Assembly: GCA_030447305.1 (NCBI GenBank)
Contig: JAUJPC010000002.1
Span: 384,927 to 448,926, forward strand
Origin: Actinomycetota bacterium
GTDB lineage: Bacteria > Actinomycetota > CADDZG01 > JAHWKV01
Length of the DNA stretch: 64,000 nt
Direction of reading: 5' to 3'
In this document: positions 1 to 64,000 of the stretch, one piece after another
Numbering within the stretch: the first letter of the stretch is position 1
Layout of the letters: each line of letters starts with the position of its first letter
Made by a program: the position numbers and the translations under genes
The notes under the pieces: model-generated
Seen by the model: the letters and a program-made list of their open reading frames with translations, nothing else
Told to the model about the DNA's origin: nothing
Databases searched by the model: none

Positions 1-1257
1 CGGGAAGCCCAGTCGGTTGCGTCGCTCAGCCACCCCAACCTGGTGGGCGTCTTCGACATCGGGGCCGACGGGGAATTTCATTACATCGTCATGGAGTACG
101 TCGAGGGGTCCACGCTCGACGTGGCGATCCGGCGGGAAGCCCCTATGGCGGCCGATCGAGTCACCGGAATCACTCTGAGCGTGTGCGAAGGCCTTGGGGT
201 AGCCCACAGCAGGGGCATAGTCCACCGCGACATAAAGCCGGCGAACATCATGATCGAGCCCAACGGCCGGGTGAAGGTGATGGACTTCGGCATTGCCAAG
301 ACGAAGATCGAGGGGCTGACCCAGGTAGGGGCGGTGCTCGGAACCGTGAGGTACCTGGCGCCGGAGCAGGCCTACGCGGCACCGGTCGATCGCCGTGCGG
401 ACATCTATGCGCTCGGCTGCGTCATGTACGAGATGCTCACCGGACGGCCCCCCATTAGCGGCGACAGCCTCATCGAGATCGCCAACAAGCTGATGACCGA
501 GCAGCCGCCGCCCCCATCGGCGCTCGTCCCGGAGGTTCCGGCCGGTCTGGAGCGGGTGGTGATGAAAGCGCTCGCCAAGAATCCCGATAACCGGTACTCC
601 GACACCGACTCGATGCGGCTTGACCTGGGCGGCCTCGCACCGGCGGGGGCCGCGGCCGCGGGGGCGGACGCCACAGCGGTTTCCGGGTCGAGCTCCACCG
701 TTGTGCAGACGCGGCCGGAGCGGACCCAGGTGATGCCGGGAGGCCCGGCCGGAGAGCCGCCTCGGCGGCTCGGGCTTTTGGTGCTGGGCGTCCTGCTCCT
801 TGCAGGAGGCGCCATCGCGCTGGTATCCGACCGCTTGGGATCCGACTCGCCGACTCAGACACCCAGTCCCCTCCCCCTGGAGTCACCGTCTCCCGCCTTC
901 TCGCCTGCTCCCCCCCGGTTGCCGGCGCCGGCGCCGTCTCCAACCCCCCCTTCCGAGGGCGGGGCGAACACGGCCCGGGACCAGGCGCTGCAGACCTCTG
1001 AGGCTAGGATCGAGAGCATCCTGCGTGGCGGGGTTCAGTCCGGGGAGGTGTCCGACCGGGCAGAGGACCAGATACTCGCCGAGGTGGGGAAGGTGGTATC
1101 CGAGAACGAGAAAGGCGACGTCGACGATGCGCTGGACGCCGTAGAGGAGGCCCGCGAGGAGGTGGCCAAGTACGTCGAGCGCGACGAGGTGTCGCCATCC
1201 ATTGCCGCCGGCGTGAATGGCCAGCTCGATGAGATGGCGCAAGCGCTTGCGTCCTGA
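1..1257 (+). CDS. Ser/Thr protein kinase (PknB-like), 5'-partial, with TM segment and Pro-rich extracellular tail
   Basis: ORF 43..1257 stays open in frame back to position 1 (HPNLVGVFD); motifs HRDIKPANIM, DFGIAK, APE; hydrophobic LGLLVLGVLLLAGGAIALV. Confidence 0.85.
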   Translation, partial: REAQSVASLSHPNLVGVFDIGADGEFHYIVMEYVEGSTLDVAIRREAPMAADRVTGITLSVCEGLGVAHSRGIVHRDIKPANIMIEPNGRVKVMDFGIAKTKIEGLTQVGAVLGTVRYLAPEQAYAAPVDRRADIYALGCVMYEMLTGRPPISGDSLIEIANKLMTEQPPPPSALVPEVPAGLERVVMKALAKNPDNRYSDTDSMRLDLGGLAPAGAAAAGADATAVSGSSSTVVQTRPERTQVMPGGPAGEPPRRLGLLVLGVLLLAGGAIALVSDRLGSDSPTQTPSPLPLESPSPAFSPAPPRLPAPAPSPTPPSEGGANTARDQALQTSEARIESILRGGVQSGEVSDRAEDQILAEVGKVVSENEKGDVDDALDAVEEAREEVAKYVERDEVSPSIAAGVNGQLDEMAQALAS

Positions 1258-1699
1258 CTCCGGGCCGGCACGCCGGTGGTGGCCGGTCATCCTCCTCGGG
1301 GTGATGGCGCCGGCAGCCCTCGCGGCATTTTTCTACCTCCGCAGCGTGCAGCCATCCGGGATATCCGGGGGCGGCACGCGGGTTTCCGATGAGCAACTTC
1401 AGGACACGTACGCCGAGCTCTGCCGCACACGGGCTCTTGCGGCGACCGACCTCCCCGCTGCCCGCGATCTGTTTTTCGGACGGGTCCACTCGCCGCTTCA
1501 TGCGATCGCCCAGGCGGCTGAGGAGGTCGACCGGCCAGCCGCCGCCAGCATGCTGGAGGCTAAGAACGACGTCGAGCGGGCGCTCAATGAGCACGTACCC
1601 GCTACCGACACTGCTGCGGCGTTGGACCGTTTGGTGACTTCGACCACGGAGGCCTTAAGATCGGTAGGAGTGACCACTTCCGGCTGCGAGATCCCCTGA
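1217..1699 (+). CDS. hypothetical membrane-anchored protein; start uncertain (GTG 1301 or ATG 1304 possible)
   Basis: ORF with one N-terminal hydrophobic segment; overlaps kinase 3' end; no recognisable family. Confidence 0.3.
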   Translation: MASSMRWRKRLRPDSGPARRWWPVILLGVMAPAALAAFFYLRSVQPSGISGGGTRVSDEQLQDTYAELCRTRALAATDLPAARDLFFGRVHSPLHAIAQAAEEVDRPAAASMLEAKNDVERALNEHVPATDTAAALDRLVTSTTEALRSVGVTTSGCEIP

Positions 1700-1704
1700 A
1701 GAAC

Positions 1705-2676
1705 GTGAACCGCAAGCTCCAGGCCCTGGCGGGTTTGTTCGCGTTCTTGCTCCTGGCCTCAGGGTGCAACTCGGGTTCGTCCGATCCGGCAACGTCCAGC
1801 GCAACCGATGGCGACCAGCTCGCACCGCAGGTTGCCAGCTATGACCTCGCGGTCGGCAAGCAGAGGTTCCTGGTGGGCCTTTTGTCGCAGGACACCGAGC
1901 TGGTGGGCGGAGGAACGGTGAACTTCAAATTCGCCTACTTGGGCACTCGGTCCGAGCAAACGGCCGGCGAGGTGGTCGCCGAGTCCAAGGCCGCCTACCT
2001 TCCCATCCCCGCCGAGGCCGGTGGCCCGGAGCCGGAGGTGCCGGACAAACCGTCCATTCTGTCGGGCACCCGAGGAAGCGGCGTGTACTCCACCGATGCC
2101 ACCTTCGACCGGGCGGGATTTTGGGGTGTGGTCATTGAAGCCGATGTTGAAGGCAAGGGGCGGTGGACCGGACGGTCCACCTTCGAGGTGTTCGACAAAC
2201 ACCGCTTTCCCTGGATCGGCGAGGAGGCACCCCGCAGCGAGAATCTGACCGTCGACTCTACCGACGCTCCCCGCAGCGCAATCGATTCTCGAGCCCGGGG
2301 AGGCCAGGATGTTCCCGACCCAGAGCTCCACGGAATGACCGTCGCCGCCAGCATTGCCTCCGGCAAGCCCACTCTGCTGGTGGTGTCCACGCCCACCTAC
2401 TGCGTCAGCCGCTTCTGCGGCCCCATCACCGACATGGTCCAGGGCCTGTCGAAGGAGTACTCGAACGAGGCCAACTTCGTGCATATCGAGGTGTGGCGGG
2501 ACTTCGAGCGCAAGGAGGTCAACCGAGCAGCTGCCGAATGGGCCTTTCGCGATGACTCTGTGACGGAGCCCTGGGTGTTTCTAATCGGAGCCGACGGCAA
2601 GATATCCGGTCGATGGGACAACGTGGCCACGAGGAGAGAGATCGAGCCCGCACTGAAGGCTCTAAAAGCCTCGTGA
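1705..2676 (+). CDS. putative lipoprotein with thioredoxin-like C-terminal domain
   Basis: Signal peptide with lipobox-like LLASGC; Cys pair in TPTYCVSRFCGP; GTG start. Confidence 0.5.
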   Translation: MNRKLQALAGLFAFLLLASGCNSGSSDPATSSATDGDQLAPQVASYDLAVGKQRFLVGLLSQDTELVGGGTVNFKFAYLGTRSEQTAGEVVAESKAAYLPIPAEAGGPEPEVPDKPSILSGTRGSGVYSTDATFDRAGFWGVVIEADVEGKGRWTGRSTFEVFDKHRFPWIGEEAPRSENLTVDSTDAPRSAIDSRARGGQDVPDPELHGMTVAASIASGKPTLLVVSTPTYCVSRFCGPITDMVQGLSKEYSNEANFVHIEVWRDFERKEVNRAAAEWAFRDDSVTEPWVFLIGADGKISGRWDNVATRREIEPALKALKAS

Positions 2677-2695
2677 CTGAAGGACGTCGCTCACC

Positions 2696-4888
2696 TTGAC
2701 CTCCACACCGCCGCAAACCCCAACGCACACCCGTCCCTCGGGCAACCAGAACGACCGTGGGATGCTGGCCCCCAGCTTCACGCTGCTGAGGCTGCGGGGA
2801 ATCCGCATCGGGGCCCACTGGTCCTGGCTGGTGGTATTCGGCCTTGTCGCGTGGTCCTTAGCGCGAAGGGTCTTCCCGCTGGCCTATCCCGGACTGGGCG
2901 GCCGGTCCTATCTGGGGATGGCGCTGGTGTCGGCAGTGGTCTTTTTCATCTGCATTCTTCTGCACGAGCTCGGTCACGCCTTCCGGGCACTCAAGGAGGG
3001 CATGAAGATCAATGACATCACCCTCTGGTTATTCGGCGGCGTGGCCCGATTCGAAGGGATGTTCCCCTCGGCGGGAGCCGAGTTCCGAATTGTGGCCGCC
3101 GGACCGTTGGTTTCGGTGGGGTTGGTGGGCGTCTTTGCCGGTCTCACCTGGGTGGGGGGCATGACCGGAGTGCCACCGGAGATACGTGGGGTGTGTGACT
3201 ACCTTGCCCGCATCAACCTGGTCGTCGTCATCTTCAATCTGGTACCGGCCCTTCCGCTCGACGGGGGCCGAATCCTGAGGGCCTGGTTGTGGAGCCGTAA
3301 GGGCAACTTCACGGGGGCCACGATATCCGCCGCCCGGGTAGGCAAGGGATTTGCGTACGTTTTGATGGCAGTCGGAGCGTATGAGTTCTTCGGCACCTAC
3401 GTAACCGGCGGCATCTGGCTCATCGTTATGGGTTGGTTCTTGTTGCAGGCGGCCCAGGCCGAGCAGAACTACGCGGTGGTCCGCCGGGCGTTCCAGGACA
3501 TGACGGTTGCTAACCTCATGACCCCCAACCCGGTTGTCGTCCCCTCCGATACGACACTTGACGAGTTCCTGAGCTTGGTCCAGAGCAGGGGCCACTCCAC
3601 CTATCCGGTGGTCGACGAGGGTGCACTGAAGGGCATGGTGTCCTTGAGAATGGCAGCCGATGTTCTTCCGGAACGGAGGTCTCACGCCAAGGTGGCGGAT
3701 CTCATGATGGAACCTATGGTTTTGGACGCCTCCACTCCCGTGGTGGAGGTCATCGAGCCGCTACGCATGCCTCCCGGCCGTGCCCTCGTCGTCGACGACG
3801 GCCGGGTAGCCGGGATCCTATCCATCGCGGACGTGATCAAGGCACTCGAGATTCGCCAGGCCACCACCGATGTTGAAAGCGGCGACCGGCGCCGCAACCG
3901 GGGAGTCATCTGGGTCGCGGCGGCGGTTCTGCTTCCCATCGTCGCTGTGATCTACCATCCTCCCGTCGTAGTCGTCTCGCCGGCCCCCGCCATCGACGTC
4001 ACCAACGACGTAAGGATCGACGGCGTCCCGGTAACAGATCTAAGCGGCCGTTACCTGCTGGTGGCGGTTCAGGTAGGGCGCCCCAACGCAATTCGTGCAG
4101 CGATTTCGTACCTCAATCCGGAGGTCCAGGTGGTTCCTCAGAGAGAGGTTCTGCCGGAGGGAGTCTCCGAAGCGGAATACCTGCGTGGTCAGGAGAGAGT
4201 TTTCGAGGAGAGCCAGAAGGCGGCGGCCGCCGCGGCCGCCCGGGCTGCCGGTCTGGAAGTAACGCTGAACGGCGCGGGGGCTCAGGTCATGGACATCGCG
4301 GAGGGATCTCCCGCCGAGGGAAAGTTGAGGGTGGGGGACGTAATAGTATCGGTCGACGGACAACCCATCCGCCTGGTCTCGGATCTCCTCGGCTTCACCA
4401 CTGTTCGTCCGGCCGGCACGGAGTTCGAGATGACCGTTCAGCGGGGTTCTGGAACCCGTACCGTTAATGTGCGCAACGCGCGGCTTCGAGGGTTCAACTC
4501 CACCAACACCGGAGTGGGCATAGTCGCCACCACCAAGGATCTGGACGTGAAACTTCCTTTTGAGGCGGAGTTCAAGAACCGTAGCATCGGGGGCCCTTCC
4601 GCCGGGCTGGTTTATGCGCTAGCGATCGCCGACATGCTTGATCCCGCCGATGTGGCGGAGAACCGGGATATCGCAGCCAGCGGAACCATTCAGCTGGACG
4701 GCCGGGTGGGTCCGGTCGGCGGCTTGCAGGACAAGCTGAGGGCCGCTGATGAAACCGGTGCCGACATCTTCCTTGTGCCCCAGAGTGAGCTGGACGACGT
4801 GTCCCTGCCCAACCGGCAGAGCGGGGTAAGGACCCTCGGCGTTGAAGATCTGGAGGATGCCATGGGCGTTCTGACCGGCCGGGTCTGA
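2696..4888 (+). CDS. site-2 protease (M50) with CBS pair, fused to TM-PDZ-Lon-like (S16, YlbL-type) module
   Basis: HELGH zinc motif in polytopic N-terminus; CBS-like region; second TM anchor; PDZ-like region; Lon-type serine motif SIGGPSAGLVYALAIADML; continuous 730 aa ORF. Confidence 0.7.
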   Translation: MTSTPPQTPTHTRPSGNQNDRGMLAPSFTLLRLRGIRIGAHWSWLVVFGLVAWSLARRVFPLAYPGLGGRSYLGMALVSAVVFFICILLHELGHAFRALKEGMKINDITLWLFGGVARFEGMFPSAGAEFRIVAAGPLVSVGLVGVFAGLTWVGGMTGVPPEIRGVCDYLARINLVVVIFNLVPALPLDGGRILRAWLWSRKGNFTGATISAARVGKGFAYVLMAVGAYEFFGTYVTGGIWLIVMGWFLLQAAQAEQNYAVVRRAFQDMTVANLMTPNPVVVPSDTTLDEFLSLVQSRGHSTYPVVDEGALKGMVSLRMAADVLPERRSHAKVADLMMEPMVLDASTPVVEVIEPLRMPPGRALVVDDGRVAGILSIADVIKALEIRQATTDVESGDRRRNRGVIWVAAAVLLPIVAVIYHPPVVVVSPAPAIDVTNDVRIDGVPVTDLSGRYLLVAVQVGRPNAIRAAISYLNPEVQVVPQREVLPEGVSEAEYLRGQERVFEESQKAAAAAAARAAGLEVTLNGAGAQVMDIAEGSPAEGKLRVGDVIVSVDGQPIRLVSDLLGFTTVRPAGTEFEMTVQRGSGTRTVNVRNARLRGFNSTNTGVGIVATTKDLDVKLPFEAEFKNRSIGGPSAGLVYALAIADMLDPADVAENRDIAASGTIQLDGRVGPVGGLQDKLRAADETGADIFLVPQSELDDVSLPNRQSGVRTLGVEDLEDAMGVLTGRV

Positions 4889-4902
4889 CTCCGGCCGCGA
4901 TA

Positions 4903-4926
4903 ATGGACCCGGTTGCCCGGGTCCAT
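4903..4926. terminator. hairpin between convergent genes (10 bp stem, no clear U-tract)
   Basis: ATGGACCCGG ttgc CCGGGTCCAT perfect inverted repeat between M50 fusion gene end and hsp20 end. Confidence 0.4.
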
Positions 4927-4945
4927 CGCCGGCTGAGAGTCCGCG

Positions 4946-5383
4946 TCAGTCGGTGCTTCGGACCTCGATCCGCTGCGGCTTGGCCTGCTCCATCTTCGGA
5001 ACTTCGATGGTGAGCAGTCCGTTGCTCATGGTGGCGTTGATCTTGGTCGAGTCACACTTCGGCGGCAGAGCTATTCGCCTCCCGAAGGGTCCGTAACGCC
5101 TTTCCACCCTGCGGTAGGCCTCCTGGTTGATGGGCTCGGCGAACCTACGGTCGCCCTTGAGGGTGAGCACGTCGTTCTCTACGGTGATGTCCACGTCGGC
5201 CGTTTGAACGCCCGGTAACTCTACGATGATCTGAAACTTTTCAGGGGTTTCCAGGATGTCGACGGCCGGTGACCATACGCCCTTCATCGCGGACTCGGCG
5301 GTTCCAAGCAGCCTGCTAACCTCGCCGCCGGCCTCGAACAGGTCCTGTAGGGGATCCCACCTTCTTGCCAACGACGCTTCCAT
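4946..5383 (-). CDS. Hsp20/alpha-crystallin family small heat shock protein
   Basis: Alpha-crystallin domain (FQIIVELPGV...LTLKG...GLLTIEVPK); start moved to internal ATG preceded by AGGAGG. Confidence 0.85.
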   Translation of the reverse strand: MEASLARRWDPLQDLFEAGGEVSRLLGTAESAMKGVWSPAVDILETPEKFQIIVELPGVQTADVDITVENDVLTLKGDRRFAEPINQEAYRRVERRYGPFGRRIALPPKCDSTKINATMSNGLLTIEVPKMEQAKPQRIEVRSTD

Positions 5384-5420
5384 TTGCGGCTCCTCCTTTC
5401 GAGACTCGTGTCCTGACTCC

Positions 5421-5449
5421 AGGGTAAAACCTGATACTAGACCTGTCAA
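5421..5449 (-). promoter_or_regulatory. candidate promoter for hsp20 (-35 TTGACA, 17 nt spacer, weak -10 TACCCT)
   Basis: Read on minus strand; about 30 nt upstream of RBS and ATG. Confidence 0.25.
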
Positions 5450-5530
5450 GTTTAATGATGCCTTCGTCAGCATAATTTTGTTGGGCCGAACACTTGCGGT
5501 GGAGCCGGAATTGGCCGAGGATGGCTACTG

Positions 5531-6322
5531 GTGGAACCATCTATCAAGACGCCGCCCGGCCGCTCTCTCGACGCCACGGTAATGGCTGCTGCCAAGGCCT
5601 TGTGCCTGATCGGCTTTCCGGCCATTCCGATGTTTGTCTACCTCAGCAACAAACACCCCTCCCTGGACGGGAGCGGCGCGGCCCAGCAGATCGGCCAGCT
5701 GGCGGACGCGGCCGGCACGTGGGCACAGGTCCACTTCGCATTCAGCGTTGGGGGCTTCCTGGGCCTTGCTGTGGTGTTGATCCTGCGAGGAGAGGTGGCC
5801 GAGAGGGCTCCGCAGCTATGGACGAACGCAGCCGCGGCCGTCGGAGTGGTGGGAGGCGTAATCTTTACCGGCACCGTCTTGATGGAGGTGACGGTGATAC
5901 CGGCGCTCTCCACCGCATGTGCCGCCTCGCCCGCCTGTCTGGGTCCCGACAACGCGGTCATGGTCGACGCCCTGGCCGATCAGGGCTGGAGGGTGCTTCC
6001 GGGTTTGACGGTGGGCGGCAGGACGTTGATGGTTGGGCTGGCTCTGCTGGCCCTGCTTGGAGTGCTGTACGGCTCGCTGAGGAAGTGGGAGGGCGCTGCG
6101 CTGTTCTTCGGAGCAGTGCTGGAGATAGTAGCCAACACCGGACTGCACGCCTGGGGGAACTTCCGGCTGGCCAGCGGCATGCCCGGAATGGCTGCGCTGG
6201 CCATTCTCGCCGCCGGATGCGGCATTGCCTACAGGTTGTTCAAGAGAGTGAACTCCGGAACCGGCGAACCGGGATCCCGTGGGGTTCAGGCGCCGCCACC
6301 GACTGAAAGCGTCCCGAGCTAG
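5531..6322 (+). CDS. hypothetical polytopic membrane protein
   Basis: Multiple hydrophobic segments; GC-rich third codon positions; start may be a downstream Met. Confidence 0.5.
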   Translation: MEPSIKTPPGRSLDATVMAAAKALCLIGFPAIPMFVYLSNKHPSLDGSGAAQQIGQLADAAGTWAQVHFAFSVGGFLGLAVVLILRGEVAERAPQLWTNAAAAVGVVGGVIFTGTVLMEVTVIPALSTACAASPACLGPDNAVMVDALADQGWRVLPGLTVGGRTLMVGLALLALLGVLYGSLRKWEGAALFFGAVLEIVANTGLHAWGNFRLASGMPGMAALAILAAGCGIAYRLFKRVNSGTGEPGSRGVQAPPPTESVPS

Positions 6323-6336
6323 CCGGAACCCGCAGG

Positions 6337-6960
6337 TTAACCGGTTTCGTACTCGTAGATCCGGCGGTCCAGCTCGCGGGCAGAGATACCCAGCTGCTGG
6401 GAGGCCCTCTCCACCACGTCGACTATCTCCGAGTCCGGTACGAGACGCTCCATGGCGTCGCAGACGAAGCTCCTGAGATGAGGCGCCGGCCTGATCGGTC
6501 CGTAGCCCTGCCGGGTGAGTATCGCTTCGTAAACTGCCAGGTTTAGTCCTTTCACGCGGCCCATGAAGTCACGGTAGGCGCTCGTCTTGGCCCAGTGGCT
6601 CAAGAATTCCTGATTGACCACTCCGCGGGCTTCGAAGTACCGGATCAGGTTGCGAAGCTCACTCACCCTGCGGGCGGCCTTGAAACCCCACAGGTCCGAC
6701 CCGCACTTGAGGTTCCCCTCGGGTGTGTCCGGGTAACGGGCCAGAAACGCCTTCAGGTCGTCAAGGTTACGGATCTCATCCCACCAACGGTCGCGGTAGG
6801 TCAGCAGAGCGGCGCGGACGTTCTCGGCCTTGGACTTGTAGTCTAGAACGGTCAGGAAAAGGTTGGTTATGTAGTCCTTCTGCACGTAGACGCCGCGCGC
6901 GGGAGGCAGCCCGCGACAAAGATATGCAAAGGCTCGGATTTCTTCGTCAGATACTCCCAC
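6337..6960 (-). CDS. hypothetical protein (start set to GTG at 6960 after GGAGGG; track ORF extends to 7347)
   Basis: Long ORF whose 5' part overlaps plus-strand ORF 7072..7509; internal GTG with Shine-Dalgarno chosen. Confidence 0.4.
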   Translation of the reverse strand: MGVSDEEIRAFAYLCRGLPPARGVYVQKDYITNLFLTVLDYKSKAENVRAALLTYRDRWWDEIRNLDDLKAFLARYPDTPEGNLKCGSDLWGFKAARRVSELRNLIRYFEARGVVNQEFLSHWAKTSAYRDFMGRVKGLNLAVYEAILTRQGYGPIRPAPHLRSFVCDAMERLVPDSEIVDVVERASQQLGISARELDRRIYEYETG

Positions 6961-7071
6961 AGCGCCCTCCGACCGGAAAATGAGACGCTTCGTTCGGGCG
7001 ATCAGTATAGGAAGGGCTGCCAGGCATCGCGCGTCTATCCGGCAAGAAAGAGCCCAAGTATCTTTAGGTCC

Positions 7072-7509
7072 ATGACCCGAGCCTTTTTCGACCAGATAGA
7101 CGACGAGGTCAGGGGAATGGTAGGTCCGGCCCTGCGAAACTTCAACTCCGAACGCTCGGGCAGGCTGATCAAGATCTGGTACTCGGATCCTGCGGTTCAC
7201 TTCGAGGTTCAGCGGCTTTCCGGCACCTGGGCACCGGGCAATAAGCCGTGCCTGGAGATAGGACTTCACCTGGAGGCGAAGAACGGCAAGCAAAACGAAC
7301 AGATCCTCGGCCGACTGCTGGCCGCCCGGAACCGATGGGGTGCCCATCTCGAGGCGGCGGAGCCGGGGAAGGCCTTCGGGCCGATGTCGGCCGGATGGAG
7401 AAGAGTCTCCGAGGTGGTCGACCTTCCCGCTATGGACGAAGACTTCGCCGGCGAGGTGGCCGAGCGGTTCGCCGCTTACATAAGAGCGCTGTATCCGCTG
7501 ATCGGCTAG
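7072..7509 (+). CDS. hypothetical protein
   Basis: 145 aa ORF with protein-like composition, divergent from 6337..6960. Confidence 0.4.
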   Translation: MTRAFFDQIDDEVRGMVGPALRNFNSERSGRLIKIWYSDPAVHFEVQRLSGTWAPGNKPCLEIGLHLEAKNGKQNEQILGRLLAARNRWGAHLEAAEPGKAFGPMSAGWRRVSEVVDLPAMDEDFAGEVAERFAAYIRALYPLIG

Positions 7510-7512
7510 CGG

Positions 7513-8304
7513 CTAGTGGTACGAGTGCGCATCGTCGGGGAAGCGGCCGCCCTCAACGTCGTCCCGGAACGATTGGACGGCCTCGGTAATCGTTTGTCGA
7601 AGGTCGGCGTAGGCCTTCACGAACTTCGGAGGCGTCTCCGACCCCATGCCGAGGAGGTCGGTGATCACCATTACCTGACCGTCGCACCCGGAGCCGGCCC
7701 CGATACCGATCGTCGGGATGGCGAGCGACCGGCTGATGGCCGTCGCCAGATCGGCCGGGATGGCCTCCAGGAACAGCGCCGATGCCCCGGCCTTCTCCAT
7801 GCTCAGGGCATCGGAGTGCAGGCGGTCGGCAGCTTCAGGGGTACGGGCCTGGACGCGATATCCACCTAGAGCATGAACCGACTGAGGAGTGAGGCCGAGG
7901 TGAGCCATCACGGGTATGCCGTGCTCCACCAGCGCCTGAGTCAGCTGCAGGCGCGGCCCTTCCAGCTTCACGGCGTGCGCGCCGGCTTCCTTCAGGAAAC
8001 GGACGCCGTTGCGGAATCCTTCCTCCACGGATCCCTGGTAGCTGCCAAACGGCATGTCGGCGACGACCATTGCGCTACGGGCACCCCGGGCAACGGCTGC
8101 GGTGTGGTGGAGCATCTGCTCCATCGTCACCGGCAGAGTGGTCTCGTATCCGAGGACCACCTGGCCCAGCGTATCCCCCACCAAAAGAATCGGGATCCCG
8201 GCCTGATCGAGGATCGATGCAGTCAAAAAGTCGTACGCGGTCAGCACGGGGAATCGCCGGTTTTCAGTCTTGAAACGTGACAGGTCGCGAACGGTTACGC
8301 GCAT
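7513..8304 (-). CDS. panB: 3-methyl-2-oxobutanoate hydroxymethyltransferase
   Basis: Full-length match to PanB family (VLTAYDF, LLVGDTLG, GIGAGSGCDGQVMV). Confidence 0.9.
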   Translation of the reverse strand: MRVTVRDLSRFKTENRRFPVLTAYDFLTASILDQAGIPILLVGDTLGQVVLGYETTLPVTMEQMLHHTAAVARGARSAMVVADMPFGSYQGSVEEGFRNGVRFLKEAGAHAVKLEGPRLQLTQALVEHGIPVMAHLGLTPQSVHALGGYRVQARTPEAADRLHSDALSMEKAGASALFLEAIPADLATAISRSLAIPTIGIGAGSGCDGQVMVITDLLGMGSETPPKFVKAYADLRQTITEAVQSFRDDVEGGRFPDDAHSYH

Positions 8305-8470
8305 GGGGGTCCTCCTTCCGGTCCCGGGGCCTCGTGGCCTCCAAGCCTCAGTGAAGTTTAGCGTCCAGGGGCGAACTAGGGGCCTTCGGAGATATCATTG
8401 GAGTAGCGATCATTTGTTTTTGGGCCCTTTCCATGGCCCTTTTCTGACCAGCGAGGAAGCTTCAGTGACT

Positions 8471-8827
8471 ATGCGAGTTGCCGTACTTTGTTGGGAGGAG
8501 AGCCGTCCCTGGGTCAGCTCCCTGCGCCAGAGTGGGTTCAGTGTGCCGTGGGTCGAGGAGCCAAAGGGTGATGTTCATCGCCAGGTGGCCGGCATCGAGC
8601 CGGACGTGCTCGTGGTCGACCTTACCCGGCATCCCGAGCAGGGCGTCGACATGGTCGGCGTCCTGGCCGGCGAGGGCAGCCTCGACGGCGTTCCGGTGGT
8701 GCTGGTTACCCGGGAGGGCGGCAGTCCCGACGGTCTGGAGGGCAAGGTTGGCCACCTGACCGTCACAACGCCGAAGAAGATGGTCTCCGCAGTACAGGCT
8801 GCCCTGGCTCAGCGCCAGAAGATCTAG
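8471..8827 (+). CDS. receiver (CheY-like) domain protein, atypical
   Basis: MRVAVL...VLVVDL...VPVVLVT...K layout; start set to ATG 8471. Confidence 0.4.
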   Translation: MRVAVLCWEESRPWVSSLRQSGFSVPWVEEPKGDVHRQVAGIEPDVLVVDLTRHPEQGVDMVGVLAGEGSLDGVPVVLVTREGGSPDGLEGKVGHLTVTTPKKMVSAVQAALAQRQKI

Positions 8828-8938
8828 GAGCACCGTCCGGCGCTTCGGGCGCCGCTCCGAGGGTGTGCAGCACGTGCGCGTCTGTCGATCGTTCGTGAAA
8901 TCCGCCTTCCCCACACATGCCTGCCCTATCTTGATGCC

Positions 8939-9652
8939 ATGGCAAAAAGGGAAAAGCACGATGTGCAGCGGCCCAGGCCCCGGTTCACCACCCTGCTTCC
9001 GAGCGAGCATCTTCGCAGGACGGCGGTGAAGGCGGGCCGCGAGATGGAGATCGAGCAGACGGATTCCGTGGTCAGCATCGCCCAGGTCCTGGATGAGATC
9101 GACGACGTTGAGAGCCGTGCCGACCTTCAGACGCGGATCGTCATGCTGGAGGAGCAGATCGAGCGCCTCAGCGCCCGCCGGGACGAGGTGGACCAGGCCA
9201 TCGAATCCCAGCTCAGCGTACTGCGGACCACCGTCGAGAGCGCCCTGGAAGCCATTGCGTCTTTGGCCCTGCCCCCACCGGCGCCCGAACTGGCCCCCGA
9301 GGATCTGGACGTCCTGCGCAAAGAGTTCGATGAAAAGCTGATGGAGGCCCGCAGCGATCTGCGGTTCGAGATAGTCAACCTTTCCAAGGAGCTGACGGCC
9401 GCTCCAGTGGGACCTGAGGAGCTGGAGGCGATCCGAGAGGATTTCCAGTCGAGGATCGACGCCTCGGATGAGAGGGCCGCCGCGTCCGCCGCTTACCTCG
9501 AGGACCTCATCAACGCGCAGAGGGAACAGCTTAATTCTCAGAGAGCTCGCCATACCGAGGTCATCCAACGACTCTCCAAGGAACTCGCCGGTTTTGCCGG
9601 GGCCTTGACCGACGCGGGACCCGCGAGCGCGGAGGCCGGCGAACCGGTGTAG
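8939..9652 (+). CDS. hypothetical coiled-coil protein
   Basis: Heptad-rich acidic sequence; GC3-rich frame; antisense 435 aa ORF judged spurious. Confidence 0.45.
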   Translation: MAKREKHDVQRPRPRFTTLLPSEHLRRTAVKAGREMEIEQTDSVVSIAQVLDEIDDVESRADLQTRIVMLEEQIERLSARRDEVDQAIESQLSVLRTTVESALEAIASLALPPPAPELAPEDLDVLRKEFDEKLMEARSDLRFEIVNLSKELTAAPVGPEELEAIREDFQSRIDASDERAAASAAYLEDLINAQREQLNSQRARHTEVIQRLSKELAGFAGALTDAGPASAEAGEPV

Positions 9653-9677
9653 GGCGTCACCATACAATTGAGGGGAA

Positions 9678-10373
9678 ATGTCCCTCTCGCCGGAAGCGCA
9701 CGCACCGAAACCTTCGAGGCCTTCGCGGCCCCAGCGCTCCGACCCCGCGGAACGCCGGTTTCCGATCATCTACCGCCGGCTCAACCGGGCCTATCCCGGT
9801 GCCAAGTGCGCACTTAACTTCTCCAATCCCCACGAGATGCTGTTTGCGACCATCCTGTCTGCCCAGTGCACCGATGCCATGGTCAACAAGGTCACGGAGA
9901 AGCTGTTTCGCAAGTACCCAACCCTCGAAGACTATGCCGCCGCCGATCCGCTCGTCCTTCAGGAGGATGTGAAGCCGACCGGCTTCTTCCGCCAGAAGTC
10001 GAAGAACCTGCAGGCGGCGGCCCGCAAGTTGCTGGACGACTTCGGAGGTGAGGTACCGTCGACCATCGAGCAGCTGACCACGCTTCCCGGAGCCGCCCGC
10101 AAGACCGCCAACATCGTATTGGGGAACGCCTTCGGCAAGGTGGAGGGGATCGCAGTGGACACCCACGTGCGGCGGGTGTCGCAGAGATTGGGCCTGACCA
10201 CGAACGAGGACCCCATCAAGATCGAGCAGGACCTGATGAAGCTGGTGCCCAAATCGAAGTGGTTCCAGCTCAGCTATCTGTTCATCGAGCATGGCCGCGC
10301 GGTGTGCAAGGCCCCCGTGCCCAGGTGTGCGGACTGCATGCTGAGCGAGCTTTGTCCCTCCTCGCGGGTCTGA
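9678..10373 (+). CDS. nth: endonuclease III (DNA glycosylase/AP lyase)
   Basis: HhH-GPD region and C-terminal 4Fe-4S Cys cluster (CKAPVPRCADCMLSELC). Confidence 0.9.
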   Translation: MSLSPEAHAPKPSRPSRPQRSDPAERRFPIIYRRLNRAYPGAKCALNFSNPHEMLFATILSAQCTDAMVNKVTEKLFRKYPTLEDYAAADPLVLQEDVKPTGFFRQKSKNLQAAARKLLDDFGGEVPSTIEQLTTLPGAARKTANIVLGNAFGKVEGIAVDTHVRRVSQRLGLTTNEDPIKIEQDLMKLVPKSKWFQLSYLFIEHGRAVCKAPVPRCADCMLSELCPSSRV

Positions 10374-10374
10374 G

Positions 10375-11100
10375 ATGGCCGAGCGCGGCAACCTGTACGT
10401 GGGCACATCGGGCTTCGCGTTCAAGGAATGGAAGGGCCCCTTCTACCCGGAGGGGATCACCGACCGCAAGATGCTGGAGTACTACTCCTCAAAGCTAGGG
10501 TCGGTTGAGATCAACTACACGTTCCGCCGGATGCCGTCCGAGAGCACCCTTCAGACCTGGAAGGAGCAGTCGTCCGACGGCTTCCGGTTCACGCTGAAGG
10601 CGCCGCAGCGGATAACCCACTGGAAACGCCTGGTGGACGCCGAGGAGGACGTCGCGGAGTTTGTCCGGCGGGCCCGCCTGCTGGGCGACCGGCTGGGAAC
10701 GATACTTTTTCAGCTTCCTCCCAACTTCAAGTACGACAAGGAGAAGCTGGAGGCCTTCGCCGGCGCCCTGCCCCCGGTGGCTCGCTACGCAATGGAGTTC
10801 CGGCACGAGTCCTGGCGGGCCGATGAGCCCAAGGAGGTGCTGAAAGCGCACAGCATCGCTTACTGCGGGGCGGACACCGATGAGCTTGCGCTCGACGAGG
10901 TGCCGGTCACCGCTCCGCACGTGTATCTCCGGCTGCGGAAAGAACAGTATGGGGAGGAGGACCTGAAGGTCTGGAGCGAGAAGGTGGCCCAGGCCCTGGA
11001 GGACGGCCATGATGTGTACTGCTACTTCAAGCACGAAGGGGGCGGCGTGGGCCCGGCGTACGCCCTGGCGGTGGAGCAAGCGGCAGGGGTTCGCCGCTAG
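10375..11100 (+). CDS. DUF72 family protein (YecE-like)
   Basis: N-terminal YVGTSGFAFKEW and overall DUF72 pattern. Confidence 0.7.
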   Translation: MAERGNLYVGTSGFAFKEWKGPFYPEGITDRKMLEYYSSKLGSVEINYTFRRMPSESTLQTWKEQSSDGFRFTLKAPQRITHWKRLVDAEEDVAEFVRRARLLGDRLGTILFQLPPNFKYDKEKLEAFAGALPPVARYAMEFRHESWRADEPKEVLKAHSIAYCGADTDELALDEVPVTAPHVYLRLRKEQYGEEDLKVWSEKVAQALEDGHDVYCYFKHEGGGVGPAYALAVEQAAGVRR

Positions 11101-11345
11101 TCGATCTCGTCCCAGTCGGGCGCCGGGGGCGCCGTGAAGAACCGAACATCCCGGCGGATCCCGGCGAAGTAGAGGACTGTCCCGATGTAGAGCCCAAGGA
11201 CCTGAACCAGGATCCAGAACCGCTTGCTGCGCCCGGCTTTTTCCCAGGCGTCCGGCGGAAGCAGGGCCGCGTCGAGCATCCCCGCAAGAGGCACTAGAAA
11301 AAAGATGACCAGCAGGGTGCCCTCAACGACATCAAGCTCTCTCAC
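11097..11345 (-). CDS. small membrane protein, hypothetical
   Basis: 82 aa ORF with two hydrophobic segments. Confidence 0.35.
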   Translation of the reverse strand: MRELDVVEGTLLVIFFLVPLAGMLDAALLPPDAWEKAGRSKRFWILVQVLGLYIGTVLYFAGIRRDVRFFTAPPAPDWDEID

Positions 11346-11410
11346 CGAACAGAAAACCTACAACGACTTCATCCCGATGGGCGCTATCGTGGATTGACCC
11401 AAGGAGACAG

Positions 11411-12379
11411 ATGGCGCAAGAGCATCCCACAGTGATGTACGAGCAACTCCACCGTCCCAAGCTAGGGTTCTCTGGCCCGCAGGCGCTGTGGTTTCTCGAC
11501 CAGCTGGTCAGCAACCAGGTGGAGAATTTAACCCCCGGGCAGGGCCTTGAAGCCCTTCTCCTGACGCCCAAGGGCCGGATCACCTCCGTTCTTCGAATTC
11601 TGGCTACTGCGCAAGGGGCTCTTGTCGACGCCGACGGCGGAGACCTCCAGGGTCTTTACGATTTCTTCGCCAATCGGGTGTTCGCCACCCGGGTCCAGGT
11701 GAGCGACGTCACGGACGATTTTCTTATCCTCAGGCTCCTGGGGCCGAACGCTCTGTCAACCGTGGCGGCGGGTCTGGAGCTCAGCGAAGCCATGCCGGAG
11801 GGCGCCCACTGCAATTTGAGCGTCGGGTCGGCAATCGTGGTGGCCCTGGCTCCACCTTTCGAAGGCGTGGACCTGTGGGTCCGGCCGGAGCGCATGCCGG
11901 ACATACTCGCCGTGCTCGAAAGATGCCGGATCCGAACGATCGACCGTTCCGAATACGAGGTGATGAGAGTCGAGGCGGGCGTCCCGGCATTCGATCCGGA
12001 CCTGAGCGGGAGCTACCTGCCCCAGGAGGCTGCGCTGGAGCGGGCCGTCCACTACAGCAAGGGATGCTACCTGGGGCAGGAGGCGGTGGCGATGGCTCAG
12101 CGGGGCCGGGTTCGCAAGCGCCTGCGCCACCTGAATTTCACCTCTGAGACGGCACTGGGCGAGGTTTCCTTCGACGGTGAGGCCGCCGGCACGGTGACCA
12201 GTGTCTCCCGCAGAGGCTACGGCATTGGAATGATCAAAACGGCCGTGCCGCCGGACTCCCAGGTCACAGTCGGGGATACGAGAGCGCCCGCCACGGTGAA
12301 GGAGCTGCCCGGCACGGTATACGGGCCGAGCGTCCCGAGCGCCCGGGAGCTCCGAGAGCGCCTCCGGAACCCTGAGTGA
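11411..12379 (+). CDS. folate-binding aminomethyltransferase-like protein (YgfZ/GcvT family)
   Basis: GcvT-like fold signature; C-terminal SRRGYGIGMIK region. Confidence 0.6.
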   Translation: MAQEHPTVMYEQLHRPKLGFSGPQALWFLDQLVSNQVENLTPGQGLEALLLTPKGRITSVLRILATAQGALVDADGGDLQGLYDFFANRVFATRVQVSDVTDDFLILRLLGPNALSTVAAGLELSEAMPEGAHCNLSVGSAIVVALAPPFEGVDLWVRPERMPDILAVLERCRIRTIDRSEYEVMRVEAGVPAFDPDLSGSYLPQEAALERAVHYSKGCYLGQEAVAMAQRGRVRKRLRHLNFTSETALGEVSFDGEAAGTVTSVSRRGYGIGMIKTAVPPDSQVTVGDTRAPATVKELPGTVYGPSVPSARELRERLRNPE

Positions 12380-12383
12380 CCCG

Positions 12384-13919
12384 GTGAGCAGGCGCTCCGC
12401 GTTCGGCAGGGCCGCAGTCGCGATGGTTGCCGCCCTGCTCGTGGTTTTTGGAGGCCGCAGCCTGTCGCCACGTATCTCGTACCCCCCGGCCCGAGTCGCC
12501 TCACTTTTAGTCGCCCTGGTTCCCGGAGACTTTGCCACCTTCATGATCGAGCGCCTGGGTCCGCTTGCGCTGAGGGGCTTCGGAGTCGGTGTGAACATCG
12601 CCGCGGTCATTGCCGGCGGGTTCCTCGGCATCTGGATCCTGAAAGGCTCCGATTCCCGGAAGGCCCGGCGAGCGATCGCAGCCGGTTCGGTGATGTTCGT
12701 AGTTTCCGTGCTGCTGGCTCTGGGCGACGTTGGGGGGCTGTCGTTCCTTGCGGTGGTCGCTTACTTCCTTGCCGCGCTCGTCTTTGCGGTGATCAGCCTC
12801 GACTCATCCCTACTGGCCGCAGTTGAGCCCCGTCGGGTGGAGGGTGACGAGACACCCCTGGATGCGATGTCTCGCTCACGTCGCAGCTTCGTCGTCAAGG
12901 CCGGCTGGGCTGTGGGAGGCCTCCTTGCCGGCGGCAGCGTGCTGCGGGCGATCTTTGTCCGGCGGGGTGCCCCGAAGGTGAAGATCGTGGAGGCTGCCCG
13001 GCCATATGTCGCGCCCGCGGACGACAACTTCCCCGTGATCCCGGGCCACACACCCGAGATCACGGCGACCGAGGACTTCTACAACGTGGACATCAACATC
13101 GTTAAGCCGGTGGTGGACCACGCCGGCTGGAAGCTCAAGATCCACGGTCTTGTCGAGACCCCGTACGAGCTGAGCTACCAGCAGCTGCAGGACGATTTCG
13201 AGGTGGTGGAGATGGCCCACACGCTGACCTGCATCTCCAACGACGTCGGAGGGGACCTCATCTCCACCGCCATATGGCGCGGGGTGCGGCTAAGGGACGT
13301 GCTGGAAAGAGCGAAGCTCAGGGAAGGGATCGTCGACATCGTGTTTCGGGGAGAGGAGGGGTACTCGGACTCCATCCCCCTCGACGAGGCGCTCCAGGAC
13401 GACACTCTGGTGGTGTTCGGCATGAACGGAGAGGCGCTCAACACCAAGCACGGCTTCCCGGCACGGATCATCGTGCCGAATATCTACGGGATGAAGAACG
13501 TGAAATGGCTGACGGAGATCGAGGCAGTCAACGTGGACTACCAGGGTTACTGGATGGTCCGGGGCTGGAGCGACGAAGCCGTTGTCAAGACGCAATCGAG
13601 GTTCGACATCCCATCCGACACCGCCAGGGTCAGGCGGGGAGCTCGCCTCTCGGGTGTCGCGTGGGCGGGGGACCGTGGGATCCGGCGGGTGGAGATTTCC
13701 ACCGACCGGGGCGAAACCTGGAAGCCGGCGGTGCTGAAAAGGGAGCTGTCGAAGAGGACCTGGCGTCTGTGGGCCTCCGAGCTGGACACCGCCCCGGGAA
13801 AGGTTCGGGTTCTGGTCCGGGCGGTCGACGGAACGGGCGACGTCCAGGTCGCCCAGGGTTCCCGGCCACATCCCTCCGGAGCCACCGGTTACCACCTGCT
13901 GGACCTGACGGTGGAGTGA
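12384..13919 (+). CDS. molybdopterin-dependent oxidoreductase (sulfite oxidase family) with N-terminal membrane domain
   Basis: HTLTCISN, FPARIIVPNIYGMKNVKWL Moco-binding motifs; several N-terminal TM segments. Confidence 0.75.
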   Translation: MSRRSAFGRAAVAMVAALLVVFGGRSLSPRISYPPARVASLLVALVPGDFATFMIERLGPLALRGFGVGVNIAAVIAGGFLGIWILKGSDSRKARRAIAAGSVMFVVSVLLALGDVGGLSFLAVVAYFLAALVFAVISLDSSLLAAVEPRRVEGDETPLDAMSRSRRSFVVKAGWAVGGLLAGGSVLRAIFVRRGAPKVKIVEAARPYVAPADDNFPVIPGHTPEITATEDFYNVDINIVKPVVDHAGWKLKIHGLVETPYELSYQQLQDDFEVVEMAHTLTCISNDVGGDLISTAIWRGVRLRDVLERAKLREGIVDIVFRGEEGYSDSIPLDEALQDDTLVVFGMNGEALNTKHGFPARIIVPNIYGMKNVKWLTEIEAVNVDYQGYWMVRGWSDEAVVKTQSRFDIPSDTARVRRGARLSGVAWAGDRGIRRVEISTDRGETWKPAVLKRELSKRTWRLWASELDTAPGKVRVLVRAVDGTGDVQVAQGSRPHPSGATGYHLLDLTVE

Positions 13920-13976
13920 GATAGACCCTTACGACCGGACGGGAGCCGTCCCCCTCCTCAAGGTTAGACTGCCGGG

Positions 13977-15383
13977 ATGAAGACCGAGCTTGCGATCCTC
14001 GGCGGGGGGAACGGCGGTTACGCTGCTGCTTTGCGGGCCGTGCAGCTGGGTCTCGACGTCACCCTGGTCGAGAAGGGGAAAGTTGGCGGAACCTGCCTGC
14101 ACGTCGGGTGCATCCCCACCAAGGCGCTCCTTCACTCGGCGGACCTTGTGGAGAGCTTCCGCAAAGCCGGCGACTTCGGGGTTGTGGCGCAGCCGGCAAC
14201 CGTCGACTGGCCCAAGGTGCTGTCCCGCAAGGACTTCGTGGTCTCCAAGCACTTCAAGGGACTGAGCGCGCTGCTAAAAGCCAAGGGGATCAAAGTGGTG
14301 GAGGGTAAAGGGCGCCTGTCCTCGCCGAATACCATCGAGGTCGATGGGTCAGAAACGATCGAGGCCCGTTCCGTGATCCTGGCCTCGGGGTCCTACGCCA
14401 GGTCGCTTCCGTTTATCGAGGTCGACGGCGAAGCCTTCATCACCTCCGACCACGCGCTGTCGCTCGACTCGATGCCGCAGTCGATCATCGTCGTCGGTGC
14501 GGGTGCGGTCGGACTGGAGTTTGCCAGCGTCTTCGCATCCTTCGGAGCGGCGGTTACGTTGGTCGAGGCGCTGCCGAGGCTGGCTCCCGGAGAGGACGAG
14601 GAGGTCTCCAAGGAGGTCCAGCGCCAGTTCGAGAAGCGCAACATCAAGGTCTACACCGGTGCCAAGGTGACCTCGGCCGAGCGGACTGAGGCCGGCGCCA
14701 CCGTGACCCTCGAGACCTCCGCCGGCAAGGAGCAGACCCTACAGGCTGACCGGTGCCTCATCGCCATTGGACGGGGACCCGTGTCGGACGGCTTGGGATA
14801 CGAGGAGTCCGGTGTCAAGCTAGAGCGAGGTTTCGTCGTCGCCGACGAGCTATGTCGCACCGGCGTCGACGGCGTATGGGCGGTGGGCGATGTCATCACG
14901 CAGCCGGCCCTCAATCTGCCGTTCCCTCATTTTCAACTGGCCCATGTGGCGTTCGCCGAGGGCATTCGGGTCGCGGAGCAGGTCGCCCGCGTGCCCGGCT
15001 ACGGGCCTGTGGACTATGCCGGCGTACCTAGAGCGACCTACAGCTTTCCCGAGATCGCCTCGGTGGGTTTCACCGAGGCGCAGGCCAAAGAGGCCGGATA
15101 CTCGGTTAGGACCTCCAAGCTGCCCTGGGCGGCGGTCGGCAAGGCGACCATCCTTGGTGAATCGGCGGGCTTCGTCAAGGTCGTTGCCGAAAAGAACGGT
15201 CCGATTCTGGGCGTCCACATGGTAGGCCCTCGAGTAACCGAGCTGATCGCAGAGGCCCAGCTCATCACCAACTGGGAGGCCTATCCAACGGAGGTCGGGG
15301 CGTTGATCCATCCCCATCCCACGCTCTCGGAGGGCATCGGCGAGGCAATCCTTTCCCTGGCCGGGACCCCCCTGCACCGCTAG
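13977..15383 (+). CDS. lpd: dihydrolipoyl dehydrogenase (E3)
   Basis: FAD motif GGGNGGYAAA, redox disulfide GGTCLHVGCIPTK, full-length. Confidence 0.92.
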   Translation: MKTELAILGGGNGGYAAALRAVQLGLDVTLVEKGKVGGTCLHVGCIPTKALLHSADLVESFRKAGDFGVVAQPATVDWPKVLSRKDFVVSKHFKGLSALLKAKGIKVVEGKGRLSSPNTIEVDGSETIEARSVILASGSYARSLPFIEVDGEAFITSDHALSLDSMPQSIIVVGAGAVGLEFASVFASFGAAVTLVEALPRLAPGEDEEVSKEVQRQFEKRNIKVYTGAKVTSAERTEAGATVTLETSAGKEQTLQADRCLIAIGRGPVSDGLGYEESGVKLERGFVVADELCRTGVDGVWAVGDVITQPALNLPFPHFQLAHVAFAEGIRVAEQVARVPGYGPVDYAGVPRATYSFPEIASVGFTEAQAKEAGYSVRTSKLPWAAVGKATILGESAGFVKVVAEKNGPILGVHMVGPRVTELIAEAQLITNWEAYPTEVGALIHPHPTLSEGIGEAILSLAGTPLHR

Positions 15384-15471
15384 AGAACGGCTGTCTGATC
15401 GTCGTAACGGCGTTATCGGTCCCACATAGGTAAAACTAGAGACCAGATACCGGGGTAGAGAGGAGTCGAAC

Positions 15472-18165
15472 ATGCCTTACGACCTTTTTAGCGGGCACCT
15501 GCCCGACCCCTACCCCGACGAGACCGCCGAGTGGCTGGCGGCCATCGACGACGTGGCCGACACCCAGGGCCGCGCCCGGGCCCGGTACCTGCTTCACCGC
15601 ATCTTTCTGCACGCCCGGCAGCGCCAGATCGGCCTGCCGTCGATGGTGCAGACGGACTACATCAACACCATCCCGCCGGAGAGCGAGCCCTACTACCCGG
15701 GCAACGAAGCCCTGGAGTTCCGCATCCGCCAGCTCATCCGCTGGAACGCTGCCGTCATGGTGATCCGGGCTAACAAGCTTCACGTGGGCATCGGCGGGCA
15801 CCTGGCGACCTACGCTTCGGCCGCCGGGCTCTACGAGGTCGGCTTCAACCACTTCTTCCGGGGCAAGGACCACCCGGGCGGCGGGGACCAGGTCTGGCTT
15901 CAGGGTCACGCGGCTCCCGGCATGTACGCCCGCGGCTACCTGGAGGGCCGCATCACCGAGCAGCAGCTGGAGCACTTCCGCCGCGAGGCGGCCTGGAAGG
16001 GCGGCCTTTCGTCGTATCCGCACCCCCGGCTCATGCCAGACTTCTGGGAGTTCCCCTCGGTGTCGATGGGCCTGGTGTCGATCAGCGCCATTTATCAGGC
16101 GCGCTTCAACCGCTACCTGCACCAACGAGGGATCAAGGACACGTCTCAGCAGCGGGTGTGGGCCTTCCTCGGCGACGGCGAGATGGATGAGCCGGAGAGC
16201 GCCGGCGCACTGCACCTGGCTGCCAACGAGCCCTTGAGCAACCTCATTTTCGTCGTCAACTGCAACCTGCAGCGCCTTGACGGCCCCGTCAGGGGCAACG
16301 CCAAGATCATTCAGGAGCTGGAGTCCCTGTTCCAGGGAGCCGGCTGGAACGTGATCAAGGTCATCTGGGGTCGGGAGTGGGACGACCTGCTGGCCCGCGA
16401 CGCCGAGGGTGCGCTCGTTCACCAGATGAACACCACTCCCGACGGCGAGTTCCAGCGGTACTCCATCGAGTCGGGCGCCTACATCCGAGAGCACTTCTTC
16501 GGCCCCGACCCCCGGCTCCGCAGGATGGTGGAGCACCTGTCCGATGACGACCTGTGGCGACTGAAGCGTGGCGGTCACGACTACCGCAAGGTGCACGCCG
16601 CTTACCAGACCGCCGCCGAGCTGCACGATAAGCCCACGGTGATCCTGGCCAAGACGGTCAAGGGCTGGGCACTGGGTCCTGAGTTCGAGGCCCGCAATGC
16701 CGCCCACCAGATCAAGAAGATGAACGAACAGGAGCTGAAGCGCCTGGCGGAGCGGCTGAACATCGAGGTCTCGGACCGCAAGCTCTCGGGCGAGGAGCCG
16801 CCCTTCTTCCACCCGGGCGAGGACTCCGACGAGGTCCAGTATCTCAAGCACCGCCGCCAGGTGCTGGGCGGCTTCATTCCGCAACGCCGGACCAAGGCCC
16901 GCAAGCTGGTCCTGCCGGGAGACAAGGTCTACGACGTCTTCGACGCCGGCACCGAGAGCTCGAAACGGGAGGTATCCACCACAATGGCGTTCGTCGGCCT
17001 GCTTCGGGACCTGATGAAAGACCGCGACTTCGGTCCGCGGGTGGTTCCCATCATCCCGGACGAGGGGAGGACCTTCGGACTGGAGTCCCTGTTCAAGGAG
17101 TTCAAGATTCACTCGTCCGTGGGCCAGCTCTACGAACCGGTGGACCACAACATGCTACTGAGCTACTCGGAGAGCAAGCACGGCCAGATCCTGGAGGAGG
17201 GAATCACCGAGGCGGGCAGTATGGGGTCCATGACCGCCGCGGGGACTTCGTACGCCACCCACGGCGAGCACATGGTTCCATTCTTCCTGTTTTACTCGAT
17301 GTTCGGCTTTCAGCGAATCGGCGACCTGATCTGGGCGTTCGGGGATGCCAGGGGTCGGGGGTTTTTGCTGGGATGCACCGCCGGCAGAACCACACTGAAC
17401 GGTGAGGGCCTGCAGCACGCCGACGGCCACTCGATGCTCGTGGCGACCACCGTTCCAAACTGCATGGCCTACGATCCAGCGTTCGCCTACGAGACGGCGG
17501 AGATCGTCCAGTACGGCCTACGGCGAATGATCGAGGGGAACCAGGACATCTTCTATTACCTGGCTCTCTACAACGAGAACTACCTCATGCCGGCCAAGCC
17601 GGAGGGCGTGAACGAAGGGATCAGGAAGGGAATCTACAAATTCCGGACGGCGTTGCGGGAACGCAAGCACCGGGTGCAGCTGCTAGGCAGCGGACCCATA
17701 CTGGCGACTCAGGTCCTCAAGGCGCAGCAGATGCTGGACGCCGACCACGAGGTCGCTGCCGATGTCTGGAGCGCGACGAGTTACAAGCTGCTGCGTGAGG
17801 ACTGCCTGGAGACCGAGCGCTGGAACCGGCTGCATCCCGAGGAGGCGCCGAGACCCTCCTACCTGGAGCAGGCCATGAACGGGTCCGAGGGTCCGGTCAT
17901 CGCCGCAACCGACTGGATGAGGTCCGTGCCTGACCAGATCTCACGCTGGGTACCGAGTCCCTATCTGTCCCTGGGCACCGACGGGTTCGGCCGTAGCGAC
18001 ACGCGGGAGAGCTTGAGGCGCCACTTCGAGGTTGATGCAGAGCACATTGTGGTGGCCGCTCTGTCGGCTCTTGCCCAGGCGGGTGAGGTCAAGCCGGAGG
18101 CGGTACAGGCAGCCGTGGAGCGCTATGGCGTGGATCCGGAGGCGGTCTACTCCGGCCGAGCCTAA
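15472..18165 (+). CDS. aceE: pyruvate dehydrogenase E1 component, homodimeric type
   Basis: 897 aa full-length AceE-type E1; RBS GAGAGGAG upstream. Confidence 0.92.
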   Translation: MPYDLFSGHLPDPYPDETAEWLAAIDDVADTQGRARARYLLHRIFLHARQRQIGLPSMVQTDYINTIPPESEPYYPGNEALEFRIRQLIRWNAAVMVIRANKLHVGIGGHLATYASAAGLYEVGFNHFFRGKDHPGGGDQVWLQGHAAPGMYARGYLEGRITEQQLEHFRREAAWKGGLSSYPHPRLMPDFWEFPSVSMGLVSISAIYQARFNRYLHQRGIKDTSQQRVWAFLGDGEMDEPESAGALHLAANEPLSNLIFVVNCNLQRLDGPVRGNAKIIQELESLFQGAGWNVIKVIWGREWDDLLARDAEGALVHQMNTTPDGEFQRYSIESGAYIREHFFGPDPRLRRMVEHLSDDDLWRLKRGGHDYRKVHAAYQTAAELHDKPTVILAKTVKGWALGPEFEARNAAHQIKKMNEQELKRLAERLNIEVSDRKLSGEEPPFFHPGEDSDEVQYLKHRRQVLGGFIPQRRTKARKLVLPGDKVYDVFDAGTESSKREVSTTMAFVGLLRDLMKDRDFGPRVVPIIPDEGRTFGLESLFKEFKIHSSVGQLYEPVDHNMLLSYSESKHGQILEEGITEAGSMGSMTAAGTSYATHGEHMVPFFLFYSMFGFQRIGDLIWAFGDARGRGFLLGCTAGRTTLNGEGLQHADGHSMLVATTVPNCMAYDPAFAYETAEIVQYGLRRMIEGNQDIFYYLALYNENYLMPAKPEGVNEGIRKGIYKFRTALRERKHRVQLLGSGPILATQVLKAQQMLDADHEVAADVWSATSYKLLREDCLETERWNRLHPEEAPRPSYLEQAMNGSEGPVIAATDWMRSVPDQISRWVPSPYLSLGTDGFGRSDTRESLRRHFEVDAEHIVVAALSALAQAGEVKPEAVQAAVERYGVDPEAVYSGRA

Positions 18166-18175
18166 GCTCGGCCCT

Positions 18176-18227
18176 GCATGGACCGCGCCTGCGCCGACGC
18201 ACCGGCGCAGGCGCGGTCCATCGTTTT
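18176..18227 (+). terminator. rho-independent terminator after aceE
   Basis: About 19 bp GC-rich inverted repeat followed by GTTTTGG; a second hairpin (GGCCGAGC ctaa GCTCGGCC) embeds the aceE stop codon. Confidence 0.75.
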
Positions 18228-18354
18228 GGTCAACGACGCCCAGGATGTTACCGATACCACCTAATTTGAAATCGGGCACATCCCTTAGCCGAAACATTGA
18301 GTCCTGACTGGTTGGGTAAGATGCGGGGAAGTCCTCAAATAAGGTGTCGGGAAT

Positions 18355-19788
18355 ATGCAGCAGTTCAAGTTGCCGCAGCTCGGCGAGACGGTTCTGGAAG
18401 CAACGGTCACGCGCTGGCTCAAGCGGCCCGGGGACACAGTCGAAGTCGATGAGCCTCTGGTTGAGGTGTCCACCGACAAGGTTGACAGCGAGATACCCTC
18501 TCCGGCCGCCGGCGCCCTGACCAGGATTCTGGTCCAGGAAGGGGAAACCGTCCTAGTGGGCTCGGTGATGGCCGAGATCGACGGTGAAGGTCAGGCCGCC
18601 CCGCAGAACGGCTCTCCGGCTCAGGACGTGCCGGCTCCTCCCAAAGACCCTGCGCCTACCCCTTCGGCGCCTTTGGCATCACAACCGCCTCCGGCGCCTC
18701 CTCCCTCGAGGCCTGGCCCCGCTCCGGCAGCCCCTGGTAAGCCCGCTTCAGGCGAGTCCTCCGACCGCCACGCATCGGACTCCTCCTCTTCAGACGGGTT
18801 GGATGGCGACTCCCAGCCTTTTCGGGGTGTCCTCTCACCCCTGGTGCGGAAATTGGCGGCCGAACACGGGCTCGACCTGGCCGACATCCCGGGCACCGGC
18901 ACCGGCGGCCGAATCACCAAGCAGGATGTACTGGACGCGGCGGCCGGCCGGCCTAAGGAAGGCCCCGCAGCGGATATCGCAGCCCGCCCTGCCGAGCCGG
19001 CGCCCCCCCGGCCGGCCTCACCTTCCGGCATCGCCCCGGCGGCTCAGCGCTCGCAGGGGCTGGAAGAGACGGTGCAGGTCGGGGCAATGCGGAAAGCAAT
19101 CGCGGAGCACATGGTTTCGTCCTCCAACGAAACCGCACGGGCATGGAACACCATCGAGGTCGACCTGACGCGTGTCTCCCGGCTGAGAGCGCAGGCGGGG
19201 CCTGCTTTCAAGGCACGCGAGGGCTTCTCCCTCACGTGGATGCCGTTCGTTTCCAAGGCTCTGACCCAGGCGCTGCTGCGCTTCCCGTTGCTTAACTCAA
19301 CCTGGAATGGCGACGGAACCGTCACGCGGAAACGTTACGTGAACCTAGGCATCGCCGTCGCCCTCGAAAACGGCCTTATCGTGCCGGTGGTCAAGGGAGC
19401 CGAAACCATGAGCGTCGTCGGACTTGCCCGGGCCATCAGGGACGTCGCAGACCGGGCACGCAAAAAGAAGCTCACTCCGGATGAGGTGCAGGGTGGAACC
19501 TTTACGATCACCAACCCCGGCGGTTTCGGTTCCATCATGTCGGTGCCCATCATCAACCGGGGACAGGCCGCCATCCTGGCTTTCGACGCAGTGGTCAAGC
19601 GGGCAGTTGTGGTGGCCGACGAGGACGGGGAGGACGCCATCGCCATCCGGCAGATGACGTACCTGTCCATGTCCTGGGACCACCGCATCATCGACGGGGC
19701 AGAAGCGGCCCAGTTCCTCGCGCACCTGCGCAGCCTCTTGGAGGAGGCCGACTTCACTCCGGATCTAAGCGGTCTGCTTTCGAGCTGA
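18355..19788 (+). CDS. dihydrolipoamide acyltransferase (E2) of a 2-oxoacid dehydrogenase complex
   Basis: Lipoyl domain (VSTDKVDSEIPSP), Pro/Ala linker, E3-binding domain, catalytic DHRIIDGAEAAQF. Confidence 0.9.
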   Translation: MQQFKLPQLGETVLEATVTRWLKRPGDTVEVDEPLVEVSTDKVDSEIPSPAAGALTRILVQEGETVLVGSVMAEIDGEGQAAPQNGSPAQDVPAPPKDPAPTPSAPLASQPPPAPPPSRPGPAPAAPGKPASGESSDRHASDSSSSDGLDGDSQPFRGVLSPLVRKLAAEHGLDLADIPGTGTGGRITKQDVLDAAAGRPKEGPAADIAARPAEPAPPRPASPSGIAPAAQRSQGLEETVQVGAMRKAIAEHMVSSSNETARAWNTIEVDLTRVSRLRAQAGPAFKAREGFSLTWMPFVSKALTQALLRFPLLNSTWNGDGTVTRKRYVNLGIAVALENGLIVPVVKGAETMSVVGLARAIRDVADRARKKKLTPDEVQGGTFTITNPGGFGSIMSVPIINRGQAAILAFDAVVKRAVVVADEDGEDAIAIRQMTYLSMSWDHRIIDGAEAAQFLAHLRSLLEEADFTPDLSGLLSS

Positions 19789-20525
19789 TGCGGCCGATTC
19801 TGCAGATCGATGCAGGATCGGTTTCCTACTCAGCCGCCTATGCCTGGCAGCGCGACCTTCACGACCGGCGGACGGCAAAGCAAATCCCCGATGTGCTGCT
19901 GCTGCTGGAGCATCCTCACGTCTTCAGCCTGGGCCGGGGCTTTCGTCCCGGCCACCTCCTTTCAGATCCGGCAGACCTTCGGAGGAGGGGAATCGAGATC
20001 CACGAAGCGGACCGCGGTGGGAGCATCACCTACCACGGGCCGGGCCAGCTGGTCGCCTATCCGGTCGTGGACCTGCGTACCGATGAGGCGGGTCATCCGG
20101 ACGTCATCAAGTACCTGCGCCTGCTGGAGGGCGCAACCCTGGCTACCGTTTCCGATTTTGGCATCGGTGCCTGCTTACGGCCCGGGCTGACCGGAATATG
20201 GGTGGGGAAGGACAAGCTGGCGGCCATCGGCGTCAATGTCAGCCGGGGGGTTACTAAACACGGTGCTGCGATCAACGTTTCCACCGACCTGGAGTATTTT
20301 TCCTGGATGATTGCTTGCGGCATTCCGGATGCCGGTGTCACATCGATGGAGCGGGAGCTGGGCCATTGCGTCCCCCTCCGTTTCGTGGCTTCAACCCTTG
20401 CCGGTCATCTGGCCGCATTGCTGGGTCGCCGTCTTGAAGCCGGCACGCTCGAGGATCTGGGGCTGAAGCTCGGCCCGGACGAGCTCTCGGATCGGCTTCC
20501 GCAGGGGGCCGGAACTCATGGCTAG
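19788..20525 (+). CDS. lipB: lipoyl(octanoyl) transferase
   Basis: LipB family (LLLEHPHVFSLG, ITYHGPGQLVAYPV, AIGVNVS). Confidence 0.9.
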   Translation: MRPILQIDAGSVSYSAAYAWQRDLHDRRTAKQIPDVLLLLEHPHVFSLGRGFRPGHLLSDPADLRRRGIEIHEADRGGSITYHGPGQLVAYPVVDLRTDEAGHPDVIKYLRLLEGATLATVSDFGIGACLRPGLTGIWVGKDKLAAIGVNVSRGVTKHGAAINVSTDLEYFSWMIACGIPDAGVTSMERELGHCVPLRFVASTLAGHLAALLGRRLEAGTLEDLGLKLGPDELSDRLPQGAGTHG

Positions 20526-22956
20526 GCTGCGTCAGCTCGAAGGCCTCCGGCTTGAGCTGGAGCGCGACGGCATGTCGCTCAGCCCCGAAGAGGTACTGGC
20601 CGACTACAGAATTGCCCATCAAAGCCGACTGGCGTCTCTGGCCGTAACCCGGGAGGTGCGGGCAGGCCGGGCAACCTTCGGTATCTTCGGCGACGGCAAG
20701 GAGGTTGCCGAGTTGGCGATGGCCAGAGCCTTTCGCAACGGCGACTTTCGGGCCGGCTACTATCGCGACCAGACCTTCATGTTTGCCACGGGGATGTCCG
20801 ACCTACGAAAGTTCTTCGCCCAGCTTTACGGAACCAACGACATCGCCGCGGAGCCGGTGGCCGCCGGCCGGCAGATGAACAACCATTTCGGGACCCGCCT
20901 GCTTGACTCCCACGGCCGGTTTACCGATCTCATGGCCGCCAAGCAGTCGAGCACCGACGTATCCCCCACGGCGGGCCAGATGGCACGGCTTTTGGGACTT
21001 GCGTACGCTTCCAAGCTGTATCGGAACGAGCCGGCCCTGGCGGAGGGGCTCGACGGATTCTCGAACCACGGCAACGAGGTGGCGTTCGGGACCATCGGTA
21101 ATGCCGGGACCAGCGAGGGTGTGTTCTTCGAGACGGTGAACGCCGCCGGCGTCCTGCAGGTGCCGATGGCCATCTCGGTGTGGGACGACTGGTACGGCAT
21201 CTCCGTCCCCAACGAGCTGCAAACGACCAGATGGTCGATCAGCGACGCGCTGCGCGGGTTTGAGTGGGACCAGAAGACCGGAACCGGACTGGACATCCAC
21301 GTAGTGAAAGGATGGGATTACCCCGGCCTATGTCTGGCCTACCTGCGGGGAATCGAGCGAATCAGGGTCAGCCACATTCCCGCGCTGTTCCATGTGGTCG
21401 AGATGACGCAGCCCCAGGGCCACTCGGCAAGCGGCAGCCATGAGCGCTACAAATCGAAGGAGAGGCTGGCTTTCGAGCGGGACCACGACCCCCTCGTCCG
21501 TATGCGTGGCTGGATGGAAGGCCAGGGCCTCTTTCCACCGGAGCTGCTCGACGAGCTGGAGTCTGAAGACGAGGCGTTGGTCGAAAGCGACCGGCGAGCG
21601 GCCTGGACGGCTCACATGGCGCCCATTCGCCGGGAACAGAAGTCCGCGCTGGCCCTGCTGGAGGGCATGTCGGAAGAGATGCATGGAGCCCGGGGCCTAC
21701 CCGACCTGATCGCCGCTCTGCGGAGCCCGGAGCGGCTGAACCGCCGGTTGATCCACACGACTCTGTTTGAGGCTCTGGTGGCATCAAAAGACCACAGCGG
21801 TCCGGCCAAGAGCACGCTCGCCGAGCATGTGGACCGGATTGAGCGTGACAACGATCGTCTCTTCAACTCCCACCTGTACAGCGAGTCGGATGAGTCTCCG
21901 CTCAAGGTGCCCGAACGCAAGCCCAATTACTCGAAAACCTCCGAGGTGGTCGATGGGCGTCAGGTGCTGCAGCGGTGCTTCGACTACCACCTGAAGAAGG
22001 ACGCCCGGCTCTTCATCGTCGGGGAGGACGTTGGCAAGCTGGGGGACGTGAACTTGGTGTTCCAGGACCTGAACCATAGGTACGGCGACCTCAGGGTGAC
22101 CGACACCGGCATCCGGGAGGCGACGATCTTGGGGCAGGGGATAGGCGCTGCCATCCGGGGCCTCCGTCCGCTGGTGGACATCCAGTACCTTGATTACCTT
22201 CCCTACGCCCTGCAGACGATGATGGACGACCTGGCGACGCTTCATTACCGCTCCGCCGGGGGCCAGAAGGCGCCCGTCATCGTACGGACCAAAGGGCACC
22301 GCTTCGATGGGATGTGGCACACGGGGTCGCCGATGGCGATGATCCTGCACTCCTGCCGCGGCATCTATCTTGCGGTTCCTCGAGACATGACCCGGGCTGC
22401 CGGCTTCTACAACACCCTGATGCAATCAGACAATCCGGGTATCGTGATCGAGGTTATGCGGGGATACCGCAGCAAAGAGCGGGTTCCCGATAACCTCGGC
22501 ACGTTCACGGTGCCCCTTGGGATACCGGAGATACTGAGAACTGGGTCCGATCTGACCATTGTTACCTACGCGGAGTGCTGCAACGTGGCCCTCGAAGCAG
22601 CTCAAGTGCTGGAGGCATTCGATGTCGACGCGGAGATCATCGACGTGCAGACCCTGAATCCTTTCGACATCTCCCACTCGATAGTGGACTCCCTGAGGAA
22701 GACGAGCGCAGTGCTGTTCCTGGATGAGGACGTTCCCGGAGGTGCTTCGGCCTACATGATGCAGCAGGTGCTGGAGGACCAGCAGGGTTGGCAGTATCTT
22801 GACGCCTCGCCGCGCACGCTGACCGCCAAGGCCAACCGCTCACCGTACGGCATCGACGGCGGCTACTTCTCCAAGCCCAACGTCCACAACGTCGTCCGGA
22901 CGTGCCACGAGATCGTCTCGGAGACCAGAGCCGGCGGGCTTCCTCCACTGCGTTGA
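20518..22956 (+). CDS. ThDP-dependent 2-oxoacid dehydrogenase E1 component, fused alpha-beta subunits, non-canonical ThDP motif
   Basis: 812 aa; C-terminal half is transketolase-like E1-beta; N-half E1-alpha-like with GNAGTSEG...WDD where GDG...NN is expected; start overlaps lipB stop. Confidence 0.7.
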   Translation: MARLRQLEGLRLELERDGMSLSPEEVLADYRIAHQSRLASLAVTREVRAGRATFGIFGDGKEVAELAMARAFRNGDFRAGYYRDQTFMFATGMSDLRKFFAQLYGTNDIAAEPVAAGRQMNNHFGTRLLDSHGRFTDLMAAKQSSTDVSPTAGQMARLLGLAYASKLYRNEPALAEGLDGFSNHGNEVAFGTIGNAGTSEGVFFETVNAAGVLQVPMAISVWDDWYGISVPNELQTTRWSISDALRGFEWDQKTGTGLDIHVVKGWDYPGLCLAYLRGIERIRVSHIPALFHVVEMTQPQGHSASGSHERYKSKERLAFERDHDPLVRMRGWMEGQGLFPPELLDELESEDEALVESDRRAAWTAHMAPIRREQKSALALLEGMSEEMHGARGLPDLIAALRSPERLNRRLIHTTLFEALVASKDHSGPAKSTLAEHVDRIERDNDRLFNSHLYSESDESPLKVPERKPNYSKTSEVVDGRQVLQRCFDYHLKKDARLFIVGEDVGKLGDVNLVFQDLNHRYGDLRVTDTGIREATILGQGIGAAIRGLRPLVDIQYLDYLPYALQTMMDDLATLHYRSAGGQKAPVIVRTKGHRFDGMWHTGSPMAMILHSCRGIYLAVPRDMTRAAGFYNTLMQSDNPGIVIEVMRGYRSKERVPDNLGTFTVPLGIPEILRTGSDLTIVTYAECCNVALEAAQVLEAFDVDAEIIDVQTLNPFDISHSIVDSLRKTSAVLFLDEDVPGGASAYMMQQVLEDQQGWQYLDASPRTLTAKANRSPYGIDGGYFSKPNVHNVVRTCHEIVSETRAGGLPPLR

Positions 22957-23903
22957 GCGGCGTCTTTCTGGGAGACTCGATACCCACCCGGTCGAACCTC
23001 GGTGCGGTCCCCGCGCGGGTGGCCCGTCCACCCTGGCTGAAGACGAAGGTGCGCACCGGCCTGAATTACGGCGAGCTAAAGCACCTCGTGAAGGGCCTGG
23101 CGCTACACACCGTCTGCGAGCAGGCGTCCTGCCCCAACATCTACGAGTGCTGGGAGGCGAAGGAGGCAACCTTTCTGATTCTCGGTGGCCGGTGCACCCG
23201 CCGGTGCGGCTTCTGCGATATCCAGACCGGCAAGCCGGGCCCTCTGGACTTCGCCGAACCGGAGCGCGTCGCTTCGGCTGTCGAGCACCTCGGCCTGAGC
23301 TTCGCCGTGGTGACCGGGGTGGAGCGTGACGATGCCTCACCGGTCGAGGTCGCCGGCATCTGGGCGGCCACTATCCGAGCAATCCACCGGCGCATTCCTG
23401 CGTGCCGGGTGGAGGTTCTGACCGGAGACCTGAAGGGCAAGCCCGAGGCGGTTCAAACCGTGATCGAGTCGGGACCTGATGTGTTTGCCCACAACCTGGA
23501 GACCTCTCGCCGGCTGCACCGCAAGATTCGGCCGGGGTTCCGGTACGAACGTTCCTTGGAGGTGCTGCGAATGGCCAAGGAGATGGACCCGGCCCTTCCT
23601 ACGAAGTCCAACATTATCGTCGGAATGGGGGAGACTGACGAGGAGGTTATCGAGTGCCTCTACGATCTTCATGAAGCCCGCGTGGACCTGGTGACCATCG
23701 GCCAGTATCTGGCGCCGTCGGTCAACCACCATCTGCCCGTGGACAGGTGGGTCACGCCGGAGATGTTTGCCGAGTACGCGGCCGCCGGGGAGGAGATGGG
23801 GTTTGCCTGGGTCGAGTCCGGTCCCCTTGTCCGATCGTCATATCACGCAGGCAAGCAGTACCAGGCGGCGACGTCACGCCTGAACGCGCTCTACGGTTCC
23901 TGA
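22953..23903 (+). CDS. lipA: lipoyl synthase (radical SAM)
   Basis: CPNIYECW and CTRRCGFCDI cluster motifs; start set to TTG overlapping upstream TGA (TTGA); track ORF starts 22902. Confidence 0.88.
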   Translation: MSGVFLGDSIPTRSNLGAVPARVARPPWLKTKVRTGLNYGELKHLVKGLALHTVCEQASCPNIYECWEAKEATFLILGGRCTRRCGFCDIQTGKPGPLDFAEPERVASAVEHLGLSFAVVTGVERDDASPVEVAGIWAATIRAIHRRIPACRVEVLTGDLKGKPEAVQTVIESGPDVFAHNLETSRRLHRKIRPGFRYERSLEVLRMAKEMDPALPTKSNIIVGMGETDEEVIECLYDLHEARVDLVTIGQYLAPSVNHHLPVDRWVTPEMFAEYAAAGEEMGFAWVESGPLVRSSYHAGKQYQAATSRLNALYGS

Positions 23904-25114
23904 CGTTCCTCGGCCTGGGCCTGCTTGATCTCCGGCTGACTTGGCTCCACCAGGTCTGGTTCGGCAGGTACCTCCAAGGACTCAATAACCTCGACCGAAG
24001 TGTCTACCTCAGGGGCCGGGGCTTCGGCTTCCTCGAAATCGGTCAGCACCCCTGCCGCGCCGGGGGGCCCGGGTAGTTCTCGCTCGCTATCCTCTGGGAG
24101 AGGTTGCTCGGCATCGCGCCCGGAGGCGGTGAGCGGCTCGGGCGCCGGATCTGACGCAAGCACAGGAACCGGTCCCGGCTCGCGTTTTGATTTCGGAGTC
24201 GGCTCCAGTACCGGCTCGGTCGCCGGCACCTCCACGGCAGTCGGCTCCATGGAGCCGGAATCGATAGTAACCTCGTCCCCTGCAATGGCCCCCGCAGGTG
24301 CCGCCTTCGCACTTCCCCGCAGCTTGGTGAGGCCAACAAGCGAAAATCCAAGCACGGCAATCGCAGTGAGCTGGCTTCCCGTAAGTCCGGTACCGAACCA
24401 GGTCTTGTCCACCCGGGTGAAGTCGGTGATGATCCTTCCCGCCGAGTACAGCGCGGCCCACGTGAGTACCAGAAACCCATTCGGTCGGGGCTTCCGGCTC
24501 AGGACCATCAGCACCAGAAAGATGATCAGTGCCCAGATGGCGTCGTATAGCGCAGTCTGGTGTACCACCATGCCGGGTCTGATACACCCGTCCGGGCTGG
24601 GATATATCGACGGATCGCACGGCGGGGGGGAGATGAGCTCGCCGCCCTTGTACTCCCATCCCCAGAAGCCGCTGGTGGTCCGGCCGAGATGGTCTCCGAT
24701 GACCAGGTCCCCGATGCGCCCCACTGCGGTGCCTATCGCGAGGCCGGGAGCTCCCAGGTCGGCGAGTCTCGCAAAGTCGAGGTTTTTGACTCGGCAGTAA
24801 ATGTAAGCCGCTAGGAATCCCCCCAGGAGCCCTCCCATTAGCGAGATGCCGCCTTTGTAGATCTGCAGGTACTCGATGGGGCTCTGGAATTGAGCGCTAT
24901 GTCCGATTATGTAGGCCAGGCGAGCGCCGACGATGGCCCCCAGGACACCTACGACGGCCGCGTTCCAGGCGTGGTCTTCGTCGAAGCCGGTTCTCCGGGC
25001 ACGGCGCGCCATGAGGGTGGCGCCGAGGAAGTAGCCCACGGCTATGCCGACCCCGTGGGGGGAGACGCTCAGATTCTCCAGGGGAATTCGGGGAATCACT
25101 TCCCATCCCAGCAT
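23891..25114 (-). CDS. lgt: prolipoprotein diacylglyceryl transferase with acidic Pro/Glu-rich C-terminal extension
   Basis: Lgt family core; start set to ATG preceded by GGAGGAGG; about 130 aa low-complexity tail. Confidence 0.85.
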   Translation of the reverse strand: MLGWEVIPRIPLENLSVSPHGVGIAVGYFLGATLMARRARRTGFDEDHAWNAAVVGVLGAIVGARLAYIIGHSAQFQSPIEYLQIYKGGISLMGGLLGGFLAAYIYCRVKNLDFARLADLGAPGLAIGTAVGRIGDLVIGDHLGRTTSGFWGWEYKGGELISPPPCDPSIYPSPDGCIRPGMVVHQTALYDAIWALIIFLVLMVLSRKPRPNGFLVLTWAALYSAGRIITDFTRVDKTWFGTGLTGSQLTAIAVLGFSLVGLTKLRGSAKAAPAGAIAGDEVTIDSGSMEPTAVEVPATEPVLEPTPKSKREPGPVPVLASDPAPEPLTASGRDAEQPLPEDSERELPGPPGAAGVLTDFEEAEAPAPEVDTSVEVIESLEVPAEPDLVEPSQPEIKQAQAEERQEP

Positions 25115-25271
25115 GGTGCGTGCCTCCTCCAGTAAACCGCTCCAGGCGAAGCATACCGGGCTGCGCGAGGAGCTCTGACACTTCCGAGCGCCCGCCATAC
25201 TTCGTGGATAGAATGATTCTCCGGCGGGGATCCCCCCAAAACTTTGAGATCACCTGAAGGAGTCGGATCAA

Positions 25272-25571
25272 ATGACGTACATAATCTGCGAGCCATGCAT
25301 CGGCGTGAAGGACCGGTCCTGTGTGGACGAGTGCCCGGTTGACTGCATCTACGAGGGCGAGGACCAGCTTTACATTCACCCGGAGGAGTGCGTCGACTGC
25401 GACGCCTGCCTGCCCGCCTGCCCGGTTGACGCCATCTACCCCGGGGACAACGTCCCTGCGGAGTGGAAGGAATACATCGCCAAGAACGCCTCCTTCTTCA
25501 GCGAGCATCCCGATGCCACCGGTGGTGCCTCCGAGAGCCCGTACGCACCTTCCGAGGAGCGCAGCGAATAA
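25272..25571 (+). CDS. 7Fe ferredoxin (FdxA-like)
   Basis: [17 protein letters not shown] and [12 protein letters not shown] cluster motifs; AGGAG RBS. Confidence 0.9.
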
Positions 25572-25930
25572 GCTTGGCGCGACCAACTTGGGGGAGAGGG
25601 TCTCGATCCTCTTTTCGATCTCGGGCGACCCTGAGCATCCCTTCAGTGAGGTAACGGGGGTTCTTCAAAGAGTTACCGATGCAGATGGTCCCGATGCCCG
25701 ATATTCCATCGTTCGTCGCAGCGGCGAGGTCGTAGAAGTAAGACACGATGCGATCGTCAAGCTGAAGCTGCTGCCTGCAGGAACCGGACCGCTCCGCACT
25801 CCCGAATCCTGGAAAACCGGCGGCTCCTGATGAAGATGCAGAACTTTTTCTACCGCCACAGCGAGCAACCTCTTGTTTTAGGCGCGGGGTCTGCGAAACT
25901 GTAGGTGGAGTCCACGGCACGGAGCTATAG

Positions 25931-26278
25931 ATGGCCCTGTTCGACAAGTTCAAGCGCTCTGACATGAAGGTGCTTCAGCAGTTCGCCGCAACTCATCAGG
26001 GCGTGGAGGCGTACATGGAGCCGCAGACGCCCACGCGCCCGCAGTCACTGCTGCTGGTGGCCCGCGACGGGGAGTGGGCGCGTGCCACCGTAGCCGACCG
26101 GGGACAGGCCGGAGCCTTCTGCAAGAAGCTCGGGATTCCCTACTACGACGCTGCGGTTGTCGGCTATCCCGACCGGATGAAGGGCTACAAGGGCAAGCCG
26201 GCACCCGAGGCTCCGTCCGCTGAGGAGCTGGAGGCCTGGTTCGCTCAAGGTACGGCCAACGAGCCGGACCTCGGCTAG
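25931..26278 (+). CDS. hypothetical protein
   Basis: 115 aa ORF with GGAG upstream of ATG. Confidence 0.4.
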   Translation: MALFDKFKRSDMKVLQQFAATHQGVEAYMEPQTPTRPQSLLLVARDGEWARATVADRGQAGAFCKKLGIPYYDAAVVGYPDRMKGYKGKPAPEAPSAEELEAWFAQGTANEPDLG

Positions 26279-26395
26279 TTACCCAGAACACTTCGACTAC
26301 TATGGATGGGTAAGTGGAACCATACGGCGCGCATTGTGTGCCTCTGCGGAGATCTGTTTCGATAACCAAGGTTTCTTGGAACCAAGGAGGACATT

Positions 26396-26767
26396 TTGGA
26401 CACCAGAGTTGAAGAGGCTTCCGTCACCCCCAAGACTGCTCCGGGCCCCATCGTCCTGGGAGCGGCGGCCACGGCGAAGATCGCCGAGCTTCTTGAAAGG
26501 GAGGGTAACCCCGATTACTTCCTGCGCGTCGCGGTGCAGCCCGGGGGCTGCTCCGGATTGCGTTACCAGCTCTTCTTCGACGACCAGCCTCTTGAGGGCG
26601 ACAACGTGATGGCTGAAGGTTCGGTTACGGTAAGGGTTGACCGCATGTCGGTCCCGTACCTGAAGGGCGCCACGGTTGACTGGCTGGAGGGTCTGGAACA
26701 GTCGGGCTTCACCATCAATAACCCGAACGCCGCAGGAAGCTGCGCTTGCGGAGACTCGTTCCACTAA
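26396..26767 (+). CDS. HesB/IscA family iron-sulfur cluster insertion protein
   Basis: C-terminal GSCACGDSF motif; TTG start 6 nt after AAGGAGG. Confidence 0.85.
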   Translation: MDTRVEEASVTPKTAPGPIVLGAAATAKIAELLEREGNPDYFLRVAVQPGGCSGLRYQLFFDDQPLEGDNVMAEGSVTVRVDRMSVPYLKGATVDWLEGLEQSGFTINNPNAAGSCACGDSFH

Positions 26768-26866
26768 AACACTCTGCCTTTGAGAAGGGGGAAGCCTGCA
26801 AGGCTTCCGGAGTTTCGCGTGCTTGAATGGGTAACTCTTGCTCAGCATGTTGTCGGAGGGTGACCC

Positions 26867-27154
26867 ATGGTGGGATCGCAGGACTGGCGCCTGTTCGGCC
26901 AGGAGAAGTACCTCTTCGGAGCGACGCTGGTTCATCGCGATTACACGCGGGATCAAGTAGTCGACTCCCGTTGGGAGGACGACCACTGCGAGTTCTGCGG
27001 AACGGAGTTCATGAGGGACAATTTTCCCGATGTGCTCCACGATGGCTACGCCACCCTGAACGGCCTGCACTGGATCTGCACCGACTGCTTCAATGACTTC
27101 AAGCCCATGTTCCGGTGGACCGTCACCGAAGAACCGGCGCCCGGCGCCCCCTGA
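26867..27154 (+). CDS. hypothetical protein with two CxxC pairs (zinc-ribbon-like)
   Basis: HCEFCG and ICTDCF; GGAGGG RBS before ATG. Confidence 0.45.
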   Translation: MVGSQDWRLFGQEKYLFGATLVHRDYTRDQVVDSRWEDDHCEFCGTEFMRDNFPDVLHDGYATLNGLHWICTDCFNDFKPMFRWTVTEEPAPGAP

Positions 27155-27213
27155 GCATCTAGTACTTCCAAACTAGTTCGGCCACCGATAACCATTTATT
27201 TAATTGGAGTTGA

Positions 27214-27250
27214 CCGGGGCATAAATGTCGGTGCTAGAATTACGGCGGTG
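27214..27250 (+). promoter_or_regulatory. candidate promoter in AT-rich region upstream of whiB-like gene
   Basis: TTGACC then CTAGAAT-like element about 19 nt downstream; AT-rich in GC-rich context. Confidence 0.25.
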
Positions 27251-27273
27251 TAATTACGCACGGAGTATACCTA

Positions 27274-27537
27274 ATGGCGATATTTCAACAGGGTCTCACC
27301 TGGCAGGGTTTGGCGCGCTGCGTCGAAGCGGACCCAGAGATCTTTTTCCCCGAGCGAGGCGGCTCGTCGAAGGCTGCACGAGCAGTCTGCAGCGAGTGTC
27401 CTGTTCGTCAGGAATGTCTGCGCTATGCGCTGGCCAACCGCGAACAATTCGGCATCTGGGGCGGAACCAGTGAGCGCGAAAGAAGGCGTCTGCGGCGCAC
27501 TCAGTCTCCGTCAAGAGGTGTCACGCTAGTCGGCTAA
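27274..27537 (+). CDS. WhiB family transcriptional regulator (WhiB1-like)
   Basis: Four conserved Cys (C..C..C..C) and GIWGG motif. Confidence 0.88.
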   Translation: MAIFQQGLTWQGLARCVEADPEIFFPERGGSSKAARAVCSECPVRQECLRYALANREQFGIWGGTSERERRRLRRTQSPSRGVTLVG

Positions 27538-27556
27538 AGAAACGACCGTCAAAAAC

Positions 27557-28426
27557 TCAATCGGCATACAGCCGGTCCACTGCTTCCTCGAGGACCTTGG
27601 GTGGTGCCCGCAACCCTAACTCGTCACTTGTGGCGGTACTCAGGCATGCCCTGGGAACCAATCCCACAATTTCGGATCCCTGAACCTTGATTCCTGCCTT
27701 CCCGGCTGCACCGGAGACCGCCTGGTAAGCGTCGCGCAAGGTGAAGGTATCCGGCCTGGTGATGTTCATCGAGACCTGTGCCGTGTCTCGGGACGGCAGA
27801 TACAGGCCGAGGGTCCGAAGGTGGCCGGCGTGGTCCCGTCGCAGCGTCGCCGCAATGCTCTGTGCAACCCGGGGGTCATGGGTCGCGAGATCCACGTTGT
27901 AGGCGACCAACAGCCCGCGGGCTCCCACCACCGCGGCGCCGGCGGTCGGATGGGGACCCGGTCCGCCGAAGTCCGGCTGATGGCCGGCAAACGCGTACCT
28001 GCGGATCCACGGCAAGGCCCTGGCTTGGTCGGTGGCGGCTGCCTCCTCGTACAAGAACACGGGCAACAGCAGCTCTTCCCACATCCGCCGGGCACCGCTG
28101 CGAGCCGCCCCGACCGCAGCGGCCATCGGCGCGTTGCGAAGCGGGTAGAAGGGAACCACGTCCACAACGCCGAGCCGCGGGTGCACTCCGGAATGGTTCC
28201 CCAGGTCCATATGTTCCACGGCGATACGCGCGACTCTGACGACTGCCTCCACCAGCCTTTGGGGGTAGCCGGCGAGCGTGAGGACCGTCCGGTTGTGGTC
28301 GGTGTCAGAGGAGATATCCAGCACCTGAGCCGCCGAAGCGGCCTGGACCGCGGCCAGTTCGATCACTTCCAGACGGCGGCCTTCCGATAGGTTCAGGGCA
28401 CATCCGAGGATCGGCTGTTGGGTCAT
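27557..28426 (-). CDS. glutamate formimidoyltransferase (formiminotransferase domain protein)
   Basis: N-terminal LNLSEGR-type motif; start moved to internal ATG (MTQQPILGCALNLSEGR). Confidence 0.6.
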   Translation of the reverse strand: MTQQPILGCALNLSEGRRLEVIELAAVQAASAAQVLDISSDTDHNRTVLTLAGYPQRLVEAVVRVARIAVEHMDLGNHSGVHPRLGVVDVVPFYPLRNAPMAAAVGAARSGARRMWEELLLPVFLYEEAAATDQARALPWIRRYAFAGHQPDFGGPGPHPTAGAAVVGARGLLVAYNVDLATHDPRVAQSIAATLRRDHAGHLRTLGLYLPSRDTAQVSMNITRPDTFTLRDAYQAVSGAAGKAGIKVQGSEIVGLVPRACLSTATSDELGLRAPPKVLEEAVDRLYAD

Positions 28427-28443
28427 GCCGGTAGCATAGGAGG

Positions 28444-28863
28444 GTGGATCCCGAATTTGGCCTGGGCGTAAGAACCAGCCTGCCTTTCGACCAGGTCGTT
28501 CTGAGGGCACGGATATCGCTGAGAGCGCACGGCTTCAGCATCCTCTCCGAGATGCCCGCCCCAGCGGGTATCGGGGATGAGAGCGGGCGCCGGCACCTGT
28601 TCATGGCGGTTTGGGAGAAGCTCATCACCTCCGGGAACCTCGGGGGTCGGGGGCTTGACGTCGGAGACCACCTGTCCTGCAACGTGGTGGTCTTCCAGGA
28701 GGCAGAGGACACGCTCGTGGCGGCGCTCGACCCCACGGAGGGCATGGAGGGGTGGGTGGAGGGCGCCAGGGAGGCGGAAGCGGCCCGGGATGCGCTGCAG
28801 CGGGCGCTCGCACAGCTGCTCAAGTCTCCCGGGAGCCCGGGGTTGAGCCTCCCCGTCGTCTAG
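28444..28863 (+). CDS. hypothetical protein (possibly DUF302-like)
   Basis: 139 aa ORF; GTG start adjacent to AGGAGG; antisense 349 aa ORF judged spurious. Confidence 0.35.
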   Translation: MDPEFGLGVRTSLPFDQVVLRARISLRAHGFSILSEMPAPAGIGDESGRRHLFMAVWEKLITSGNLGGRGLDVGDHLSCNVVVFQEAEDTLVAALDPTEGMEGWVEGAREAEAARDALQRALAQLLKSPGSPGLSLPVV

Positions 28864-28866
28864 TGA

Positions 28867-29871
28867 ATGTGCACTAAGTTGCGCTTCGGTCTCGCGCTTC
28901 CACAGTACGACTACAGCCTTCCCGACAACGCGCCAATCCGGTGGACCTCTGTCGTCGATTGGGCGGTACGCGCGGAGTCGCTGGGATTTCACTCCGTCTG
29001 GCTCTCCGATCACCTTTTCTACGACCTTGCGCGCTACGGCGGTCCTGCCGGCCCGCAGCAAGGTGTGGAGTGCTTTACGGGGCTGGCGGGCCTCAGCGCC
29101 GTCACCGGCCGGCTCCGACTCGGCACGCTCGTCGCTTGCAACGACCTGAGGAGTCCGGCTCTGGTCGCCAAGATGGCGGCGACGCTCGACGTGCTCTCCG
29201 GGGGGCGGGTCGACCTGGGCCTGGGCGCCGGCTGGTTCGAGCCCGAGTATAGGGCTGCCGGCATCCCGTTCGAGCGACCGGGCGTAAGGATACGCAGGCT
29301 CGGCGAGGCGGTGCGGATTATTCGGGAGCTGCTCGCCCGGGGAGAGCTCGACTTCGAGGGCAGTCACTACCGGCTTGAGGGTGCCCGGTGCCTTCCCCGT
29401 CCGGTACAGGCGCGGCTCCCCGTGTTCGTCGGCGGCCATGGCGACCGGGTCGCCAGGCTTGCCGGACGCCACGCCGACGGCTTCAACAGCGCGTGGGCGT
29501 GGGAACCGCAGGACTTGGCAGACCGGATCCAGCTTGTGAACCGGACGGCTGAAGCCGCCGGGCGAGATCCTTCGGACGTTAATAAAACGGTGGGCCTGTA
29601 CACGCTTCCCGGCCGCACAGACCGCGACGTGTCCGAGCGCTGGAGCCGGTATGTTCGATGCAGCCCAAGCGGGCGCGGTCTACTTTCTTTTCCGATCTGG
29701 GCCCGGGACAAGCTAGCCGGAACCCACATGCAGCTGACGGATAGAATTCGTAAGTTCGAGGACCTCGGTGTGAGCGAGATCGTCCTCACGTTTGGCTCTA
29801 TTCCATTCCAGGTCTGTGATCCCGAAGCGGTCGATGAGTTCATGGAGGAGGTCGCTCCGCTGGTAGCCTGA
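28867..29871 (+). CDS. LLM-class (luciferase-like) F420-dependent oxidoreductase
   Basis: TIM-barrel LLM family pattern (GFHSVWLSDH, GRVDLGLGAGW). Confidence 0.75.
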   Translation: MCTKLRFGLALPQYDYSLPDNAPIRWTSVVDWAVRAESLGFHSVWLSDHLFYDLARYGGPAGPQQGVECFTGLAGLSAVTGRLRLGTLVACNDLRSPALVAKMAATLDVLSGGRVDLGLGAGWFEPEYRAAGIPFERPGVRIRRLGEAVRIIRELLARGELDFEGSHYRLEGARCLPRPVQARLPVFVGGHGDRVARLAGRHADGFNSAWAWEPQDLADRIQLVNRTAEAAGRDPSDVNKTVGLYTLPGRTDRDVSERWSRYVRCSPSGRGLLSFPIWARDKLAGTHMQLTDRIRKFEDLGVSEIVLTFGSIPFQVCDPEAVDEFMEEVAPLVA

Positions 29872-29952
29872 GAAAAGTCGGTGACCAACTATTACGGCTG
29901 CTTCGTTATACTAAGCTTAGTCACTTCAAAATAGGATAAATAGGCCACAGGA

Positions 29953-31104
29953 ATGACACCAAGCTCAGGGCAGGATTTACTCAAACAAGCCAAGGCTGCG
30001 GCGACGGCCCTGCCTCCGGACGAGGTTGCCCGCATCACCGAGGACGACAAGGTGACTCTCGTCGACGTTCGTGAGGGCGACGAGTGGCGCAGGGGCCACC
30101 TGCCCCACGCCGTCCACGTCCCCCGGGGTTACCTGGAGATGCAGGCGGAGTCCAAGGTGCCCGAAAAGGACGCTCCCATCATCGTTTACTGCGCCGGAGG
30201 CAACCGGTCCGCTCTGGCGACCGAGACCCTCAAACAGATGGGTTACACCGACGTGAGGCACATGAGCGGCGGGTTCACCGCCTGGCGAGACTCCGGCCTC
30301 GCGGTGGTAAAGCCCGTCGAGTGGACCGACAGGCAGATGGACCGCTACTCCCGGCATTTCGTGCTGCCCGAGGTGGGGGAGGCCGGACAGCAGAAAATCT
30401 TGCACGGGAAGGTGCTCGTCATAGGCGCCGGGGGGCTCGGCTCGCCGGCTCTGTACTACCTGGCAGCTGCCGGTGTGGGAACCCTTGGAATCGTCGACAT
30501 GGACGACGTCGAGGAAAACAATCTCCAGCGCCAGATCATTCATTCCACCGCCAAAGTCGGCATGAATAAGGCCGAGAGTGCAGGCAAGACCATCACCGAG
30601 CTCAATCCGGACGTGAAGATCGAGGTGCACAAGGAGAGGTTGACGCCCGACAACGTGGACGAGATCTTTGCCGGCTTCGACGTGGTGCTGGACGCCACCG
30701 ACAACTTCGGCACTCGGTACCTGATCAACGAAACCGCTCACAAGTACGGTATCCCGAGCATTTACGGGTCCATCTATCGATTCGAGGGCTACGCCAGCAC
30801 CTTCTGGCCGGCGAAGGGGGGACCGTGCTACCGGTGCATGCACCCGGAGCCGCCGCCGCCCGAGCTGGCCCCCACCTGAGGGGAAGCCGGCGTCCTGGGC
30901 GTGCTCCCGGGAGTGATTGGAGTCCTACAGGCCAACGAGGCGTTGAAGATCCTTGTGGGTTACGGCGAGCCGCTGGTTGGGCGCATCCTGACATTCGATG
31001 CCCAGACGACGGAGTTCGGCGAGCTGAAGCTGCGGAAGGACCCAAGCTGCTCTACCTGCTCGGTGCCGCCTCCGGCGCTCCAGCCGGTTGCGGTTGCTAG
31101 CTAG
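29953..31104 (+). CDS. rhodanese-MoeB/ThiF fusion sulfurtransferase with in-frame TGA at the active-site Cys position (selenocysteine candidate, or nonsense-interrupted)
   Basis: Track ORFs 29953..30879 and 30901..31104 share one frame, split by a single TGA at 30877-79; context CYRC...ELAPT-TGA-GEAGVLGVLPGVIG aligns with MoeB CYRC...ALTCVEAGVMAPLIGVIG; rhodanese Cys in VYCAGGNRS; ThiF Gly-rich loop and second CxxC. Confidence 0.6.
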
Positions 31105-31166
31105 ACCCCGGAAAAGATAGAGGCCTGCGCCAAGCGCAAGCCTTTATCGGTAGTTAAAGGGTTTTC

Positions 31167-31532
31167 TCAGCGCCTGCGACGTCCTCTGCTTCCACCGGCT
31201 CCGCCGCGGCGCTTCGGGGGACCACCCGGCCTGGGTCTGCGGCGCGGCGGGGGAGCGGCGGAGGGATCAAGACCCGTTACGGGCCCTCGGTTGGCCAACG
31301 AGAGAGCAACTGCGTCGGCTACCTCCTCGCAGATCTTCGAACCGCCTTCGGTCCCAACTATCAATTGAAACAGAACGCTGCGTTCCAGCTGCTCAATGGA
31401 GTCGACCACCTTGTTGCGCATCCCGGCTGAAGTTCTCCACTCAGCGTGGATACGCCCGGATGGCGGGATCTCGATCTTAAGATCGGCTTCCCCGACTTTA
31501 CCCTCCCACGCGACCGAGGAGGCTAGGTTCAA
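31167..31532 (-). CDS. hypothetical protein with Arg/Pro-rich basic C-terminal tail, start overlapping csp stop
   Basis: ORF start overlaps csp stop by 4 nt; tail [18 protein letters not shown]; no recognisable family. Confidence 0.3.
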
Positions 31533-31738
31533 GCGCCGTCTACCGGCCGGACGGAGGACGCCTGGAGGCCCTTGGGGCCCTGCGTCACCTCAAACTCGAC
31601 GGTCTGACCCTCCTCGAGATTGCGGTACCCGTCACCTTCGATCGCGCTGAAATGCACGAAAACGTCGTCACCATCGGAGCGCGAGATAAATCCGTAGCCC
31701 TTCTCGGCGCTGAACCACTTAACCGTGCCACTGGCCAT
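31529..31738 (-). CDS. cold-shock protein (CspA family)
   Basis: [15 protein letters not shown] and [11 protein letters not shown] motifs; start set to ATG after GGAAGGAGGG. Confidence 0.92.
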
Positions 31739-31870
31739 ATGCACTTCCCTCCTTCCATTGAAAACTTTGTCAGTTACCCGACATGGAGGGACTGCTGGTA
31801 CTGCACTTGAGCATGGACCTGGGCTGTGCCCTCAAGCCTTACTTTAACACCACGGTCTAAGAATCGGAAA

Positions 31871-31904
31871 ACCAAAAAGGACGGCCTTCGGGCCGTCCTT
31901 TTTC
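31871..31904 (-). terminator. rho-independent terminator downstream of DUF4383 gene
   Basis: AAAAAGGACGGCC ttcg GGCCGTCCTTTTT perfect hairpin with T-tract. Confidence 0.7.
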
Positions 31905-31919
31905 GCTGACTACAGGAGT

Positions 31920-32309
31920 TCAGGCGGTGGCAACATTGCGCCGGCCGGCCAGGCCGACTGCCAGAGCGGCGATTCCGGACGCGAAGTGCAGACCGTTGTC
32001 GGCTCCGTTGATCGCCAGCAGGTCGTTGATGAACTGGACGTTCAGCAGTCCGATGATTCCGACCAAAACATAGGTACCTCCGATTAACAGCGAGGCCATG
32101 CGAGCATTGGCGTCGGTACGCGCTGCACCGAGGAAGGCGAGGCCGATGAGCAGGTGAACCACGTTGTGGACTGCCGTTATTCCGAAGATGCCGAGCAGCT
32201 GGTTCGGGGTCTGGTCGATCGTGCCCCCAAAAAACGAAACGAATCCCAGTATTCCTATGAGCACGTAAACGCCACCGAACGCGGTGGCGAACTTCTGAGC
32301 CAATGTCAT
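31920..32309 (-). CDS. DUF4383-like small membrane protein
   Basis: Four hydrophobic helices with conserved His-containing segments. Confidence 0.55.
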   Translation of the reverse strand: MTLAQKFATAFGGVYVLIGILGFVSFFGGTIDQTPNQLLGIFGITAVHNVVHLLIGLAFLGAARTDANARMASLLIGGTYVLVGIIGLLNVQFINDLLAINGADNGLHFASGIAALAVGLAGRRNVATA

Positions 32310-32497
32310 GCCGTTTCCTCCCTTTCGAAGAGATGCCTTTACCGCATATTCTGAGAAAGGGGTCTCTTCGGATTGGCTCTCCGACCAGAAATTGAGGCTG
32401 GGTGGAATGCTGGGCAGTGCTTACTGCAGTACCGTCGGCTAAACGGAACCTGTTGTTTTGTGATGCAATCTTTCCCCCGGGGAGTTCCGAATACCTG

Positions 32498-33103
32498 ATG
32501 AGAAGCAGGACTGGAAAGCCCTCCAAGGTCGACGAGCAGTTCGACGAGGCGGAGCTGGTCGGCGGCCTGGCCGCAGGCGATGAGCGATGCCTTGCGGCGC
32601 TGTACGACCGGTATGGCAGCGCAGCCCTGGGGCTGGCCTTCAAGATCTGCGGAAACCGGACGATCGCGGAGGACATTGTGCAGGAGGCGTTTCTAGCTCT
32701 TTGGCAGAGGCCCGACAGGTTCGATGCAAAACGCGGGTCCGCCGGTGCTTTCCTCATGGGAATCGTTCACCACAAGGCCGTCGATGCCGTTCGCCGGGAA
32801 GAATCCGTGCACCGGCGTGAGGATAACTTCGCCGGTGGTGCCCCCGAGTTCTCCGAGGATGAGGTGGTGGACGCTGCCTGGATCTCGATGCGGAGACAGA
32901 AGGTTCTGGCGGCGCTGCGGCAGCTCTCCGATGTTCAGCGAGAGGCCCTGGAGCTGGCCTATCTGCAGGGTCTTACCTATAGCGATGTCGCGGCCCGGCT
33001 GAACATCCCGCTGGGCACCGCTAAGACCAGAATGCGCGACGGCATGATCCGCATGCGCGCCTTGCTGTCGCAGAGTGAGGGGACCGGTTCCTATGACTCA
33101 TGA
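32498..33103 (+). CDS. ECF-type RNA polymerase sigma factor
   Basis: Sigma-70 region 2 and region 4 (LSDVQREALELAYLQGLTYSDVAARLNIPLGTAKTR); start set to ATG after GGGGAG. Confidence 0.85.
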   Translation: MRSRTGKPSKVDEQFDEAELVGGLAAGDERCLAALYDRYGSAALGLAFKICGNRTIAEDIVQEAFLALWQRPDRFDAKRGSAGAFLMGIVHHKAVDAVRREESVHRREDNFAGGAPEFSEDEVVDAAWISMRRQKVLAALRQLSDVQREALELAYLQGLTYSDVAARLNIPLGTAKTRMRDGMIRMRALLSQSEGTGSYDS

Positions 33104-33860
33104 CGAGTTGAAGGGTCTCGTACCGGTATTCGCCCTCGACGCGCTGACGCCCGCCGATGAGGAAGAGCTCGTCGCCCATCTGAAGGTCTGCCGGGAGTGC
33201 TCCCGGCTTCTGGACGACCATCGTGAGACGGCGGGAATGCTGGGCTTCGCGGCAAGCAGCCAGCGGGCTCCCGCAGACCTGAGGGACCGGATTATGAGCC
33301 AGGCCTCCAGGACCGCCCAGATGAGGGCCACAAGCGCGCCCGTGCAGCAACAAAGATCGAGTCCGCCACCCTGGCGGTGGCACTGGGCTGGGCTGGCGGC
33401 TGCCTGCATCCTTGCCCTGGTGGCCGGCGGGCTGGCCTTCCTGCGGATCGATAGTCAGACCGAGCCCCTGACGCAGCAGCAAATCGTCATCGCCAGGCAA
33501 CGGGAGGTGTTGGACCTCATTAGCTCGCCCGACTCCATTATGCTATCCATGGTGCCCACCCCCGCGTCTAGGGGGGCGGAAGGGAAGGCCTTCATATCGG
33601 ACACGGAGGGATCCGCCGCGGTGGTCGTCTCGGGGCTCGACCCTCCTGGCGACGATGTCTACACCCTGTGGCTCATTGCCGAATACGATCCCAAGCCGGT
33701 GACCGACTTCGTACCTGAGGACGGCCTGGCGCTGTTGCCCGTGGAGGCACCGGTCCGGCCCGACATGACACTGGCGGTAACCCGGGAACCCGATCCGGGA
33801 AGGTCCAGCCCCGCGGGTCCGGTCATCATGTCCGCGTACCGGCCTGAAGATCTGGCTTAG
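33093..33860 (+). CDS. anti-sigma factor (zinc-binding, single TM, RskA-like)
   Basis: Overlaps sigma gene by 11 nt; HLKVCRECSRLL motif, TM segment, periplasmic domain. Confidence 0.7.
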   Translation: MTHDELKGLVPVFALDALTPADEEELVAHLKVCRECSRLLDDHRETAGMLGFAASSQRAPADLRDRIMSQASRTAQMRATSAPVQQQRSSPPPWRWHWAGLAAACILALVAGGLAFLRIDSQTEPLTQQQIVIARQREVLDLISSPDSIMLSMVPTPASRGAEGKAFISDTEGSAAVVVSGLDPPGDDVYTLWLIAEYDPKPVTDFVPEDGLALLPVEAPVRPDMTLAVTREPDPGRSSPAGPVIMSAYRPEDLA

Positions 33861-34999
33861 GAGGTGCCCACCCGGCTGAGCCATCTGTGGGGCTGAGCCA
33901 GCTCGGCCAGGTCCGGCAGATTCTCCGGCTTCTCCCATAGGTGCTCCAGCTCTCCGGCGGCGGCGATGGTGACGACGAACCGGTTGCCCCGGCGCTGCTG
34001 CTCGTTGCCGAGGTCCAGGCCGAACATCTTCTCCATCATCCGCTCGGGTGAGGACCGTTCGGCCCGGCGGCGGGTCATGCCCTCGGAGATCCTGTCGAAC
34101 TGTTCGGTGAGTCCGAGGCCGGCCTTTCTTACGATCCAGTCGCTGTAGCCCTCCGCCGCACTCGTAAAGCACTGGATCCTCTCGACAAGGGCATCCTGCG
34201 CCGGCGAGCGCAGCAGAGGGAACAGATCCTCCGGCCGCTGCACTATTGTGCTGAGCTCATCGGGGTTGTTGAGGTTGCCGAGGCGGGAGACCAGCTGGGA
34301 GGAGTCGATCTCGGTTGCCTGGATGTACTGCTCGATCAGACCTATTAAATACGGCCGCATCCATGAGACCGCCTGGAAATGCAGCTCATGAGACACCTCG
34401 TGCAGGGCCAACCACATCCGGAAATGCTGCGGCTTCACCTGAAGATCACGTTCGACATCCAGCATGTTTGGGAAGTTGAAGCACAGTCGTCCTTTGCGGG
34501 TCCGAGGCAGACAGAGATCCCACATGCCAAGCGCCTTGTGCGACAGATAGCCGACTACGATCCCTATCTGGGAACCCATCAGAAAGGGGCTTATCGCCCC
34601 CAGCAGGGGAGCGGCGGGCCCCAGCCTCATGCCGGCGGCCGCATCTGTTGACAGCTTGGCGGCGAGGCTTTCGACCAGCTGCTTCAGGGCGTCAAGGTTG
34701 ACGTGAGCCCACTGAGTACGCCCAACCAGCCGCACGTCGGCTACTCCCTGGACCGGTCCCCACCCGCTGTGCCCGATTACCGCGAGCTCCGCGATCCGGC
34801 ACGCCTGACTTAGCTCCGCCACATCTGCAGCGGAAGGCTTTCCGCTGCGGCGGCCGGAGCCGGCGACTGCTTCGGAGATTTGAGCGGCTATCTTCCAGTC
34901 GACAGGTCCGGACTGACCCCTGAGAGCGTTGTTGATCTCGCGGAAGAGGGGAATCTCCAGAAGCCTGCGGAAGAGTTCGGAGTTGTCGATTCCGTCCAT
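33857..34999 (-). CDS. zinc-dependent metalloprotease (HEXXH)
   Basis: LHEVSHELHF zinc motif; actinobacterial hydrolase-like layout. Confidence 0.65.
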   Translation of the reverse strand: MDGIDNSELFRRLLEIPLFREINNALRGQSGPVDWKIAAQISEAVAGSGRRSGKPSAADVAELSQACRIAELAVIGHSGWGPVQGVADVRLVGRTQWAHVNLDALKQLVESLAAKLSTDAAAGMRLGPAAPLLGAISPFLMGSQIGIVVGYLSHKALGMWDLCLPRTRKGRLCFNFPNMLDVERDLQVKPQHFRMWLALHEVSHELHFQAVSWMRPYLIGLIEQYIQATEIDSSQLVSRLGNLNNPDELSTIVQRPEDLFPLLRSPAQDALVERIQCFTSAAEGYSDWIVRKAGLGLTEQFDRISEGMTRRRAERSSPERMMEKMFGLDLGNEQQRRGNRFVVTIAAAGELEHLWEKPENLPDLAELAQPHRWLSRVGTS

Positions 35000-35141
35000 T
35001 CAACTAGTTTGTCATCCCTTGAGTTCGAGAAAATGCACAGCATTGCTCCGCAAGGCTACAATCATGTTTGAACGACAATTGAGTGGTTACACTTGCCTCG
35101 GCAAGCCAAAGCAGTTTGGACACCAGAGAGGGGGATTTCCG

Positions 35142-35225
35142 GTGGACCTTGTTAACCCGGTATTTTGGGTGGTTCTGTGCGTTCTGGGCCTTGCCTACGT
35201 CTTGGCACTGGCACTAAGGAAGTAG
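35142..35225 (+). CDS. candidate 27 aa hydrophobic micropeptide
   Basis: GTG start 6 nt after GAGGGGGA; VDLVNPVFWVVLCVLGLAYVLALALRK. Confidence 0.2.
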   Translation: MDLVNPVFWVVLCVLGLAYVLALALRK

Positions 35226-35373
35226 AGATCGTTCAAGCTTCACCGGAGCGCCGGCTTTGTCCGGTGCTCCTTTTTGCGGGCGACGCCAGGTTCTCTCACC
35301 CTTGGGTGAACCTTCAGTTAACCTAGCTGTTCCAGCGCTGGTCTAAAAAACGCACACTCCCGGAGGACACTCA

Positions 35374-35535
35374 TTGGCCTATCTAATCTTCGCCGTTGTG
35401 ATGGCTACCGCCATCATCGGCTTCCTCTCGATGAGGTGGAAGACACCGAACGACCCGGCCAAGTCGGTCGACTCATTTCAGCGCGCCATCAAGGCTCTTG
35501 CACCCGAGGGGGAGGGTAAGAGCCCCGAGAGCTGA
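35374..35535 (+). CDS. small membrane protein (53 aa), hypothetical
   Basis: TTG start after GGAGGA; single TM (LIFAVVMATAIIGFL); ends 11 nt before mreB. Confidence 0.35.
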   Translation: MAYLIFAVVMATAIIGFLSMRWKTPNDPAKSVDSFQRAIKALAPEGEGKSPES

Positions 35536-35546
35536 ACGGAGTAGTG

Positions 35547-36551
35547 ATGGGCCGCGATCTGGCGATCGATCTGGGCACAGCAAACACCCTGATCTACGCG
35601 AGCGGCCGGGGCATCGTTCTCAACGAGCCCACCGTGATTGCGCTCAACCGGGAGAACGGCCGGGTCCTGGCAGTGGGCCAGGAAGCCTGGCACATGATCG
35701 GGCGCACACCTGGTTACATCGTTGCCGAGCGTCCTCTGCGCCGTGGTGCAATCAGTGATTTCGACATCACTGAGCGCTACATCCGGCTGCTAATGGAGAA
35801 GGCCGGCGTCAGGAAGATGGCTCGCGCCCGGGTGCTGATTGCCATTCCCTCGGCGATCACCGGCGTGGAGCGCCGGGCCGTTCAGGACGCAGCGATTGCT
35901 GCCGGGGCACGTTCGGCCTATCTGATCGAGGAACCGGTGGCGGCAGCCATCGGCGCAGGTCTGCCGATCCAGGAGCCCACGGGCAACTTCATCGTCGACA
36001 TCGGCGGCGGAACGAGTGAGGTCGGGGTACTTGCGATGGGCGGCGTGGTCGTTAACAAGTCGATCAGAGTAGGCGGCTTCGACATTGACGACGCGATCAC
36101 CAAGCACATCCGCAAGGAGTACGCCATCGTTGTAGGCGAGCGCACCGCCGAGCAGATCAAGATCGCCATCGGCTCCGCCTTCCCGCTTGCCGTCGAGGAG
36201 AAGGCTGAGATCCGAGGAAGGGACCTCGCGACCGGTATGCCGAAGACCCTGCAGATCACCTCTGAGGAGATTCGAGGGGCCATCGCGGAACCGGTCTCAC
36301 AGATTCTCGAGGCCATCGTCTCGGCTCTGGCCGAGACCCCCCCGGAGCTGGGCCAGGACATTCTGGCGAGGGGAATCGCTCTCACCGGCGGAAGTGGCAT
36401 GCTGAGAGGAATGGATATGAGGATTGCGGAGGAGTGCGACGTGCCCGTTCACCTGACCGACCGGCCCCTGGAGTGTGTGGTCTTCGGAGCCGGAAAGTGT
36501 CTCGACACTATGCATCTGCTGAAGGACCTCTTCGCATCGTCGAGCCCCTAA
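35547..36551 (+). CDS. mreB: rod shape-determining protein MreB
   Basis: Actin-like ATPase motifs (LAIDLGTANT, DIGGGTSEV); ATG after GGAG. Confidence 0.9.
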   Translation: MGRDLAIDLGTANTLIYASGRGIVLNEPTVIALNRENGRVLAVGQEAWHMIGRTPGYIVAERPLRRGAISDFDITERYIRLLMEKAGVRKMARARVLIAIPSAITGVERRAVQDAAIAAGARSAYLIEEPVAAAIGAGLPIQEPTGNFIVDIGGGTSEVGVLAMGGVVVNKSIRVGGFDIDDAITKHIRKEYAIVVGERTAEQIKIAIGSAFPLAVEEKAEIRGRDLATGMPKTLQITSEEIRGAIAEPVSQILEAIVSALAETPPELGQDILARGIALTGGSGMLRGMDMRIAEECDVPVHLTDRPLECVVFGAGKCLDTMHLLKDLFASSSP

Positions 36552-36619
36552 CCCGCGATGAAAAAGCCTGACCACACCGTCTTGAAGCGCGCATCCTTCA
36601 CCCGAAGCGGCTTATCCCA

Positions 36620-37804
36620 ATGATGGAGTTCAACTGGGTCGACCTGGTGATACTGATCCTGGTGGTGAGCTCCGCGGCTCACGGGCTCGTGCAGGGAGCG
36701 GCCGTTCAGGTGTTCTCTTACGCCGGCTTCATTCTCGGCCTGATCCTCGGCGCGAAGCTGGGACCGATTGCCGGTCAGATGGTCGAGAATCCAGCCATGC
36801 GGATTCTCGTGGTGGTCGTGACCCTGTTTGCCACGGCCTCCCTGATGGGGACCATCGGCAAGTTCATCGGGGCCAAGGCAACCTGGACCGTCCCCAGGAG
36901 GTCGCCTCTCGGCACGATGAACTCTGTAGGAGGACTGGGAGTGGCCGTCCTGATGACGCTGCTCAGCACCTGGCTGATCGGCGGCATGCTGGCGCACATA
37001 CGCTTCGGCGAAATTGGTGCCGCTTTTCAGACCTCTAAGGTTATGCGAGGCCTTACCGAGAGGTTGCCGCCGGCGCCCGCCATCTTCTCGAGCATTCAGC
37101 GCAGCCTGCTGCCGTCGGGCTTCCCCCCGGTGTTTGCCGAGCTCGAACCGTCTCTCGCGCCCGAGGTTCCCGTCACCGGTAACCCCGATCTGGCGGCCAT
37201 CGTCCGCGCCGTGCGTCCGAGCGTCCTCAAGGTCACAGCCGATGGATGCGGCCGGCGTACCTCCGGGTCGGGGTTCGTGGCAGCCCCGGGATTGGTGGTG
37301 ACGAACGCCCACGTGGTTGCCGGCGTTGACCGTCCGTCCGTGATCGACTCCGCGGGCAGCCACCGGACCTCTGTGGTCTTTTTTGATCCCGAGATGGACC
37401 TTGCGGTGCTTCGCACCAGCGGACTCGCGGGCAGGCCACTCCCCCTGCGGCGGCAGGAGGCTTCCCGGGGCCAGCAGGGAGGTGTTCTCGGCTATCCGGC
37501 CGGCGGACCTTTTACCGCACAGCCCGGAGTGGTGCGTTCCCTTTATCGAGATGCCGTCGGACGTGACATCTACAGCCGCGAGCTGGTGGCCCGGAACGTC
37601 TACCAGATCGATTCGGAAGTTCGCCCCGGCAACTCGGGAGGGCCATTCGTGGCGCCGGGCGGCCAGGTGGTCGGCGTGATATTCGCCTCCTCCCTGGTCA
37701 GACCACAAATCGCCTACGCGCTCAGCTCCGTGGATGTCGCCGCTAGGGTCGACCAGGCACGGGCGGTCACCGCCGGTGTCGACACCGGTCCGTGCACCCG
37801 CTAG
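36620..37804 (+). CDS. membrane-anchored trypsin-like serine protease (MarP-like; CvpA-type N-terminal membrane domain)
   Basis: Four N-terminal TM helices; chymotrypsin-fold motifs VVTNAHVV and GNSGGP. Confidence 0.75.
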   Translation: MMEFNWVDLVILILVVSSAAHGLVQGAAVQVFSYAGFILGLILGAKLGPIAGQMVENPAMRILVVVVTLFATASLMGTIGKFIGAKATWTVPRRSPLGTMNSVGGLGVAVLMTLLSTWLIGGMLAHIRFGEIGAAFQTSKVMRGLTERLPPAPAIFSSIQRSLLPSGFPPVFAELEPSLAPEVPVTGNPDLAAIVRAVRPSVLKVTADGCGRRTSGSGFVAAPGLVVTNAHVVAGVDRPSVIDSAGSHRTSVVFFDPEMDLAVLRTSGLAGRPLPLRRQEASRGQQGGVLGYPAGGPFTAQPGVVRSLYRDAVGRDIYSRELVARNVYQIDSEVRPGNSGGPFVAPGGQVVGVIFASSLVRPQIAYALSSVDVAARVDQARAVTAGVDTGPCTR

Positions 37805-38865
37805 GTTCGAACGTGGCCGGCAGTGCCCGCCACGAGTTGATCTGGCGCCGCGCCACCTGGTGGACCGTCCTCTTCTCACTTCTGGGTTTGGTGAGCGTGC
37901 TGGCGACGTTCGTAAGGCTTCCGATTCTGGTCCTGGAGCCCGGGCCGGCTCCCGATGTTGCCAGGCGGACGAGGATCGAGGCTCCGACCTTTCCTTCTGA
38001 GGGGTCGATCCACCTAACGACGGCACAGGTCAACGATCCCAAGGGTGCAACCGGCAAGGAGGTGCTTGCTGCCATCTTCAATGCCAATCAAACGGTGTTT
38101 CCCCGGGAGGCCATCTACCCTTCGGAGCGGTCGGACGAGGAAACCGCGTCCATTCAGGCGGCCCAAATGACCCAGAGTGAGCTGGAGGCGGCGGTCGCTG
38201 CGTTGAACGAGCTCGGCATGGCCTACCGGCCTGAGGGAGTCTTCGTAACAGAGGTCTCGCCAAGTTCGCCGGCCGCTGAAAAGCTTGTCGCGGGGGACAT
38301 CATCACCGCGATTGACTCCGAGCCGGTGAAGGTGCTGCAGGATCTCACCAAGGAGCTGGACCGCAGACGCACCGGTGAACCGACCCGCCTGGAAGTTTCG
38401 CGCGGCAGGAAGAAGTTATCCCTCACCGTGAAGACGGTGGAACCGCCGTCCGAGAAGAGCTCCGCACTCGGAGCGGAGCTGGTTCAGTACAACAGGCCGC
38501 CCATCGACGTGTCGATATCGAGCCGGGACATCGGGGGCCCGTCGGCGGGTCTGATGTATGCCTTGTCGATCTATGACCGACTGGTTCCGGACGACCTCAC
38601 CGGAGGAAGAACCATCGCCGGCACCGGCACTATCGAAAACGGCAAGCGCAGCGGGGTGGTCGGGGCGGTAGGGTCGGTGAAGCTCAAGGTCAAGTCCGCC
38701 GGTCGCATAGGTGCCCGCGTCTTTCTGGTCCCCAAAAAGGAGGCCGAAGAAGCACGGGAATCTGCCGGTTCTCAGATGCAGGTGATCGCCGTCTCCACCC
38801 TCAGGGAGGCCATCGCCGAGCTGAAAAAGCTGCCGCCGTCCAAAGTCGCCCAAGAAAAGGCTTAA
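37792..38865 (+). CDS. PDZ domain-containing Lon-like protease (YlbL-type)
   Basis: TM anchor, PDZ region, Lon S16 motif DIGGPSAGLMYALSIYD; overlaps MarP-like gene by 13 nt. Confidence 0.75.
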   Translation: MHPLGSNVAGSARHELIWRRATWWTVLFSLLGLVSVLATFVRLPILVLEPGPAPDVARRTRIEAPTFPSEGSIHLTTAQVNDPKGATGKEVLAAIFNANQTVFPREAIYPSERSDEETASIQAAQMTQSELEAAVAALNELGMAYRPEGVFVTEVSPSSPAAEKLVAGDIITAIDSEPVKVLQDLTKELDRRRTGEPTRLEVSRGRKKLSLTVKTVEPPSEKSSALGAELVQYNRPPIDVSISSRDIGGPSAGLMYALSIYDRLVPDDLTGGRTIAGTGTIENGKRSGVVGAVGSVKLKVKSAGRIGARVFLVPKKEAEEARESAGSQMQVIAVSTLREAIAELKKLPPSKVAQEKA

Positions 38866-38926
38866 GAAATTCCGATTGGTGCCGAGATATATGTGCGGTT
38901 GTCTAGACAAAGCGTAAATTGAGGCG

Positions 38927-41674
38927 ATGGATCTATTGCCGGCTCCATTCCATTTCGCCGCCACCTTCCTTGTAACGGTCGCTGCGTTTGGAGGGACTTG
39001 GGTCACCATCTACCGGCCGCAGTACGTGCCGGACGGGACCGCGCGTCGCTTTTCCTTCGGTCTGGGGTGGGCGCTCCTAGCTCTCGGCGAGCTCCTTCAT
39101 GGGTCCCTGATAGCGGCGTCGGAGCAAAGTCCTGTCGCAATTACTTTCAGGATGGCTGCGTATGCCCTTCTGGTCGCCGGCTTGCAGCCTCTTGCTGTGG
39201 GAACTCCTGGGCGGACCGACCCCTCGGAGAGCGCCCCGCCCGGTCCGCCCCGGGGTTTGCCCGACTCAGGGTCCGATGCCCTGACGGACCGCCCCCCCGT
39301 CGTTCCGGCCGTCCGCCGCCTGCTCCTGGCGCTGTCCCTCTTCGTCGCGTCGGACGTGTCTTTCGTCACCGTGGACAGACTGAGCAGCGAGTCACCGGGA
39401 GGGCTGTGGTTCGCAGTTCATGCGCTCAGACTGGCCGGCGGCCTCGGCGTTCTCGCATGGCTCGGACAGGTGGTTCGTACTTCAATCCAGGCTCGGGTCG
39501 TGGCGGTCTTTACCGGACTGATGCTCGTAGTGGTCGTCGCCATCTCCGCGTCGATGACCCAGGTCTTCACCAACAACTTCAGCCAGGAGCTTCTCAACCG
39601 GGCACAGCGGGAAGGCGAGGTTCAACAAAGGATCCTCGAGGGTGTGACGGAGGAGGCGAAGAGTCAGGCACAGCAGGTGGCCCGAAGCGAGAGCGTGCGG
39701 CAGGTCTTTGCAACCAGGCCGGCTGCGCTCAAACAGGTTCTCGAGAGGCTGCAAGGGCCCGGGCAGGTCTTCGACGACGCAGATTTCATGGCGGCACTGG
39801 ATCCCCAGGGCGCACTTCTGGCGGTATCGGCCGTGGGGCCGGGCGGCCGGGACACCCTTGCGGTGGCGGATGCTCTCAACCTGGTGGGCACAGAGATCGT
39901 GCAGAGTGCTTTGGCGCGCGGGGACGCAGGGGAGTCGGTGGACACGTTGGGGCCGGGCAAGATCGCCGCCATCGGCGTGGCGCCGGTCTTCAACCCAGAG
40001 AACTCAGCGAAGATCGGCGTGCTGGTTACCGGCAGGCTGATCGACGTCGAGTACCTTCAGGAGCAGCGCTCGCAGGGTGAGGTCTTTCTGATCACGCGGG
40101 ACGAGGTTCTTGCGGGCACTTCCCGGGTCTCGGATGGAGTAATCCCCACCTCACGCGGGAGCGTCAGCACCTTGTTCGGTAGCGGCCGCCGCATCTCGAT
40201 ACTTTCCGAGGTGGGCAACGAAGAGCGGTTCAACTCGTACGTGCCGCTGGTGCGCGGCGACGAGGTGATCGGAGCCTTGGTTTTCAGCACGCCCTCCGGC
40301 GTGATCGGCCTTGAGCAGCAGAGGCTCGCCGCCCCGCTATTTTTCATCGCTCTTTGGGCCTCAGCCATGGGGGTGGGGCTTTCCCTGCTGTTCGGCTCAC
40401 GCATCACCCAGCCCATCCGCGACCTTACCGAGGCGGCCGACAGGGTCAGAGAGGGTGACCTCACCGCCAGGGTTTCGCCAAAGACCTTCGACGAGGTTGG
40501 CGTGCTCGGCGAGACCTTCGATCAGATGACCGTATCCCTGGCGCAGCTGACCCGAGATCTGCGGGACACCGCCGAGGAACAGGTTGAGTTGAGACGCCGC
40601 CTGGAGACCATCCTGCAGTCCATGACGGACGGCGTCGTGGCGGTCAACAACCATGGCCAGATTGTCGCCTTCAACCGCGAGGCCGAGCGCATCCTTGAGG
40701 TTGCCCAGTCCCAGGTGATCGGTCGGAACGTGAGAAAGGTCCTCCAGCTCAGGGACCCGGCCGGCCAGCCCGTCTCTCCCGCCATCTACGACCTGCAGAA
40801 AGGGTCGGTCAGCGGCACGGTCGCGAATCTCAGAAGCAACGTCTCCCGGCCGGTGGTGGTCACATCCGCACCGATCGAGGACGAGGCCGGAGAGGTGCTG
40901 GGCGCGGTGGCAGTTCTGCGTGATCTTACTCGGGAGGTGGAGATCGAGAAGATGAAGACCGAGTTCCTCGCCAACATCTCCCATGAGCTGAGGACGCCGA
41001 TAACCCCGATCAAAGGCTACTCCGACCTCCTGATACGCAGAGAGGTGTCCCGCGAGCAGCAGGTCACATTCCTGGAGGGCATTCTCTCCTCGGCGGAGCG
41101 GCTGGAACGCATCGTGGAGATGCTGGTGGACTTCTCGGCCATGGAGGCGGGCCGTCTGTCGCCCGACAAGGTGCAGGTGGACTTCGATCAGGTTACCGCC
41201 GAGCTGGTGGAGAAATGGTCGCAGAACGCACCGAAACACCAGTTCGAAAGGACCGGCTTCAACTCGCTTCCGACGGTTGCGGTTGACCGACGCCTGGTCC
41301 CGCTGGCCATCGGTGAGCTGATGGACAACGCGGTGAAGTTCAGCCCCAACGGCGGAAAGATCACCCTTTTGGCGGAGCACAACAAGAACGGGAAGGAAAG
41401 TACAGACGTGCGGATCTCGGTGATCGACGAGGGCATCGGCATGGACCGGAACCAGCTTTCCAAGATCGGACAGAACTTTGTCCAGGCGGACGGGTCTGAG
41501 ACCCGGGCGTACGGCGGGCTGGGGTTGGGGCTGGCTTACGTTCGCCGGATAGCGGAAGGCCACGGGGGACGCCTGGAGGTTGAAAGTCAGCCGGCCAGGG
41601 GATCCCGGTTCACTCTGGTTTTTCCGGCCGGCGGGGTACCGCCGAAGGTCAGGGAAGTCCTTGCGCGCACCTAG
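38927..41674 (+). CDS. sensor histidine kinase with large multi-TM N-terminal sensor region
   Basis: HAMP-like segment, PAS-like region, HisKA (EFLANISHELRTPITPIKGY), HATPase_c (GGLGLGLAYVRRI). Confidence 0.85.
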   Translation: MDLLPAPFHFAATFLVTVAAFGGTWVTIYRPQYVPDGTARRFSFGLGWALLALGELLHGSLIAASEQSPVAITFRMAAYALLVAGLQPLAVGTPGRTDPSESAPPGPPRGLPDSGSDALTDRPPVVPAVRRLLLALSLFVASDVSFVTVDRLSSESPGGLWFAVHALRLAGGLGVLAWLGQVVRTSIQARVVAVFTGLMLVVVVAISASMTQVFTNNFSQELLNRAQREGEVQQRILEGVTEEAKSQAQQVARSESVRQVFATRPAALKQVLERLQGPGQVFDDADFMAALDPQGALLAVSAVGPGGRDTLAVADALNLVGTEIVQSALARGDAGESVDTLGPGKIAAIGVAPVFNPENSAKIGVLVTGRLIDVEYLQEQRSQGEVFLITRDEVLAGTSRVSDGVIPTSRGSVSTLFGSGRRISILSEVGNEERFNSYVPLVRGDEVIGALVFSTPSGVIGLEQQRLAAPLFFIALWASAMGVGLSLLFGSRITQPIRDLTEAADRVREGDLTARVSPKTFDEVGVLGETFDQMTVSLAQLTRDLRDTAEEQVELRRRLETILQSMTDGVVAVNNHGQIVAFNREAERILEVAQSQVIGRNVRKVLQLRDPAGQPVSPAIYDLQKGSVSGTVANLRSNVSRPVVVTSAPIEDEAGEVLGAVAVLRDLTREVEIEKMKTEFLANISHELRTPITPIKGYSDLLIRREVSREQQVTFLEGILSSAERLERIVEMLVDFSAMEAGRLSPDKVQVDFDQVTAELVEKWSQNAPKHQFERTGFNSLPTVAVDRRLVPLAIGELMDNAVKFSPNGGKITLLAEHNKNGKESTDVRISVIDEGIGMDRNQLSKIGQNFVQADGSETRAYGGLGLGLAYVRRIAEGHGGRLEVESQPARGSRFTLVFPAGGVPPKVREVLART

Positions 41675-41675
41675 T

Positions 41676-42866
41676 ATGAGATGGCTGGCAATGGGTCTGG
41701 TCTTGGTGCTGGCGCTGGCGGGGGTGGCATGTTCGGGGAAGAAGGGCGGAGTCGCCGATCCCATCGGCGCTATCACCGACGTCAGGGGCACCGTGGACCT
41801 GATTCACGACGGGACGGCTACCCAGGCCATCCAGGACGCCGAGCTGTTCGCCGGCGACGCGATAAGGGTTAACGGCTCGGGGAGCGCGAGCTTCCGGTTG
41901 GGTGGCGACGGGAAGTATGAGCTGCTGCAAGGCCGGGCCCGGGTGCAGCGCGCCGACGTGATACGGACGGGGGACGGAGTCCTGCTGGTCAGCTCCGATA
42001 AACCGGTCGAAGCGGACTTTGGGGCGGTGGGAGTAGCCTTCAGTAAAGGCACCGTGCGGGTCGAGCTCGGCACACCAGGCCGGATTGCGGCATACGAGGT
42101 CGAAGACCTCAACGTGGCGGCCGGATCTCAACAGGTGCCTCTTCCCCGGCTGTGGCAGGTGTCGATCACACCTGACGGCCGGCTCGACCAGGCCCGGCCT
42201 TTGCAGTTCTCGAGGGATGACCCGGTTGACGCGATTCACCTCGCGCATGCCCTGGACGCCGACGGGAAGCTCGGAAACCTCCTTCGCGGCGTGGAGCCTC
42301 AACTGGCCGCAACCAACGGTTCTGCGCTGAGGAACCGTCTGGCGTCGGGCGGCATCGGCCCCGATGCTCTGGCCCCCTTTGCAAGTGTGGCCCGCTCAGA
42401 CACGCTGATGGGTCTGGCCTTCGCCCGCGAATGGAGGAGCGCGGAGCTGGTAAAAAGCTTCGAGCAGGCAATGGCTCTCAAGGTGCTGGGGGCGTCCTGG
42501 GGCCTTATTGCCCAGAGCTTCAACGTGAGCGCCGATGCGCTGGTGTCCAGCCTTCAGAATGAGATAAACGCGGTCCTGTTCTCCGGCGGCTCGGGGGAGG
42601 GCGGTCAGCTCGTGCCGACTCGACCCCAAGCGTCACGGCCGGCACCTTCGGGCACTCAGCGGTCCCGAGCGGCTCCCGCAGGCACCCAGCCACCCCCAGC
42701 ACCGGCATCTGCGCCGGCTGCACCTCCCGGCCGCGCTTCACCCGGTCCTGAACCCGGACTGGTCGGGCCGGTTGTGGACCCGTTGAAGCCGCTCCTTCCC
42801 AACGAGCTGGCCGCGATCATCGACGAGCTTTACGGCCTCACGCACGGCCTGGTGCCCCTGCTCTAG
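41676..42866 (+). CDS. putative lipoprotein or secreted protein downstream of the sensor kinase
   Basis: ATG 1 nt after kinase stop; signal peptide with Cys (LALAGVACSG); Pro/Ala-rich C-terminus. Confidence 0.55.
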   Translation: MRWLAMGLVLVLALAGVACSGKKGGVADPIGAITDVRGTVDLIHDGTATQAIQDAELFAGDAIRVNGSGSASFRLGGDGKYELLQGRARVQRADVIRTGDGVLLVSSDKPVEADFGAVGVAFSKGTVRVELGTPGRIAAYEVEDLNVAAGSQQVPLPRLWQVSITPDGRLDQARPLQFSRDDPVDAIHLAHALDADGKLGNLLRGVEPQLAATNGSALRNRLASGGIGPDALAPFASVARSDTLMGLAFAREWRSAELVKSFEQAMALKVLGASWGLIAQSFNVSADALVSSLQNEINAVLFSGGSGEGGQLVPTRPQASRPAPSGTQRSRAAPAGTQPPPAPASAPAAPPGRASPGPEPGLVGPVVDPLKPLLPNELAAIIDELYGLTHGLVPLL

Positions 42867-42963
42867 CCCCGGCGAGGGTGCTTTCAACCGCTCAGACCAA
42901 CAGATAGTCTTTCGTGGACCTCTCCGCCCTGTAGGCAAATAAGAAGGGGCCCGGAAAGACAGC

Positions 42964-45042
42964 ATGGATCCTGAAGAGATTGAGAACCGTGAATTCGACG
43001 TATCGATGCGGGGTTATGCGCGCCACGAGGTAGAGGCCTTCCGCGAGGAGGTTGCTCAGGAGATAAAGATCCTTCGCAAGCAGCTCACCAAGGCTACTTC
43101 GGATCTGTCACATGCCAACTCGGAGCTGAAGCGCACGCGGGCACAGCTGGCCGATACCAATGCTCAACTGACCGAGGAGCGATCCGGCAAGGCGCCCGAG
43201 CACGAAGGGAAGCAAGAAATTCCGCCGCCTGAGGACCGGGCTGCGGTGTTCAAGATGGTGGGGCAGGAGACCGAGCGCATCCTGCTGGCTGCCGAGCAGG
43301 CCGCCGAGCAGATTCACGATCGCGCAGTGAAGGAATCCGCCGAGATGATCACCGATGCCCGCCTGCAGGTTCAGCGCTCGATGGAAGAGCTGGAGGCGGC
43401 CCGCCGCGCTGCCGAGGAGGATTTCCGGGCGATCAGCGACACCCGCAGCATGGTCGCATCCCAGCTAGAGGACATCCGCCGGCGCCTGGAGGAGACCATT
43501 GGCCGGTTAAGGGTGCCGGTGGAGCTGCCGGGATCCAAGCCGATGCGTTCTCGCGGGCCGCAGGGTGGGTCCGAGCGCTCGATGTCGCAGGCTCCGCTGA
43601 ACCTCGTCAAGGAAGCCGAGATCCACGCTCAACAGCGGCAGCAGAGGGAGGTTGAAGCGGCCAAAGTGCTGGCGGCCCGGCAGACCGCCCATCTGGCCCA
43701 AGCCGAGAGGCGTGAAAGCGAGCTGAAGGTCGTTCAGGCGGAAGCGGAGCAGAGAGCCCAGGCGCACGCCGAGCGAGAGGCTCGTGAACGGGAGGCCCGC
43801 GAAGCCGCGCTCGCGCGCAAAGCGCAGGAAGCGCGCGCGGCTGCGGCTGCGGCAGATGCCGAGCGCCTCAAGTCGGCACGGGAAGCGGAAGGTCTCAGAG
43901 AAGCGCAGGAGGCCGAACGGGCCGCCCGGCTGGCGGCTGAGAGGGCCGCCATGGCAGAAGCCGAGCAGGCAGCCAAGGCGGAGAGGGTCGCCAAGGCAGA
44001 GGCCGAGCAGGCGGCGAAGGCAGAGGCGGAGAGGGCCGCCAAGGCGGAGGCCGAGCAGGCGGCGAAGGCAGAGGCGGAGAGGGCCGCCAAGGCAGAAGCC
44101 GAGCAGGCAGCCAAGGCGGAGAGGGTCGCCAAGGCAGAGGCCGAGCAGGCGGCGAAGGCAGAAGCCGAGAGGGCAGCCAAGGCGGAGGCCGAGAAGACGC
44201 CCCCGCCCCCCAAGGCAGTGGAGGAACGGCCGAAATCAACCGGGGACGATGCATCCAGTAGAAAGGCGGCGTCCGTTGATCACGGGTCGTCGCTTGATGA
44301 GCTGTTGGAAGAGATCCGCCGCAAACGGGAAGAGGAACGCAAGCGCCCTGCTGTGGACCAGCAGACGGCCACGGATGATGTCGCTCAGGAAATCTTCCGC
44401 CGCAACGAGGTCCTCGGGGACCTTCCTGCCCAAACCGCCCGGCGGCTGAAGCGGCTGCTGCAGGAGGATCACAATGATCTGCTCGATCGTCTAAGGACCC
44501 AGCGAGGGAAGGGTCCCCTGGGGGACAACCTCGCTCCTGTTAGCGAACAGCTCGGACGGTTCGTGGCGGGACTGAACGAAGCACTGGGCAGAGCGTTTGC
44601 AGAGGGGCACAAGGCCGGCGGAGCCGTAGGTTCGGTAGACGCATCACGAGCCGTGACAAGACTGGTCAGCCGCCAGGTTCTGAACCCCCTGCGGGCCGAG
44701 GTCTCTAAAGCCGTAGAGACAGGGCTGGAGGCGGAGGATTCGCCGTCTGCTCTGTCGGAGCGGGCAAACGACGTATTTCGGGTCTGGAAGGGCGTGCGAA
44801 CCCAGCTGTTGGGCGAAGGGATCTCCTACGCCGCTTACAACCAGGGCCTGTTGGAGGCACTGGGCTCTCGTCCGGGGGCCAGGAAGGTATGGGTTCTTGC
44901 CACCGATGAGCACGAATGTCCCAACGACATCTGCAAGCGCAACGCCTCCGCAGGCGAGGTTGAGCTCAAGTCGTCGTTCCCAAGTGGGCATCTGGCTCCA
45001 CCCGCTCACGGGGGCTGCACCTGCACTCTGAAGGGCTCCTGA
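42964..45042 (+). CDS. DivIVA domain-containing coiled-coil protein with internal tandem repeats
   Basis: N-terminal DivIVA-like motif (ENREFDVSMRGYARHEV); long coiled coil; AEAEQAAKAEAERAAK repeats. Confidence 0.7.
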   Translation: MDPEEIENREFDVSMRGYARHEVEAFREEVAQEIKILRKQLTKATSDLSHANSELKRTRAQLADTNAQLTEERSGKAPEHEGKQEIPPPEDRAAVFKMVGQETERILLAAEQAAEQIHDRAVKESAEMITDARLQVQRSMEELEAARRAAEEDFRAISDTRSMVASQLEDIRRRLEETIGRLRVPVELPGSKPMRSRGPQGGSERSMSQAPLNLVKEAEIHAQQRQQREVEAAKVLAARQTAHLAQAERRESELKVVQAEAEQRAQAHAEREAREREAREAALARKAQEARAAAAAADAERLKSAREAEGLREAQEAERAARLAAERAAMAEAEQAAKAERVAKAEAEQAAKAEAERAAKAEAEQAAKAEAERAAKAEAEQAAKAERVAKAEAEQAAKAEAERAAKAEAEKTPPPPKAVEERPKSTGDDASSRKAASVDHGSSLDELLEEIRRKREEERKRPAVDQQTATDDVAQEIFRRNEVLGDLPAQTARRLKRLLQEDHNDLLDRLRTQRGKGPLGDNLAPVSEQLGRFVAGLNEALGRAFAEGHKAGGAVGSVDASRAVTRLVSRQVLNPLRAEVSKAVETGLEAEDSPSALSERANDVFRVWKGVRTQLLGEGISYAAYNQGLLEALGSRPGARKVWVLATDEHECPNDICKRNASAGEVELKSSFPSGHLAPPAHGGCTCTLKGS
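43951..44196 (+). repeat. in-frame tandem repeat, 24/48 nt units with a higher-order duplication of about 144 nt
   Basis: Repeated gccgagcaggcggcgaaggcagaggcggagagggccgccaaggc blocks. Confidence 0.8.
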
Positions 45043-45103
45043 TCCAACCCGGTCAGCGGAGTCGGAAGGTTCTTTCTCGCAGGTGCCTTAAGCTGGATCA
45101 GCA

Positions 45104-47947
45104 ATGGTAACCAAGATGCCCGCCTCTCCTAACTCCCGGAGGGTCCGCACAAGCTTCCTGGTCCTTTTCTTCTTTGCGATCATCTCGATCTCGGCGGCTG
45201 TCGGCCTGTACACCGACCTTCTGTGGTTTCGCGAGGTCGGCTTCCAGACGGTCTTCTGGAAAGTGCTCTCTTCGAGGGTGATCCTCGTCGGGGCATTCGG
45301 CCTCCTCTTTTTCATCTTGTGCCTGGTGAACCTGCTGGTCGTAGGCCGAACTGCGCCGGCCTACCGGATTCCCTCCGCTGACCAGGAGGACCCGTTCGAG
45401 AGGTTCCGGGAGGCATTCATCCCGTTTTCGCGCTGGATTCCAATTGGTGTCAGCGCTTTCCTCGCCTTGCTGTTCTCGTTGCGGCTCGCTCCTGCGTGGG
45501 ATCGCTTCGTCCTGGCCATGAACGCAGTGCCCTTCGATGCGGTGGATCCGATTTTCGGAAAGGACCTCAGCTTCTTCATGTTCCGGCTCCCCGTGTACCA
45601 GTTGATTTACGGCTGGCTCTTCTCGGCCGTGGTTGTGGTGACCCTGCTGGTGACGTCGGCCTACTACCTCGTCGGGGCAATTCGTCCCCAGGCGGCAATC
45701 GACAAGGTGGCGCCCCAGGTGAAGGTGCATCTTTCGGTGTTGATCGGAATTGCAGCGCTGCTGAGGGCGTGGGGATACCGGCTCAACCAGTACGAGCTGC
45801 TCTACTCCGAGCGCGGCACAGTCATAGGGGCCTCATACACCGACATCAACGCCGAGCTGCCCGCCCTCAAGCTCCTCGTGGCCATCTCGATCATCAGCGC
45901 AGTTCTGTTTCTGGTGAACATTCGGTTCCGCGGCTGGACGCTGCCTCTCATCGGGGTCGGGCTGTGGCTGTTGACCTCCGTCCTGGCCGCCGGCCTGTTC
46001 CCCTTCATCATCCAGCGATTCCAGGTCGAGCCCGCCGAGCTTCAGAAGGAGCGGGAGTTCATAGAGAGAAACATCGTCAACACGAGGAAAGCCTTCGGAC
46101 TGGATGCGATGCAGGTTCAAGAGTTCCCCATCGAACCCGGCTTGAGTGCCCAAAGCGTGCAGGAGAACCAAACAACACTGAACAACGTCCGGCTGTGGGA
46201 CCCGCACACGCTGATGAGCGCCTTCCGGCAGCTCCAGGAGATTCGAACCTACTACAAGTTCCAGGACGTGGACGTCGACCGTTACCAGCTGGGTCCCCAG
46301 AGGCGACAGTTGATGCTGGCCCTGCGGGAGCTCGACGTCACCAGCCTGCAGAGCCGCTCATGGCTGAACGATCACCTGGTGTACACGCATGGCTACGGAG
46401 CGGTCGCCAGCCCCACCAATGAGATCACCGGCGAAGGAGCGCCTCAGCTGCTGATACGGGACATCCCGCCGGTGTCGGACATGGACGAGCTCAAGATCGA
46501 CCGACCCGGAATCTACTTCGGCGAGGGCCCGAGCACCTATTCCATAGTCAACACCGAACAGCGGGAGCTGGACTACACCGCACCGGAAGGCAACGAGACA
46601 ACCGTCTATGACGGCAGAGCCGGTGTCCCGCTTCAAAACCTGTTTCGGCGGCTGACCTTTGCCTGGAGGTTCCGCGACGTGAACCTGGCCATCAGTGGTC
46701 TGATCGACGGTGAGTCAAAGGTCATCTTCAACCGGGGGATCCGGGAACGCGTCAGCAAGGCGGCGCCCTTCCTGGAGCTGGACGGAGATCCCTACGCAGT
46801 CCTCGCCGGAGGCCGGATCGTTTGGATTCTGGATGCCTACACGATGTCCAACATGTACCCGTACTCGCAGAGCGTCGACCTGTCGACCCGAACCCGCATT
46901 CGAGGCGGCGCCAACGATGGGGATCCCAGCATCGTGGCAACTGGGAACTACGTCCGCAACTCGGTGAAGGTAACGGTGGATGCCTACGACGGCACCATGA
47001 GGTTTTACGTATGGGACGAGAACGACCCGCTGATTCGAGCCTGGCAAAGGGCCTTCCCCTCTCTGTTGGTCGACCAGTCGCAGATGCCGGCAGAGGTACG
47101 AAGCCATGTGCGGTATCCGGAGGACATGTTTCGGATCCAGAGCCACGTTTACCAGCGCTACCACATGACCGATCCAACGGACTTCTATCAGCGGGAGGAT
47201 GAGTGGGTTATTCCCGCCAACCCGATGAGGGGGGTAAGCTCCGCCGTCGCGACGACGCAGGAGCTCGAGCCGTACTACGTCCTCATGCGCCTGCCGGACA
47301 CCGAACGGGACGAGTACGTGATGATCCTTCCGATGAACCCCAGGAACCGGCCGAATATGGTGTCACTCCTGGCGGCCAAGTCGGATCAGGAGGAATTCGG
47401 AAAGCTCGTGGACTTCCGCTTCCCAAAGGGCGTCCAGACCGGCGGGGTGGGGCAAATCCATTCCCGCATCAACGCCAATGAGGAGATCTCGCGTACCATC
47501 ACCCTGCTCGAGCAAAGCGGATCCGATGTCATCCTGGGCAACCTGCTCGTGATCCCGGTCGGCAAGTCGATCCTCTACTCGCAGCCCCTTTTCCTCCAGG
47601 CCAACAACAATGCCATTCCGGAGCTCAAGTACGTGATCCTGGCCAACTCCGATCAGGTTAAGATGGCGCCCACGTTGGACCAGGCGTTGGACGCGCTCCT
47701 CAGCAACGCTCCAACCGTCATCACGTCGCCGGGGACGCCGGCACCTCCTCCCGGGCCGCCGGCACCGGCTCCGCCTCCGCCGGCGGACGCGCCGGAGCCG
47801 GGAGCACAAACTCAGGACGAGCTGCTGAGGGAGGCATCCGACCGCCTGAATGCCGCGGAACAAGCGGCCCGCAACGGCGATTGGGCGGCCTACGGACGGG
47901 AGCTGCAGGCGGCGAGGGACGCACTTTCGAGGGCCCGGGGATCCTGA
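45104..47947 (+). CDS. UPF0182 family large membrane protein
   Basis: Multi-TM N-terminus plus large extracytoplasmic domain; Pro-rich C-terminal tail. Confidence 0.8.
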   Translation: MVTKMPASPNSRRVRTSFLVLFFFAIISISAAVGLYTDLLWFREVGFQTVFWKVLSSRVILVGAFGLLFFILCLVNLLVVGRTAPAYRIPSADQEDPFERFREAFIPFSRWIPIGVSAFLALLFSLRLAPAWDRFVLAMNAVPFDAVDPIFGKDLSFFMFRLPVYQLIYGWLFSAVVVVTLLVTSAYYLVGAIRPQAAIDKVAPQVKVHLSVLIGIAALLRAWGYRLNQYELLYSERGTVIGASYTDINAELPALKLLVAISIISAVLFLVNIRFRGWTLPLIGVGLWLLTSVLAAGLFPFIIQRFQVEPAELQKEREFIERNIVNTRKAFGLDAMQVQEFPIEPGLSAQSVQENQTTLNNVRLWDPHTLMSAFRQLQEIRTYYKFQDVDVDRYQLGPQRRQLMLALRELDVTSLQSRSWLNDHLVYTHGYGAVASPTNEITGEGAPQLLIRDIPPVSDMDELKIDRPGIYFGEGPSTYSIVNTEQRELDYTAPEGNETTVYDGRAGVPLQNLFRRLTFAWRFRDVNLAISGLIDGESKVIFNRGIRERVSKAAPFLELDGDPYAVLAGGRIVWILDAYTMSNMYPYSQSVDLSTRTRIRGGANDGDPSIVATGNYVRNSVKVTVDAYDGTMRFYVWDENDPLIRAWQRAFPSLLVDQSQMPAEVRSHVRYPEDMFRIQSHVYQRYHMTDPTDFYQREDEWVIPANPMRGVSSAVATTQELEPYYVLMRLPDTERDEYVMILPMNPRNRPNMVSLLAAKSDQEEFGKLVDFRFPKGVQTGGVGQIHSRINANEEISRTITLLEQSGSDVILGNLLVIPVGKSILYSQPLFLQANNNAIPELKYVILANSDQVKMAPTLDQALDALLSNAPTVITSPGTPAPPPGPPAPAPPPPADAPEPGAQTQDELLREASDRLNAAEQAARNGDWAAYGRELQAARDALSRARGS

Positions 47948-47991
47948 GCGGAGGCGTTGGGTGCCCCGGTGAGCTTGTGCTAACCTAATTG

Positions 47992-48068
<77 letters not shown>

Positions 48069-48091
48069 CTGAAATGGCCTGATCTAGGCGT

Positions 48092-48130
48092 AAAAGGCGG
48101 CTTTCCGGGTCGGAAGGTCGCCTTTTGTAT
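48092..48130. terminator. bidirectional hairpin terminator downstream of tRNA
   Basis: AAAAGGCG...CGCCTTTT 8 bp outer stem with nested inner stem, followed by TTTTGTATT. Confidence 0.6.
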
Positions 48131-48503
48131 TCGGCGAAACTGCCGCATGTAGGCCATCCCATTCGATCGCGTGTTCGAGCGACTAAAATCATGCTGCCCT
48201 TAATGGCGGTCGAGTGTTGAGTCCGCTTGTCTGCGTTGGCATCTCGGGCCCGATAGCGAGCCCCTCCAAGCTTGACTGGGGTGTCTTCATCGACAAGATC
48301 CGGTGATGTTCTCGTGGAGCGAGCGGAAGCCTACCCTGGCTCAAGGTCACCTACGAGGTAGCTTTGTGGCGCAGGCATCAGCGAGCTTCCACACCACCAG
48401 GGGGTTGCGGGCTGTAAGTGGTCCGGAACCTTGGCAAGCTGGGGCCGTTCGTCGAGGGTGCCACCAGCATCGTCGACGAAGATTGATATTTATGGGATTG
48501 GCC

Positions 48504-48527
48504 TTTGACACAGCTATTTATGTCAAA
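48504..48527. promoter_or_regulatory. inverted repeat TTTGACA-N10-TGTCAAA in an AT-rich patch overlapping the JAB-E1 stop codon
   Basis: Perfect 7 bp arms; possible protein-binding or recombination site. Confidence 0.3.
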
Positions 48528-49893
48528 AGAAGAAATCCCCCTGGCCCCATTCAGCGCAAGCGGGACAGTCCGGTCGCCGAGGCGGCAGATCACATCGTTC
48601 CAGGACCCCCCGGCGTCCATCGTATTGCCACCATGCCGGCCCACGACCACCTCTAGCGAAACCAGTAATGAGATCGAGGGCACAGTTCACTGCTTCTGAA
48701 GCCAGCACCCCATTCATAGATGCGACCTGGGGCTCTCCTACGGCGTCCGGATTCAGGTCGTATCCCGGCGGACACTCTACCGCTTCCCTAGCGAGCACGG
48801 CGTCGGAGAGAAGCGGGCCACATTGAAGACAAGATGATTCGGGGAGAACCATAACCACTTGGCCGGACGCCGTGAGGAGCCTTCCATCTCTCCCAGTCCT
48901 AATGTTCATTCCGACGTCGATCAGCGGCAGATGATATCGGCGGCAGAAAACATTGATCTGCTGCCGTGCACCGAAAGTGTCTACTCAGGCAATGACTACA
49001 TCCATCCTCTTCAGAGCTTCACGGACGCTCGAGGATGGAAACCGCTCTCGTATTTCTATGATCGAAATGTCCGGGTTGATTGATGTTGCTAGACCAGCCA
49101 TCACCTCAGTTTTGAAGCTGCCCACGTTGGCTCTGGTCGCCCCAACCATTCTTCCCAACTGGACGTCCTCCACTCGCTGGTCGTCAACACCGATCAGCGT
49201 CCCGACGCCTTGATGGGCAAGCTGCTGGAATACATGGGAACCCCCTCCCGAAAGCCCGACCACCCCGATGGTGGCGTCGGCGAGTTGGGCGTCGCTCGGA
49301 GATCCTAGGGCTCTGGTCTGACGATCCAGCTGAAAGCGGGATGGTCGTTTTGAAGACGGCCTGGGCTGCCACCTTGGCGTGCCGACCACTTTCAGACCAG
49401 CAAGATCTCCTATCGATTGCCCGTCTTTCCAAAACCTCCCGGCCGCGGTGCCTTGGCCGAGCACGACCGATCCATTCAGGCGGCCGGAAAGAATCCGGCT
49501 AATCGGGGGAAAGAGTTTGCCCGCATTAGCGAAGTCGGGGGCGGACAGACGCGGTCGCTGGGTATCTCCGTGAGAATGGACAAGGACCAGACCGAAACCA
49601 CCTTGCATGGCAGCTTCGATCGCCCGAGAATTGAATGTCGCAGGCCAAGCTAACTGATGATCTTTCCGGCTTCGATCGGCTTGGTCGGGCGGCACGGGCA
49701 TCCATCTGCCGGCAATGAGGATGAAGTCCTCCGCTGATCTAGCAACTCGGCAAAGAAGAAAACCGCTCTGTTCGCCGATCGAAAAGTCCTCAACGTGGCT
49801 CCGAACGACCTTAAAAAGGGCAGCATTTATCCTGAGCTCGATTTTTGCAATGGCTGGGTCGTGAGCACGGAGTGAGGTTGAGAACTCGATCAA
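48523..49893 (-). CDS. JAB/MPN (JAMM) metalloprotease fused to E1-like (ThiF/MoeB) adenylyltransferase; single in-frame TGA (Sec candidate or nonsense)
   Basis: Track ORFs 48985..49893 and 48523..48909 share one frame, split by TGA at 48985-87; JAMM motif VLVHSHGDTQRPRLSAPD with upstream Glu; E1 Gly-rich loop GVVGLSGGGSHV, Arg-finger region, CLQC and CPAC; TTG start overlaps upstream stop (TTGA). Confidence 0.55.
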
Positions 49894-50258
49894 ATGTCCT
49901 CCCTAAACCGATTGAGCCACAACTGGACCGCCCTGGTCGGGGTCAAAGGCTCCTGAGGCCAGGCAAAGGCAAAGCTAAACTGCCGCCACGATTCCCCCAG
50001 AATCAGCTGGTCGCTGGAGCTGCGGGGCGGTTGCCCACTCGGCGTGAGGGCTGCCACATCGATCCAGAAATCTGGACGGGCATGAGGCCAGTTCACGAAA
50101 CGGACCATCGCTCTAACCGGAGAACCCCAGGGGGGAAGGAGGTGGACCTTTGGGAGAAGAACATGAAGCGGCTGGTCAGGACCAGGAGTCACGTCTAGAG
50201 CCTCCGAAAAGGAATTAGAGAGGTCTTCGACTATGGCCCTGCGCTCGACATCTTCCAT
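49890..50258 (-). CDS. hypothetical protein between Ubl and JAB-E1 genes (possible E2-like or adaptor; no Cys)
   Basis: 122 aa ORF; ATG overlaps Ubl stop (TGATG), stop overlaps JAB-E1 start; no cysteine present. Confidence 0.5.
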   Translation of the reverse strand: MEDVERRAIVEDLSNSFSEALDVTPGPDQPLHVLLPKVHLLPPWGSPVRAMVRFVNWPHARPDFWIDVAALTPSGQPPRSSSDQLILGESWRQFSFAFAWPQEPLTPTRAVQLWLNRFREDI

Positions 50259-50527
50259 CAGCTTACGCCCCCGCCGCCGATGGCCTCGAAATGCATTCCA
50301 GACTTGACGTCAATCGCTTCGTGATCCGCTAGGACCATTCGCCCATTTCCGTGAACCAAATACAAGACATCGGTTGAGTCCACGCCCAACTCGGCCTTTA
50401 GCCGGTCTACGGTGGTCTCCCCCGCACTTACGGTTTTTTGCTCGTCCCCGAGCTTTACGTGCGCCAGCTTTGCCTTTTCGTCGGTCTTCGTTTCAACCAC
50501 CTCCCGAGTACATCGTTGATTGCACAA
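50258..50527 (-). CDS. ubiquitin-like beta-grasp protein (ThiS/MoaD-like) with C-terminal GGGG-VS
   Basis: Small beta-grasp-like sequence ending HFEAIGGGGVS; first gene of a coupled three-gene unit; exact start uncertain (TTG 50527 or GTG 50500). Confidence 0.5.
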   Translation of the reverse strand: MCNQRCTREVVETKTDEKAKLAHVKLGDEQKTVSAGETTVDRLKAELGVDSTDVLYLVHGNGRMVLADHEAIDVKSGMHFEAIGGGGVS

Positions 50528-50552
50528 CCACTTGTTTACGCTGAAGGGTTAC

Positions 50553-51047
50553 CTAGAGCCGATTAAGCAATCTGGCGTCCTTCAGGGCGATGAAGATGGC
50601 TTCGCGACTCACTTGATACCGGGTGGCCAAAGCCCCAGGGGTTCGGTACTTAGGAAGGTCCCGCCTGAGCCAAAGACTGGGAATCAGCAAGGCGCCGGCG
50701 AAGATGTTTGCTTGAGCCTCCGCCAACTGACTCTCGTTATGGGCGTGACCAAGGTGGTAATGGCCGAGCTCGTGAGCGAGACTGAAACGCTGCCGGACCT
50801 GGGCTTGGTTGGAGGCGAGCTCTATTTGCCTTTCGTTGGGTCGAAGCAGGGCGTCCACTCCCCTAGGCAAATCAGCCCTCACAACGATTAACCCGGCACT
50901 CTGCGCAAGCTCCTCGACCGGCACTGGTGGTTGGGTCACACCCGCCTTCTTGAGGACATTTGCAGCAACCCTTCGACAATGAGCCGCTCTAACGTCCTCT
51001 TTGGGCTCGAAAAACTCTACGGCTCCATCGTCTTCAAACTCCTCCAT
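50553..51047 (-). CDS. ImmA/IrrE family zinc metallopeptidase (CapP-like regulator candidate)
   Basis: HEXXH in SLAHELGHYHLGH with COG2856-like N-terminal region. Confidence 0.65.
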   Translation of the reverse strand: MEEFEDDGAVEFFEPKEDVRAAHCRRVAANVLKKAGVTQPPVPVEELAQSAGLIVVRADLPRGVDALLRPNERQIELASNQAQVRQRFSLAHELGHYHLGHAHNESQLAEAQANIFAGALLIPSLWLRRDLPKYRTPGALATRYQVSREAIFIALKDARLLNRL

Positions 51048-51204
51048 GCTTCAACCACCTCCTCGACGAAATCCTCGGCAATGGGGCGTGCGCGAGCCGG
51101 ATCTCGCTCTGATCCACCAAGGGCGGATGCCCGGTCCTCCGCCGACAGACCGCTCGTCCTTCCCAGGACCTGACTGCCTGTGCCGGGGAACGTGACAAAG
51201 CCTG

Positions 51205-51450
51205 TTACTGTTTGGACAAGCAATGTTGCCAAGAGCTAGGTCGAAGACCAACGGTTCTAAGGAGTCTTGCAAGGCCAGCCGCAGATAGGCTGCGCGGATC
51301 AGCCTTCCCGGCGAGAAGCTTTCGAGCCTCCGATTCGTGCCCTATAACCTCATAAACAAGCTCGTCCTCGTTCCACCCAGCTGATTTACCGGCTTTGAGA
51401 ATCATGTCTGCGAGAAGGCTTGAGCTTGCCGTGGCCGCAGCCTTGACCAC
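51205..51450 (-). CDS. XRE-like helix-turn-helix protein (CapH-like repressor candidate)
   Basis: ELVYEVIGHESEARKLLAGKADPRSLSAAGLARLLRTVGL resembles HTH_3 helices; 5' end overlaps transposase remnant, boundary uncertain. Confidence 0.35.
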   Translation of the reverse strand: MVKAAATASSSLLADMILKAGKSAGWNEDELVYEVIGHESEARKLLAGKADPRSLSAAGLARLLRTVGLRPSSWQHCLSKQ

Positions 51451-51873
51451 CCTTTGTCGAAGTTCCTCGGGAACCTCTACCGCAGAGGCAGAATCGGCCT
51501 CGTACTCCGGCTCCGTAATTCCTGACGTGTAAGCCTGAGACCTTGTGGACCCCGTTGGGCGAGATCTTGATCGATCCCCATTTGCGCCGGGCCAGCTCGT
51601 CGCTGATGCGTTGCGGACCCACGGTGGGAAACGCCAGGGCGAACGCGATCACCCGCTGCTCAATCATCGGTGAGGTGGCGTTGGGCATCCGGGGCCGCCG
51701 GCGCTCCCGGGGGCCAAGATCTCGATGCCGAAACGCTCGACCTGGCCCTTCCAGCGGTAGTAGGTCGAGGGATGGATCCCCATTGCCCGGCAGGCGGCTC
51801 TTACATTGCCCATCTCGTGAGCTAGTCCAAAGACTCGTACTCTGAACCGGAACAGGGCATCATCTTGAGTCAA
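51386..51873 (-). mobile_element. IS481-family transposase N-terminal remnant (frameshifted, no DDE core)
   Basis: Two overlapping ORFs with HTH region (AACRAMGIHPSTYYRWK) and GPQRISDELARR segment; no integrase core follows. Confidence 0.55.
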
Positions 51874-52877
51874 GGCGACGTCTCCTTTCTGCTCGACGTG
51901 GTGGTCAAACAGAAGGATGCGTCGCCTCCAAGTTGAGTCGTGGATTTGCGACAGTGTCGCTACGTCTCGGAGATAGGACAGCCTAAGTCGGCTCCCTCAA
52001 CAGATGAAGCGTGGCGATGTCAGCCGTACTTCTGGGATCGCGTAGCCATGCCGCTCCCATACAGGCTTGCTTTCTGTGCGCCGGCGCCCGCCGGAGGTCT
52101 TGTGGCAGGGGAGTGAAGGCGACTGGATCCCCTGACAACTTAATGACGGCCGATAGAGCCGGGTTGGGGGGCAGGCTCAAGGGATCACCGCAACTCCCTT
52201 CGTCCGCTAGCCAGGTAGCCTGGCTGATTAGTCGCGCTGTTGCGGTGATCCCTTGACCCTGCCCAGTGGAGGTTAGGGAAGCGGATACGAACCGGGCGAT
52301 GACCGCCAGGGCCGGTGTTGCGGCTCCAAGCGCGGCGCCACAGCCGTCGGACGTGCCTAAACGAACTGCTCGACACGGCTGACAGGCTCCGCCAGCGGAG
52401 CGGGCGAGACACGTTCAGAGACGAGAACTGCTGAGCGAGGTCTTCTCAAGTGACGTCGGCTACCAGCGCCAGCCCGTCTACAAGACGATGAGGCGGATGA
52501 CAGCGCAGGAGGCCGACGGAGGACCGCCCGACTTCGAGCAACGGACGGCTGCGGGTCATCGCGAACGCGAAGCGATGACTGATCAGGATCAGGACCTACT
52601 TCCGGCATGGCGTTCGCGCCAGACAACACATCGCTAACACTCCGCACCCGGCGGGCGAGGGCCGCACCGGAGTGTCCGCCGGATCTCAAGCCGACGCCGA
52701 GCCGATGTCTGCTCACACACGTTCCCGGCACCCACGACGTCGAAGCCGTTGCCCGTCCGCCGGATAGGCTTGACCTCGTGATTCTCCCTGTTGCCTTCAC
52801 CGGCGGCGAGATCGGGGCCTGGCGGGTTGAGCGCATCGACGCTGTCGTAGGCGCACCGCTGCCCATCGTCTCGCGAC

Positions 52878-53321
52878 TTGGCATGGTGGAGGGGCAAAGG
52901 GCCATCGCCGCGACATCAACCTGGGTACTCGCGCGGAGTGACGAGCGACCAGCGCTACACGGGGCGGGCAGAGCACGAAGCTCTCGCCGCCAAGCAGGCG
53001 CAACTCGGGCGGTCGGAAGCGACCTGCGCCGCCCTCATCCCCATCACTAAGTCGGAGGCTTGGTGGGGGCTCACCCAGGACGAGCGGCGGGAAATCTTCG
53101 AGGAGCGCTCGCACCATATAGCCATCGGTTTGGAGTACCTGCCCGCAGTCGCTCGCCGTCTTCATCACGGCCGCGACCTTGGCGAAGCATTCGACTTCCT
53201 TACCTGGTTCGAGTACCCGGAGGAGAGCCGTGCTGCGTTCGAGGAGCTCGTCGCGCGTCTTCGATTGACGCCTGAGTGGGAGTTCGTGGAGCGGGAGATC
53301 GACATCCGTCTCACTCGGTAG
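52878..53321 (+). CDS. chlorite dismutase/HemQ family-like protein, possibly truncated
   Basis: C-terminal-domain-like pattern (IPITKSEAWWGLTQDERREIFEE...DFLTWFEYPEE); N-terminal half not found in frame. Confidence 0.4.
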   Translation: MAWWRGKGPSPRHQPGYSRGVTSDQRYTGRAEHEALAAKQAQLGRSEATCAALIPITKSEAWWGLTQDERREIFEERSHHIAIGLEYLPAVARRLHHGRDLGEAFDFLTWFEYPEESRAAFEELVARLRLTPEWEFVEREIDIRLTR

Positions 53322-53649
53322 CCCAAGGCCTCGACATTCACGGCACGCTCCGGCCGCGGCACGGGTCCGTCGCCACAACGCCCGAACCGCGAGCGGCTCG
53401 GGCGTCGACCTCACCGGGCCTGAGGACACCGGTTCGTATGGACTGTCATGAAGTGGAGCCGCGGTGTCTGAATTCACAGGATAGTGGACGGCAGGCTCAA
53501 CCGGCAGGGGGGAGCGCGCTTCTCGCCAGGACTTCGAGCGCGTATTGCCTGGATCTTCGATGGGCGGGCAAGAGACCCCGCTAGACAGTTGGCCTTTTAT
53601 CGAGGGGGGATCCTGGATCGCTGTTCGGCGAGGTTAACTCGATCCCGCG

Positions 53650-54396
53650 GTGAGGCAGCTCAAAACCGCACTCGGGAACGGAGCAGGAGCGGTCAACTCC
53701 GACGAGAACGTAGGCGGGGTTCTCAAACTGCTTGGCGGGGATCTACGTAATTCGGGACTGGCCTCAGCTTCCGACATTCCGCAGTTCGGGGTGGGCGCAG
53801 TCTCGGCACGGGAACTGGTGCAAGCCCTGAGGCTCGCTATACCTGGAGCCGAAGTCCAGATTCCAGTCATACGTCAAGGCAGTGGCGTACAGCGTCTCCT
53901 CCTGGTGTCGATCCTGCTTCGGCTTGCTCAATCCGGCGAGAACCCCTTGATTGGGCGCTTTGAAGAGCCGGAGGAAGCTCTAGAGCCTCTCAGGCAAACC
54001 CAGATGGCCAAGACGTTGGCCCAAATTGTGGGGCGTGGCGGACAAGTATTTGTCGTGACGCATTCCCCAGAGGTGGCTCGCGCCTTCTCAATCGATGACT
54101 TCCTCTTGCTTGAGGGGCGCTCGGCCGGGGGAGGTGCATCGGCTTCCCTGCCTGCCGGGCTTCGAGCCTGTAGCGAGGAACCACCAAGAGGGGTTTGCTC
54201 TGCCGGAGGAACTTGGCTACGTCCACCGCTGGCGGGAAATTGCCTTTCTCTTGGGGGACTAGCTCATCAGGTCATAGGTCTCCGAAGTAACCCGACGCAA
54301 CCAATGCTTCCGGCGAGTGGAGGTTCGGTGTGGCTGACCAGGACAATTTCGACAGCGCTGTGGAGCGGTTCCGCGAGGCTCTTCATGAGTACGTGA
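53650..54396 (+). pseudogene. C-terminal fragment of an ABC/AAA-type ATPase (OLD/RecF-like), N-terminal Walker A region missing
   Basis: Walker B/D-loop-like FEEPEEALEP and H-loop VFVVTHSPE; no upstream P-loop in any frame. Confidence 0.5.
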
Positions 54397-54557
54397 AGGG
54401 AGACCCACCAAGCAGTGATCGCATTCATGTCGCGACGCGACGACGTAACCCTCGCGCAGGCCCGGGCGGGGCGAGTGCTGGGTCTAGACCAATGTGGAGG
54501 AGCACCGCGCTGGTGAATAGATACCCCGAGCTCCAGTGAACCTCTGGTGGAATGTCG

Positions 54558-54573
54558 ATTAACCTCGGCTAAT
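54558..54573 (+). promoter_or_regulatory. candidate operator palindrome just upstream of DtxR-family gene start
   Basis: ATTAACCTCGGCTAAT, 12 of 16 positions palindromic, ends 8 nt before ATG. Confidence 0.3.
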
Positions 54574-54581
54574 CTCTCGAT

Positions 54582-55253
54582 ATGCCTGCTCATTCTCCCG
54601 CGGTTCAGGATTGCCTAAAGGCCATCTACATGCTCTCGATCGAGGGCGGCGAAGGGCACCCGGTCTCGACGCAGTCGCTGTCCGGCCGTCTGGGTATCAG
54701 CGCCGCGTCGGCCACGAACATGCTCAAGAAGCTGGCGTCTCTGGGCCTCGTGGATCACGTGAACTACCGCGGCGCGGAGCTGACGGAGCCGGGACGGAAG
54801 GTCGCGCTAGAGGTCATCCGCCACCACCGCTTGCTCGAGACCTATCTGGCCGAGGCGCTGGGGGTGCCCTGGGATCAGGTGCACGCGGAGGCCGAGGTGC
54901 TAGAGCATGTCTTGTCAGAGGACCTAGAGGACCGCATCGCCGCACGCCTGGGGAATCCGACGGTCGACCCCCACGGCCATCCCATCCCGGCCAAGGATGG
55001 GTCGATGCCGCTGCTATCGCAGCGGCGGCTGTGGGAAGCGGGGGCGGGTGAATCGGTCGCGGTCGACCGCGTGTCAGACGCAGACGCCGAGGCGCTTCGT
55101 TATCTGGCGGAGCTCGGCATCAAGCCCGGCTCGCGGTTACAAGTCATCGGCAGAGGCCCCGTCGGCGGGCCGCTGTTCGTGACCGTCGAGGACGGGACGC
55201 ACGAAGTGAGCGCGCTATCTAAGGAGATCTCGGAGGTCGTATGGGTCGCATAG
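54582..55253 (+). CDS. DtxR/IdeR/MntR family metal-dependent transcriptional regulator with C-terminal SH3-like domain
   Basis: N-terminal HTH (STQSLSGRLGISAASATNMLKKL), metal-site and dimerisation region, FeoA-like C-terminus. Confidence 0.85.
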   Translation: MPAHSPAVQDCLKAIYMLSIEGGEGHPVSTQSLSGRLGISAASATNMLKKLASLGLVDHVNYRGAELTEPGRKVALEVIRHHRLLETYLAEALGVPWDQVHAEAEVLEHVLSEDLEDRIAARLGNPTVDPHGHPIPAKDGSMPLLSQRRLWEAGAGESVAVDRVSDADAEALRYLAELGIKPGSRLQVIGRGPVGGPLFVTVEDGTHEVSALSKEISEVVWVA

Positions 55254-55712
55254 ACAGAAGGAGTTTCTTGAGACGCGCCGGCGCTTCCGGCGCTCTAGGT
55301 GGAGCCGCGGTGCTGGGGCAGGGACCCGCTCGTCGCGCAGGAGACGTCGCAGCATGATGCGCAGGACTCGTCTTCGGTGCACCCACTCACGGCCACGGCT
55401 ACGGCGCCGTCGGCCGCGTTGACTACGCCCGCAACGGCTTCACGCCGCAGGAGCTCCTCACGGAGTTCGACACCGGAGCGATCTCGAGAGACAGACCGGA
55501 CGAACGTCCGCGAGTTCGAGATCCCCGCCGTCGACAAAGAGATTGAGGTCGCGCCCGGCGCCTTCTTTCCGGCTTGGACCTTTAACGGCCGCGTCCCCGG
55601 CGCCAGCCTCCGCGCCGCCGAACGAGACCGCGTTCGCGTCACGCTGACGAACGCCTGCGCCCACCCCCACACGATGCACTTCCCACGGCATACACCCGTC
55701 CGAGAACGTTAA
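55241..55712 (+). pseudogene. multicopper oxidase N-terminal fragment with Tat signal, frameshifted and truncated
   Basis: Tat motif RRSFLRRAGASGALGGAAV in one frame, in-frame stop about 55355, then cupredoxin domain 1 in another frame (VPGASLRAAERDRVRVTLTN...HTMHF). Confidence 0.55.
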
Positions 55713-55769
55713 AACGCGGTCGCTTGCTTCAACTCTGGGGCGATCGCGCGACCCCCTACATCGGGCCGG

Positions 55770-56231
55770 TCAGCGTTCTGATCCCACGGCCCAAACCTCC
55801 CAGTCGTCATTTGAGATGCGCTGGCCATAGATGTCAGTGGCGTCGGTGATAACGAAGTCAAGTTCGTCGTCGGAACAGCGCGGTTCGACGTCGTTGTCAC
55901 AAGGTGGATCCTCAGAGTGCAGTGCTCGGTCGAGGGTCACTCGCGCTGTCGTCCCTTCGTTGATCAACACCACGCTCGAAGCCTCGTGGGAGTGGGGAGT
56001 GTCATGGTCCCAATGCGGAGCGTGGAAGACCCGAAGCACGGGATCCGTCATCGTTGAAGAAAGGGGGTTGTTGAACGTGACATCGACCACCTTCGAATCC
56101 TGCACCCGCACTGATTTCAGCTGAAATGCTGGCACCGTCGAGCCAGAGTGTCCTTGAGCGATGCCACTACCGGCGAGAACGGATGCAACTGTCGCTGACG
56201 CTAACAAAGCCTTGCTAAAGGTCTTCAACAT
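55770..56231 (-). CDS. secreted His-rich protein, hypothetical (possible metal-binding)
   Basis: Signal peptide; HAPHWDHDTPHSHE. Confidence 0.45.
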   Translation of the reverse strand: MLKTFSKALLASATVASVLAGSGIAQGHSGSTVPAFQLKSVRVQDSKVVDVTFNNPLSSTMTDPVLRVFHAPHWDHDTPHSHEASSVVLINEGTTARVTLDRALHSEDPPCDNDVEPRCSDDELDFVITDATDIYGQRISNDDWEVWAVGSER

Positions 56232-56311
56232 TCTCTTCTTACCTCCTATTGCGATTAGGGATCTATGTGCATGCTTTGAATCATTTCGACCACAGGGCGG
56301 CCCTTCACGCC

Positions 56312-57451
56312 TCAGGGAGGTGCGCTGATCACGCTGCGTGAGTCTGCGTGTTCCACCGGCGGCTCGTGATCAAAGGCCCACCGGGACTCGGGGCGATGGA
56401 TCAGCCGGCGGGTCGGCGAGGGAGACGGGTTAGTGCTGACGGCCGGAGAGGTCGAGAACATCAGCCAACTCAGAGTGAGCCCCATCAGACTCGCTGCGAC
56501 GACTGTGCCCATCCACAACTCCAAGGGCCAGACCGCCCCGTATAATGTAGCCAACACCCAGAAGTAGGCGCTCCACGTCCCCAGCGGAACAACTGCAGCA
56601 AGGAAGTGAACCCGCTCCCCCGGACGCCCGTCGAAGCGCCACAAGAGCAGATCGGCGAGCAGGCCGCCGAGGCTGGCAGCGGCGACCAAACCGCCCAGAG
56701 CGAAACCGTTCAGAGCGCTCATCAGAATGGCGACGACCGTAAACAGCATGGTCGCGCTCCCCTGCGGCGGGATCCATCGACGCATAAGGACCAAGAGGGG
56801 GGCGAGCAGCAAGAGAGTGGTTAGGAGGATTCCGCCAACGCGAGTCATAAGCACCACCTCATTCGCGCCTGACAGGGTCGCAGGGGATTCCTGCACGAGG
56901 TTTGCTTCCGACCAGCTCACGAACGGAGATAGATACTGCAGGTAGTAGGCAACGAACGCCGTCGTGAACGATAGGGCAAGCAGCCCCGGCAGCAGCCTGC
57001 TGAACGAAACCTCGCGCCCGATGCTGCTATCCAGCCACATCGCCCGAAGCGGAGTCGTCAGCACCAGAACCGTCCCAGCGAACGGCAGTACATGAAAAGT
57101 GCTGAGTACTCGAGCAAGCCCGGTCTCGACGCCGAACACCACATGCCATAGGGCATCGCCCGCAACGCCAAGACCCGCGATCGCCATACCTGCCACCGCT
57201 ACCCCATATCCCTGTGGCAGCCGAGAGAACCGAAATCGAAAAGGTCGCTGGTTACACGTGAGAATCGAGATGCCGCCTCCGAGGAACCCGGCGTACATCA
57301 TCGTGTGCCACGGCTCAAGGAAGGGAGCCAGCTTGGTTTCCAGGTTCAAGTGCGCCCAGCCGTCCAGGAACAGCCCGCCTACTGTGACAACGGCGAAAAC
57401 CGCTAGAACCAGGTGGTTACGCCAAGACGCCAGGGGGCCGTTATTAGTCAT
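56312..57451 (-). CDS. polytopic membrane protein, hypothetical (possible metal-related transporter)
   Basis: About 10 predicted TM segments; start set to ATG at 57451; palindromic sites in promoter. Confidence 0.55.
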   Translation of the reverse strand: MTNNGPLASWRNHLVLAVFAVVTVGGLFLDGWAHLNLETKLAPFLEPWHTMMYAGFLGGGISILTCNQRPFRFRFSRLPQGYGVAVAGMAIAGLGVAGDALWHVVFGVETGLARVLSTFHVLPFAGTVLVLTTPLRAMWLDSSIGREVSFSRLLPGLLALSFTTAFVAYYLQYLSPFVSWSEANLVQESPATLSGANEVVLMTRVGGILLTTLLLLAPLLVLMRRWIPPQGSATMLFTVVAILMSALNGFALGGLVAAASLGGLLADLLLWRFDGRPGERVHFLAAVVPLGTWSAYFWVLATLYGAVWPLELWMGTVVAASLMGLTLSWLMFSTSPAVSTNPSPSPTRRLIHRPESRWAFDHEPPVEHADSRSVISAPP

Positions 57452-57464
57452 CAAAAATCCTTTT

Positions 57465-57502
57465 ATTTAGTATGCTAAATATTATGTTTAGAGTACCCTA
57501 AA
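57465..57502 (-). promoter_or_regulatory. two AT-rich inverted repeats (ATTTAG-N4-CTAAAT and TTTAG-N6-CTAAA) upstream of the membrane protein gene; candidate metalloregulator operators
   Basis: Perfect 5-6 bp arms, 14-50 nt upstream of start codon; resemble TTAG...CTAA core of DtxR-family boxes. Confidence 0.35.
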
Positions 57503-58186
57503 TCATTGCCGCAGCGTATGTCAATGCCACGTTGGAGGCAGATGCGGTCGAAGGGACTCGGTCGACGCAGTCGATCGACTCGCGGAACGTTGAGGGAGCA
57601 CCATCGCAGCTCTATTGCCCCCGTGGTCGTTCGGCTTCGCCTCGTCCAGCCACCTCCCCAGCCGCCGGCCTGTTTCACTTAGCAGCGCCGCTCTCCCGAG
57701 GAGCAGGGTTAGGCAGCAAGGCAGGCGGGTCGATCCACTCGGAAGCCTTAGGCCGCAGGGTTACTCCGACAGCTTGATCTCGTAGTTGTGGGTAGGTCTA
57801 GCGGGGGGCGGCGAGGGTGGATCAAAGGAAGATCCGTAGGCCGCAACGAGGCGGTCATGCGGAATTCCAAATTACACTGATCGGTGAAGCCGCCGAAGGC
57901 CTCAGGCAGACGACGTTCATGGTCTTCTGTGAATGTGGCTATGCGGGGTGCCGCGAGAAGGTCGAGGTCGATCTTAGTGACTACGAACGGGTGCGCGCCC
58001 ACCCCCGCCGATTCAACAGGGAGCGAGGCGAGGGAACGTTCACGTGAAGTCTGACCAGACAGCTCCTCGAGTCATCTCCTTCTGGGTGCTCGCCGCCATG
58101 CTCACACTCTTCCTGTTCGCGGCCAGCGCTTGTGGGGTGCCAAAACCCCGATTTCCCACGCTAGGCGGCACAGTCGTACTCGTGAA

Positions 58187-59001
58187 TCAGCCCACCGAGG
58201 ATGTCGCGGCGTTCCAGTCGAAGCGCACCGCGGCGCTCCGGCGGGTCGCCTCGTGACTTGGGTATCTTGAGATCGAGTCCCCGAGAGGCCGTTCCCGACC
58301 GTAGTGATCAACGTAGCCCCGCAACACCCGTTCAAGGTGGCGCCGGCTGCGGATCAGAATCTCGTCCAAGCATTCGCTTCGAACGGTTAGGACCCAACGC
58401 TCCGCGAAAGCGTTCGCTCGAGGTGCCCGGTACGGCGTGCGGATGATCTGGATACCCTCGGACACGCATAGCTCGTCAAAGGGACCGGTGAACTTGCAAT
58501 CCCGGTCGTGGATCAGAGATCGTGGGGAAACGAATCGTCGTCCCGAGCGATGAACAGATTCCTTGCCTGCTGGGTCACCCATGTCGGGGGTGGGCAGTTA
58601 TCCCGGCCATATGGACCTTGCCGGGTGGAAAGCTCGATGAAGAACAAGACGTACAAGGTCTTGAGCCAGACCGTCTCAACGGTGAAGAAGTCGGTGGCGA
58701 TAATCCCGTGCGCCTGAGCGCGCAAGAACTCCGACCAGCTCGGCCCATCCCGACGGGGAGCCGGCTGCAGTCCGTGATCCTTCAAAACCCGCCGGACCGT
58801 GGAGGTCCCCACCCGGATACCCAGCTTGTGAAGTTCACCCTGGATTCGCATGTAGCCCCAGCGTGGTGAAAGAACTAGGGGCGGTGAATGAATCTCGGAT
58901 GAACGGTTGGTCTTCAGACACCACTGCCGCGGACGTAGCCCTGGTTGCTGCCAGAAAGCCTGCCAGAGTCGGCGGGGGAGCAGCTGAGCGCAGGTCACCA
59001 A
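58187..59001 (-). mobile_element. DDE transposase (rve integrase core) remnant, frameshifted into two ORFs
   Basis: ORFs 58513..59001 and 58187..58582 together give WGYMRIQGELHKLG...DFFTVET...IHDRDCKFTG...AFAERWV...YVDHYGRERP; no intact N-terminal HTH found. Confidence 0.6.
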
Positions 59002-59142
59002 TACTGTCGATCAGCCGCAGAGTACTTCGGCCGTTTGACCTGCCCGGCGCAGGATCGCGAGCTGGTGCCGCAAGACGGCGATCTCAACGTCCTTGTGAGC
59101 GTCGGATCCGGGGCGCCCGAACAGAAGCCAGAACGTTCGGCC

Positions 59143-59174
59143 GACGATGACATATAGAGACGATGACATATAGA
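59143..59174 (+). repeat. perfect tandem duplication of a 16 nt unit (GACGATGACATATAGA x2)
   Basis: Read directly; lies just outside the transposase remnant. Confidence 0.8.
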
Positions 59175-59597
59175 AAGGTAAGGGTCATCGGGCGATTATC
59201 GCTGTCAGCCGAGTTTTTGAACCTTACGGGCCGGAGGAAACGCCGGAGCGTGCGGCCAAGCGCGTCGCAGCCGAAGCCGGAAGAAACTTGGCTAATACCG
59301 TTCGCGCACCCTTTCTGCGGCACACAGACTGGGACCGGAGCGCGCGTTAACTGCGGGGGAGAGGGTGCTCCAGGACATGATTACGAGCCTTATCACCCGA
59401 ATCGGCGGGAGGTGGCGCTCCATAACTGCCCATTTAACGAGCTCGCGCGTCAGGCGTCAGACTTGGTGTGTGGGATGAACCATGCATTCTTGAAGGGTCT
59501 GACCAAGGGCCTGGGTAGTGAGTCCGTGCAGGTTTTGCTGGAGCCGTCCGAGGTGGAGTGCTGTGTACGACTTCGTTTGCCTGAATCGTCAAAGGGC

Positions 59598-60071
59598 TCA
59601 GGGGCCTAGGAAGAGGCCGAGGATAACGCCGTAGACCACGTGCGCGATGAATGTAACCAGGGCCGTTTCCTTGCCGTAGTTGAGGGCGAACAGGCCCGGA
59701 GGCTCCAGAACCCCACCGAGCCTAGGTCCTGCGCGCTCTGAAGCCATTCGGGGATGGATCCCGGGGAGCAACGGGATGAGCAGTGTCAGCGCAGCAAGAC
59801 CGTGGAAGGCTCCGAACATTGCACCGAGCCACCAAGATGCGTTTCCAAGATTGTCGAAGGCTGCCAAATAGAACACTGCGAAGAACTGACCCACCAGCAA
59901 ATGTACAAAAAATCCGGCCACCCGTGCTCGGTCGGCGTCGCCGACAACCAGAGTGCCCAGCATCATGGGCAGATCCATCCGAGTGAGACCAGCCAGCTGA
60001 GCAGCGACCATGATTCCGGTCAGGGCAATAGTGGCGCCGAATCCGAATGTTGCCCATCCCGACCAGTCCAT
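59598..60071 (-). CDS. small membrane protein, hypothetical
   Basis: Four hydrophobic segments; start overlaps GH15 stop by 1 nt. Confidence 0.5.
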   Translation of the reverse strand: MDWSGWATFGFGATIALTGIMVAAQLAGLTRMDLPMMLGTLVVGDADRARVAGFFVHLLVGQFFAVFYLAAFDNLGNASWWLGAMFGAFHGLAALTLLIPLLPGIHPRMASERAGPRLGGVLEPPGLFALNYGKETALVTFIAHVVYGVILGLFLGP

Positions 60072-61888
60072 CAGTTTCGCTCCAAAAGGTCGGTGGTGGA
60101 TCGCGATTCGTCTGACGCCTTGTCAATTGCGATGGCGGCCTGAACCAGTGCCGCGTGGGTAAGTGCCTGGGGGAAGTTCCCTAGCAGCTCACCCGTCAGC
60201 GGATTGATCTCCTCGCTAAATAGACCCAGATCGTTGGCGAAGGTCAACAGCTGATCGAACAGCGCCGTCGCCTGGTCCAGCTCCCCCTGGCGCGCGAGCG
60301 CTTGAACTAGCCAGAACGAGCAAGGAAGAAACGCCCCCTCGTCACCCTCCATCAGGTCAGCCCCCGGTGGGTAACGGTAAATAAGTCCCCTTCCGGCACT
60401 GAGTTGGTCTTGGATTGCCGACACTGTACCCTCGATCCGGCGCGATCCTTGTTCCTCAAATTCGAGCATTGGCAACAGCAGCAGAGCGGCGTCGAGATGC
60501 CTGGAGCCGTAGCTCCAAACGTATGAGTTCATCTCGGTGTTGAAACCCTTGCTCTTGATGTCGGCCGCTAGCAGCTCCGCCTGCTCCCGCCAGACCCGTA
60601 ACTGAGACGGACGGGCGCCTTGCGACGTCGCCATTTTCACTGCTCGATCGAGCGCCAGCCATCCCATCAGTTTCGAGTGAACGTGGTGTGCGGGCTCCCC
60701 ACGAACCTCCCATATGCCGGCATCGGGAAGTCGCCAGCTACGAGCGACGTAGTCGGCGAACGCTCGAAGCGCTCGCCATGCCTCTCTCCCGAGTTTTTGG
60801 CCCGATTGGGTCATCAACCAAGCCGCATCAACGACCCACCCGTATACGTCCAGCTGATGCTGTTCGCTTGCAGCGTTGCCGACCCTAACGGGGCGGCTGC
60901 CTCTATAACCGCTTGCTTCACTAACCTCTCGTTCAGCCGGTCCTGGCTTGCCGTGAACTGTGTAGAGAACGTCCATCCGGGGATGGGTGAGCCGGCTGGC
61001 ATGGGTAAGCCAATGCATGAAGGAGTGCGCCTCCTCCTGCTTGCCCGCCGCCAAGAAGGCGGCTACTCCGATGCTCGCATCCCGAGGCCACGAGAAGCGA
61101 TAGTCCCAGTTGCGCCCGCCGCCCAACACTTCGGGGAGAGAGGTGGTCGGCGCGGCCACCGGAGCGCCAGAAGGGGAGTAGGTCAGCAACCGAAGAGTGA
61201 TTAGGCTGCGCTGGACCGCATCCCTGAAAGGGCCATGGTAGAGCAACTCTGACGACCACTGACGCCACCACGACGTTGTGCGCGCAAGGTGCCTGCCCGC
61301 CGTCTCACTGCTCAGCAAGACCACTGGCGATCGATCCGCCAAGGCGAGGTGAAACGTAATCTCTTCGTCGGAGTCAAGCTGAACCTCGAGTTCCCGCCCA
61401 GGTTCGAACACCATCTCAGGGGTAGTAGACAAGCCGATCGCCAGTGACCCCCATGAGCAGATAAGGGCACCGTGGCGTTTTTCAGATCGTGGAGGAAGAC
61501 CCTTCAAGCTGCGCCGGGGATCGAACAGGATACGAAGCGAGACCGAGCCACTCATGCAGCGGACCGTCCTCACAAGAAGCGCCTGAGGCAGCAACGTTCC
61601 GCTCAACTCTAAAATCATCGCATCGGTGAGCACGGCTCGACCCGTACTCGTCTCCCACTTGGTGTCAAGGACGGCGGAACCAGGGCGATAAGCGCGAGAT
61701 GCCGAATAAGGGTCCGTAGGAGTGATTTCGAAACATCCTGCACGTTCGCCCCCGACTAGTCGCCCAAAAACCGGCTCGGAATCGAACCTGGGCAGGCACA
61801 ACCAATCGATCGAACCGGCGAGCGAGCACAGAGCAGCTGATCGCGTGTCACCGATCAATGCGTAATCACTTATCGATGGTTGATTCAT
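60071..61888 (-). CDS. glycoside hydrolase family 15 (glucoamylase/trehalase-like)
   Basis: N-terminal YALIGDTRSAALCSLAGSIDWLCLPRFDS and (alpha/alpha)6 catalytic domain pattern. Confidence 0.8.
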   Translation of the reverse strand: MNQPSISDYALIGDTRSAALCSLAGSIDWLCLPRFDSEPVFGRLVGGERAGCFEITPTDPYSASRAYRPGSAVLDTKWETSTGRAVLTDAMILELSGTLLPQALLVRTVRCMSGSVSLRILFDPRRSLKGLPPRSEKRHGALICSWGSLAIGLSTTPEMVFEPGRELEVQLDSDEEITFHLALADRSPVVLLSSETAGRHLARTTSWWRQWSSELLYHGPFRDAVQRSLITLRLLTYSPSGAPVAAPTTSLPEVLGGGRNWDYRFSWPRDASIGVAAFLAAGKQEEAHSFMHWLTHASRLTHPRMDVLYTVHGKPGPAEREVSEASGYRGSRPVRVGNAASEQHQLDVYGWVVDAAWLMTQSGQKLGREAWRALRAFADYVARSWRLPDAGIWEVRGEPAHHVHSKLMGWLALDRAVKMATSQGARPSQLRVWREQAELLAADIKSKGFNTEMNSYVWSYGSRHLDAALLLLPMLEFEEQGSRRIEGTVSAIQDQLSAGRGLIYRYPPGADLMEGDEGAFLPCSFWLVQALARQGELDQATALFDQLLTFANDLGLFSEEINPLTGELLGNFPQALTHAALVQAAIAIDKASDESRSTTDLLERN

Positions 61889-61971
61889 GCCTCACCGGCC
61901 TCGAGCAACAGAAGCAATCTCCTCGGTTGCAGTTCTACTACTAAAGTCCATTATCGATAGATATTTGAGCA

Positions 61972-63228
61972 GTGCTAACGTGGAGCGCCCCGGACATCGA
62001 GGCAGAGGCCCGAGCGTGGCTCTGTAATAAGAGATCAAGGAGGATGATGCCTGGACGTCTTAGCGAAAACATGCTGCGGGCCGCACAAACATCCAATTTG
62101 GATACTCCCGCACGTAGAGCAATGGGCTTGCTTTACCGGCGACTGCTTGAGCTCGGTTTATGGCGCCACATTCGCTCCGTCGGTGGCGCCGTCACAATTG
62201 GGGCTGGAGGTGCGCATTTTACATCGGAAGACAACAGAGCATTCCTGGATGACCTGCTCATTACCGGTAGGTTCTGTCGCGACACTCCCGGTGGCGGACT
62301 GTTGCATCATGGCCAGATCTCGTTACGAGAGATCACCGATGGCCCCGGTCTACACCTTTCTCTTGATGACGACAACCGAATCTATGTCCACATCGACCGC
62401 ATCTCCCCTGCAGTTGGGATCACCCCCGACGGCACGTGCCGGTACGATCGCCTCCGATCGTTGCAACATATGCGACGAGAGGTCTTTCCTCTCGTCATGC
62501 GGTCTTACCGTTCCGACTTTGACGAAACAAAAAAAGATCGGCGAGCGCGGCTAGAACTCTACGACGCACAGCGGGCGTGGTGCGAAGCGGTCGAGGCCGA
62601 TCGTAAGGAAGAGTCAATAGAGGCTGGAGTCAGGCTTGCTGGTCTTCTTGCTGTTGAAAAAGAGAGCGCTCGGAGAATGGCTCAGAAGCTGTATCAGCTA
62701 GCCATTGATTCCGGCCATGAGGATTTTGCACCGGCCGCCGCCTTTGGTCTCGGCACCCTTCTGGAGGAAAGGAACGAGACGGCCCAGGCACAAGAAGCCT
62801 ACGAGCGAGCCCAGGCGTCGGGACATCCCGAGTTCGGGCCCTTGGCCGCATACAACCTGGGGATTCTCTTCGAAAGGCTTGAGCAATTTGATCGTGCAAA
62901 GGAAGCCTTAGGGCAAGCCATCCTTTTTGGCCATCCCGACATCACTTCATGGGCAGCCTTAAAGCTCGGCGACCTTCTGGCGGCATTAGGAGAACATGAG
63001 GATGCGCTTTACAGTTTCGAGCTGGTGATTTATTTGCGTCATCCGGAGTACGCGTCGTTAGGTGCGATTAGCGCAGCTAAACTTCTTGCTGATCTGGGCA
63101 AACACGACCGGGCCAGGGCGGCATATGAGCAAGCCATCGGGCTCGGCCCGGCCGATACAGCGAGAATCGCGGCCGAAGAAGCCGAACAACTTGAACGCAT
63201 GGCGAATCAGGATTTACGGACGAATTGA
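61972..63228 (+). CDS. TPR repeat-containing protein
   Basis: C-terminal half has TPR-like repeats (AAFGLGTLLEERNETAQAQEAYERA, AAYNLGILFERLEQFDRAKEAL). Confidence 0.5.
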   Translation: MLTWSAPDIEAEARAWLCNKRSRRMMPGRLSENMLRAAQTSNLDTPARRAMGLLYRRLLELGLWRHIRSVGGAVTIGAGGAHFTSEDNRAFLDDLLITGRFCRDTPGGGLLHHGQISLREITDGPGLHLSLDDDNRIYVHIDRISPAVGITPDGTCRYDRLRSLQHMRREVFPLVMRSYRSDFDETKKDRRARLELYDAQRAWCEAVEADRKEESIEAGVRLAGLLAVEKESARRMAQKLYQLAIDSGHEDFAPAAAFGLGTLLEERNETAQAQEAYERAQASGHPEFGPLAAYNLGILFERLEQFDRAKEALGQAILFGHPDITSWAALKLGDLLAALGEHEDALYSFELVIYLRHPEYASLGAISAAKLLADLGKHDRARAAYEQAIGLGPADTARIAAEEAEQLERMANQDLRTN

Positions 63229-63291
63229 GGTTGACTGCTGTACTGGTTATGCAAATGGAGCCGAAGCACCTAAGAAGGGGCAGTAATCGTC

Positions 63292-64000
63292 GTGCGATTG
63301 ACCACAAGAATCGAGCAGATGGAATCTGTCGACCCCTTCGCACGCCTCGTCCAAAAACTCGTCTCCCGGGCAGTCCCACAGCAGTCGCTCCAAAAGGACC
63401 TGCTCAGCGGCACTTGGATAGGCCGTCCACTTCATCCGATACTCACAGATGTCGTGATCGGTACCTGGATCAGCGCTTTCTTGCTCGACTTGCTTTCTGA
63501 CGAGCGCACGGAAAGAGCGGCGGATCGGCTCCTGTCCATCGGCAATGTGTCAGCGCTTCCCACGATTGCGGCCGGCTTATCCGACTGGTCGGACCTTTGG
63601 GGGGCTCAGCAACGTGTGGGATCGGCTCATGCATTAGGCAATACGGCGGCTCTTTGCCTTCAAATCTTGTCCTCAAGAGCTCGTAAGAATGGCAGCCGCA
63701 AGGCAGCGAAGCTGTTGACACTTGCCGCCGTCGGCATTGGCGGAGGATCCGCCTACCTGGGCGGACACCTCTCCTTCGTAAATGGGGTTGGGGTGAACCG
63801 GACGGCCTTCGAAGCATGGCCTCAGGAGTGGATGCCGGTGATCGCCGACGACGACCTCCCCGAGGGCACCCTTATCGAGTCCAAGGTGAATGAGGTGCGC
63901 GTCCTGCTCTACAAGGAAGGAGAGGAGATTTATGCGCTCTCCGATAGGTGTACTCATCGGGGATGCCGCCTTCACCTTGGTCAGGTCAAAGACTTGAGCG
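63292..64000 (+). CDS. membrane protein with C-terminal Rieske [2Fe-2S] domain, 3'-partial
   Basis: Open frame to window end from GTG 63292 (AAGGGG upstream); hydrophobic N-terminal region; Rieske box CTHRGCRLH at window edge. Confidence 0.6.
   Translation, partial: MRLTTRIEQMESVDPFARLVQKLVSRAVPQQSLQKDLLSGTWIGRPLHPILTDVVIGTWISAFLLDLLSDERTERAADRLLSIGNVSALPTIAAGLSDWSDLWGAQQRVGSAHALGNTAALCLQILSSRARKNGSRKAAKLLTLAAVGIGGGSAYLGGHLSFVNGVGVNRTAFEAWPQEWMPVIADDDLPEGTLIESKVNEVRVLLYKEGEEIYALSDRCTHRGCRLHLGQVKDLS

What the first reader, a model, noticed from the sequence alone, without database searches (positions are those of the whole stretch)
49890..50258. Middle gene of the Ubl operon contains no cysteine
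If this protein is the E2 equivalent, it lacks the catalytic Cys every canonical E2 needs. It could be a UEV-like inactive E2, an adaptor or target-recognition factor, or an unrelated fold. A segment (FVNWPHARPDFWIDV) loosely recalls the HPN region of E2s with Asp where Cys is expected.
Basis: inference. Interest (0 to 1): 0.5.

Follow-up and report, generated by a model that had tools for sequence, protein, structure and literature searches.

The report
Serine-type E2 of Bub-like operon
The cysteine-free middle gene is a genuine ubiquitin-conjugating (E2) fold whose catalytic cysteine is replaced by an invariant serine, as in the recently described bacterial "Bub" pathway, here in a stripped-down three-gene version whose activating enzyme carries a premature stop codon in this strain.

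Summary
Window 49890-50258 (-) is a 122-aa ORF with no cysteine, and no cysteine is conserved among 54 homologues.

The neighbouring genes match too:
- The upstream Ubl resembles BubA and ends in GG-VS.
- The downstream JAB-E1 fusion resembles BubCD, with an invariant crossover-loop Tyr aligned to Y370 and no conserved Cys.
- A CapP-like peptidase lies upstream.

Three things differ from published Bub operons. There is no BubE/DUF6527 in the window or in seven other annotated contexts. The E2 has no His two residues after the serine. The E1 has a predicted zinc-binding site (CxxC plus CPxCA).

In this strain the E1 is cut by an in-frame TGA (TGT in a sister assembly), and an upstream gene is frameshifted. 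I read this as a new variant of a known kind, of moderate interest.

The parts
49890..50258 (-). E2-like gene (122 aa, no Cys): a divergent BubB / Prok-E2_E homologue. Ser95 (codon 49974-49976) sits at the catalytic position. Asp63 (codon 50070-50072) aligns with the BubB accessory Asp.
50258..50527 (-). Ubl gene. It is 89 aa from the first TTG; the 80-aa cluster representative P0121 and the 243-nt gene calls in L011/L012 imply a start at 50500. It has a single beta-grasp domain and ends ...GGGGVS, so two residues must be removed to expose the Gly-Gly end.
48523..49893 (-). JAB/JAMM peptidase fused to an E1 adenylation domain (BubCD-like; 456 codons), interrupted by an in-frame TGA.
   Evidence: Pfam Prok-JAB plus ThiF, split over two ORFs. 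In-frame translation. Best PDB sequence match is Citrobacter BubCD, E 5e-19, spanning both domains. Intact 450-663 aa orthologues.
48985..48987 (-). In-frame TGA at E1 codon 303, where all 11 compared orthologues and Citrobacter BubCD have Cys. The result is a truncated E1 in this strain.
   Evidence: The near-identical contig L011 (SRR24765286) has TGT here. L012 (SRR24765285) has TGA, like the window.
48760..48762 (-). Codon for E1 Tyr378 (PPGYD) in the crossover loop, the proposed E1 nucleophile. It lies downstream of the stop codon, so it is not translated in this allele.
   Evidence: Invariant in 12 of 12 E1 orthologues. No conserved Cys in the loop; the window's Cys374 is Arg or Ala in the others. 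MAFFT aligns it with BubCD Y370.
50553..51047 (-). CapP-like M78 (IrrE/ImmA) metallopeptidase, the presumed regulator of the cassette.
   Evidence: Pfam Peptidase_M78, 1.4e-18. PADLOC capP, 5e-22. An M78 peptidase lies next to the cassette in the window and in 6 of 7 other annotated contexts; the seventh (L004) has only an HTH gene.
51017..51450 (-). A gene of about 190 aa with unknown function that precedes and overlaps the M78 peptidase gene in orthologous loci. Here a 1-nt deletion near 51225 splits it into two ORFs (51205-51450 and 51017-51232).
   Evidence: mafft comparison with L011. Translations compared with L011 1-552, the L005 192-aa gene and the L033 197-aa gene. No Pfam or PADLOC match.
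47992..48068 (+). tRNA-Met gene next to the end of the cassette.
   Evidence: ARAGORN.
51386..51873 (-). Transposase-type HTH fragment(s) at the upstream edge of the cassette. They occupy the place of the sigma70_r4-like gene seen in L005 and L033.
   Evidence: Pfam HTH_28, HTH_29 and HTH_Tnp_1 on 51664-51873. Neighbourhoods. Translations.

Best explanation
The middle gene encodes a UBC-fold E2 of the Bub (bacterial ubiquitination-like; Prok-E2_E) lineage. In this lineage the catalytic cysteine is replaced by a serine, here Ser95 in the invariant motif G-x-x-W-R-x-F-S.

Proposed pathway. Every step is inferred from homology with the characterised Citrobacter and E. coli Bub systems; none was tested here.
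1. A CapP-like peptidase and its partner regulator control expression.
2. The JAB domain of the E1 fusion trims the two-residue tail (Val-Ser) from the Ubl to expose Gly-Gly.
3. The E1 adenylates the Ubl C-terminus.
4. The crossover-loop Tyr378 takes the Ubl as a tyrosyl oxyester.
5. The Ubl passes to E2 Ser95 as a seryl oxyester.
6. A lysine on an unknown target, probably in the context of phage defence or stress, attacks that ester.

The cassette is a minimal three-gene version: it has no BubE/DUF6527 protease. In the sequenced strain the E1 is truncated at codon 303 by a TGT-to-TGA change and an upstream gene is frameshifted. The E2 gene is intact, but the pathway is probably inactive in this strain.
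For: Fold:
- AF2 model with pLDDT 92.3 and pTM 0.86.
- Foldseek top hit is BubB, probability 1.00, TM 0.70.

Homology:
- An exhaustive profile search reaches bona fide Multi_ubiq + Prok-E2_E fusions, the BubAB type.
- hhalign against those domains plus BubB gives 98.1%, E 7e-14, over 105 columns.

Catalytic position:
- Ser95 aligns with the Ser of the BubB motif WQRFSWH (S333).
- Ser95 is invariant in 54 of 54 homologues.
- In a sister subgroup (9 proteins, e.g. P0066, P0072, P0081, P0086) the same column is Cys. This is what one expects of a nucleophile position.

Partner proteins:
- The E1's best PDB match is BubCD, E 5e-19, across both the JAB and E1 domains.
- The JAMM motif E...HxH...S..D is conserved.
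- The crossover-loop Tyr is invariant in 12 of 12 orthologues and aligns with BubCD Y370; the loop has no conserved Cys.
- The Ubl's GG plus two-residue tail is conserved in every locus with upstream sequence.

Operon:
- The order Ubl, E2, JAB-E1 with overlapping stop and start codons is conserved in all loci with enough sequence.
- capP or capH+capP neighbours are present, as for 31% of published Bub operons.

Published biochemistry: BubB S333A/H335A and BubCD Y370F each abolish conjugation (bioRxiv 10.1101/2024.11.21.623953, read).
Against: - No biochemistry was done on this family.
- The accessory residues described for Bub E2s are not conserved here. The position two after the serine is A/N/S/G/Q, never His. 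Asp63 is D or E in only 40 of 54. A serine without a general base may react poorly.
- The Pfam Prok-E2_E model does not detect the protein.
- BubE/DUF6527, said to be present in all Bub operons, is absent.
- In this strain the E1 is truncated, so the E2 cannot be charged here unless the TGA is read through.
Confidence: 0.7

Rival explanations
1. UEV-like pseudo-E2. The protein keeps the UBC fold but is catalytically inert. It would act as an adaptor or specificity factor that binds the Ubl, the E1 or a target. Transfer would go directly from the E1 tyrosyl ester, or from the acyl-adenylate, to the target.
Confidence: 0.13
2. The E2-like protein is mainly a substrate or acceptor of the Ubl, or an auto-modified regulator, rather than a carrier that passes the Ubl on to other proteins.
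For: In vitro, the main product of Citrobacter BubB was BubA attached to BubB's only lysine, K358. The window protein also has a single lysine, K36 (sequence). No target or E3 gene is conserved in the cassette.
Against: In cells, Citrobacter Bub modifies many proteins. K36 does not appear among the invariant or nearly invariant columns of the family alignment. This reading still requires Ser95-dependent chemistry, so it refines the best explanation more than it competes with it.
Confidence: 0.07
3. A decaying remnant. In this genome the cassette is a pseudogenised island and the E2 ORF has no function, whatever its ancestor did.
For: The E1 has an in-frame TGA where a sister assembly has TGT. 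A 1-nt deletion frameshifts the gene upstream of capP. Transposase fragments occupy the place of the regulator gene seen in orthologous loci.
Against: The E2 and Ubl ORFs are intact and identical to those of the sister allele with an intact E1. The damage is therefore very recent, or is a polymorphism within the population. It says nothing about what the protein family does. The TGA is seen in the window and in L012, which may come from the same reads and so may not be independent.
Confidence: 0.1

Closest known systems
BubB, the E2 of Type I Bub operons (Pfam Prok-E2_E, PF14462; Citrobacter sp. RHBSTW-00271; PDB 9EAV, 9EAE; Ye, Gong, Chambers & Corbett, bioRxiv 10.1101/2024.11.21.623953)
   Same: - A truncated UBC fold, consistent with BubB's lack of the C-terminal helix pair: the model shows one helix after the active-site hairpin.
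- No catalytic Cys; an invariant Ser at the same alignment column in an aromatic-rich W-x-x-F-S motif.
- An Asp/Glu-rich xPDxFW segment that aligns with D299.
- Encoded directly after a Multi_ubiq-type Ubl and directly before a JAB-E1 fusion.
- Some published Type I operons also have separate Ubl and E2 genes (Table S1).
   Different: - About 10-12% identity.
- Not detected by the Pfam model.
- No His two residues after the Ser (FSF(A/N/S) instead of FSWH).
- Asp63 is not invariant.
- The family has its own invariant residues (H32, W44, W57-P58, R61-P62, P77-P78-R79, W114, R117) whose roles are unknown.
BubCD, the JAB-E1 fusion of Type I Bub (PDB 9EA4, 9EA5, 9EAV)
   Same: - Same domain order and length (456 codons here; most orthologues 450-484 aa, one 663; BubCD 458).
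- Best PDB sequence match, E 5e-19.
- JAMM motif intact.
- A crossover-loop Tyr aligned with Y370 and no conserved crossover Cys.
- Cys at the position of the window's TGA.
   Different: - The window family has a CxxC ... CPxCA four-cysteine motif, presumably a ThiF/MoeB-like structural zinc site. Citrobacter BubCD lacks it in the alignment.
- The window allele is truncated at codon 303.
Bub operons as defined in the literature (the '6E'/DUF6527 operons of Millman et al. 2022, used in Ye et al. 2024)
   Same: Ubl + E2(Ser) + E1(Tyr) + JAB. Frequent CapH/CapP regulators. Located in mobile or defence islands and next to tRNA genes.
   Different: No BubE/DUF6527 serine protease in the window, in 38 fetched loci (tblastn and motif scan), or in the precomputed Pfam annotation of 7 contexts. 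The published set was selected for DUF6527, so cassettes of this kind could not have been in it.
Canonical eukaryotic E2 (UBC, PF00179) and UEV domains (Mms2, Tsg101)
   Different: No HPN motif and no Cys. The model has only one helix after the active-site hairpin, whereas BubB is described as lacking the characteristic C-terminal helix pair of the UBC fold. Unlike UEVs, the catalytic position holds an invariant potential nucleophile, and the gene sits in an operon with its own E1 and Ubl.
Bil (BilABCD) and Type II CBASS Cap2/Cap3 bacterial ubiquitin-like systems
   Different: Those systems use catalytic cysteines and thioesters. Their domain architectures differ: IAD-AAD-CYS E1 in Bil, and an E2-E1 fusion in Cap2.

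Membership tests
UBC/E2 fold superfamily | Alpha/beta UBC core: N-terminal helix, antiparallel meander sheet, active-site loop, following helix. | tested here: met
Canonical E2 (Pfam UQ_con) | Catalytic Cys downstream of an HPN motif. | tested here: not met
   No Cys in the protein. No conserved Cys column in 54 homologues. No Pfam hit.
Prok-E2_E / BubB | Sequence match to Pfam PF14462 above the gathering threshold. | tested here: not met
   No hit for the window protein at E <= 1. One of 35 family members matches at E 0.11. Citrobacter BubB itself scores 8e-27.
Prok-E2_E / BubB | Homology detectable by profile methods and closest structural neighbour. | tested here: met
Prok-E2_E / BubB | Invariant Ser at the position of the E2 catalytic Cys. 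| tested here: met
   Ser95 in 54 of 54 homologues. It aligns with the Ser of FSWH (S333). This rests on alignment; side-chain superposition was not possible with these tools.
Prok-E2_E / BubB | Accessory residues next to the Ser: His two residues after it plus Asp (Type I), or Lys plus His (Type II). | tested here: not met
   The position two after the Ser is A 17, N 16, S 12, Q 5, G 4. The Asp-equivalent residue 63 is D 19, E 21, other 14.
Bub operon (Type I) | Multi_ubiq-type beta-grasp Ubl with a conserved C-terminal Gly that a JAB peptidase exposes. | tested here: met
Bub operon (Type I) | JAB-E1 fusion with a crossover-loop Tyr and no catalytic Cys. | tested here: met
   Tyr378 is invariant in 12 of 12 orthologues and aligns with Y370.
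Bub operon (Type I and II) | BubE (DUF6527/PF20137) serine protease gene in the operon. | tested here: not met
   None in the precomputed Pfam annotation of 7 contexts. No tblastn or motif hit in the window or 38 loci. The gene after the E1 differs in every context.
Bub operon | Conjugation through Tyr and Ser oxyester intermediates. | not testable with these tools
   This needs biochemistry. It is inferred only from conserved residues and homology.
UEV (inactive E2 variant) | UBC fold with no nucleophile at the active-site position and no dedicated E1 or Ubl. | tested here: not met
   Invariant Ser at the position. A dedicated Ubl and E1 are encoded in the same translationally coupled cassette.

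The most novel reading that the evidence does not exclude
This may be a distinct third type of Bub-like conjugation system: a minimal Ubl, E2(Ser), JAB-E1(Tyr) cassette from soil Actinomycetota, Acidobacteriota and Gemmatimonadota.

On this reading it works without the BubE protease. Its serine active site has none of the His/Asp or Lys/His helpers known from Types I and II, so it would activate the oxyester in another way. In one subclade it would be controlled by a sigma-factor-like protein, an unknown protein of about 190 aa and a CapP-like peptidase, rather than by a CapH repressor.
Probability: 0.4. Interest if true: 0.55.

Novelty: new variant of a known kind. Interest (0 to 1): 0.4.

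Why it matters
Since 2024 a cysteine-free E2 no longer poses a puzzle: the Bub pathway showed that ubiquitin-like conjugation can run entirely on Tyr and Ser oxyesters. This family adds three things.

- It widens that chemistry to a rare, unannotated lineage. Only 68 clusters match in 1.84 billion representative proteins, with no Pfam or PADLOC hit. The lineage occurs in soil phyla and was invisible to the DUF6527-based census.
- It shows that the E2 nucleophile column switches between Ser and Cys among close relatives, while the one E1 examined next to a Cys-type E2 keeps the Tyr. That makes a natural comparison for asking why oxyesters are used.
- It lacks both BubE and the described catalytic helper residues, so it could show which parts of the Bub machinery are actually required.

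For annotation, the three genes can be named: Bub-like Ubl, E2 and JAB-E1. In this genome the E1 should be flagged as disrupted.

Tried and rejected
- Direct sequence searches with the E2 found nothing. This covers Pfam, PADLOC, PDB by phmmer, PDB with the family profile, and Pfam on all 35 family members.
- hhalign of the family against the single BubB sequence was not significant (E 0.68). It became significant only against an alignment of Prok-E2_E domains.
- A homologue search with the Citrobacter BubB sequence, taken from the paper's machine-read supplementary PDF and so possibly containing small errors, returned one fragment only. That search was wasted.
- Selenocysteine at the E1 TGA was rejected. 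A near-identical contig has TGT at the same base. All orthologues have an ordinary Cys in the Rossmann-fold DxVxxCxD segment. The downstream RNA folds only modestly better than shuffled sequence (z -2.1).
- I looked for E2-Cys pairing with E1-Cys. The one E1 recovered next to a Cys-type E2 (L037) still has the crossover Tyr and no loop Cys. The expected co-variation was therefore not found.
- I searched for a hidden BubE with tblastn using both published BubE proteins, and with C-x-S-H-aromatic and HPS motif scans over the window and 38 loci. Nothing turned up.
- The genome-contig scan gave only 3 loci.
- Literature searches for other Bub types found only the two Corbett-lab preprints and the CapK/CapS papers.
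- I could not inspect model coordinates, so no distances around Ser95 were measured.

Full report
**1. The observation**

Window 49890-50258 (minus strand) is an ATG-initiated ORF of 122 aa with no cysteine. It lies between two other minus-strand genes:
- An 80-89 aa gene at 50258-50527 whose product ends ...GGGGVS.
- A JAB+ThiF gene at 48523-49893 (Pfam).

The three genes are translationally coupled. The Ubl stop TGA shares its A with the E2 ATG at 50258. The E2 stop overlaps the E1 TTG start, giving the sequence TTGA at 49890-49893.

Lack of Cys in a protein this short is not remarkable in itself. At the window's Cys frequency of 0.72%, the probability is about 0.42. It is, however, a property of the whole family. 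Of 54 homologues, 44 have no Cys, and no column holds Cys in three or more sequences.

**2. What the protein is**

Direct sequence searches give no hit. This holds for Pfam, PADLOC and PDB, whether queried with the single sequence or with the family profile.

An AlphaFold2 model built from a 35-sequence alignment is confident (pLDDT 92.3, pTM 0.86). It has an N-terminal helix, an antiparallel sheet, a hairpin and a C-terminal helix.

- Foldseek also ranks BubB first (9eae_C, probability 1.00, TM 0.70).

BubB is the E2 of the Bub (bacterial ubiquitination-like, "6E"/DUF6527) operons. Ye et al. (bioRxiv 10.1101/2024.11.21.623953) showed three things about these operons:
- BubB has no catalytic Cys but has an invariant Ser (S333).
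- The JAB-E1 fusion BubCD has an invariant crossover-loop Tyr (Y370) instead of Cys.
- Mutating either residue abolishes conjugation, so the pathway runs on oxyesters.

**3. Homology and the catalytic residue**

An exhaustive HMM search of 1.84 billion representative proteins with the family profile found only 68 clusters at E <= 1e-3.

- The weaker hits include 195-370 aa proteins that Pfam identifies as Multi_ubiq + Prok-E2_E fusions, which is the BubAB architecture.
- They also include stand-alone proteins of about 120 aa that pass the Prok-E2_E threshold.
- Citrobacter BubB itself is Prok-E2_E (8e-27).

Profile-profile comparison of the window family with these Prok-E2_E domains plus BubB gives 98.1% probability and E 7e-14 over 105 columns.

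In that alignment, and in a MAFFT alignment, the window's WRQF-S95-F matches BubB's WQRF-S-WH. The window's RPD63FW matches BubB's PDMFW, which carries D299.

- Ser95 is present in 54 of 54 homologues. G88, W91 and W100 are also invariant, and R92 and F94 nearly so.
- In a sister subgroup of nine proteins the same column is Cys. That supports its being the nucleophile position.

Its Asp corresponds to an accessory residue and is itself variable (D 19, E 21, other 14).

**4. The partner proteins**

*E1.* Read through the stop, the E1 has 456 codons.
- Its best PDB sequence match is BubCD (E 5e-19), covering both the JAB and adenylation domains.
- Twelve orthologues share the JAMM motif, the GGGSH nucleotide loop, and a CxxC...CPxCA motif that Citrobacter BubCD lacks.
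- They also share an invariant crossover-loop P-x-G-Y-D whose Tyr (378) aligns with BubCD Y370. The loop has no conserved Cys.

*Ubl.* The model (pLDDT 83) is a single beta-grasp domain.
- 16 of 26 homologues weakly match Pfam Multi_ubiq.
- Every Ubl ends GG(V/I)S or GGKAS. This implies trimming by the JAB domain, just as BubCD cleaves BubAB after its Gly.

**5. Operon context**

The Ubl, E2, JAB-E1 order is kept in all loci with enough sequence.

A CapP-like M78 peptidase is adjacent in the window and in six of the seven other annotated contexts. The seventh (L004) has only an HTH gene upstream. The peptidase's partner varies:
- A CapH-like HTH protein (L032, L035).
- An HTH fused to the peptidase (L001, L034).
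- A sigma70_r4 protein plus an unknown protein of about 190 aa, in the window's own subclade (L005, L033).

Flanking genes include integrases, restriction-modification genes, a SduA_C (Shedu) gene, HipA and a TrwC relaxase. In the window, tRNA-Met lies directly downstream.

No DUF6527/BubE gene is present in any context. Published Bub operons were collected by the presence of DUF6527 (Table S1). That table also shows that separate Ubl and E2 genes already occur within Type I.

**6. State of the locus in this strain**

The E1 is interrupted by an in-frame TGA at 48985-48987. All 11 compared orthologues and BubCD have Cys at that position.

Two contigs from Logan assemblies of public sequencing runs are nearly identical to the window:
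- L012 is identical to the window over 3.1 kb.
- L011, from a sister run, has TGT at the stop position and an intact 458-aa E1.
- L011 also carries one extra base near 51225, which restores a single gene of about 190 aa upstream of capP. It has a 6-nt insertion in the E1 and two further SNPs.

The window allele is therefore a very recent loss-of-function variant of the E1 and of one upstream gene. The E2 and Ubl genes are untouched. Selenocysteine was considered and rejected (and the TGT allele).

**7. Interpretation**

The best-supported reading (about 0.7) is a serine-type E2 that carries the Ubl as an oxyester, received from the E1 tyrosine. This is homologous to BubB, in a minimal Bub-like cassette without BubE.

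The steps shown here are:
- the fold;
- the homology;
- conservation and alignment of Ser95 and Tyr378;
- the Ubl's GG tail;
- the operon structure.

The steps that are inferred are:
- the chemistry;
- JAB trimming of the tail;
- the regulation;
- the defence role.

The main caveat is the absence of the His/Asp or Lys/His helpers described for Bub E2s. That keeps the pseudo-E2 reading alive at about 0.13.

**8. Novelty**

The central surprise, an E2 without cysteine, is already explained by published work. What is new is a rare, unannotated and divergent subfamily. It has no BubE, a different active-site environment, a predicted zinc site in the E1, and, in one subclade, a sigma-like regulator set. 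I rate it a new variant of a known kind, with interest 0.4.

Noticed in passing
window 48985-48987 (-): In-frame TGA inside the JAB-E1 gene, at a codon that is Cys in all 11 compared orthologues and in BubCD. The near-identical contig L011 has TGT. It looks like a nonsense polymorphism, not selenocysteine.
   Followed up: yes
window 51017-51450 (-), around 51225: A 1-nt deletion relative to L011 splits a conserved gene of about 190 aa with unknown function (no Pfam or PADLOC match). In orthologous loci this gene overlaps the start of the CapP-like peptidase gene. In L005 and L033 it sits between a sigma70_r4 gene and the peptidase, which suggests an anti-sigma-like substrate of the peptidase. 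That is speculation.
   Followed up: partly
window 51386-51873 (-): Transposase-type HTH fragments (HTH_28, HTH_29, HTH_Tnp_1) at the upstream edge of the cassette, where related loci carry a sigma70_r4 gene. They are probably an IS remnant that removed the regulator.
   Followed up: partly
window 47992-48068 (+): tRNA-Met gene immediately downstream of the E1. This fits the tRNA-adjacent island locations reported for Bub operons.
   Followed up: partly
P0066, P0072, P0074, P0076, P0081, P0086, P0087, P0095, P0098; locus L037: A sister subgroup of small Prok-E2_E-like proteins has Cys where the window family and BubB have the catalytic Ser. The E1 next to one of them (L037) still has the crossover-loop Tyr and no loop Cys. 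That would imply a mixed Tyr-ester / Cys-thioester relay.
   Followed up: partly
window 48523-48909 (-) and E1 orthologues: The E1 family has a conserved CxxC ... CPxCA four-cysteine motif, of the ThiF/MoeB structural zinc type. It is absent from Citrobacter BubCD in the alignment.
   Followed up: partly
window 42964-45042 (+): A DivIVA-domain protein of 692 aa with a long, highly repetitive Ala/Glu/Lys-rich middle region (AEAEQAAKAEAERAAK... repeats).
   Followed up: no
window 53650-54396 (+) and 52878-53321 (+): An ORF matching only the C-terminal part of AAA_15/AAA_21 (AbiEii-like ATPase), apparently a fragment, and a short ORF similar to chlorite dismutase. Both lie just beyond the transposase remnants, which may mark further island decay.
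   Followed up: no
window 45104-47947 (+) and 54582-55253 (+): Housekeeping-type flanking genes: a UPF0182 membrane protein (7e-283) and an IdeR/DtxR-type iron-dependent repressor. The window has 63% G+C.
   Followed up: no

What the first reader, a model, noticed from the sequence alone, without database searches (positions are those of the whole stretch)
54558..57502. DtxR-family regulator with candidate operator palindromes at its own start and in a nearby membrane-protein promoter
A 16 nt near-palindrome (ATTAACCTCGGCTAAT) ends 8 nt before the regulator start codon. Two perfect-arm inverted repeats (ATTTAG-tatg-CTAAAT and TTTAG-agtacc-CTAAA) sit 14-50 nt upstream of the polytopic membrane gene 2 kb away, in an AT-rich patch. 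All share the TTAG...CTAA core of DtxR/IdeR/MntR boxes. Together with the His-rich secreted protein and the multicopper oxidase remnant between them, this suggests a metal-homeostasis regulon inside the island.
Basis: inference. Interest (0 to 1): 0.45.

Follow-up and report, generated by a model that had tools for sequence, protein, structure and literature searches.

The report
Manganese-sensor repressor with its operator sites
The regulator is a manganese-type DtxR-family repressor, and two of the three flagged palindromes are real copies of its known kind of operator: one on its own promoter, one on the promoter of a nearby uncharacterised metal-handling operon. This is a correct but fairly ordinary finding.

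Summary
All three palindromes sit at the stated coordinates.

- **Regulator:** the gene at 54582-55253 encodes a three-domain DtxR-family protein of the Mn-sensing branch. Its closest relatives are the PDB 5zr4 protein and D. radiodurans DR2539, and all seven DR2539 metal ligands are conserved.
- **Motif across relatives:** 53 of 80 related regulator loci carry TTAG-N6-CTAA just upstream of the regulator gene. In the Actinomycetota group it lies at -23 to -25 from the ATG, where its right arm doubles as the -10 box of a probably leaderless promoter.
- **Known operator:** the crystallised DR2539 operator, ATTTTAGTCGCGCCTAAAATA, is the same motif.
- **Window scan:** a matrix built from those sites puts the two best hits in the 64 kb window on the flagged positions. 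These are 57484-57505 (canonical) and 54555-54576 (one arm degenerate, TTAA).
- **Membrane-gene site:** it is conserved in four other loci, three of which have no regulator gene in the fetched flank.
- **Third palindrome:** 57465-57480 has a 4-nt spacer and does not fit the motif. Its role is unresolved.
- **Target operon:** it encodes a 10-helix membrane protein with an invariant His/Asp/Glu cluster (no Pfam model) and a secreted protein with a predicted CopC-like fold.
- **Regulator cassette:** the usual partners (multicopper oxidase plus a ZupT-like permease) are largely deleted here.

This is a new member of a known kind, and interest is moderate to low.

The parts
54547..54575 (+). Inferred promoter of the regulator gene. 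-35 GTGGAA (54547-54552), 17-nt spacer, -10 TAATCT (54570-54575), then 6 nt to the ATG. This implies a leaderless mRNA; there is no Shine-Dalgarno sequence.
   Evidence: 32 Actinomycetota orthologous loci show the same layout: TTGnnn, about 17 nt, TAAAnT, 6-7 nt, ATG. The strict sigma-70 scan found nothing. No transcription-start data; inference.
54555..54576 (.). Operator O_R on the regulator's own promoter. Core TTAACCTCGGCTAA, 54559-54572. The right arm overlaps the -10 box; the left arm is degenerate (TTAA instead of TTAG).
   Evidence: Second-best matrix hit in the window, 12.3 bits, below the training minimum of 15.6. It corresponds in position to TTAGTCTCGGCTAA in L006 and to sites in 53 of 80 loci.
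54582..55253 (+). Gene for a 223-aa Mn-type DtxR-family metalloregulator (MntR/DR2539-like).
   Evidence: Pfam PF01325, PF02742 and PF04023. PDB 5zr4 at E 1.5e-52 and DR2539 (8pvt) at E 5.7e-44. Best NCBIfam model is Thermus-type MntR, 228 bits, below its 350-bit cut-off. DR2539 ligands D11, H79, E83, H98, E102, E105 and H106 are all conserved. The recognition helix SAASATNMLKKL is identical to that of most orthologues whose own promoters carry the motif.
55241..55712 (+). Pseudogene remnant of a two-domain multicopper oxidase with a twin-arginine signal. Frameshifted and 3'-truncated. In relatives this is the first gene after the regulator in the same operon.
   Evidence: PF07732 hit. 75% DNA identity to L006 5983-7149, with about 3.3 kb of L006 (7149-10409) absent from the window. 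The oxidase follows the regulator in 31 of 80 loci.
55770..56231 (-). Gene for a 153-aa secreted protein with a histidine cluster and a predicted CopC-like beta-sandwich. Second gene of the regulated operon.
56312..57453 (-). Gene for a 379-aa polytopic membrane protein of an uncharacterised family with no Pfam model. It carries an invariant D30, H34, H49, D99, H103, E109, H120 cluster.
57464..57481 (.). Proximal palindrome O2, TATTTAG-TATG-CTAAATA: 7-nt perfect arms with a 4-nt spacer between the TTAG and CTAA cores. Does not fit the canonical geometry; role unresolved.
   Evidence: arms. Matrix score -5.4 bits in the centred frame. Its centre lies 22 bp from the O1 centre, where L001 has TTAG-N6-CAAA and L086 has TTAG-N6-CTAG. 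Conserved as such only in the near-identical L087. As RNA the hairpin is no better than shuffles.
57484..57505 (.). Distal operator O1 of the membrane operon. Core TTAGAGTACCCTAA, 57488-57501: canonical TTAG-N6-CTAA.
   Evidence: Best matrix hit in the window, 16.4 bits. Orthologous promoters in L001/L002 (25.9), L006 (21.8), L086 (22.4) and L087 (18.5) carry it with conserved arms and a free spacer.
57495..57524 (-). Inferred promoter of the membrane operon. -35 TTGACA (57524-57519), 18-nt spacer, -10 TAGGGT (57500-57495) overlapping the promoter-proximal arm of O1.
   Evidence: TTGACA is present in all five orthologous promoters. A TAnnnT hexamer 17-18 nt downstream overlaps the operator in four of them; in L001 the operator fills the spacer. 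Inference; the strict scan was negative.

Best explanation
The gene at 54582-55253 encodes a manganese-sensing repressor of the DtxR family, MntR/DR2539 type. A metal-loaded dimer recognises the palindrome (A/T)TTAG-N6-CTAA(A/T).

**Two operators.**
- O_R (54555-54576) overlaps the -10 box of the regulator's own, probably leaderless, promoter. This gives negative autoregulation of the regulator and originally also of a downstream oxidase and ZupT-like permease, now mostly deleted.
- O1 (57484-57505) overlaps the -10 region of the promoter of a two-gene operon 2 kb away. That operon encodes a 10-helix membrane protein with a His/Asp/Glu cluster and a secreted CopC-fold protein with a histidine cluster.

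When Mn(II) is sufficient, the repressor blocks RNA polymerase at both promoters. Under Mn limitation both are released.

**Shown.**
- Family, domains and conserved metal ligands of the regulator.
- The motif's tight association with this regulator clade.
- Its identity with a crystallised operator.
- Its conservation at both promoters.

**Inferred.**
- Promoter elements and leaderless transcription.
- Repression rather than activation.
- Mn as the effector.
- That the adjacent regulator, rather than a paralogue with the same recognition helix, occupies O1.
- The operon's function: metal capture or uptake at the outer face of the membrane, for Mn or Cu.
For: **Regulator.**
- Three DtxR-family domains.
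- Closest solved relatives are 5zr4 and DR2539.
- All seven N-terminal and dimerisation-domain ligands listed for DR2539 are conserved, including Asp and Glu where DtxR/IdeR have Met10 (from my own knowledge) and Cys102 (IdeR alignment).

**Motif and regulator clade.**
- 53 of 80 orthologous loci have TTAG-N6-CTAA upstream of the regulator gene. In 32 Actinomycetota loci it lies at -23 to -25 from the start codon.
- In 954 kb of fetched loci, TTAG-Nk-CTAA occurs 61 times for k=6 and 0-3 times for every other k from 0 to 13.
- Only 12 further sites of >=15 bits exist in 903 kb. They lie upstream of Nramp, a ZnuA-type binding protein, the two-domain oxidase and this membrane operon.

**Experimental anchor.** DR2539 was crystallised on, and shifts, ATTTTAGTCGCGCCTAAAATA from the mntH promoter (bioRxiv 10.1101/2024.02.12.579695, Table S5). 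That sequence scores 29.0 bits on my matrix. Binding needs Mn(II) or Fe(II) (PMC3327659).

**Regulator and site change together.** A sister clade with the helix TPGSVSAM has TTGGCATGCCAA upstream instead. Loci with the window's helix SAASATNM have TTAG-N6-CTAA.

**In the window.**
- The two flagged sites are the two best matrix hits in 64 kb.
- O1 is conserved in five promoters with invariant arms and a free spacer. This includes L001, L086 and L087, where no regulator gene lies within the fetched flank.

**Neighbourhood.** Nramp in 15 loci, ZnuA-type in 7, a CDF in 30, and the oxidase plus ZupT-like protein in about 30. These are typical Mn-homeostasis genes (review PMC9334652).
Against: - No binding, expression or transcription-start data exist for this organism, which is an uncultured Actinomycetota MAG lineage.
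- O_R has TTAA where 98% of training sites have TTAG. It scores 12.3 bits, below the weakest training site (15.6), so autoregulation may be weak or lost.
- The regulator's cassette is decayed here: oxidase pseudogene, ZupT-like gene and divergent CDF absent. The regulator may be on its way out.
- In MAG YX2bin24 the same operon, 98.8% identical, has no adjacent regulator. Adjacency is therefore not needed, and a paralogue may be the real occupant of O1.
- The matrix was trained on sites picked with a regular expression, so its core columns are circular. The position constancy, the spacer-length spike and the DR2539 operator are independent of that.
- DR2539 also responds to Fe(II) in vitro, so Mn specificity is not proven.
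- The 4-nt-spacer palindrome is unexplained.
- Relatives of both target proteins lie in copper or heavy-metal loci, and the secreted protein has a CopC-like fold. The operon may therefore handle Cu rather than Mn.
Confidence: 0.75

Rival explanations
1. The sites are genuine MntR-type operators, but the regulator that acts at the membrane-operon promoter is a second MntR paralogue elsewhere in the genome. The adjacent copy is a decaying remnant with a weakened operator of its own.
For: - In YX2bin24 the 98.8%-identical operon has no neighbouring regulator. That genome's MntR (L015, 67% identical, same recognition helix) lies about 60 kb away beside a ZnuA-type gene.
- L001 and L086 also carry the site with no regulator in the fetched flank.
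- The window's cassette has lost the oxidase C-terminal half and the ZupT-like gene, and O_R is sub-threshold.
Against: - The adjacent gene is full length with every ligand and the consensus recognition helix intact.
- L006 shows the same regulator-operon adjacency, so it looks ancestral.
- The two models are not exclusive, because identical helices would read the same site.
Confidence: 0.25
2. The regulator is an iron sensor (IdeR/DtxR type) and the sites are iron boxes, so the regulon is about iron.
For: - It belongs to the DtxR family and has the SH3-like/FeoA domain that IdeR also has.
- IdeR structures hit at E about 1e-24.
- DR2539 binds DNA with Fe(II) as well as Mn(II) in vitro (PMC3327659).
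Against: - Cys102 is replaced by Glu (IdeR alignment) and Met10 by Asp (from memory of DtxR), as in DR2539.
- There is no match to the 19-bp iron box TTAGGTTAGGCTAACCTAA at up to 3 mismatches anywhere in the window.
- The sites are single 14-16-bp palindromes, not the double overlapping palindrome.
- Orthologues sit next to Nramp, ZnuA-type and CDF genes. My family scans and tally did not look for siderophore genes.
- The NCBIfam DtxR equivalog scores 95 bits against a 290-bit cut-off, compared with 228 bits for the MntR model.
Confidence: 0.08
3. The palindromes upstream of the membrane gene are bound by a different regulator: the ArsR-like HTH_20 protein that neighbours this operon in L001 and survives as a remnant at 59382-59573.
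For: - An HTH_20 gene is linked to the operon in L001. A C-terminal remnant lies upstream in the window, and at 98.8% identity in L087.
- The 4-nt-spacer palindrome does not fit the MntR motif and could belong to another protein.
Against: - The 6-nt-spacer site is the motif of the MntR clade and of DR2539.
- The HTH_20 gene is truncated in the window and in L087, yet the palindromes are kept.
- No similar palindrome lies upstream of the intact HTH_20 gene in L001 (read by eye).
- This could still account for O2 alone.
Confidence: 0.07
4. The palindromes are chance features of AT-rich promoter DNA in a GC-rich genome and have no operator function.
For: - The patch 57455-57510 is AT-rich, where short A/T palindromes are easier to get.
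- About 9 sites with one mismatch to the 8-base core are expected per window (my estimate), so O_R taken alone is not significant.
- The 16-mer at 2 mismatches is not enriched: 7 found against 4.8 expected.
Against: - Exact TTAR-N6-CTAA: these two loci against 0.24 expected.
- They are the two top matrix hits.
- Position conservation in dozens of loci, invariant arms with a free spacer, and the k=6 spike.
Confidence: 0.03

Closest known systems
DR2539, the Mn sensor of Deinococcus radiodurans, and its operator in the dr1709 (mntH) promoter (PDB 8PVT, 8PVZ, 8PW0)
   Same: - DtxR-family protein with DNA-binding, dimerisation and ancillary domains.
- About 58% identity over the first 148 residues.
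- Identical set of metal ligands.
- Operator ATTTTAGTCGCGCCTAAAATA is the TTAG-N6-CTAA palindrome found here.
- Acts as a repressor of an Mn importer gene.
   Different: - Recognition turn differs: DR2539 has A37-P38-A39 and G43, where this protein has S-A-A and N.
- Different phylum.
- The targets here are the regulator's own leaderless promoter and an uncharacterised operon, not mntH.
- O_R carries TTAA in one arm.
PDB 5zr4/5zr6 'Metal-dependent transcriptional regulator'; from my own knowledge this is Mycobacterium tuberculosis MntR (Rv2788)
   Same: Best solved sequence relative, E 1.5e-52 over residues 8-222, covering all three domains. Actinobacterial Mn-responsive DtxR-family repressor.
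   Different: - The helix sequence differs: GVSASTASESIRKL against GISAASATNMLKKL.
- I could not retrieve its operator. PMC5157835 is not held, so site similarity is untested.
IdeR/DtxR iron-dependent repressors and the 19-bp iron box
   Same: Same family and domain set. From established structures (my knowledge), each IdeR/DtxR dimer also spans TTAG...CTAA arms about 10 bp apart, so the arm sequence and spacing are family traits.
   Different: - Iron box: two overlapping palindromes bound by two dimers. Here: single palindromes.
- No match at up to 3 mismatches.
- The sulfur ligands Met10 and Cys102 are replaced by Asp and Glu.
Bacillus subtilis / E. coli MntR (two-domain, about 140-155 aa)
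   Same: Mn-sensing branch of the same superfamily. Repress Mn importers (PMC9334652).
   Different: - They lack the C-terminal SH3-like/FeoA domain present here.
- Weak sequence match: E 1e-9 to 1e-12 in PDB, and NCBIfam 48-61 bits against cut-offs of 138-153.
CopC/CopD-type copper uptake pairs (YcnJ, YobA-YebZ)
   Different: - No sequence match to the CopC or CopD Pfam families, even at E 5.
- The membrane protein's fold has no significant PDB match.
- The CopC-like hits share the list with generic Ig-like domains, and the model's pLDDT is only 76.
- Regulation here is by an Mn-type sensor.

Membership tests
DtxR family of metalloregulators | N-terminal winged-helix DNA-binding domain (PF01325) | tested here: met
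   53.9 bits against a 26-bit cut-off, residues 7-65.
DtxR family of metalloregulators | Metal-binding and dimerisation domain (PF02742) | tested here: met
   106.1 bits against a 27-bit cut-off, residues 68-136.
DtxR family, three-domain subgroup (IdeR, DtxR, DR2539, ScaR/SloR; M. tuberculosis MntR by my own knowledge) | C-terminal SH3-like/FeoA domain | tested here: met
   PF04023, 59 bits against a 23-bit cut-off, residues 150-222.
Mn-type (MntR/DR2539) branch | Primary-site ligands Asp, Glu, Glu, His (no Met or Cys) plus His79, Glu83 and His98 equivalents | tested here: met
   Alignment to DR2539 and IdeR, with the DR2539 ligand list from PMC6300522: D10, H, E, H, E, E, H all present. IdeR Cys102 aligns with Glu. 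Met10 of DtxR is from memory.
Mn-type (MntR/DR2539) branch | Operator is a TTAG-N6-CTAA palindrome with A/T flanks | tested here: met
   O1 is exact (16.4 bits). O_R has one core mismatch (12.3 bits). The DR2539 operator scores 29.0 bits on the same matrix.
Mn-type (MntR/DR2539) branch | Mn(II)-dependent DNA binding and repression | not testable with these tools
   Needs EMSA or footprinting and expression data.
NCBIfam equivalog 'manganese-dependent transcriptional regulator MntR' (NF047407) | Score at or above the curated 350-bit cut-off | tested here: not met
   228.3 bits. It is the best-matching model, but the protein is not an equivalog. It is a related subfamily.
IdeR/DtxR iron regulon | 19-bp iron box TTAGGTTAGGCTAACCTAA | tested here: not met
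   0 matches at up to 3 mismatches in the window. By my own count, the best alignments to O_R match only 11-12 of 19 positions.
IdeR/DtxR iron regulon | Met10 and Cys102 ligands; NCBIfam DtxR equivalog | tested here: not met
   Asp and Glu at those positions (Met10 from memory). NF053665 scores 95.1 bits against a 290-bit cut-off.
CopC (for the 153-aa secreted protein) | CopC sequence family or fold with a copper site | tested here: inconclusive
CopD (for the membrane protein) | CopD family membership (PF05425) | tested here: not met
   No Pfam hit of any kind at E<=5. No significant structural match.

The most novel reading that the evidence does not exclude
The operon under O1 could be a previously undescribed metal-acquisition module. 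It would consist of a new 10-helix membrane family (at least 3,588 cluster representatives, no Pfam model, seven invariant residues that I infer face outward) working with a CopC-fold secreted partner.

In this lineage an Mn sensor controls it, together with a multicopper oxidase and a ZupT-like permease. In Pseudonocardia a homologue lies beside csoR-copZ-copA, behind what reads as a CsoR-type box. The novel reading is an Mn-limitation response that recruits copper handling, either to load an oxidase used in Mn/Fe uptake or as a new Mn importer.
Probability: 0.3. Interest if true: 0.6.

Novelty: new member of a known kind. Interest (0 to 1): 0.35.

Why it matters
It gives a clean, testable regulator-operator-target assignment in an uncultured Actinomycetota lineage.

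- It extends the DR2539-type operator (TTAG-N6-CTAA) from Deinococcus to many Actinomycetota, Chloroflexota and Armatimonadota genomes.
- It shows a compact promoter design in which one operator arm also serves as the -10 box of a leaderless promoter.
- Its main practical value is a regulatory handle on two protein families of unknown function: a large membrane family with an invariant His/Asp/Glu cluster, and a CopC-fold protein with a histidine cluster. This points both towards metal homeostasis.

The regulator and operator are themselves of a known type.

Tried and rejected
- **IdeR iron-box scan:** no hit at up to 3 mismatches.
- **Rfam, 52-60 kb at E<=1:** nothing, so no Mn riboswitch.
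- **RNA hairpin role for the 4-nt-spacer palindrome:** -3.6 kcal/mol, z +0.9, rejected.
- **Generic sigma-70 scan:** no hit under its strict rules. The promoter calls therefore rest on comparison between loci.
- **Generic inverted-repeat finder:** lists only the 4-nt-spacer palindrome. The other two have arms shorter than its seed.
- **Other 16-mer matches:** TTTAG-N6-CTAAA at 2 mismatches is not enriched. The extra 1-mismatch match at 54604-54619 lies inside the coding sequence, where the codons for D-C-L-K create CTAAA, and is absent in L006. I treat it as chance.
- **Failed look-ups:** the 100%-identical protein P0001 is not on record, so the source contig was not fetched. The M. tuberculosis MntR paper PMC5157835 is not held.
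- **More distant membrane homologues:** P0003, P0004 and P0011 have no motif upstream. The regulation is therefore specific to the close clade.
- ** caveat:** No conclusion except the rounded 58% identity figure rests on that alignment. Ligand calls use.
- **HTH_20 neighbour as the binding protein:** considered and set aside for the 6-nt-spacer sites.

Full report
**1. What is in the sequence**

| Site | Coordinates | Sequence | Note |
|---|---|---|---|
| O_R | 54558-54573 | ATTAACCTCGGCTAAT | ends 8 nt before the ATG at 54582 |
| O2 | 57465-57480 | ATTTAGTATGCTAAAT | perfect arms are 7 nt, 57464-57481 |
| O1 | 57487-57502 | TTTAGAGTACCCTAAA | |

O2 and O1 lie 11-49 nt upstream of the ATG (57453-57451) of a minus-strand membrane gene. 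They sit in an AT-rich patch of a window that is 63% G+C.

Two details need correcting:
- The first site's left arm is TTAA, not TTAG, and only 6 of 8 positions pair.
- The spacer between the TTAR and CTAA cores is 6 nt in the first and third sites but 4 nt in the second.

**2. The genes**

- **54582-55253 (+):** a 223-aa protein with all three DtxR-family domains.
- **55241-55712 (+):** a frameshifted, truncated multicopper oxidase gene with a twin-arginine signal.
- **56231-55770 (-):** a 153-aa secreted protein with the cluster FHAPHWDHDTPHSHE.
- **57453-56312 (-):** a 379-aa polytopic membrane protein. Neither of these last two proteins matches any Pfam or NCBIfam model.

The last two genes form a conserved pair in L001/L002 (69% and 75% amino-acid identity), L006 and L087.

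**3. Which kind of DtxR protein**

- The best solved relatives are 5zr4 (E 1.5e-52; M. tuberculosis MntR by my own knowledge) and D. radiodurans DR2539 (8pvt, E 5.7e-44). IdeR, DtxR, SloR, ScaR and the two-domain MntRs come far behind.
- The best NCBIfam model is a Thermus-type MntR, but at 228 bits it is below its 350-bit cut-off. The DtxR model scores 95 against 290.
- The DR2539 ligands Asp11, His79, Glu83, His98, Glu102, Glu105 and His106 (PMC6300522) are all conserved in the alignment.
- IdeR's Cys102 aligns with Glu. DtxR's Met10 (from my own knowledge) corresponds to Asp10.

This is the hard-ligand, Mn-type branch.

**4. Is the palindrome this regulator's operator?**

I fetched 80 loci encoding relatives 48-83% identical.

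*Position.* In 53 of them TTAG-N6-CTAA lies just upstream of the regulator gene. In the Actinomycetota group (L006-L036, L038) it starts at -23 to -25 from the start codon. A TTGnnn hexamer sits about 17 nt upstream of a TAAAnT hexamer formed by the right arm, and 6-7 nt separate that hexamer from the ATG. That is the geometry of a leaderless promoter with the operator on top of its -10 box. The window has the same layout: GTGGAA, 17 nt, TAATCT, 6 nt, ATG, with no Shine-Dalgarno sequence.

*Closest relative.* L006 (83% identical) has TTAGTCTCGGCTAA where the window has TTAACCTCGGCTAA.

*Spacer length.* In 954 kb of fetched DNA, TTAG-Nk-CTAA occurs 61 times for k=6 and 0-3 times for every other k from 0 to 13.

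*Covariation.* A sister clade (Solirubrobacterales) has the recognition helix TPGSVSAM instead of SAASATNM. It carries TTGGCATGCCAA upstream instead. So regulator and site change together.

*Published anchor.* DR2539 was crystallised on, and shifts, ATTTTAGTCGCGCCTAAAATA from the mntH promoter (bioRxiv 10.1101/2024.02.12.579695, Table S5). Binding needs Mn(II) or Fe(II) (PMC3327659). That oligonucleotide scores 29.0 bits on my matrix, whose training median is 25.8.

**5. The window's sites against that motif**

A symmetrised 22-nt matrix has the consensus AAATTTAGCCGCGGCTAAATTT. Scanned over the 64 kb, it gives the following.

| Rank | Coordinates | Bits | Mean hits per shuffled window at that score |
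|---|---|---|---|
| 1 | 57484-57505 | 16.4 | 0.01 |
| 2 | 54555-54576 | 12.3 | 0.135 |
| 3 | 29913-29934 | 10.8 | not computed |

The core columns of the matrix are circular, because the sites were chosen with a regular expression. The independent evidence is in section 4.

O_R scores below the weakest training site (15.6 bits). It has A at a position where 98% of sites have G.

**6. The membrane-operon site is conserved**

| Locus | Core sequence | Bits |
|---|---|---|
| L001/L002 | TTAGTCATGACTAA | 25.9 |
| L086 | TTAGCTTAAGCTAA | 22.4 |
| L006 | TTAATCTCACCTAA | 21.8 |
| L087 | TTAGTGTGATCTAA | 18.5 |

All four orthologous promoters carry the site. The arms are invariant and the spacer varies freely.

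All five promoters have TTGACA. In four, a TAnnnT hexamer 17-18 nt downstream overlaps the operator arm. In L001 the operator fills the spacer. Both layouts suit repression by blocking RNA polymerase.

L001, L086 and L087 have no regulator gene in the fetched flank, so this operon behaves as a regulon member controlled in trans.

In the other loci, the remaining strong sites lie upstream of Nramp (L045), a ZnuA-type binding protein (L080) and the two-domain oxidase (L051).

**7. The 4-nt-spacer palindrome**

- It scores -5.4 bits in the centred frame.
- Only three TTAG-N4-CTAA instances occur in 954 kb, one of them the near-identical L087 copy.
- Its centre is exactly 22 bp from the O1 centre. 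At that position L001 has TTAG-N6-CAAA and L086 has TTAG-N6-CTAG. The position looks like an auxiliary operator that has been remodelled in this lineage.
- An RNA hairpin role is not supported.

I leave it unresolved. It may be a decayed second site, a non-canonical site, or a site for another protein.

**8. Context and decay**

Typical locus: in about 30 Actinomycetota loci the regulator is followed by a two-domain multicopper oxidase and a 400-aa ZupT-like membrane protein, with a divergent CDF upstream. Elsewhere Nramp (15 loci) or ZnuA-type genes (7 loci) follow.

Window compared with relatives:
- It matches L006 at 75% over the regulator plus the N-terminal half of the oxidase.
- It matches L006 again at 90% over the secreted-protein and membrane genes.
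- About 3.3 kb in between is missing.
- To the right of 55749 it is 98.8% identical to MAG YX2bin24. There a chlorite-dismutase-like gene directly follows the operon and no regulator is adjacent.

Insertion-sequence fragments (58187-59001) and a truncated ArsR-like gene (59382-59573) lie upstream. The region is a mosaic with pseudogenes. 'Island' is plausible but not shown.

**9. What the target operon may do**

*Membrane protein.*
- D30, G31, W32, H34, H49, Y53, D99, W102, H103, G107, E109 and H120 are invariant in 37 sequences.
- The structure model is confident: pLDDT 87, pTM 0.85.
- The family is large: 3,588 cluster representatives.
- By the positive-inside rule the invariant cluster faces outward. 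This is my inference.

*Relatives in other genomes.* A Pseudonocardia homologue of the membrane protein sits beside csoR-copZ-copA, with ATACCCCGTGGGGGTAT 25 nt upstream (calling it a CsoR-type box is my reading). A Streptomyces homologue of the secreted protein lies among heavy-metal genes.

The operon therefore handles a metal at the cell surface. Whether that metal is Mn or Cu is open.

**10. Verdict**

The system is an MntR/DR2539-type repressor with one degenerate autoregulatory operator and one canonical operator on a neighbouring operon of unknown function. It is a new member of a known kind. The more novel content lies in the uncharacterised target proteins.

Noticed in passing
window 55241-55712; L006 6001-8909 and about 30 other loci (L007-L036): A conserved cassette in uncultured Actinomycetota: a divergent CDF, then the Mn-type regulator, a two-domain multicopper oxidase with a twin-arginine signal, and a 400-aa ZupT-like membrane protein. 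It resembles an oxidase-plus-permease uptake system under Mn control. The window keeps only the regulator and a broken N-terminal half of the oxidase.
   Followed up: partly
window 55749-64000 against L087; window 53004-53317: The right 8.3 kb of the window is 98.8% identical to MAG YX2bin24 (JAUJNI010000002.1). Identity stops 21 nt beyond the secreted-protein gene. To the left only a 72%-identical chlorite-dismutase-like fragment matches. This marks a recombination or rearrangement junction.
   Followed up: partly
window 59163-59609 (match 59382-59573) and 58187-59001: A C-terminal remnant of an ArsR-like HTH_20 regulator with a Cys-rich tail. The gene is intact next to the same operon in L001. 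In the window it is separated from the operon by integrase/transposase fragments (rve_3, HTH_21).
   Followed up: partly
L037, L049, L052, L054, L061, L073 (also L041, L042, L046, L060, L072, L079), about 20-60 nt upstream of the regulator start: Solirubrobacterales relatives of the regulator have a different palindrome, TTGGCATGCCA(A/T)A, and a changed recognition helix (TPGSVSAM in place of SAASATNM). This is a clean case of regulator and operator changing together.
   Followed up: partly
L090 3950-3990 (Pseudonocardia sp., JBHSIR010000087.1): A 36%-identical homologue of the membrane protein lies next to csoR-copZ-copA. ATACCCCGTGGGGGTAT sits about 25 nt upstream of its start. I read this as a CsoR-type copper box, so the family would be under a copper sensor there.
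   Followed up: no
window 55770-56231; L088, L089: The secreted protein's predicted fold resembles the copper chaperone CopC. The mature N-terminus is probably His (cleavage at AQG|H), as in CopC histidine-brace sites. Homologues in Streptomyces tailanensis lie among HMA ATPase, MerR, MerB and carbonic anhydrase genes.
   Followed up: partly
window 56312-57453; proteins P0189-P0337: The membrane protein belongs to a large family with no Pfam model: 3,588 representatives at E<=1e-3 and 1,425 at E<=1e-30. Some members are 580-640 aa, with an insert after about residue 200.
   Followed up: partly
window 29913-29934: Third-best matrix hit, 10.8 bits, AAGCTTAGTCACTTCAAAATAG (TTAG-N6-CAAA). It lies 19 nt upstream of a rhodanese-ThiF gene (29953-30879) and after a luciferase-like monooxygenase gene. 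Probably chance.
   Followed up: partly
window 52000-54540: The stretch upstream of the regulator holds only fragments: a chlorite-dismutase-like C-terminal piece (52878-53321) and the C-terminal part of an AAA_15/AbiEii-type ATPase (53650-54396). This suggests a decayed region.
   Followed up: no
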